NCBI GenBank assembly: GCA_037444665.1
Contig: JBBILZ010000029.1
Coordinates: 1 to 31,358, forward strand
Direction: 5' to 3'
Source of the DNA: a candidate division WOR-3 bacterium
Lineage (GTDB): Bacteria > Hydrothermota > Tepidihabitantia > SM23-42 > JAOAFX01
Length of the DNA: 31,358 nucleotides
Position 1 is the first letter of the stretch. Each line of letters starts with the position of its first letter. The notes under the pieces are model-generated. The model ran no database searches, was not told where the DNA came from, and saw nothing but the letters and a program-made list of their open reading frames with translations. Positions 1 to 31,358 of the stretch are shown piece after piece. Position numbers and translations under genes: made by a program.

Positions 1-18
1 TATCTTTAAAGCATTCAT
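1..18 (-). CDS. 5' end of a gene running off the left edge (MNALKI...), possibly a paralog of the C25 gene at 26121
   Basis: Minus strand reads GAGGAGGTCAAA-ATG AAT GCT TTA AAG ATA: strong SD, upstream promoter, and leader similar to that of the 26121 gene (MKTPKI...). Confidence 0.7.
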
Positions 19-60
19 TTTGACCTCCTCAATTTTGAGCCTTCGCCGTCTTTCAATAAT

Positions 61-88
61 ATTATAATCAAAACTCTATTTATGTCAA
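61..88 (-). promoter_or_regulatory. sigma70-type promoter TTGACA-N16-TATAAT for the gene at 1-18
   Basis: Perfect hexamers (tgtcaa 83-88, attata 61-66 on plus strand). Confidence 0.75.
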
Positions 89-170
89 GATATTATCTTT
101 CAGAGTCCTCCTCATTTTCTTGTCTTATTTTCTACGTCTATAAAAGATGGAATCATCCCTGCATCAAAAC

Positions 171-193
171 ATAGCTGCCCGATTCATCGGGCA
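171..193 (+). repeat. REP-like palindrome (ATAG-ctgcccgat-tc-atcgggca)
   Basis: 8-bp stem; similar to the GTAG-headed copy at 20253-20277. Confidence 0.55.
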
Positions 194-281
194 TTATATT
201 CTGTGTTCGGCAAGGAACAGGTTTGAGGTTTTTGGGCATGGATGCTGGTACGGTTATAGGGCGTGGTGGAGGGTGAAAATA

Positions 282-373
282 ACGGGACTAAAGTCCCTAC
301 TCCACTTTCACATAGATAGGAATAGAGTTTTTAGCCTCGTGAAATTTTTTACGGGACTAAAATCCCTACCCCA
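282..373 (-). repeat. Two direct copies of a GTAG-headed REP-like hairpin (282-304 and 351-373)
   Basis: acgggactaaagtccctactcca vs acgggactaaaatccctacccca (21/23); minus strand GTAGGGACTTTAGTCCCG. Confidence 0.65.
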
Positions 374-433
374 GATGCCTAATAGCGTTAAAGTTCTGGA
401 AAAACTAAAGAGGAAAACAGTGGGGAGGTCAGA

Positions 434-2680
434 TTATCTTTTCACCAGCGGAACATAATTTTTCAACAAGAGTGATAGACTTACCACTGTGACTGAACTC
501 ATTGCCATTGCCAGACCGGCAAATTCTGGTCTGAATGTAATCTTAAAGATAGGGTAGAGGACCCCAGCGGCAACAGGGATGAGAATTATATTATAAAAGA
601 ATGCCCAGAAAAGGTTCTGCTTTATCCTTGACATCACCTTTCTGCCCAGCTGGATTGCAGAAACCACATCAATGACTTCATTCTTTATTAAGACCATATC
701 ACCACTCTCAATGGCAATGTCAGTTCCACTGCCCACTGCAATACCCAAGTCAGCGCGGGCAAGTGCCGGAGCATCATTTATTCCATCACCAACAAATGCT
801 ACGATTTCGCCTTTTTCCTGCAACTTTATTACTTCATTTGCCTTATCCTGCGGTAAAACCTCGGCAATGACATAATCAATACCAATCTGTCGCGCAACAC
901 CCTTTGCTGAATTCATGTTATCGCCAGTAATCATAGCTGATTTGAGATTCATTCTTTTTAATGCCTCAATTGCCTTCTGGGCTGTTGATTTTATCTTATC
1001 TGCAATAACCATTAAGCCATAGATTACTTCCTGGTCACCAATGATTACAATCGTCTTGCCCTGTTTTTCTATTTCCCTTACCTTTTCTTCTACCTCTTTA
1101 GGGAATGTTATGATATTCTCCTTTAAGAATTTGGCATTGCCAAGAAAATATAATTTTCCATTAATCTTTCCTTTTATACCTCTACCTTCAACAGTCTCTA
1201 AATCTTCACACTCCAGTAAATTTACATTTCTCTTTTCTGCTTCTTTTACTATTGCTTCAGCCAGTGGGTGCAAGGAATTTTTTTCAATACTGCCGGCAAT
1301 CTGTAAAATTTTTATTTTTTCTTCTTCATCGCTACCATTGATTTTAATAGTTGCCTGTTTTACCGGAATAATATCAATTACCTCAGGTTTCCCAGTTGTT
1401 AATGTTCCTGTCTTATCAAAGACAACCGCTGTGATCTTCTGTGCAATCTCCAGTGCCTCACCATTTTTAATCAAAATTCCCAATTCTGCACCCCTGCCAA
1501 TGCCCACAGTAACTGCGGTTGGTGTAGCAAGGCCCAATGCACAGGGGCAGGCAACGACGAGGATGGAAATTAAAATACTCAGGGCAAAATGCAGATTTGC
1601 ATCAAAAGCAAAATACCATAAAATAAAAGAGAGGATAGCAATACTCAATACAACCGGGATAAAATAACTTACGACATTATCTGCAATCTTCTGGACCGGC
1701 GGTTTTGAAGTCTGTGCCTCTTCAACGAGTCTTATTATCTGGGATAAGAGCGTCTCCTTACCAATTTTTGTCGCACGGAATTTTATTACTCCATTTTTGT
1801 TTATTGTGCCACCAATGACTCTATCACCTGATTTTTTTGCTACTGGTATGGGTTCTCCAGTAATCATTGATTCATCTACCGAACTCATTCCTTCTATTAC
1901 ATCTCCATCTGTGGCAATCTGCTCACCAGGTCGGGCAATAATAACATCATTAATCTGAACATCATCAATGGGGATTTCTCTCTCAGTATTATTGCGTAAA
2001 ACCATAGCGGTCTTTGGTTTTAGCCCAATCAATTTTTTGATTGCCTCAGATGTCCTGCTCTTTGCCCTTGCTTCAAGATAACGTCCCAGTGTCAAAAATG
2101 TAGCAAGGAGTATGGCTGCTTCATAAAACAAAAAATCTCTGGTCAGAACAATATTGAATGTTCCGAGAACACTTGCAATATATGCCACACCAATGCCCAT
2201 TGAATACATCACATCCATATTCAGAACTCTATTTTTTATTGCCTGGAATCCTGCCTTAAAAATTGGAGAACTGATATATAAAAATGTGGGTGTGGAAACA
2301 ATGAACAGGATATAATGGAGGGGAAAATTGAGATGATGGAGTGGAATATACATAAGAACCATCAAGGGGATGCCAATGATAAAGCCGATAATAAATCTTA
2401 TTCTTTTATTTTTTAATTCTCTTTCTCTTAGTCTATTCTCGTATTCCTGGTCAATCTCTTCGTCAATTCCAAGGAATTGATAGCCCACATCTTCTATCGC
2501 TTTTTTTATCTTTTCTTTGCTAACGACTGACGGGTCATAATTGACCGTTGCCTTTTCTGTCGCAAGGTTAACCACCACATCAATTGTGCCATCAAGTTTT
2601 TTTAATGAGTTCTCAATCGTGGTTACGCACGTTGCACAATGCATACCACCAATTTTAACAATTTTCTTTTCAGATTTCAT
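434..2680 (-). CDS. copA: Copper-translocating P1B-type ATPase
   Basis: N-terminal [33 protein letters not shown] and MAMSS motifs typical of Cu(I) P1B-1 ATPases. Confidence 0.95.
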
Positions 2681-2688
2681 AATTTTCC

Positions 2689-2719
2689 ATCCCCTCTCCC
2701 TCTAATTGGGAGAGGGGAT
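2689..2719. repeat. 12-bp GC-rich hairpin immediately upstream of copA
   Basis: atcccctctccc-tctaatt-gggagaggggat. Confidence 0.65.
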
Positions 2720-2736
2720 TTTTAGCAAACACTCCC

Positions 2737-2760
2737 CGTCCATCTTAAGATGGACGCTAC
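2737..2760 (-). repeat. GTAG-headed perfect 20-bp palindrome (REP-like)
   Basis: cgtccatcttaagatggacg followed by ctac (GTAG on minus strand). Confidence 0.65.
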
Positions 2761-2794
2761 TTTTTCTTCTAAGCCCTAATTATGTTATTCAGGG

Positions 2795-3214
2795 TTAAAT
2801 CTCCTCAAGTAGCGTGGTGAATGTGTCGTGATGTTCTTCTTCGTCAGCGAGTATGCCTTCAAATAGTTTTCGCGTAACCTCATCACCTTCATCCCTTGCC
2901 TTCTGAATGACTTGCTTATATAGTTTTATTGCACCTTCTTCGTCTTTTTTGTCCTGTTCAAGCATTTCTTTGAGTGCTTCGCCGACTATTATTGGTTCGG
3001 GTTTGGTCGTTGGCTTACCGCCAAGATAATTTAATCTCTCAGCAATTGCCTCAGCATGTTTCATTTCAGTTATAGAGATCTTTTTTAGTTCATCTTTTAC
3101 TGCAAACCCTTTTACACCCTTCCACTGAACATGTTGCCACATATATTGAATGGCAACCTGCAGTTCACGGGCGATTGATTTGTTCATCAAATCAAGTAGT
3201 TCTTTTGATGCCAT
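2795..3214 (-). CDS. Bacterioferritin-like / ferritin-like diiron protein
   Basis: RELQVAIQY, EMKHA (includes the Met equivalent to the Bfr haem ligand), DEEEH ferroxidase-type motifs; SD AAGGAG. Confidence 0.85.
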   Translation of the reverse strand: MASKELLDLMNKSIARELQVAIQYMWQHVQWKGVKGFAVKDELKKISITEMKHAEAIAERLNYLGGKPTTKPEPIIVGEALKEMLEQDKKDEEGAIKLYKQVIQKARDEGDEVTRKLFEGILADEEEHHDTFTTLLEEI

Positions 3215-3280
3215 AATTATCTCCTTTCTTTTTTTATTTTTTTATTTTTTTTGGGGGGTTCATAGATACACCCTTTTATG

Positions 3281-3946
3281 TCAAATCTGAACTGAACTCA
3301 AAATTTTTTCCAGAAATTGAGATTCTGGAAGTGCACCTTCAAATTGGGCAGTATCATTTATTACAATCTTGGGTACGGCAAAGACATTAAAACGCTGGGC
3401 AAGATGGGGAAATTCCTGGGCATTTATTGTTTCCGCAGTGATGGACTGGTTCTCCATAGCAAACTTGAAGGCGGTAATTGCTGCCTGAGGACAATAAGGG
3501 CAGGTGAGGGTGACAAACACCTTTATATGCACAAACTTGGTAATGGTCTTTATTTTTTCTTTTACCTCTGCAGCGATCCCTGAATCCCTGTTTGATACCA
3601 GTTTAATTGCTTCAATCAGGGTAGAAAATTCATAACCTGCGGGCATACCAAAAAATCTTATACCATAGTCAATCTCACTTTTAATTACATTCGCTGGTAT
3701 CTTTTCAATCTTGTATTCTTCAACCTTTTCTTTGTCTTTTAGAAAATCATAGACTTCTATGCTAATTTTATCCGAAAGGCTGCTCAATTCTTCCATCAAC
3801 AATCTATTATCACGACAGTTTTCGCACTCCAGGGTAGGCATTACAATCGGTGATTCCTGCGTAAATACTACTAACTTCACTGCTTCTTTTAAATCATTAA
3901 ATATTTTTTTTACCTCAGTCTTTACCTGCTCATCAAGAACTGACAT
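3281..3946 (-). CDS. Protein disulfide oxidoreductase (two thioredoxin folds, PDO / AhpF N-terminal-like)
   Basis: CENC and CPYC motifs, GMPAGYEFSTLI; start reassigned to ATG 3946 after SD AAGGAGG. Confidence 0.9.
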   Translation of the reverse strand: MSVLDEQVKTEVKKIFNDLKEAVKLVVFTQESPIVMPTLECENCRDNRLLMEELSSLSDKISIEVYDFLKDKEKVEEYKIEKIPANVIKSEIDYGIRFFGMPAGYEFSTLIEAIKLVSNRDSGIAAEVKEKIKTITKFVHIKVFVTLTCPYCPQAAITAFKFAMENQSITAETINAQEFPHLAQRFNVFAVPKIVINDTAQFEGALPESQFLEKILSSVQI

Positions 3947-4124
3947 CTTGCCTCCTTTTATTTTTTGTCCCACAATGCGGGCATTTCTCAAATTTTATGT
4001 TGTATAATTTACCACACTCAGAGCAGGGAATTAATTCTATCTTGCAATTGGTGCAGAAAATAGGTTCAAAACACTTAAATAACAATTCGCTATTGCAGAA
4101 TGGACATTTACACCTTTTAGCCAT
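3933..4124 (-). CDS. Small double zinc-ribbon protein (4 x CxxC)
   Basis: CPFC, CTNC, CSEC, CPHC; starts right after the iscU stop and overlaps the PDO start. Confidence 0.75.
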   Translation of the reverse strand: MAKRCKCPFCNSELLFKCFEPIFCTNCKIELIPCSECGKLYNIKFEKCPHCGTKNKRRQDVSS

Positions 4125-4125
4125 T

Positions 4126-4503
4126 TTACTTGCCTTGCTTTTTTAGATAATCCTCAATCGCCTTATGCAACGCATCCGCACCAAGATTTGAACAATGCAT
4201 CTTATTGGGAGGCAGACCACCGAGTTCCTGGGCAACGAGTTCATTGGTAATCTTTAATGCCTCTTCAATAGTTTTTCCCATCGCCATTTCACTCACCATA
4301 GAAGAGACTGCAATTGCCGCACCACAGCCAAAGGTCTTGAACTTTATGTCCACAAGCCGATTATCCTTCACCTTAATATAGAATGTCATCATATCACCAC
4401 AGACCGGATTCCCTACTTCTCCGATACCATCAGCATCCGGAATTTCTCCAACATTGCGCGGGTGCTGAAAATGTTCCATTACTTTTTCTGAGTAGAATGG
4501 CAT
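4126..4503 (-). CDS. iscU: Fe-S cluster scaffold IscU/NifU-N
   Basis: YSEKVMEHF, GNPVCGD, FGCGAAIA, KMHCSNL; SD GAGGTG. Confidence 0.92.
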   Translation of the reverse strand: MPFYSEKVMEHFQHPRNVGEIPDADGIGEVGNPVCGDMMTFYIKVKDNRLVDIKFKTFGCGAAIAVSSMVSEMAMGKTIEEALKITNELVAQELGGLPPNKMHCSNLGADALHKAIEDYLKKQGK

Positions 4504-4551
4504 AACATCACCTCACAATTTTTCGGTAATATCCCGAATTAAAAATCCTAA

Positions 4552-4594
4552 TTAGAATTTGTTTCGTATTTCGAATTTCGTATTTCGAATTTTT
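4552..4594 (-). repeat. Half copy of the heptamer-repeat element
   Basis: Minus strand aaattcg-aaatacg-aaattcg-aaatacg-aaacaaattctaa, matching left arms at 7021 and 15335. Confidence 0.75.
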
Positions 4595-4596
4595 CA

Positions 4597-5106
4597 TTAA
4601 TATAGTGGTGTAAAATGGGCATCTGCCCAGTATTCTTCTTTTAACAGGTCTAATTGTTTTGTAATTGCCTCTAAATGTTTTTCTTCCCATCTCTGTAGAT
4701 TCTCAAATAACTGCCGGGCAACAGGGTCGTCAGCTTCTTCTTTCATTTTACGGTAAAAATCTATTGAATTCGTTTCAAGAAGTGCTCCAATACTCAATGC
4801 TGACATCTCAAAGTGTCTGTCCTGAATGCGATTCTTTAATTCTTTAGAAAATATGGGATTTTCATCGGCAAAAACCGGTGGTTTAGCAAGTTCTGTTGAT
4901 ACAAGCCACCCGTTGTCTTCAATGAGATGCTGATATTGCCGTTTCAATTCATTATAATGTTTTTCTTCATCACTGGCAAGCATCTGGAAGACCTCTTTGC
5001 CTTTTTTATCCTCAGTCTTTTCTGCTGCAATACGATAAAATTCAATGCCATTCAACTCAGTTTGCAGTGCAATCTTTATTCCTTTAAGTGCTTTTTCTTT
5101 ATCCAT
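4597..5106 (-). CDS. Rubrerythrin-like ferritin family protein
   Basis: Two ExxH diiron motifs (DEEKH, WEEKH) with ExxxxxFY helices; no rubredoxin domain. Confidence 0.85.
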   Translation of the reverse strand: MDKEKALKGIKIALQTELNGIEFYRIAAEKTEDKKGKEVFQMLASDEEKHYNELKRQYQHLIEDNGWLVSTELAKPPVFADENPIFSKELKNRIQDRHFEMSALSIGALLETNSIDFYRKMKEEADDPVARQLFENLQRWEEKHLEAITKQLDLLKEEYWADAHFTPLY

Positions 5107-5117
5107 AAAAACTCCTA

Positions 5118-5630
5118 TTAACCTCTTTCTCCCTCCATTGTAAATTCACTGATACCAAACCAGAAACCAGTTTTCTCAATATTATCAATTTCAGCCTGAA
5201 TCAAATCGTAATGCGATTCTTCCATTTCAATGAGACGGTCAAAAATCTTTGTAGCATCGGGATTAGAGATTTTCGTTTTATTTTCTTTGTAAAATTCAAT
5301 AGATTTTTTTTCTAATTCAAGGGCGGTCTTTAAAGCAGAAAGTTCATCAAGCCCCTGCTCAGTTTTTGGTCGGTCTAATTCTCTTATCTTTGGTGCAATC
5401 TTTTCAATAATAGATTCAGGAATATCCTGGCAAATCCATACTTGATTACACATTATACTCTCAAGTTGTTTTTCCAGAACTTCCATATGAGATAATTCGT
5501 CCTCTGCGAGTCTGATAAACATATTTTTGCCCGTAGTGTCTTTAGTTTTGAAAGCATAATCAAGATAAGTCTTGATGCCGTTCTTTTCTATTTTAATACC
5601 GGTCTTTAAAATATCCATTACATTTTCCAT
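5118..5630 (-). CDS. Rubrerythrin-like ferritin family protein
   Basis: DELSH and MEESH motifs, LEKKSIEFY; SD AAGGAG. Confidence 0.85.
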   Translation of the reverse strand: MENVMDILKTGIKIEKNGIKTYLDYAFKTKDTTGKNMFIRLAEDELSHMEVLEKQLESIMCNQVWICQDIPESIIEKIAPKIRELDRPKTEQGLDELSALKTALELEKKSIEFYKENKTKISNPDATKIFDRLIEMEESHYDLIQAEIDNIEKTGFWFGISEFTMEGERG

Positions 5631-5651
5631 TTCTTCACTCCTTGTTATTTA

Positions 5652-5679
5652 ATTATACATAATTTAGACACCGAATCAA
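5652..5679 (-). promoter_or_regulatory. Promoter TTGATT-N16-TATAAT for the ferritin/IscU/PDO/CopA operon
   Basis: aatcaa 5674-5679 and attata 5652-5657 on plus strand, followed by the SD. Confidence 0.6.
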
Positions 5680-5763
5680 GTAAATAGTTAACCTTTATTT
5701 TTATTTCTTCTCATCAGAAGCCTTTTTCAGTTAATACAGACATTAAATTCTGCAACGTGCCTC

Positions 5764-5791
5764 TTGAAATTCTCCTATAAATTTATATAAT
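5764..5791 (+). promoter_or_regulatory. Promoter TTGAAA-N16-TATAAT, 5 nt before sucC ATG (probably leaderless)
   Basis: Hexamers seen directly; no SD before ATG 5797. Confidence 0.65.
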
Positions 5792-5796
5792 CCTTT

Positions 5797-6993
5797 ATGC
5801 GGTTATATGAATTTGAAGGTAAGATGCTCTTCAGGCGCAATAAGATTCCGATACCTAATGGCGTGGTGGTTGATAAAAATTCTCTATCAGAACTTGAAAA
5901 GGTCGTATACCCGGTTGTAATAAAGGCGCAGGCTTTTTTAGGGGGTAGGGGAAAGGCAGGGGTGATTCAATTTGCTCAATCCCGTGATGAGGCTGAACAA
6001 AAAATCAAAGATATGTTAGGTAAAAAGCACGGTCCTTATGTAATTGAGAAGGTGTTAATAGAAAGAAAACTTGAGATTGAGCAGGAGTTATATATTGCTG
6101 CACTCATTGATAGGCTTGAACATAAACCACTATTAATGCTGAGCACTAAGGGCGGGATGGATATTGAAGAAATTGCAAAGACTGCTCCGCAATATATTAA
6201 AAAATACTACTTTGAGCCGGCTGAAAAACTATTTGAATATAAAGCACGCTTAATCGCTGGACAGTTTGGTTTTTCTGGTGAATTGTTTAGCAGTCTTTCC
6301 ACCATAATATTAAATTTATATAATCTTTTTATAAACTTAGATTGTAAACTTGCTGAGATCAATCCATTGGTCATTACAAAAGATAAAAAGTTTTTTGCCC
6401 TTGATGCCAAGGTTGACCTTGATGAAGATGCAATGTTCAGGCATCCGGAATTAAAGGAAATGGGTATATTCGCTCGGAATGAGATTGGTGAACTAACAGA
6501 GCGGGAAAGGATTGCCAAATCCGCAGGGATTCCTTATGCTGATGTTAATCCTGATGGTGATATAGGGGTCTTTCCTGGGGGTGCGGGTTTTGGTATTGCA
6601 GCAATTGATTTGATTTCCCATTATGGTGGCAGACCAGCAAATTTTATGGATTCTGGCGGTGCACCAACTCAGGAAAAATTGAAGGCGATGCTCGGGCTCT
6701 TAATGGATAATCCAAAGGTGAAGGTCATCTTTGGGGCGCGGTTTGGTGGCATATCCCGTTGTGATGATTGGGCAAAGGCAGTAGTTCAATATGTGATAGA
6801 GAATAAACCACACAAACCAATGATTATGCGAATGGCAGGAAATATGGAAGAGGAAGGCAGAAAGATATTTGAGCAGGCGAAGAATGACTATCCAGAATTA
6901 TTCAAAGACATAAAGGTATATGCCTATGATACACCGATTGAAACAGTTATTCAAGAGACAATTATGGTTGCTAAGGGATTAAAATGCAAATAA
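5797..6993 (+). CDS. sucC: Succinate--CoA ligase beta subunit-like (ATP-grasp CoA ligase), divergent
   Basis: MRLYEFEGK, KAQ...GGRGKAG, GGMDIEE, EINPL, ALDAK, FGGISRCD. Confidence 0.85.
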   Translation: MRLYEFEGKMLFRRNKIPIPNGVVVDKNSLSELEKVVYPVVIKAQAFLGGRGKAGVIQFAQSRDEAEQKIKDMLGKKHGPYVIEKVLIERKLEIEQELYIAALIDRLEHKPLLMLSTKGGMDIEEIAKTAPQYIKKYYFEPAEKLFEYKARLIAGQFGFSGELFSSLSTIILNLYNLFINLDCKLAEINPLVITKDKKFFALDAKVDLDEDAMFRHPELKEMGIFARNEIGELTERERIAKSAGIPYADVNPDGDIGVFPGGAGFGIAAIDLISHYGGRPANFMDSGGAPTQEKLKAMLGLLMDNPKVKVIFGARFGGISRCDDWAKAVVQYVIENKPHKPMIMRMAGNMEEEGRKIFEQAKNDYPELFKDIKVYAYDTPIETVIQETIMVAKGLKCK

Positions 6994-7020
6994 GTTAAAA
7001 GCGCCTATGGATTACCAAAA

Positions 7021-7150
7021 AAATTCTAAATCCGAAATACGAAATCCGAAACAAATTTCAATAACCAAACCACAAAATTCTAAACAATTAGATTGTTTGA
7101 ATCATTTGAATTTGGGATTTAGTAATTGTTTAGAGTTTCGAATTTCGATA
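7021..7150 (+). repeat. Heptamer-repeat imperfect long hairpin element
   Basis: Left arm aaattct-aaatccg-aaatacg-aaatccg-aaacaaat; right arm gtttcg-aatttcg-atattcg-aattta; central aaacaat/attgttt stem. Confidence 0.8.
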
Positions 7151-7191
7151 TTCGAATTTACATTTATTTAACATGACATAAGATAATATCG

Positions 7192-8067
7192 ATGGCTATT
7201 CTCATAAACGAAAACACCAAGACTATTGTTCAGGGTATTACTGGTTCAAACGCCGCACTCCATACTAAATTTATGCTTGAGTACGGAACAAAGATTGTTG
7301 GTGGGGTAACACCTGGTAAGGGTGGTCAGAAAGTTGAAGGAGTTCCTGTTTATGATACAGTTGAGCAATGTTTGAGAGAACATCCTGATGCTACTGTTTC
7401 CAGTATCTGGGTGCCAGCGAGGTTTGCCAGAGAGGCAATTTTAGAGGCGATTGATGCGGGGATAAAGACAGTTGTGGTAATTACCGAAAGAATTCCAATT
7501 CATGATATGCTCTATGTAAGAGAAAAGGCGAAAACAAAAGGAGTTGTGGTGATAGGTGGTAATACTCCTGGTGTTATATCACCTGGGAAATGCCTTGTTG
7601 GAATGCTGCCGAGGATTGCTTTTCAACCTGGTAGAATTGGTACGGTTGCCCGCAGTGGTGCAGTTACCTATTATATCGCAAACTCACTCAATCTTGATGG
7701 ATTTGGAGAGTCAACATCAGTGGGACTTGGCGGTGACCCAATTCTTGGTTCTAATTTTGAAGATATTTTACGGCTCTTTGAACAGGACCCTGAAACAGAT
7801 GCAGCTGTAATGGCAGGAGAAATAGGCGGCGTATATGAGGAACTTTCTGCGCCATATATTAAACAGATGACAAAGCCGGTTGTTGCTTATATTACTGGAA
7901 AATCAGCGCCCCAGGGAAAGAGGCTCGGTCATGCCGGTGCAATCATAGAAGGGAATATGGGAACTGCACAGAGCAAGATTGAGGCATTAAAAAATAATGG
8001 TGCATTGATTGCGGAAACCCTCAGTGAAATACCTGTGTTAATAAAAAAAGTTTTAAAAAAACTATAA
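7192..8067 (+). CDS. sucD: Succinate--CoA ligase alpha subunit
   Basis: QGITG, GGVTPGKGG, GLGGDP, GEIGG, phospho-His motif LGHAGA. Confidence 0.92.
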   Translation: MAILINENTKTIVQGITGSNAALHTKFMLEYGTKIVGGVTPGKGGQKVEGVPVYDTVEQCLREHPDATVSSIWVPARFAREAILEAIDAGIKTVVVITERIPIHDMLYVREKAKTKGVVVIGGNTPGVISPGKCLVGMLPRIAFQPGRIGTVARSGAVTYYIANSLNLDGFGESTSVGLGGDPILGSNFEDILRLFEQDPETDAAVMAGEIGGVYEELSAPYIKQMTKPVVAYITGKSAPQGKRLGHAGAIIEGNMGTAQSKIEALKNNGALIAETLSEIPVLIKKVLKKL

Positions 8068-8072
8068 TTTTC

Positions 8073-8100
8073 TTGACATCCGCCAATTCTTCAGTATAAT
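8073..8100 (+). promoter_or_regulatory. Promoter TTGACA-N16-TATAAT for secA
   Basis: Perfect hexamers 13 nt before the ATG. Confidence 0.75.
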
Positions 8101-8113
8101 AATAAGAGTTTAT

Positions 8114-11077
8114 ATGCTCCAAAGATTATTATCCAAGATTTTCGGCACCAAGACAGAGCGCGAACTAAAAAGGCTCTGGCCCATTGTTGAAGAGATTAAT
8201 CAATTTTATGAAAAATTCAAAGGTGTTGATTTATTAAAAACTACTGAAGATTTTAAGAAGCGCATTGCCCAGGGCGAATCCCTTGATGCAATTTTGCCTG
8301 AGGCATTTGGCTTGGTAAAAGAAGCGTGCCGAACCCTCATTGGTAAAAAATGGCTTGTTGTGGAAATTGAAACTGAATGGAATATGATTCCATTTGATGT
8401 GCAATTGATTGGTGGGATTGTGCTTCACGAAGGTAAGATTGCTGAGATGAAGACTGGAGAGGGTAAGACTCTTGTTGCAACAATGCCATTATATTTAAAT
8501 GCCCTTGCTGGCAAAGGTGCCCACCTTGTGACGGTCAATGATTATCTTGCCAGACGCGACCGCGAATGGATGGGACCGGTCTATGAATCGCTCGGTCTAA
8601 GTGTTGGCGTTTTGCAACAGGGAATGGAAAATGAACAGAGAAAAGATGCATATAATAAAGATATAACCTATGGCACAAATAATGAATTCGGGTTTGATTA
8701 TCTCAGGGACAATATGGTATGGCGATTTGAAGATAAGGTTCAGCGTGGCCATTATTATGCGATAGTTGATGAGGTTGACAGCATATTGATAGATGAGGCA
8801 CGGACCCCATTAATTATCTCCGGACCAGTTGAAAGAGAGACCAAGAGTTTTGATGATCTGAACCCTGTTGTCCAGAAATTGAATTCTGCCCAGACTGTTC
8901 TGGTAAATAGAATTGTGCAGGAAGCAAAAAAATTGCTTGATGAAGGTAAAGAAAAAGAGGCAGGTATTAAACTCCTGCAGGCGAGAAGAGGGGCACCAAA
9001 GAATAAACAGTTGTTAAAACTTGAACAGGAAACTGGTGTCAAACGGCTTATTGAAGATACCGAGCTGAATTTTTTAAGGGAGAAAAAATTTTCTCAGATT
9101 GATGAAGAGTTATATTTTGTAATTGATGAAAAATCCCATATTGTTGACCTCACTGAAAAAGGAAGACTATTTATCTCACCCAACAATCCTGAAATGTTTG
9201 TCTTGCCTGATTTAAGCGAAAAAATTGGAAAGATAGAAAAAGATGAAAATTTATCACCAAAAGAAAAATTTGTAAACAAAGAGAAAGCATACGAAGAGTA
9301 TGCAAAAAAGAGTGAAATTCTCTCTAATTTAAGGGCTCTGCTCAAGGCATATTCACTGTTTGAAAAGGATGTAGAATATGTTGTTCAGGATGGGAAGGTA
9401 ATAATTGTTGATGAATTTACTGGCAGATTAATGCCCGGTAGAAGATTTTCTGATGGCTTACATCAGGCGCTTGAAGCAAAAGAAAGGGTGCGTGTCCAGG
9501 AAGAGACCCAGACATTCGCTACAATCACTATTCAGAACTATTTTAGGATGTATGAAAAACTTGCGGGTATGACTGGAACCGCAGCCACAGAGGCGAATGA
9601 ATTCTGGCAAATTTACAAACTTGATGTTATGGAGATTCCGACCAAAGAGCCGGTTCGGCGCATTGATTATGAAGATGTTGTGTATCGTTCAAGAAGAGAA
9701 AAATATAATGCAATCATTGACGAAATTGTAAAATGGCATGCAAAGAAGAGGCCTATACTTGTGGGCACAACTTCCGTAGAGGTATCCGAAGTTCTTTCGC
9801 GTTTATTACAGAGAAAAGGTATACCACACAATGTTCTCAATGCCAAACATCATCAACGCGAAGCAGTTATTGTAGCACAGGCAGGCCAACCTGGAGCAGT
9901 TACTATTGCTACTAATATGGCTGGTCGCGGCACTGATATTAAATTAGGACCGGGCGTTGTGCAGTGTAGTAAATGTTGTATTAAATGTCTGGACCATAAT
10001 TGTGCTGAATGTAGCCACGAAGAAAAAAGAGAATGTTTGGATGATTTACCCTGCGGGCTATATATTATTGGAACTGAACGGCATGAGTCACGAAGAATTG
10101 ATAATCAATTAAGAGGAAGGAGTGGCCGTCAGGGAGACCCTGGTTCATCACGATTCTTTCTTTCCTTAGAGGATGACCTGATGCGAATATTCGGGTCAGA
10201 CCGTGTCGCAGATATTATGGACCGCTTTGGCGGAGGCGAGCAGAAACCACTGACCCATCCCCTGGTTTCGCGGGCAATCGCAAATGCCCAGAAGAGGGTG
10301 GAAGAGAACCATTTTGAGATCAGAAAACATCTATTAGAATACGATGATGTGATGAATCGCCAGCGGGAAGTGATTTATAAAATGCGCGATGAAATATTAA
10401 AAGGCGGAAATTTTGAAGATATGTTATTTAAAAATTTTGAGGATACGATTGAGGATATTATTTTAAAGTATTCAGATGAAAAAGAACCGCCAGAACAATG
10501 GGATTGGGAAGGATTAATCGGAGAATTTAATCAATTATTTTTAACAAACCTCTATATTGAAAAAAGTGAAAGAGAAAGGATAAAACAGACCGAACTCTTT
10601 GACCGATTACTTGAGAAAGCAAAAGAATATTTTAATTTAAGGAAGAAGAATTATGATGAAGAAACATTTAATGAAATGCTGAAATCTATATTATTGCTGA
10701 CCATTGATAATCGCTGGCGCGAGCATCTTTATGCACTTGATGCATTGAGGGAAGGGATAAATTTGCGCGCCTATGCCCAGAAAGACCCACTCGTTGAATA
10801 CAAGCAGGAATCATTTAAGATGTTTGATGACCTTCTGCGAGATATTGCACGCGATGTTTCAGGTATTGTCTTTCGTGCTACACCCAGACCCATTCAAAGG
10901 AAACCGGTAGTGACCCAGGAATATAAACCGGGATTAGATGGAAAGGGACAGGTTCAAGCAAAAACTGGTGCTCCAGTTTCTTCCGGCAGCAAATCTCCAA
11001 AAATTGGCAGAAATGACCCTTGCCCTTGTGGTAGTGGAAAAAAATATAAAAAATGTTGTGGCAGGAATGTGGTATGA
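8114..11077 (+). CDS. secA: Preprotein translocase ATPase SecA
   Basis: MKTGEGKT, DEVDSILIDEARTPLIISG, TNMAGRGTDI, RRIDNQLRGRSGRQGDPG, C-terminal SEC-C CPCGSGKKYKKCC. Confidence 0.98.
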   Translation: MLQRLLSKIFGTKTERELKRLWPIVEEINQFYEKFKGVDLLKTTEDFKKRIAQGESLDAILPEAFGLVKEACRTLIGKKWLVVEIETEWNMIPFDVQLIGGIVLHEGKIAEMKTGEGKTLVATMPLYLNALAGKGAHLVTVNDYLARRDREWMGPVYESLGLSVGVLQQGMENEQRKDAYNKDITYGTNNEFGFDYLRDNMVWRFEDKVQRGHYYAIVDEVDSILIDEARTPLIISGPVERETKSFDDLNPVVQKLNSAQTVLVNRIVQEAKKLLDEGKEKEAGIKLLQARRGAPKNKQLLKLEQETGVKRLIEDTELNFLREKKFSQIDEELYFVIDEKSHIVDLTEKGRLFISPNNPEMFVLPDLSEKIGKIEKDENLSPKEKFVNKEKAYEEYAKKSEILSNLRALLKAYSLFEKDVEYVVQDGKVIIVDEFTGRLMPGRRFSDGLHQALEAKERVRVQEETQTFATITIQNYFRMYEKLAGMTGTAATEANEFWQIYKLDVMEIPTKEPVRRIDYEDVVYRSRREKYNAIIDEIVKWHAKKRPILVGTTSVEVSEVLSRLLQRKGIPHNVLNAKHHQREAVIVAQAGQPGAVTIATNMAGRGTDIKLGPGVVQCSKCCIKCLDHNCAECSHEEKRECLDDLPCGLYIIGTERHESRRIDNQLRGRSGRQGDPGSSRFFLSLEDDLMRIFGSDRVADIMDRFGGGEQKPLTHPLVSRAIANAQKRVEENHFEIRKHLLEYDDVMNRQREVIYKMRDEILKGGNFEDMLFKNFEDTIEDIILKYSDEKEPPEQWDWEGLIGEFNQLFLTNLYIEKSERERIKQTELFDRLLEKAKEYFNLRKKNYDEETFNEMLKSILLLTIDNRWREHLYALDALREGINLRAYAQKDPLVEYKQESFKMFDDLLRDIARDVSGIVFRATPRPIQRKPVVTQEYKPGLDGKGQVQAKTGAPVSSGSKSPKIGRNDPCPCGSGKKYKKCCGRNVV

Positions 11078-12192
11078 AACCCTATCAAATAAATCTCTTT
11101 AATGAACAGGATAAACTTCCTCTTTTACTGCCATCTGAGCCGGTTTTTGTATTTAACAATAAAAAATATCTGAATTTTTCTACATTTGACTGTTTTAATC
11201 GCCATAATAACGAATATCTGATTGAGACAGCACGAATGAATATTGATAGCCATGGATACAGTGATATAAGAAATCCTGACAATCTGCTGGATGAATTAAA
11301 GAAGGAGATGAATGAATTTAAGAAAATAGATTCAATAATTCCGTTTCCCGAAGAGATTTCCGCACTCTATGCGCTTTTTTCAATCTTTGGTAGCAAGACT
11401 GTATTCTTTATAGATTATGAAACCTCGCCCAGTATCTGTGCCCTATTACAATACCGCAGTGTTGAATTCTATAATCATCGTGAGCCAGAGCAGCTTTCTA
11501 AGATGTTAAATATTAATGGTGAAAAAGTAATCATTATTGATGGCCTCTATGAATGGCTCGGTTATACTGGCCCTGTTAGTGAGATTGTGCGAATAGCAAA
11601 AGAAAATCAAACCGCGATTATCGCGAATGAATTGAATTCTTTTGGTTTATTAGGCAGGGATGGCAGAGGTTTTATTGATCTTTACTACCTTTATGATGAT
11701 ATCAGCATTGAGATTGGAAGTTTTAGCAGATACCTTGGTGGCTATGGTTCATATATTGGTGCCAAAAAATATTTGGTAAACAAAATTATTGAAAATACCA
11801 ATGGGATATTTACACCCCTGCCCGAATTTATGCTTGCAGTAAATATTGCCGGGATTGATGCATTAAAAAATGAATCAAAAAATCGTTCACTGTTATCAAA
11901 TCTCTGGACACACAGTCGGTTTTTTATAAATCGGATAAAACAGATTGGACTAAAAACGATGAGCGAAACACCTGTAATTGTTATTATCTTAAATAATAAT
12001 GAAGAGGCAGAAGCATTTAGTAGGCGACTTTTTGATGATGGAATAATAGTCTCAACTAATAAAGAACGGGTAAGGTTAGTTTTGTCTATTGAGCATACCC
12101 GTACTGATTTAGACTATGTGCTTGATAGGGTAGAGGCGCATATCAAAGATATGGGCATTGTTTACCCTTCAGTGAAAACAGGTGTTGACTAA
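11074..12192 (+). CDS. BioF/Kbl-like class II PLP-fold protein with degenerate active site
   Basis: Fold motifs (YLNFS, YNH, IIDG, SFGLLGRDGRG, GSFSRYLGGYG, TPVIVI, RVRLVLS) recognisable; ATG 11074 overlaps the secA stop (ATGA). Confidence 0.75.
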   Translation: MKPYQINLFNEQDKLPLLLPSEPVFVFNNKKYLNFSTFDCFNRHNNEYLIETARMNIDSHGYSDIRNPDNLLDELKKEMNEFKKIDSIIPFPEEISALYALFSIFGSKTVFFIDYETSPSICALLQYRSVEFYNHREPEQLSKMLNINGEKVIIIDGLYEWLGYTGPVSEIVRIAKENQTAIIANELNSFGLLGRDGRGFIDLYYLYDDISIEIGSFSRYLGGYGSYIGAKKYLVNKIIENTNGIFTPLPEFMLAVNIAGIDALKNESKNRSLLSNLWTHSRFFINRIKQIGLKTMSETPVIVIILNNNEEAEAFSRRLFDDGIIVSTNKERVRLVLSIEHTRTDLDYVLDRVEAHIKDMGIVYPSVKTGVD

Positions 12193-12213
12193 TCATCATA
12201 ATTTGAATATAAT
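12185..12213 (+). promoter_or_regulatory. Promoter TTGACT-N17-TATAAT for the PPIase gene
   Basis: Hexamers seen; -35 overlaps the end of the upstream gene; SD AAAGGAGG follows. Confidence 0.65.
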
Positions 12214-12234
12214 CTCATCTTGAAAGGAGGCTAA

Positions 12235-14271
12235 ATGGCACTTTTAATTACATTATTATTTGCGGTATTGCCGCAGGATTATATCAACCTGTTAATGAAA
12301 GAAGATTATGGTGCTGCGGCTGAGTATTGTAAAAAAATGATAAATACAACTACTGGTTTTAAATGGCAAATAGAACTTGGTGACCTATATTTTGATAAAC
12401 TTGATGAACCATTAAAGGCGCAACAGGTTTATCAGGAAATTTTAGATAAGTATAAACAGAATGATGGATGGGTTTATTATCGTCTCGGTCTTGTTCTTGA
12501 AGAACAGGAAGATTACTTAAATGCAGCAAAAACATATGAAGTGATCGCTACCCGTTTTCGTAAATCTCCCCTTGATTCATTTGCCCTGTCTGGTGTTGAA
12601 CGTTGTTTCAAGAAAAATTATCAGGATACTGTTGCAGTTGTGGATGGTTACCGAATAACCAGAATAGAACTTGATGAACAGATGGTAAAGCAGTCTCCAT
12701 TTGTAAAAAAGGATGAGAAGGCGGTCCTTGACCAGATGATACTGGAAAGGCTTCTATTTGTGCAGGGATTAAAAAATAATGTTAAGGCAATGCCTGAATA
12801 TAAAGACTTAATAAAGCAGTCGCGGAACACACTTCTATTGGATGAAGTCAGGGCAGTCAATGTGCTGGCAAGAATAACACCAACAGATAATGAATTACGC
12901 GCTTATTATAAGCGCAATAAAAATAATTATAAAGTATCAAAAGAGGTGAGAGGTAAGGAAATAATAGTTGAATCAGAGAGCCTTGCATATTTCATAAGGG
13001 ATTCTTTACAAAAGGATATCGCGAGTTTTGATACGCTGGCAAAATTATATTCTACTGCACCAACAAAAGGTAATGGCGGTGAGATGGGCATAATTATTCC
13101 TGGCACAAAGCCCCAGAATGTTGAGGAACTTTTATTTAATATAAAATTGAATACTGTTTCTGACCCGATTAAGGTTGAAGATAAATTTGGATTATATATG
13201 GTTTATGACAGAAAACCAGAGCGTTTCCGCACTTTTGATGAAGTAAAATCTCAAGTAGAAGCAGCAGTGCGTGCTGAAAAAACACAAAAGATTGAGGCAG
13301 AATTTTTAAAGACTCTAAAGGCAAAAGCCAGCATTAAGATTTTCAAAGATAGTATTATCACTGATACAACACAAAAAGATACCGGAAGAATTGTCGCCAT
13401 AGTGAATGGTCGTATTGTTAAATATGGAGATGTTGAAAGAAAAAATAATTCTCAGCCAATGTTTGCGCGTATGGATATTTCAAGACCTGAAGAGTTTGAA
13501 AAAGTGCTTGATATGCTAATTGAAGAAGATTTAAAATTGGAACTTGCAGAGCGGAATAAATATTATTTGAATGATGGTTTTGTAACTAAATATCGGGATG
13601 CAGTAAAACGAACACTTGAGCAGGGATTGTATACAAAGATTGTTCTGCAAAGCGCAAAGGTTGATTCAGCAGAGATTGTTGAATACTATAATGCCCATAA
13701 GGAAGATATGAAAATACCAGAAACAATTAGATGTCGTGAAATTACACTCAATAATAAACAAGAAGCACAAAGACTCCGTGATGAAGTGGCAAAGTTCTAT
13801 GGTGAAAAGAAATCTATTATACCATTCTTTAGTAAAAAGGCAAAGATAACAGATTATGCAATGTTTGATTCTGTGGCAAAAGCCAATTCAATTGCCTATA
13901 CAAAAAGTCGTGGTGGTGATACTGGACCATTAAAGAAAGGAACACGACCAAAAGCATTTGATGATGTTGCCTGGCTATTAAAGATTGGCGAGATCAGTAA
14001 AGTCTTCTGCGTGGATGATACAAACTGGACATTTATTACCAAGACCGAGCATACACCTACAAAATATAGAACCCTTGAAGAAGTAAAGCCATCAATAGAG
14101 ATGAATTTACTCCGTGAAAAACAGCGTAAGATTGCTGATGATTATCTGAAAAAGATAAGAGAAGATGCAGATATTAAAATAATGCTTTCCGAGCCAGTAA
14201 AATCTGAACCTGAGCAAAAAGGAGAAGAGACTGAACAGCCGGAAAATATAGAATCAGCGCCTAAAGAATAA
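12235..14271 (+). CDS. Exported PpiC/parvulin-type peptidyl-prolyl isomerase with N-terminal TPR-like region (SurA/PrsA-like foldase)
   Basis: Hydrophobic N-terminus, TPR-like YYRLGLVLEEQEDY, two rotamase repeats (FDTLAKLYS..GGEMG; FDSVAKANS..GGDTG). Confidence 0.8.
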   Translation: MALLITLLFAVLPQDYINLLMKEDYGAAAEYCKKMINTTTGFKWQIELGDLYFDKLDEPLKAQQVYQEILDKYKQNDGWVYYRLGLVLEEQEDYLNAAKTYEVIATRFRKSPLDSFALSGVERCFKKNYQDTVAVVDGYRITRIELDEQMVKQSPFVKKDEKAVLDQMILERLLFVQGLKNNVKAMPEYKDLIKQSRNTLLLDEVRAVNVLARITPTDNELRAYYKRNKNNYKVSKEVRGKEIIVESESLAYFIRDSLQKDIASFDTLAKLYSTAPTKGNGGEMGIIIPGTKPQNVEELLFNIKLNTVSDPIKVEDKFGLYMVYDRKPERFRTFDEVKSQVEAAVRAEKTQKIEAEFLKTLKAKASIKIFKDSIITDTTQKDTGRIVAIVNGRIVKYGDVERKNNSQPMFARMDISRPEEFEKVLDMLIEEDLKLELAERNKYYLNDGFVTKYRDAVKRTLEQGLYTKIVLQSAKVDSAEIVEYYNAHKEDMKIPETIRCREITLNNKQEAQRLRDEVAKFYGEKKSIIPFFSKKAKITDYAMFDSVAKANSIAYTKSRGGDTGPLKKGTRPKAFDDVAWLLKIGEISKVFCVDDTNWTFITKTEHTPTKYRTLEEVKPSIEMNLLREKQRKIADDYLKKIREDADIKIMLSEPVKSEPEQKGEETEQPENIESAPKE

Positions 14272-15272
14272 TGCCTGAACTGAGGAAAGACCCTGTTCTG
14301 GGCAGATGGGTCATCATTTCTATAGAAAGGGCAAAAAGGCCCAAGGACTTTAAATTTGAACCAGAACAGAAAAAGATTAGTCCCCAGGAATGTCCTTTTT
14401 GCCCTGGTAATGAGAAAGAGACACCACCTGAAATATATGCGATAAGGGAGAATAATAATCCACCCAATTCGCCTGGTTGGAGCATCAGAGTAATTCCCAA
14501 TAAATTTCCTGCACTGCGTATTGAAGGTGATTTAGGTCGTCGTGGTGAAGGGATATATGACCGAATGAATGGTATCGGAGCCCATGAGGTTATCATTGAA
14601 ACACCAGAACATCAATATGACCTAACTGACCTGACCAATGAATCTTTTGTCCAGCTTGTGATGACTTATCAGCAGAGAATATTAGATTTGAAAAAAGACC
14701 CAAGGTTGCGTTATGTAATGATTTTTAAGAACTTCGGGGCAATTGCTGGAGCATCACTTGAACATAGCCATTCTCAATTGATTGCCACACCCATTATTCC
14801 CAAAAGAGTAATTGAGGAAATGGATGGTGCAAAACGATACTTTGAATATCGTGACCGTTGTATATTCTGTGATATTATTGCCCAGGAGACGCGCATAAGC
14901 AAAAGAATGGTTTCAGAGAATAATAATTACATTGCCATCTGTCCATTTGCACCCCGTTTTCCTTTTGAAATCTGGATCTTGCCCAGACACCATATTTCAA
15001 ACTTTGAGGATTCCAGTGAATCTGAATTATCTGACCTCGCCGGTATATTAAAGGACTGTTTGGTGCGATTAAAAAAAGCCCTGAATACTCCGCCTTACAA
15101 TTTTGTTATCCACACTACTCCCATAACATTGAAAGGTATAGAATTTTATCATTACCATATTGAAATCATACCGGTTCTGACACGAATTGCAGGTTTTGAG
15201 TGGGGGACAGGGTTCTATATAAATCCTACTGCACCTGAAGAATCAGCATCGTATCTAAAGAATGTTATTTGA
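14271..15272 (+). CDS. galT: Galactose-1-phosphate uridylyltransferase family (GalT-like) protein
   Basis: ELRKDP, CPFCPGNE, NKFPAL, GASLEHSHSQ catalytic HxHxQ, CIFCD, GFEWGTG. Confidence 0.9.
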   Translation: MPELRKDPVLGRWVIISIERAKRPKDFKFEPEQKKISPQECPFCPGNEKETPPEIYAIRENNNPPNSPGWSIRVIPNKFPALRIEGDLGRRGEGIYDRMNGIGAHEVIIETPEHQYDLTDLTNESFVQLVMTYQQRILDLKKDPRLRYVMIFKNFGAIAGASLEHSHSQLIATPIIPKRVIEEMDGAKRYFEYRDRCIFCDIIAQETRISKRMVSENNNYIAICPFAPRFPFEIWILPRHHISNFEDSSESELSDLAGILKDCLVRLKKALNTPPYNFVIHTTPITLKGIEFYHYHIEIIPVLTRIAGFEWGTGFYINPTAPEESASYLKNVI

Positions 15273-15334
15273 AATGCACATATATTAAAAAATGTTAAAT
15301 TGTAAACTGAATTGTCTTGGGACGCTCACAAAAC

Positions 15335-15461
15335 AAATTCTAAATCCGAAATACGAAATCCGAAACAAATTCAAAATTCCAAATTCCAATTTTCTAAACA
15401 AATTTTTATTAATTGGGGTTTGGATATTGTTTAGAATTTAGTGCTTGGGATTTAGAATTTT
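15335..15461 (+). repeat. Heptamer-repeat hairpin element, second full copy
   Basis: First 37 nt identical to 7021-7057; right arm attgtttagaatttagtgcttgggatttagaattt ends a few nt before glgA ATG. Confidence 0.8.
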
Positions 15462-15467
15462 AGGTCT

Positions 15468-16847
15468 ATGAGAGTTGCATTTGTCACATCTGAGGCAGTA
15501 CCTTATGCCAAAACCGGTGGACTTGCTGATGTTACCGGCACTTTACCACAATATCTTAAACAATCAGGGATTGAATGTGATGTAATTATGCCCAAGTATA
15601 AAGGTATTAAAGCCGAAAAAATAATGGAAATTGATATTGATTTTGACGGAAAAAAGAGTTTGAATATCTTTAAAGACAATAATACATATTTTATTGATTA
15701 TCCAGAGTATTTTTATAGAGATGGGCTCTATGGAACACAATCAGGTGATTATCCTGATAATTGTGAACGATTCACCCTTTTTGCCCGTAGTGTAATTGCT
15801 TTACTTAAGAGAATTAAATATGATATTGTGCATTGTCATGACTGGCAGACAGGGTTAATACCGTTATACATTAGAGAAAATGGTCTGAATATCAAAACTG
15901 TATTCACTATTCATAATCTCGGTTATCAGGGCAGATTTCCTAAAGAAAAATTTCCACTTCTTGGCATTGACCCGGGATATTTTAATCCGGAAGGCATTGA
16001 ATTTTATGGCGATATCAATTTTCTTAAAGCGGGCATTCTTTATGCCGATTTAATTACGACAGTGTCTCCACATTATGCACAGGAAATTCAAACACCTGAA
16101 TATGGGTTTGGACTTGAAGGAGTATTAAAAAAAATGAGCAATAAACTATCTGGCATTCTCAATGGCATTGATTACCAGATTTGGAATTCGGAAAATGATA
16201 AATTGATTTATGAACCTTATAATGATTATACTGGAAAACAGAAGAATAAATTTGAATTGACCAATGAATGTCTGCTTGATTATCATAAACCATTAATCGG
16301 AATGGTTTCAAGAATTGCCGGGCAAAAGGGATTTGATATTTTAATCAAGGGTCTTGATGATATAATTGCCCTGAATTTTAATTTTATATTGTTAGGGTTT
16401 GGGGAAGAGCACTATTGTGAAAAATTAAAAAGATTTGCTGATGCATATCCCGGTCAGGTTTTTGTTAATATCAATTTTGATGAAACTTTTGCCCATCGTA
16501 TCTATGCAGGCAGTGATTTTTTCTTGATGCCTTCACGATACGAACCCTGTGGTCTGGGTCAGATGATAAGTTTAAGATATGGAACCGTGCCCATAGTATA
16601 CAAAACTGGAGGCCTGGCTGATACGATTGTTCAATTTAATCCTGTTGATTTCTCGGGAAATGGGTTTCTTTTTGATACTTACTCAACATATGCTTTGATT
16701 GAAGCATTGAAGACTGCTTATGATGTATATTGTAATCGTGAAATTTTCCGGCAGCTTTCAGAAAGTTGTATGGAATACGATTTTTCCTGGAATCGTTCAG
16801 CCAATGAATACAAAAAATTGTACGAAAAATTAGTTTCTAAAACTTGA
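15468..16847 (+). CDS. glgA: Glycogen synthase (GT5)
   Basis: KTGGLAD, HCHDWQTG, TIHNLGYQG, SRYEPCGLGQ, KTGGLADT. Confidence 0.95.
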   Translation: MRVAFVTSEAVPYAKTGGLADVTGTLPQYLKQSGIECDVIMPKYKGIKAEKIMEIDIDFDGKKSLNIFKDNNTYFIDYPEYFYRDGLYGTQSGDYPDNCERFTLFARSVIALLKRIKYDIVHCHDWQTGLIPLYIRENGLNIKTVFTIHNLGYQGRFPKEKFPLLGIDPGYFNPEGIEFYGDINFLKAGILYADLITTVSPHYAQEIQTPEYGFGLEGVLKKMSNKLSGILNGIDYQIWNSENDKLIYEPYNDYTGKQKNKFELTNECLLDYHKPLIGMVSRIAGQKGFDILIKGLDDIIALNFNFILLGFGEEHYCEKLKRFADAYPGQVFVNINFDETFAHRIYAGSDFFLMPSRYEPCGLGQMISLRYGTVPIVYKTGGLADTIVQFNPVDFSGNGFLFDTYSTYALIEALKTAYDVYCNREIFRQLSESCMEYDFSWNRSANEYKKLYEKLVSKT

Positions 16848-16871
16848 CTTATGCTGAAAATTAAATATAGT
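16844..16871 (+). promoter_or_regulatory. Promoter TTGACT-N16-TATAGT for ilvE
   Basis: -35 contains the glgA TGA stop. Confidence 0.5.
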
Positions 16872-16950
16872 TATCTATCCGTGATAATCAGTGTCATAAT
16901 TTGCATTAATCAGGGGTTTGTGCAGAATACAGATAATAGGGAGGTAATTT

Positions 16951-17874
16951 ATGGCAATGCCAAAATCTGAATATATCTGGATGGATGGGAATTTTGTGAA
17001 ATGGGACGATGCAAAAATTCATATTTTGTCCCATGTAATACATTATGGAACAGGTGTATTTGAAGGACTAAGATGTTATGATACTCCCAAGGGTTCATTT
17101 ATTTTCAGGTTGAAGGAACATACTGAAAGGCTTTTTAATTCTGCAAAAATATACCGTATGGAAATACCATATACACAAAAGGAAATAAATGATGTAATTA
17201 TTGAACTGATAAAAAAGAATGGTTTAAAATCTGCTTATGTGCGACCCATTGCTTATCGTGGGTATAGTGAATTGGGAGTGAACCCATTTCCTAATCCAGT
17301 ATGTGTTGCCATAGCAACGCTACAATGGGGTAAATACCTTGGTGATGACGCCCTTGAGAATGGGATTGATGTTATGATTTCTTCCTGGAATAGAATGGCA
17401 CCAAATACCTTTCCAGCAATGGCAAAGTGCAGTGCCAATTATATGAATTCACAATTAATAAAAATGGAAGCGATTGTCTATGGTTTTGTTGAGGGTATTG
17501 CACTTGATAATACTGGTTATGTAAGCGAAGGTTCTGGAGAGAATATTTTTGTAGTAAAAAATGGTGTTGTTTATACACCGCCCCTCCATGCCTGCATATT
17601 GCCCGGGATTACACGCAATACAATTATTGAACTGTGCAAAGACCTGGGAATCCCGCTCGTACAAGAGATGCTGAACCGCGAATTTCTTTATCTTGCCGAT
17701 GAGGTCTTCTTTACAGGCTCAGCAGCTGAAGTAACGCCAATCAGAACCATTGATAAAATAAAGATTGGTGCAGGCAAGGCTGGTCCTATTACCAAAAAAC
17801 TGCAAAAATATTTCTTTGATATAATTGAAGGTAGAATTGAAGATAAACACGGCTGGCTCACAAGGGTTGGTTAA
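16951..17874 (+). CDS. ilvE: Branched-chain amino acid aminotransferase
   Basis: HYGTGVFEG, AKCSANY (PLP Lys), EGSGENIF, ILPGITR, TGSAAEVTP; SD GGGAGG. Confidence 0.95.
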   Translation: MAMPKSEYIWMDGNFVKWDDAKIHILSHVIHYGTGVFEGLRCYDTPKGSFIFRLKEHTERLFNSAKIYRMEIPYTQKEINDVIIELIKKNGLKSAYVRPIAYRGYSELGVNPFPNPVCVAIATLQWGKYLGDDALENGIDVMISSWNRMAPNTFPAMAKCSANYMNSQLIKMEAIVYGFVEGIALDNTGYVSEGSGENIFVVKNGVVYTPPLHACILPGITRNTIIELCKDLGIPLVQEMLNREFLYLADEVFFTGSAAEVTPIRTIDKIKIGAGKAGPITKKLQKYFFDIIEGRIEDKHGWLTRVG

Positions 17875-17900
17875 ATGATTAAATTAAAAAATTCAGTGCT
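17868..17900 (+). repeat. 33-bp direct repeat copy 1 (upstream of rpiB)
   Basis: tggttaaatgattaaattaaaaaattcagtgct; 32/33 identical to 18353-18385. Confidence 0.85.
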
Positions 17901-17909
17901 TTCAGTGCT

Positions 17910-18359
17910 ATGAAAGTCGGAATTGGTGCAGACCATCGTGGTTTTAATTTAAAATCAAAGATAAAAGAATATTTATCAAGTAATTCACATCCGGTGCTTG
18001 ATTTTGGAACATTTAATAAAGAACCAGTGGATTATCCTGAGATAGCACTAAAAGTAGCAAATGCAGTAGCAAAAAAAAGGGCTAAGTTTGGGATAATAAT
18101 CTGTTTCAGTGGGCAGGGGATGGCAATAACCGCAAACAAAGTCAAAAACATTCGTGCAGCAATATGCACTGATAAAGAACTTGCTTATTATGCCAGGGCA
18201 CACAATGATGCCAATATCCTTGTTTTACCGGCACGTTCAATCAAACGCAAAAATCAATGGCAACCAATCATTGAGACATTTTTCAAGACAAAATTTGAGG
18301 GTGGTAGACACCAGCGGCGGCTTAATATTATAAAAAAATACGAAAAAACCAGTGGTTAA
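17910..18359 (+). CDS. rpiB: Ribose-5-phosphate isomerase B
   Basis: GADHRG, VDYP, ICFSGQG, ANKV, HNDAN, FEGGRH. Confidence 0.93.
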   Translation: MKVGIGADHRGFNLKSKIKEYLSSNSHPVLDFGTFNKEPVDYPEIALKVANAVAKKRAKFGIIICFSGQGMAITANKVKNIRAAICTDKELAYYARAHNDANILVLPARSIKRKNQWQPIIETFFKTKFEGGRHQRRLNIIKKYEKTSG

Positions 18360-18385
18360 ATGGTTAAATTAAAAAATTCAGTGCT
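18353..18385 (+). repeat. 33-bp direct repeat copy 2 (downstream of rpiB)
   Basis: tggttaaatggttaaattaaaaaattcagtgct, then ATG 18386. Confidence 0.85.
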
Positions 18386-19261
18386 ATGAAGATTCTTCCT
18401 GTTGCCTTTGATTCACTCGGTGCCAGAAGTATGGCAACCTATGTAGAAACAAAGGATATAAGGATATTCATTGACCCGGGTGTATCTGTTTCACCGGACC
18501 GCTATTCACTACCGCCGCATAAAGTAGAGATTGACCGACACAGAAAATTGTGGGACGACATAAAAAAATGGGTTACCCTTTCAGATATTGTTATTATCAC
18601 GCATTACCATTATGACCATCATAATCCCAATGAACCAGAAATTTTCAAAAATAAAGATATCTTTATAAAGAATCCCCGCGACTTCATAAATGAAAGCCAG
18701 AAGCATCGTGCTTCATATTTTTTAGTTCAAATTGAAGATTATAAACGGAACATTATCATTGCTGATGGTAATTGTTATAATTTCGGAAATACGACATTAA
18801 AATTTTCCCAGCCTTTATATCATGGACTCTCTAATCGGCTCGGTTTTGTGTTGATGGTTATAGTAGAAGAAGATTCAAAATTCATCTTCAGTTCAGACAT
18901 TCAAGGTCCACTGAATCAGGAGCCCGTTGATTTTATCCTAAAAAACCAGCCAGATGTTATTTTTCTTGATGGTCCAGCAACCTATTTACTCGGTTCTTAT
19001 TACAAAAAAAGTGATATTGATTGTGCAGCCAACTATTTAAAAAAAATCATAAACGAATCCAGGATTAAAAATCTTGTTATTGACCATCACCTTCTGCGCG
19101 ATATAAACTGGCAGAATTTTGTGAATAGTCTTAATGATTTAAAATATAATCCTGTTATTCAATCTGCAGCAAAATTTCGTGGAGAAGAAGAAGACCTATT
19201 AGAGGCAAAACGAAAGGATTTTTATGAAGGTAAAATCCCTTTTGTTAACCATTATGGGTAG
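18386..19261 (+). CDS. Metallo-beta-lactamase-fold hydrolase, UPF0282-like
   Basis: SLGARSMAT, IDPG, THYHYDH, SDIQGP, DHHLLRD. Confidence 0.8.
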   Translation: MKILPVAFDSLGARSMATYVETKDIRIFIDPGVSVSPDRYSLPPHKVEIDRHRKLWDDIKKWVTLSDIVIITHYHYDHHNPNEPEIFKNKDIFIKNPRDFINESQKHRASYFLVQIEDYKRNIIIADGNCYNFGNTTLKFSQPLYHGLSNRLGFVLMVIVEEDSKFIFSSDIQGPLNQEPVDFILKNQPDVIFLDGPATYLLGSYYKKSDIDCAANYLKKIINESRIKNLVIDHHLLRDINWQNFVNSLNDLKYNPVIQSAAKFRGEEEDLLEAKRKDFYEGKIPFVNHYG

Positions 19262-19266
19262 TAACA

Positions 19267-20256
19267 ATGACAAAACAGAGTGAATTAGAAAGCATTAAAG
19301 AATTGAACAATTATACAGAAAGAATCTATCGTGAGATTGGAAAGATTATCATCGGTCAACACTCAGTAATTGAGCAGGTTTTAATTTCATTATTTTGTAA
19401 TGGACATTCATTGATAATAGGTGTGCCCGGGCTCGCAAAAACAATGCTTGTTAACACCATTGCCCAGATTGTGGATTTGACATTTAATAGGATTCAATTT
19501 ACTCCTGACCTGATGCCTTCTGATATTACTGGTACCGAAGTGATTGAAGAAGACCTTACAACTGGTAAACGAAGTTTTAGATTTGTAAAGGGTCCTTTAT
19601 TTGCCAATGTAATCCTTGCGGATGAGATAAATCGGGCACCGCCAAAAACGCAATCTGCTTTGTTGCAGGCGATGCAAGAATATAAAGTCACTTATGCGGG
19701 TCAAACCTATCCGTTGCCTGTTCCATTCTTCGTGCTCGCTACACAGAATCCGATTGAACAGGAAGGAACATATCCTCTGCCTGAGGCACAACTTGATAGA
19801 TTTATGTTTACAATCAATATTGGCTATCCAGAAAAGAATGAAGAGATAGAGATTGTGAAAACAACAACATCTGCATATCAGGCTGATTTAAAAAAAGTTA
19901 TTGGTGCCGAAGACCTTATCAATCTACAGAAGATTATTCGCCGGATGCCAGTGAGTGATGAAATTTTAGAAAGGACAGTTACCCTGGTTGGAAAGACACG
20001 CCCTGAAAATAATGATGCGCCTGAAATTATAAAAAAATATGTATCCTGGGGAGCAGGTCCAAGGGCATCCCAGTATCTCATTCTTGGAGCAAAGGCAAAA
20101 GCAGCATTAGAGGGAAGATATTCGCCAAATTTAGAAGATGTTAAATATGTCTGCCATCCAGTTTTAAGACACCGTATAATTACAAATTTTGCCGCAGAGG
20201 CAGAAGGAATAAAATCAGACCAGATTATAGAAGAATTATTGAAAAATTTTTTGTAG
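19267..20256 (+). CDS. MoxR family AAA+ ATPase
   Basis: GVPGLAKT, RIQFTPDLMPSD, LADEINR, ATQNPIEQEGTYPLPEAQLDRF. Confidence 0.95.
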   Translation: MTKQSELESIKELNNYTERIYREIGKIIIGQHSVIEQVLISLFCNGHSLIIGVPGLAKTMLVNTIAQIVDLTFNRIQFTPDLMPSDITGTEVIEEDLTTGKRSFRFVKGPLFANVILADEINRAPPKTQSALLQAMQEYKVTYAGQTYPLPVPFFVLATQNPIEQEGTYPLPEAQLDRFMFTINIGYPEKNEEIEIVKTTTSAYQADLKKVIGAEDLINLQKIIRRMPVSDEILERTVTLVGKTRPENNDAPEIIKKYVSWGAGPRASQYLILGAKAKAALEGRYSPNLEDVKYVCHPVLRHRIITNFAAEAEGIKSDQIIEELLKNFL

Positions 20257-20277
20257 TTGCCTGATTTATCAGGCTAC
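20253..20277. repeat. GTAG-headed REP-like palindrome overlapping the MoxR stop
   Basis: GTAG-ttgcctgat-tt-atcaggc-tac. Confidence 0.6.
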
Positions 20278-20305
20278 CCAGGACTATTATAACGATATAA
20301 TAAAT

Positions 20306-20334
20306 AAAAAAGGGGCGGAAAATCCGCCCCTTTT
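20306..20334. terminator. Bidirectional intrinsic terminator between convergent genes
   Basis: aaaaggggcgga-aaa-tccgcccctttt with A/T tracts on both sides. Confidence 0.85.
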
Positions 20335-20349
20335 GCCTTTGTATGGATT

Positions 20350-22173
20350 TTACCGCACAACCGTCATCGGTTTTGATGTTATGCCTTCCGGTGTCTCCAC
20401 ACGAATAAAATAGATTCCGTTGGGCAATTCCTGATTGCTCAGATTGAGCGTATAAGTACCTGCAGGCTTTGTCTCGTTTATTAAGTTATTAATCAATCTA
20501 CCAGTTGCATCATAGAGTGAAATATTTACATTGCCCTGTTGCTTCAGTGTATAAGACAATTTCGCAAGACCATTTGAAGGATTGGGGATGAGATTAACAG
20601 ATAAACCATTAATTATTCTTGCGCGGTCTTCTGCTATTCCTGTTCCACCTGCATCATACCAGATGCTGTAAATATAACTTGCATAATCAGTCCAGGCAAT
20701 TGCCGCATCACCAGTTGCCATATTTCTGGTAATAGCCGGTCCATATACATCACTAACATTACTTGTATTATCATTTATGGTGATAGATGTTGTCCAGTGC
20801 GTGGGGTCATCAATTGCTCCGAACTTATACTTTACCAATTCAGTGGATGTTGTATTCTGTCTGAGTGTCGCAAAGAACCCATGGCTTTGGTCATCAACAT
20901 AGATATTAGGTAAAAATTCTGTATAAGGTATTACCCAATTTGCAGTAGTCCAGTTTGCACCATCATCTGTAGAATAGGTGTTGAGAATGTCCATATCTGC
21001 CATGGTCATAGTATCCATCTGTGTATAGAGCACTACCCAGTTTGTATTGTTGTGCGCGCCAGCAATTACGCATTCCCTTTCATCTCTATGGTTATCATTC
21101 GGTGTTAAATCGATCCTTGTGCTCCAGGTAGAACCATAGTCATCAGAATACCAGCCCTTGACGGTTTCATCAAAAGTTTGTGGATAACCATAGGGATGTA
21201 GCCAGGAGATTAACCACATCCGGTCTGAACTTGAACCATACGCAATCTTTGTTCCGGAATAATAGATATTATCACCTGCAGTATTAGTAAGAGCAGTTGG
21301 CCCAAGTTCCCAGGTTCCAACATTAAGTTCGTTAGAGCGGGCAAACATCACCCAGGTGGTATCAGTACCCGTCTGATTTGCAGCGACCCAGGTAGCATAT
21401 AAGTATTCTTCACCGGGATATACCGAAACATCGGTCGTAAAGTCAAGGTCGTAATAAGTTACTGGATTAAAACCCCCAGTTGGTGAACCATAATAAATTG
21501 CAGTGCTCCCACTGGAACCAGGCAACGTTACTCTGAACCAGGTTCTCATATTAAGACTGAGATTCTCTAGCAGAATATATGAAACAATAATTGTATCCTG
21601 GACGATTTTAATCTTAGGATAAGAGATTTCGTAAGCAGTCCCAAAATCATAATTCCAGTAGACATTCCAAGATGCACCATTATCGGTTGAACGATGCATA
21701 AGAATATGCGCGCGACCGCTTGAATCCCACAATGCTATTGTATATAAATGGCCATTAGACAGTGAGGCAACTTTTACATCATATACCGTAGAATGGGGGT
21801 CAATACGCACATCAGTGCCCCATAAAGGCGTGGGTGGTGTCTCGGAACTTCTACGGTCTTCGCGCATCCGTGGATAGGCTTTGGTATTGGAGCCATTTGT
21901 TAAAGGATCAAACTTAATTTCTCTATGTTCCAGCCACCATTGATGAATATAACTGGATAGTTTGGCAGCAGTCTGCACATCACCATTTTTTCTGGCATTC
22001 TTCATTTTTTCAATGGTTTGTCCAAAATCAAATTCAGATGGCACTGAAATTGATTTGCCATTGGTATTCTGGTACGAGACTTCATCTATGATTCCGCAAC
22101 TGACATCTGCGGGTTCTGCATAGATGAAATTCTGAACCAGCAACCCGATTAAAAGTATTAATATTTTTTTCAT
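20350..22173 (-). CDS. Secreted Asp-box (BNR) repeat protein with T9SS-like C-terminal Ig domain
   Basis: Signal peptide MKKILILLIGLL; STDNGASW, SDDYGSTW, STDDGANW; GIAE linker then PNP...YDATGRL...GIYFIR. Confidence 0.8.
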   Translation of the reverse strand: MKKILILLIGLLVQNFIYAEPADVSCGIIDEVSYQNTNGKSISVPSEFDFGQTIEKMKNARKNGDVQTAAKLSSYIHQWWLEHREIKFDPLTNGSNTKAYPRMREDRRSSETPPTPLWGTDVRIDPHSTVYDVKVASLSNGHLYTIALWDSSGRAHILMHRSTDNGASWNVYWNYDFGTAYEISYPKIKIVQDTIIVSYILLENLSLNMRTWFRVTLPGSSGSTAIYYGSPTGGFNPVTYYDLDFTTDVSVYPGEEYLYATWVAANQTGTDTTWVMFARSNELNVGTWELGPTALTNTAGDNIYYSGTKIAYGSSSDRMWLISWLHPYGYPQTFDETVKGWYSDDYGSTWSTRIDLTPNDNHRDERECVIAGAHNNTNWVVLYTQMDTMTMADMDILNTYSTDDGANWTTANWVIPYTEFLPNIYVDDQSHGFFATLRQNTTSTELVKYKFGAIDDPTHWTTSITINDNTSNVSDVYGPAITRNMATGDAAIAWTDYASYIYSIWYDAGGTGIAEDRARIINGLSVNLIPNPSNGLAKLSYTLKQQGNVNISLYDATGRLINNLINETKPAGTYTLNLSNQELPNGIYFIRVETPEGITSKPMTVVR

Positions 22174-22390
22174 TTTTTCTCCTTTCTATTAAAACTTTAT
22201 AACACATTGTAATGTCCAATGCGCAAGGTCGTCACCAGAATTAATTATGTGGATTATTAATCCTGGACTTTTCAAGTATTTTTTTATTATCACCTCCTTG
22301 TTTCTGTTATTATAAATCGTATCAAGACTCTTAATGTTAAATACACCTTGATTACAATTTACGAACAAATCATAGTTCCTTGCACATAAC

Positions 22391-22418
22391 ATTATATTCA
22401 TTTTTTATTCAGTGTCAA
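22391..22418 (-). promoter_or_regulatory. Promoter TTGACA-N16-TATAAT about 220 nt upstream of the 20350-22173 gene
   Basis: tgtcaa 22413-22418 and attata 22391-22396 on plus strand. Confidence 0.65.
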
Positions 22419-22464
22419 GAGGCAAAAGCAAGGGGCGGGGCGACGTAGTAGCACCGCCTGTTCA

Positions 22465-23970
22465 TTAACGAATAATTGTCATCGGCTTTGATGTTATGCC
22501 TTCATGTGTCTCCATACGGATGAAATAGATTCCATTGGGTAATTTCTGATTACTCAGATTGAGCGTATGAATACCAGCCGGTTTTGTTTCGTTTATCAAG
22601 TTATTAATCAATCTGCCAGTTGCATCATAGAGCGAAATATTTACATTGCCCTGTTGTTTTAGTGTATAAGACAATTTCGCAAGACCATTTGAAGGGCTGG
22701 GTGAAATATTAAGGAGTTCACCACTGATTCTCTTTGAATTGGATTCTTCAATTCCGGTCCAGTCACTGCGGTCAAAATATGCTGCACCATAGATTGGAGA
22801 ATAACTCACATAGATACAACCATAGACATTGTTTCCTAAATATTCAATGTCGGGTTGCACATTATTGGGCGGTTGATAATCACCAAATTGCACTGGAGTT
22901 GACCAGTAACCATAATAGTTGCGCCAGGTATATCTGAATCGCCGGTTTGAGTAACTATTGTATGCGTATACTATGCCCTGACCACCATCATATCTTGTAG
23001 CAACATCAGGGCAACAGGCAATCACGGTCGTGTCTTCAGCACCAGGGATGCCCCATCCCCAACTTGAGCCACCATTATAAGAAGCCAGGTATTTGCAATA
23101 GTATGCGACTGCAGAGCCACTCTGTTCATAAACAGCAATAATCGTGTCGTGGTATGCACCTACTGAGGTAAAGCGAGAATTCGGACCGACAAAACTTCTC
23201 CGAATGCGAGTCAAAGTACCATAATAGTCAACGCCATCAATCTCAATACTATCCGCATTGGAGATGTATGTTGCCCAAGCATAATAGTCTGAATAACCTT
23301 CATTTGTGCAGGCATCAAGGCCCCTTTTTGCATTGGAGACCCCGGTTGCAATTTCAGACCAGTTAATTCCTGCTGTATCACTATAAAAATATCTGAGTGA
23401 GCCATTTGTGGTTATGACAAAGAGATTCATCCAGTAATTTTCAAAATCCTGGTCACTAACCAATGCAATCTCCTTTATTGAATCTCCTGGGTTTGTTGTA
23501 AATATTTCAATATACTGGGCACCGTTATTGAAATTTTCTTGCACTCCATCAGATGTCCTGAATCGCTTGAGGTTGATTATTTGTCTACCAGAACCGAAGG
23601 TAAATGCGACATAGAAGTGGTTTCTAAGTGCTGAGACACTGACTCTTAGGTCTTGAATGTAACCACCACCAAAGATTGGGTTAGCTATCCAGGAAGTGCC
23701 CCCATTGCTTGAAAAATATCCATAGCCTTCAGTAATAGAACCAGTGTGATAGACAAGTGCTGTAAAGAGATTTCCGCTTTGCCGATGGATATCATAAGAG
23801 ACGTAGAAAATAGAATCTTTATTTCCGATGCGCACATCATTTCCCCATCTATAGTCTGTTAGTGTGGGTGTTTCATCATAGTATTCTGGTGGTGTTGTTA
23901 TCTGTTCTGCAGGAGCGAAAACAAGGATTCCTGACAGAAACATACTCAATATTATGCCCATTATCTTCAT
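22465..23970 (-). CDS. Secreted Asp-box protein with T9SS-like C-terminal Ig domain
   Basis: Signal peptide; WGNDVRI (WGTDVRI in neighbour); SSNGGTSW, SYNGGSSW; GIEE linker; CTD 69/76 aa identical to neighbour. Confidence 0.8.
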   Translation of the reverse strand: MKIMGIILSMFLSGILVFAPAEQITTPPEYYDETPTLTDYRWGNDVRIGNKDSIFYVSYDIHRQSGNLFTALVYHTGSITEGYGYFSSNGGTSWIANPIFGGGYIQDLRVSVSALRNHFYVAFTFGSGRQIINLKRFRTSDGVQENFNNGAQYIEIFTTNPGDSIKEIALVSDQDFENYWMNLFVITTNGSLRYFYSDTAGINWSEIATGVSNAKRGLDACTNEGYSDYYAWATYISNADSIEIDGVDYYGTLTRIRRSFVGPNSRFTSVGAYHDTIIAVYEQSGSAVAYYCKYLASYNGGSSWGWGIPGAEDTTVIACCPDVATRYDGGQGIVYAYNSYSNRRFRYTWRNYYGYWSTPVQFGDYQPPNNVQPDIEYLGNNVYGCIYVSYSPIYGAAYFDRSDWTGIEESNSKRISGELLNISPSPSNGLAKLSYTLKQQGNVNISLYDATGRLINNLINETKPAGIHTLNLSNQKLPNGIYFIRMETHEGITSKPMTIIR

Positions 23971-23982
23971 TTTTATCTCCTT

Positions 23983-24050
23983 TCACCCCCTCCTTTATCC
24001 TCCCCCTTCAAGGGGGAGTCCGCCACACCGTATGGCGGAAAGGGTGAGGG
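23983..24050. repeat. Composite GC-rich REP-like element with two internal hairpins and outer arms
   Basis: ctcccccttcaagggggag (24000-24018), tccgcca-caccgta-tggcgga (24019-24039), outer tcaccc/gggtga. Confidence 0.7.
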
Positions 24051-24093
24051 TTTCATTTTTTTCTCCTTTTTGGGTAATTACCCATTTTTTTAT

Positions 24094-25500
24094 CTATTGT
24101 TCATAACACCCGATGTCTACACCATTACCCTGTGGCCTGGTCCTATTTTCCAGGTCTATCCCTGGTGCAGACAATGAGTCCCCAGCATCAATGCCCGGGC
24201 TCCCTGTTTTGAGATGATAATTCCCTTCATTGCCCCAGGCAACCGCATTGAATTGGGGATTTCCATAGATATTACCCGTTCCAATCTGACCAACCTCAGC
24301 AGATGTATATGTGGTATTACCCTGAATCAAGAGCCGGTCGTCTTTTGGCGCATAAAAGAGGTTGTATGTTATATCGTAGTTCACTGCCTCAGCAAGCCAG
24401 ATGACCGGTGCATTATTCCCCCGGCTACAAAAGATTGTATTTACAATGCGCAAATTTACAGGAATCGTTGGTGTATCATACTGGACATGCATTATATAGT
24501 TCTCACCTATTGAATCATCAACTGTGCAGTTTATAATCTCAAAATGGGCATTGTTATTTTCTGTGCTTATCACAATTGGTGACCAGGGTGTTGTTGTAGC
24601 ATCGCCATCACCACGACCATATATTAAGGTATTCTCAACCCGTGAAGAATCACCCCATAATTTTACACCATCACAGGTGTTATTTACAACCAGACACTCA
24701 TGGATATATGTGCGCTTTGCCTTTGAATCAAGGCCATCTCCATAATTGTGGCTTGCCGTGGTATTACAGATTTCAATAGGTCCCTCAGATTCTTCAATAC
24801 CAAAACCATCAGGTCGGTCATACGGTCGGTTTGAGCCATCGCTACCCTGATAATAATGGCCACTGTATGAGAGGTCACAACTGCTGATCAGGACATTACG
24901 CAAGCCGCCTTGCTGCCCTGCAGGACCACCAATACAACCAAAACCACAATAGGTCAATCTACAATCAATTATCTGTAAATCATTGGCATCACCAATATCA
25001 ATACCAAATTCATCAATGTGATGAATATAGAGGTCTTTAAGGACAATATGAGCAACTGGACCACCTGTGCCAGAGATTGCCTCACGAAATTCATTGCCAT
25101 TATTGCTGGTTATCTCAAGGTTCTCTATGCGCACATACTGACAATTTGAAATATCAAAGGCACTGATGAGATTATTTTCACCGGCAATCACTGGACGGGC
25201 ATTATGGTCACGAGCAAAGACCACAAGGGTATCACCAGGCTGGAGTTGGCTTGCACCATGGGCAATGGTCTTGAATGGCTGGTCAATTGTGCCTGGATTA
25301 TCATCACTTCCATCAGGTGCAACATAGTATTGACCTGTATGGTTTCCACCAATGATTGTAACCCAGGCACCATCTGTGCCTGACGTAGGGAATATGACAT
25401 CCTGGTATTCACGCAAAAGATAATCATACTCTCCCTGCTCTTCTTTTTTGCACATTGTTAAGGCACAGCATATTATAATAATGCTGAGCGCATTCTTCAT
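24094..25500 (-). CDS. Probable lipoprotein with right-handed beta-helix (DUF1565 / pectin lyase-like) and C-terminal choice-of-anchor-Q-like motif
   Basis: Lipobox-like LTMC then KKEE; YYVAPDGSDDNPGT..PFKTI; NYHLKTGSPGIDAG...RPQGNGVDIGCYE. Confidence 0.8.
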   Translation of the reverse strand: MKNALSIIIICCALTMCKKEEQGEYDYLLREYQDVIFPTSGTDGAWVTIIGGNHTGQYYVAPDGSDDNPGTIDQPFKTIAHGASQLQPGDTLVVFARDHNARPVIAGENNLISAFDISNCQYVRIENLEITSNNGNEFREAISGTGGPVAHIVLKDLYIHHIDEFGIDIGDANDLQIIDCRLTYCGFGCIGGPAGQQGGLRNVLISSCDLSYSGHYYQGSDGSNRPYDRPDGFGIEESEGPIEICNTTASHNYGDGLDSKAKRTYIHECLVVNNTCDGVKLWGDSSRVENTLIYGRGDGDATTTPWSPIVISTENNNAHFEIINCTVDDSIGENYIMHVQYDTPTIPVNLRIVNTIFCSRGNNAPVIWLAEAVNYDITYNLFYAPKDDRLLIQGNTTYTSAEVGQIGTGNIYGNPQFNAVAWGNEGNYHLKTGSPGIDAGDSLSAPGIDLENRTRPQGNGVDIGCYEQ

Positions 25501-25700
25501 TTAGCCTCCTTCCTTTTCTTTTTTGATGCGCGCAGGTCTGCGCCACAGACTGCACAATATCTGGCAAGTGGGTAGTTAAGTGGCGTAGAACATTCTGGGC
25601 ATTTATTAATCAGTCTGCCCCCACAATTGGGACAATATGAATTTTGCAGGTTTGTGGCAAAAAACCCGCACTTTGGACAGAGATTTATCATTTTCTTCAT
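25497..25700 (-). CDS. Small double zinc-ribbon protein (4 x CxxC), probably leaderless
   Basis: CPKC, CPNC, CPEC, CAVC; stop overlaps next ATG; TATAAT 5 nt before ATG. Confidence 0.75.
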   Translation of the reverse strand: MKKMINLCPKCGFFATNLQNSYCPNCGGRLINKCPECSTPLNYPLARYCAVCGADLRASKKKRKEAK

Positions 25701-25848
25701 ACCAAATTATACTTTAAGGGTATTAGGGAAACTATTAAATCTACATTTTAATTTAGCCTAAAATTGTCCAAAAATTGCATCTCATATCAGAAATTAGATT
25801 TGAGATATGTGATAATTGGTCATTTTGCAACTCTTATTCCTGCCTGAT

Positions 25849-25892
25849 TGTCATCCTGAGTCCGCAACTCTGTTGGGCGGGCGAAGAATCTC
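25849..25892 (+). repeat. TGTCAT-headed REP-like element
   Basis: tgtcatcctgag...gcgaagaatctc, same architecture as 30949-30990. Confidence 0.5.
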
Positions 25893-26043
25893 AACATTTT
25901 TAGATAGAGAATTTTTTTAACCTTAACTCACCCTTTTTTAAGTAATAGGTCCACTCCCAACTTTTCCGCAAGATTTTTAACTTGGTCAAAAGTTAACAAA
26001 TTCCAGCCTGTCCGGAAAATGTTAACACATAAAAAATCGACCC

Positions 26044-26076
26044 TTGACAATTTTTAAATCAGAAGTATAATATAAT
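26044..26076 (+). promoter_or_regulatory. Promoter TTGACA-N16-TATAAT (second overlapping TATAAT at 26071-26076) for the C25 gene
   Basis: Perfect hexamers. Confidence 0.75.
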
Positions 26077-26081
26077 GTTAT

Positions 26082-26098
26082 TGGAGACGGCGAAGGCA
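26082..26098 (+). repeat. Left arm of 17-bp perfect inverted repeat enclosing the C25 gene
   Basis: tggagacggcgaaggca; exact reverse complement at 28588-28604. Confidence 0.9.
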
Positions 26099-26120
26099 CA
26101 TTAAAATTGAGGAGGTTAAG

Positions 26121-28578
26121 ATGAAAACTCCAAAGATAGCCTTCTTAATCGGTGCATCGGTCATACTCCTGTGGGGGGGGGTATACGATTGACTACTCTC
26201 CCAATGAATTCTCTTTTTATAAAGACCAGGGCTATGACCGTATAAAGGCACCAAAGTTTAGCCTTCATGGCGAACCCGGCACACCTGAGTTGCCGGCAGT
26301 CTATCTCAATTACATCATTCCACCAAATGCAAGGGCAGAGTCGGTTATTGTATCTCAGTTCCAGTATATCCAGATTCCTGGTGAATACCTGATTTATCCT
26401 GCCCAACCACCAAGGGTTATCGGTGAGTCTGTTCCCTGGGTTCCGCCTGATACTATTATCTATAACTCTGACAATCTCTTTCCTGGTGAGTTTATAAAGG
26501 TTGTTGGTGAAGGTGTTATGGATGGTGCAAGGATTGTCACAGTGGAAGTGAAACCACTCCAGTATCGTCCAAAGACAAAGAGATTATACCTTGTCCGCCC
26601 CATTGATTTTGAGTTTGTCTTCAGTCCACAACCTGTTCCTGAATTGAGGCCAAGGGTAAGGGGAATAAATGAGCAGGCGGTTTATGATGTGGCATTGAGA
26701 AATGTCGTTGTAAATGACAATGAGATTTCGGTTTATTATCAGAAACCAGCGATAGTTGAAGAAAGTCAGATAGGTGGTGCTGCACCATATCCGATAGGAC
26801 CTGCTATTATCATTGCCCCGCTGGAATTCCATTCCGCATTCCAGCCTTATGCTGACTGGATGACTGACCAGGGAATAAAAACATATCTCATCACACCCCA
26901 GACAATCTACCAGTTTTTCCCGGGTGTGGACAATGCTGAAAAAGTTCGCAACTACATAAAATACTGCTATGAGAATGCAGGCGGCACTTATTTCATTCTT
27001 GGTGGTGATGATTGCTCAAGCCAGCATATAAATCTTGTGCCTGTGAGATGGTGTGTGGAATATGTAGACGATGAAGACACAATTATACCGGCCGATCTCT
27101 ACTTCTCAGATCTGACAGGTAATTGGGATGCTGATGGAGATGGACGGTGGGGTGAATGGGAGGATGAGCCAGACCGATGGCCCGAAGTCTTTGTTGGAAG
27201 AATCACTGCCTATACTACACAGGAAGTTACCAACTGGGTAACAAAGGCTCTACATTACGAAAAAACACCGGGAGTAATTTTTGATACTGCACTCTGGATA
27301 TACTCAAGCCCTGTTGGCACCGGCAATGCCCCATCTGTTTTCCCTGGTCATATTTCTCATATTTTTGCACAGGATTACTGGGCTGATGCAGCATTATATC
27401 TATTGAGTAATGGCTATGGAATTATGAATCTGAATTGCCATGGGAATGCGGGTGATTACCGAATAAGGCATAATCCTAATGCAGACCATCATAGTTGGTG
27501 GCCTAATCCACCAGACCCGTATAAAGCCGGGCTTAACTGGTTAACAAATCTCAACAGATACTTTGTTGGATATGCGATATCCTGCTATGTTGGCGCATAC
27601 GATACACTCGCACATCCAATTTATTATGAAAACGGCACAGATACCTGTATTGCGGATGCCTATGTTGATGCCTATCTTTATAATCAGCAAGGAAATTTGG
27701 GTCCTTTTGGTGCTGTTGCATTTCTTGCGAATACACGTAATGGCTTATGGCAGGGAGGTGGACCTTCATATGACTTGCAGTTTGCTTTTTGGAAAATTAT
27801 TTTTAATCCTTGGTGGGTCGGTGCACCGCCAGAGCCATCCTTGACCAGAATCGGTGTTGCGGAATCTTTTTCCAAGTGTGATGAAATTATTCACTGGTTT
27901 ATTTATGATCATAGATATGTTTGTTACGGTCACACTCTCTTTGGTTCTCCCGTTACCGAGGTCTGGACAAAGACCCCGGGTAATATGAGTGTATCCCATC
28001 CAAGACAGATTTATGCAGGTCAGCAGGTGCAGTTTACTGTTACAGTGAGAGACGCATTAGACGGAAGAAGACTCCAGTATGCCAAGGTCTGTTTGAATAA
28101 ACCAAATGACATATATCAGGTTGGCTCAACAAATTCCAATGGTCAGGTGACATTCACTATCACACCCCAATCATCGGGCACAATGAAAATTACCGTCACA
28201 CGACTCCATAATGCAGATAATCTTACTTATAATCAGTATCGGCCATCACAAACAACCTGTTTGGTGCTGGAGCCATTAGGTGGTGGACAATCTTCTGATT
28301 CCGATGAACTACTTCCAACCTCACTCTGTATTACTCATCTCCCAGCACTTGCTGAAGAAAAATTGGCAATATCCTATGGTATTCCTGAACCGGGCGATGT
28401 CTTAATTACAGTTTATGATATTACTGGCTCAGTTGTGAAATCAATAACCCATACATACCGTCATCCAGGATACTATCAGAAAACAATAAGTGCTGAAGGA
28501 CTATCCAGTGGTATCTACTTTCTTGTCGTCAGACAAAATAATGAGAAGGTCTCCAAAAAATTCCTTCTCATAAAGTAA
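26121..28578 (+). pseudogene. Gingipain-like C25 cysteine peptidase (signal peptide, propeptide, catalytic domain, Ig domain, T9SS-like CTD), frameshifted at a G9 tract after the signal peptide
   Basis: SD GAGGAGG + ATG 26121 gives MKTPKIAFLIGASVILLWGGVYD*; body is in the +1 frame: GEPGTPELP propeptide, YFILGGD, DLYFSDL, VFVGRI, catalytic NCHG and SCY, LFGSP. Confidence 0.8.
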
Positions 28579-28587
28579 AATAAAAGA

Positions 28588-28604
28588 TGCCTTCGCCGTC
28601 TCCA
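28588..28604 (+). repeat. Right arm of the 17-bp inverted repeat
   Basis: tgccttcgccgtctcca, 9 nt after the C25 stop. Confidence 0.9.
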
Positions 28605-28631
28605 TTTATCTAAATAATTAAAGGGGGTGTT

Positions 28632-30074
28632 ATGAAAGTATTTGGATTGTTAATATTTTCTGCCCTTTACTTTGGCCAAATCAACTGGGAGATAGAGGTT
28701 GTGGATACGGTCATTAACTCTCCTACTGGATATGAATTTCAAAATTCCCTTATCGTGGATACTGTTGGGTTGCCGCACATTGTTTACAACAAAAGGGGAT
28801 ACAGTGAATTGATTTATACAACAAAAATGAATAACAATTGGTCCAGAGAGACCATTGATTCAGGATTATTCTATGCCTGTCCATCAATTGCCTCTGATAA
28901 AAATGGCAGGTTACACTGCAGTTATTATCAGGTTGTGGGGCAATCCGCCTATTTAACCTATGTCTATCGCGATTCAACGAGATGGGTTAAATTTACGGTT
29001 GATTCAATTTTTGGTATCTTAACAAATTGGTGGTTTTCCTCGTATTTTCGCACCGAGATTGAGATTGATACCTGTGGTTATCCGGGGATTGCCTATGTTT
29101 CCTGGAATCCCTTAGATTCGTTATTTTACATAAAGTATATCCATTACAACGGTCTTGATTGGGATTCATCGGTTGTTGAGTATGATACAGTTTGGGCAGG
29201 ACATCTTGTTCCTTCAGATTGGTCAGTAAATTTAGAAATCAATTCCCATAATAGACCACTCATTGCCTTTCATCAAATTTATAGTGGTCCGGGTAATGAT
29301 ACCATTAAGTTAGGCATCTGGAGTGATAGTCTGCAGGCTTGGGTTGTGGAGCCAGTGCTATGTAATCCCTATGGTGGGGCATCTATCTCTCTGGTTTTAA
29401 ACAATCAGGATTACCCTTATATAGCGCATGGTGTGGATGTAGGGCTTTATTGCACCTGGTGGGATGGAGCAGCCTGGCAGAGTGAATATACGGGGATTGA
29501 TATAGGATGGTTGGAAATAAGATTGTCTTTGGCACTTGATAGTATGAGCAGACCTCACATATTTTATCACCCATATGGCCCGGTAAAGTATTGTTATAAA
29601 GATACAATATGGAATGATTGCGGCAGAGTAGATTCTACCCTGGACAATTTGGGAGATATTAATTTATTACTAAATAGTGCTGGGCAACCGCTGGTACTAT
29701 TTAGGTTTGGCGATTGGGATAGTGTGACTCAATCTAATTATAATGGTATCAAATATGCCAAAGGCACTTTTGTGGGGATTGAAGAGAATGATTCTAAATA
29801 CTTACTGCATGATACTGGATTAAAGATAGAGATTTATCCAAGTGTTGCGGATGTTGTTTTGAATATCGGATATGCGACTTCGGTTTCGGGGGATATTGAG
29901 ATAGCCATCTATGATGCTTCTGGCAGAATGATTAAGGCAATAAAGCAGGACAGATGTCTGCCTGGAAAATATCAGAAGGTGGTTGATACTACTGATTTGC
30001 CTACAGGTGTCTATTTTGTGGTTCTTAACCAAGACGATGAGAAGGTCAGTAAAAAATTCTTGCTCATTAAGTAG
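28632..30074 (+). CDS. Secreted beta-propeller-like repeat protein with T9SS-like C-terminal domain
   Basis: Signal peptide; repeated S(L/I)xxDxxGxPHIxY...W blades; VGIEE linker; YDASGRM, GVYFV; SD GGGGGTG. Confidence 0.8.
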   Translation: MKVFGLLIFSALYFGQINWEIEVVDTVINSPTGYEFQNSLIVDTVGLPHIVYNKRGYSELIYTTKMNNNWSRETIDSGLFYACPSIASDKNGRLHCSYYQVVGQSAYLTYVYRDSTRWVKFTVDSIFGILTNWWFSSYFRTEIEIDTCGYPGIAYVSWNPLDSLFYIKYIHYNGLDWDSSVVEYDTVWAGHLVPSDWSVNLEINSHNRPLIAFHQIYSGPGNDTIKLGIWSDSLQAWVVEPVLCNPYGGASISLVLNNQDYPYIAHGVDVGLYCTWWDGAAWQSEYTGIDIGWLEIRLSLALDSMSRPHIFYHPYGPVKYCYKDTIWNDCGRVDSTLDNLGDINLLLNSAGQPLVLFRFGDWDSVTQSNYNGIKYAKGTFVGIEENDSKYLLHDTGLKIEIYPSVADVVLNIGYATSVSGDIEIAIYDASGRMIKAIKQDRCLPGKYQKVVDTTDLPTGVYFVVLNQDDEKVSKKFLLIK

Positions 30075-30137
30075 TGAGTATTGTTTCTTATTATGTCAAA
30101 AAATTTTTTCTGCTGAAAATGCTATAATTCTGCTCTT

Positions 30138-30381
30138 TTACAAAAGATTGAATTTTTTCAATGCTTCAGCAACTTTTGTATCTACCTTTAATAAGGTTGG
30201 TTAATTGATCAAACCGTTTGTCAATTGACTCAAACCGCTTATCAACGCTTACCTGAAATTCCTTGAGTGTCGCCTCAATCCTTATCAACCGGTCACGGTC
30301 TTCAAGCGTATAAGGGATTTCTTTTGCAAGAAGATTGGATAAGGTGAGAAGTGCCAAAGCCGGGATTATTTTTTGCTTCAT
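30138..30381 (-). pseudogene. Coiled-coil (DKRF-repeat) membrane protein gene with probable internal deletion and frameshift
   Basis: Signal peptide + EIPYTLEDRDRLIRIE...VDKRFESIDKRFDQL; another frame continues KVDTKVAEALKKFNLL* ending at 30138. Confidence 0.6.
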
Positions 30382-30429
30382 GGTTTAAATATACTCAGAT
30401 TTCAAGTAATGTTAAGACTGTAGACCATA

Positions 30430-30890
30430 ATAATTCATTACCCCGGATTGCCAAGCGCCTTGATGCCTCACTTAATCGCTTCTTCTTCGCATTTGGTCAT
30501 TATATCCCGTATCCCTATTATGACCCGATATATAATATTCTCTCTGGAGGTGAATATTATCCTGCTCGCTGGTATGTTGGTTACAATCCAGTGATTCCCG
30601 GGATTGAGGAAGGTCATCGTCAGAAACCGCAGAAAGTCAACCCAATTATATCACCAAACCCAATTGTCGATAAGGCAGTTATTTCATACACAATTCCGAC
30701 ATCAGGTGATGTATCCCTTAAACTCTATAGTACAGATGGTCGCCTGGTAAAAATCCTTGATCAGGGCTACCGTGCAGCTGGAAATTATACTTCAGTCATC
30801 AAGGGAGATGGATTACCTGCAGGTACTAACTTTTTAATCCTTGAGATGAAGAATTACAAAAATACACATTCATTGGTGCTTGTGCATTAA
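30430..30890 (+). pseudogene. 5'-truncated remnant of a secreted protein retaining its T9SS-like CTD
   Basis: PGIEE linker, SPNP, YSTDGRLV, LPAGTNFL; no SD or signal peptide; listed GTG start lies inside the opposite-strand gene. Left boundary approximate. Confidence 0.65.
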
Positions 30891-30948
30891 TAGAAACTGC
30901 CTCATATTGAAATGTTGGATAGATAGAACCTGCATTATTCATGTGCAA

Positions 30949-31087
30949 TGTCATTGCGGGCACACGCCGAAGGCATGGGCATGGCAATCCTGATTAAGTT
31001 TCCTCATTTCACTCGTGATGACCCTCTGGGAGCGAATTTGATTATTCCTTGATGTTTATTAGATGCTGAAACAAGTTCAGCATGACA
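30949..31087. repeat. Cluster of TGTCAT/ATGACA-type REP-like elements
   Basis: tgtcattgcggg...ggcaatcc (30949-30990); atgctgaa-acaag-ttcagcat-gaca (31063-31087). Confidence 0.55.
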
Positions 31088-31197
31088 TCTTGTCCTTTTT
31101 TATTACAAAAAACAAATTTCGGTGTGAAGATGCAGAAAATTAATGGTTTGTGATGAAGTTTAAAGATCGGACTAAACTTATTAATAATTCAAATTAA

Positions 31198-31358
31198 TCA
31201 GGTTTTAAGCAGAGAATGGTAAAGATTTATTGTGGTTTCTGACGGTTCACAACCCAGTTCTTTTTTGAATATCTGGGCACATTTTTTATATTGCTCAATC
31301 GCCTTTTCTTTTTTTCCTGCCTGGATATAGGCAGACATTAAAAATCGGTGTGCCTCTA
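31198..31358 (-). CDS. 3' end of a BTAD (SARP-type transcriptional activator domain) protein; start outside window
   Basis: Hand translation: EAHRFLMSAYIQAGKKEKAIEQYKKCAQIFKKELGCEPSETTINLYHSLLKT*, typical BTAD C-terminus (ELGxEP). Confidence 0.8.
   Translation of the reverse strand, partial: EAHRFLMSAYIQAGKKEKAIEQYKKCAQIFKKELGCEPSETTINLYHSLLKT

Follow-up and report, generated by a model that had tools for sequence, protein, structure and literature searches.

The DNA analysed, called the window below, is a contig of 31,358 nucleotides (JBBILZ010000029.1) from a candidate division WOR-3 bacterium. Its plus strand carries an operon that begins with a gene for a C25 (gingipain-family) peptidase. 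The body of this gene (26182-28578) is an open frame with propeptide, catalytic, Ig-like and T9SS C-terminal sorting domains, and the Pfam families Propeptide_C25, Peptidase_C25 and Por_Secre_tail were all matched. The His-Gly and Cys columns, presumably the catalytic ones as in gingipain R, are invariant across 43 homologs, and a PDB sequence search gave just a weak gingipain pro-domain match. The genome also encodes an SprA-like protein. The second gene of the operon (28632-30074, plus strand) encodes a T9SS cargo protein of 480 amino acids (Pfam), possibly a BNR-type propeller; its Atlas matches all lay below 0.9 and are leads only. Among the contigs of sequencing run X1 at 28467-29916, a second contig has the same C25 end and about 1.1 kb of different gene 2 sequence, and is probably a paralogous operon missing from the assembly. 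Two more T9SS-cargo genes, 82% identical at their 3' ends, lie on the minus strand at 20350-23970, divergent from the C25 operon. Low-complexity A/T-rich repeats occupy intergenic regions in both orientations (4545-4594, 7014-7159 and 15328-15461); some members of this family form hairpins, and similar copies occur elsewhere in the genome.

The original prediction was that a perfect 17-bp inverted repeat brackets the C25 gene. The repeat is exact. The purine-rich 5' arm occupies 26082-26098 and its complement, the pyrimidine-rich 3' arm, 28588-28604, both read on the plus strand. The 3' arm follows the C25 stop codon (ending at 28578) after the claimed gap of 9 nt and lies 27 nt before the next start codon. 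The 5' arm was likewise found where it had been placed, between the -10 box and the Shine-Dalgarno (SD) sequence, at the predicted 5' end of the transcript. A sigma-70-type promoter at 26044-26071 (-35 box, 16 nt, -10 box; plus strand) agrees with the consensus at 12 of 12 positions, the SD sequence of the C25 gene is at 26109-26115 (plus strand), and standard promoter spacing would put the +1 at about 26078-26079. A terminator-like site was looked for at the 3' arm and none was found. Since there is one promoter and no such site, we infer that C25 and gene 2 are on one transcript. No arm follows gene 2, and none of the C25-operon type was found at the minus-strand cargo pair.

The complementarity of the two flanks was scored for 1,800 ORF flank pairs of the genome. 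The C25 locus scored 45; six entries reached at least this value, two of them being the C25 gene itself under two different starts, and none of about 6,000 random flank pairings reached 40. The 13-nt core of the arm occurs three times in the 2.54-Mb genome, always on this contig and at a gene border. The third copy (39-51) lies between promoter and SD in the leader of a paralog that is cut by the contig start (promoter, core, SD and gene start within 1-88, minus strand); in run X1, a contig piece of this paralog joins C25-gene sequence at 26103-26161. The idea of a scattered repeat was therefore rejected. The exact core itself was found in 5 of 60 relatives: one genome (G006) has three copies at operon borders, and the four others have single, apparently chance, copies.

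All 17 arm pairs are present in the minimum-energy fold computed for the whole 2.6-kb region (26079-28680), and this helix-bearing fold is 17.7 kcal/mol better than the best fold without the helix. A local 6-bp alternative within the leader had also been proposed. It exists, but the predicted fold pairs that stretch with the SD region instead, and the alternative is not conserved in relatives. A 13-bp hairpin is predicted at 26106-26148 between the SD region and early coding sequence of C25; it is far weaker in relatives. No Rfam family matched in the window at the gathering score.

That the repeat encloses a whole C25 gene, as first assumed, did not hold. The SD-linked ATG at 26121 opens a signal-peptide-like N-terminus (26121-26192), and its frame hits a TGA after 23 codons because of a run of nine G at 26173-26181, which supplies Trp-Gly-Gly codons. 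This allele is therefore OFF, and the run is likely to be a slipped-strand ON/OFF switch. No longer G/C run occurs in the genome, and GGG makes up 9.6% of the genome's glycine codons. Run X1 possibly derives from the source sample, and its contigs confirm the nine G; those of X3 and X4 have no indel in this stretch, and that of X2 has three G fewer. No bubble at the G run was seen in the contigs of the four DNA runs, but contigs lose rare variants, so that this does not argue against mixed lengths.

The relatives were then considered. A search for C25 genes gave 194 hits, corresponding to 167 distinct genes. The 40 of them with an identity of 45% or more and at least 100 nt of DNA upstream form the subfamily discussed here; 29 of these have both flanks. 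For comparison, 90 distant C25 genes (24-37% identity, a single intact hit with flanks) were used. The named homologs come from WOR-3 or Ca. Stahlbacteria genomes. A G run of at least 7 is found in 32 of the 40 subfamily genes and in 1 of the 90 distant ones, and the run is 5 to 12 nt long in 37 of the 40. The true N-terminus is in frame in 19 subfamily genes and out of frame in 21. In all 12 pairs tested, dN/dS was 0.09-0.19, and eight of these were OFF/OFF pairs, so the OFF state must be reversible or leaky. A homopolymer in the 5' coding region thus sets the frame, its length differs among relatives, and the OFF alleles are otherwise intact and under purifying selection. This combination indicates phase variation, and the C25 gene is most probably switched reversibly through its G run; programmed slippage during expression is a possible alternative to switching at the DNA level. 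The annotated starts of these C25 genes conceal the switch.

Is the inverted repeat conserved along with the G run? With an ungapped complementarity score, 20 of the 29 subfamily genes with both flanks reached at least 30 between leader and downstream region, as compared to 2 of the 90 distant genes and 0.9% of cross pairs; a preceding sliding duplex scan at a lax threshold had been uninformative. The nine genes below the threshold comprise two deletion fusions to the last gene (L053, L217), the locus L222, four loci whose arms have decayed yet can be recognised, although their G run is present and gene 2 undamaged (L204, L207, L213, L216), and two near-identical loci with a score of 28 (L206, L220). 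For a census of the pairs, 32 junctions were chosen by eye as arm-bearing; without L055, which has a truncated and fused C25 gene, and one duplicate, 30 distinct arm pairs remained. In fixed columns these have 357 Watson-Crick, 53 G·U, 12 A·C and 13 other cells. In the main group, two or more Watson-Crick types occur in 11 of the 15 core columns, in some of them owing to register shifts common to both arms, and a supported five-gene clade has a different arm sequence on both sides together with a different second gene. Hence the compensatory changes that an RNA pairing would leave were found, and it is the pairing and not the sequence that is conserved. The excess of G·U over A·C shrinks to 12 against 5 when counted as distinct column-by-type events; the loci are kin, the register was picked with a G·U-tolerant score, and a C-to-T bias of the sense strand would likewise favour G·T. 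Short palindromic repeats are inserted beside an unbroken 3' arm in the spacers of L044, L045, L212, L218, L040 and L043.

The position of the 5' arm points in the same direction. A regular expression found the promoter pattern in 22 of 28 related leaders and not in the other 6. In 21 of the 22 the core starts 11-23 nt past the -10 box, so that the helix would begin no earlier than about the predicted +1. In the remaining leader, that of L207, the core is at +5 and the duplex is one of the weakest. The 5' arm lies 13-31 nt upstream of the ATG, or 55-68 nt in a long-leader clade. By comparative sequence analysis, the conserved element is confined to one C25 subfamily of WOR-3-type bacteria, and its arms likely form an RNA helix of 15-20 bp between the predicted 5' end and the spacer before the next gene. 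We hold with considerable confidence that this RNA helix is under selection.

These data bear on explanations at the level of DNA. The original prediction had offered, as one of its two models, that the arms are recombination sites which invert the gene relative to a fixed promoter. A perfect inverted repeat with the promoter outside would suit such sites, and tyrosine recombinases are encoded elsewhere in the genome. However, the arms are not near-invariant: they differ between loci and within them, and their mismatches are strand-biased, with G·T favoured on the sense strand. All inspected loci with two arms have the same orientation, one arm in the promoter-side leader and the other in the spacer before the next gene. 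No recombinase was among the 23 window proteins scanned, and the gene already has a slippage switch. A strand-changing joint was not seen in the contigs of the four DNA runs, but rare variants are lost in contigs, so that this carries no weight against inversion. Inversion of the gene is very improbable. Integron cassettes, whose attC sites carry the core motifs RYYYAAC and GTTRRRY, were also considered and rejected: either core lies near 2 of the 32 junctions, both times in an inserted spacer hairpin, and no integron integrase matched above the TIGR02249 cut-off in the genome, which is 99.5% complete by markers.

The arms could also serve DNA without recombining, as sites of a looping regulator, or be a relic such as the ends of an IVS-like or transposon-like cassette. 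Other ORFs of the genome are bracketed by inverted repeats, and these operons gain and lose genes. A protein-binding site, however, would keep its sequence and not exchange it on both sides, and a relic would not remain paired across proteins that are 48-78% identical and saturated at synonymous sites, as the arms do. Deletion junctions in the C39 remnant described below, L053 and L217 lie in coding sequence and not at the arms. We consider a DNA role or a relic improbable, if less so than inversion.

Several other arrangements in the genome were noted. A degenerate copy of the core belongs to the locus G000 C39:21237-21353, where a leader with SD and ATG of this operon type runs out of frame into the final 27 codons of a T9SS sorting domain and a 3' arm is missing. 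In the same-genus genome G008, the same upstream sequence is followed by an intact C25 operon (L020). At C39 the whole operon has therefore been lost, and the junction of this deletion remnant lies away from the arms. Just upstream of the C39 promoter, at 21145-21207, lies a G/C-rich stem-loop with GGGGGCTGAG-type complementary arms, a possible small RNA or terminator that is kept in L020 and L053. Long unrelated inverted repeats bracket ORFs at C68:2087-2527, C5:17151-17540, C25:29427-30011, C34:1111-1584, C18:40214-41362 and C89:4752-5720 of G000 (C25 being a contig name here). On the minus strand of C20 (3808-4920), a gene is bracketed by a 15-nt imperfect inverted repeat that is partly arm-like; an AUG heads the 3' side of this repeat and an attC-like core follows.

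What the helix does depends on the 3' arm and on the genes behind it. In its other model, the original prediction had proposed that the two ends of a monocistronic C25 message pair with each other. Covariation, the surplus of G·U and a 5' arm located where the transcript is predicted to start all support the pairing. A monocistronic 3' end is not supported: besides the missing terminator-like site, a T9SS-cargo gene comes next, and the arm recurs before third genes. Such second arms, located after gene 2 and before the third gene, were found in L043, L044, L225 and two operons of G006, and their pairing with their own leader is at least as good as that of the first arms. In L203 the arm is absent at the 14-nt junction of genes 2 and 3 and present before the fourth gene. 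After the last gene of an operon no arm was found in the loci inspected. The repeated arms may partly stem from the duplication of spacer-plus-gene units via shared sorting-domain sequence.

The 3' arm is headed by an AUG that opens a mini-ORF of 8 codons (28587-28613, plus strand), 8 nt past the C25 stop, for which we infer translation. An AUG 4-14 nt past the stop is present at 25 of the 32 junctions, compared to 142 of 1,474 in the genome, and 31 of the 32 have an ATG, GTG or TTG no more than 10 nt from the helix base. The A of the mini-ORF AUG faces a pairing base in just 5 of 20 cases. At seven junctions the end of the mini-ORF overlaps the next start, and most of the others end in or just before the next SD. 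A function of the encoded peptide was rejected, as neither frame nor length is conserved (6-35 codons, two in frame with gene 2). When the 3' arm was blocked in the computation, the next initiation region was predicted to open at a lower cost, by a median of 3.6 kcal/mol at 30 junctions. A role of the arm as a sequence-specific anti-SD was discarded as well; it blocks more than shuffled arms of the same composition in just 11 of the 30. The partner of the 3' arm is the leader arm upstream of the SD and not the SD itself.

We propose that the helix senses the phase-variable translation of C25 and keeps the downstream cargo genes expressed when C25 is not translated, an interpretation that we find plausible without being confident of it. 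In an ON allele, ribosomes that have finished C25 would start again at the AUG of the mini-ORF, open the helix and move on to the gene behind it, as is usual in translational coupling. In an OFF allele no ribosome would reach the C25 stop and the helix could form. It would then bury the 5' end of the transcript, which would protect the downstream message, and bind the C/U-rich arm that otherwise folds onto the next initiation region, and gene 2 would initiate from its own SD. For the parts of this proposal, we incline slightly towards a tie between the helix and the switch, and somewhat more clearly towards a rescue of the downstream genes rather than their shut-down. In four loci (L041, L218, L219, L225) an undamaged gene 2 stands next to a C25 gene with additional lesions, which is a weak hint for rescue. 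More tentatively, the element may be described as an anti-polarity device, in which a kilobase RNA clamp and a ribosome-relay mini-ORF would read the state of the switched first gene and allow the genes behind it to be expressed whether it is ON or OFF, one leader being able to dock to alternative spacers. The helix together with the frameshift switch would offer a testable answer to operon polarity when the first gene is off.

The main difficulty for rescue is Rho, which is encoded in the genome and could end transcription within the 2.4 kb that stay untranslated, so that the 3' arm would not be made. The C25 sense strand has nearly as many C as G (509 and 523), which decides nothing about Rho. 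RNase III, RNase E/G and RNase Y are encoded as well; the query used for RNase J found no match. Cleavage of the helix by RNase III, which could give the opposite outcome, is the main rival to the rescue reading. The helix would be a processing stem that forms when ribosomes miss the C25 stop, and the cut would separate or destroy the cistrons. The whole operon would then follow the switch, or its proteins would be made in unequal amounts. A duplex of 15-20 bp that tolerates G·U would be a fitting substrate for the RNase III of this genome, and the stems of rRNA processing have the same geometry. The 5'/3' pairing of icaR, in the part of that report used here, also gives an RNase III substrate (PMC3868564). 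On the other hand, simple polarity or coupling would already silence downstream genes, gene 2 is intact where C25 has further lesions, and several of the helices are short or interrupted. We regard a processing stem as rather unlikely.

A second rival takes the helix as a constitutive cap or closed loop that is independent of phase and resembles the pairing model of the original prediction. It would hide the 5' end from decay, or bring the C25 stop beside its own SD for the recycling of ribosomes. The helix begins at about +1, the SD and ATG as well as the stop stand at its inner base, and the genome has RNase E/G and RNase Y, with no RNase J found by the query used. In Bacillus subtilis a 14-bp 5'/3' pairing of the hbs message acts against cleavage, according to the part of the report drawn on (PMC5737220). 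The conserved AUG at the helix base, however, would route ribosomes through the helix, and arms before third genes but none after last genes do not fit a role for C25 only. Such a cap is doubtful, slightly more so than the RNase III stem.

Returning to the proposed link between helix and switch, we looked at its history. Outgroup operons with 36-37% identity and the same gene order (L224, L125, L126) have neither a G run nor arms. Their gene 2 starts 26, 9 and 9 nt past the C25 stop, the place of the mini-ORF AUG in the subfamily, and this AUG may be an inherited relic. Within the relatives, L222 lacks the G run, its arms have decayed, and its gene 2 is preceded by a promoter-like sequence; L063 and L083 have no 5' arm; and L200 has an interrupted G run and has kept its 5' arm. 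The tract and the arms arose on one branch, so that their co-occurrence is a single evolutionary event plus anecdotes.

In the full-text literature, with subscription journals and supplements outside the search, no description of this element was found. The portion of a TRIC-seq preprint that was available (10.1101/2025.09.11.675593) contains nothing comparable, and by term search the main text of a WOR-3 survey (PMC12542636) makes no mention of peptidase, C25, gingipain or secretion. The closest parallel is hbs of B. subtilis. Its report, as far as covered here, describes a long-range interaction of 14 bp between the 5'- and 3'-UTR that was confirmed by compensatory mutation and restrains endonucleases from cutting close to the 5' end. 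The hbs message is monocistronic, 540-570 nt long, and ends at a terminator (PMC5737220). As in that part of the hbs report, dedicated complementary arms flank the coding sequence on what we take to be one transcript, and the SD is uninvolved. Unlike in hbs as described there, the span is 2.5 kb, or about 4 kb for the second arms, the 3' arm is intercistronic, repeated and bears the start of a mini-ORF, and the arms enclose a gene that is switched by frameshift. In icaR of Staphylococcus aureus, again from the part of the report used, a 3' motif pairs with the SD and represses icaR (PMC3868564). Both that case, so far as its report was covered, and the present one have 5'/3' pairing within one bacterial mRNA; the 3' arm here, however, pairs with a separate co-varying leader arm instead of the SD.

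The mRNAs of type I toxins such as hok and aapA fold their extreme 5' end back onto a distal 3' element. The same ends would pair here, but those messages are a few hundred nt long, encode a small toxin and have an antisense RNA, none of which applies to the C25 operon. Pre-rRNA processing stems and ORF-containing intervening sequences have RNase III-sized arms that bracket kilobases; here, in contrast, a protein-coding operon has one leader and several alternative partners. Contingency loci with simple sequence repeats (SSR) have a length-variable homopolymer early in a surface-protein gene, with in-frame and out-of-frame alleles. In the part of the source consulted, SSR phase variation is mostly described for host-adapted pathogens (PMC11475388). 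The bacteria considered here are from sediment and the subsurface, so that poly-G phase variation would extend to uncultured sediment bacteria, and a long-range RNA element is added to the switch. The documented cases of 5'/3' pairing in bacterial mRNAs that we found concern short messages, whereas the helix proposed here spans 2.5-4 kb, and its arms covary clearly in two or more families belonging to one order.
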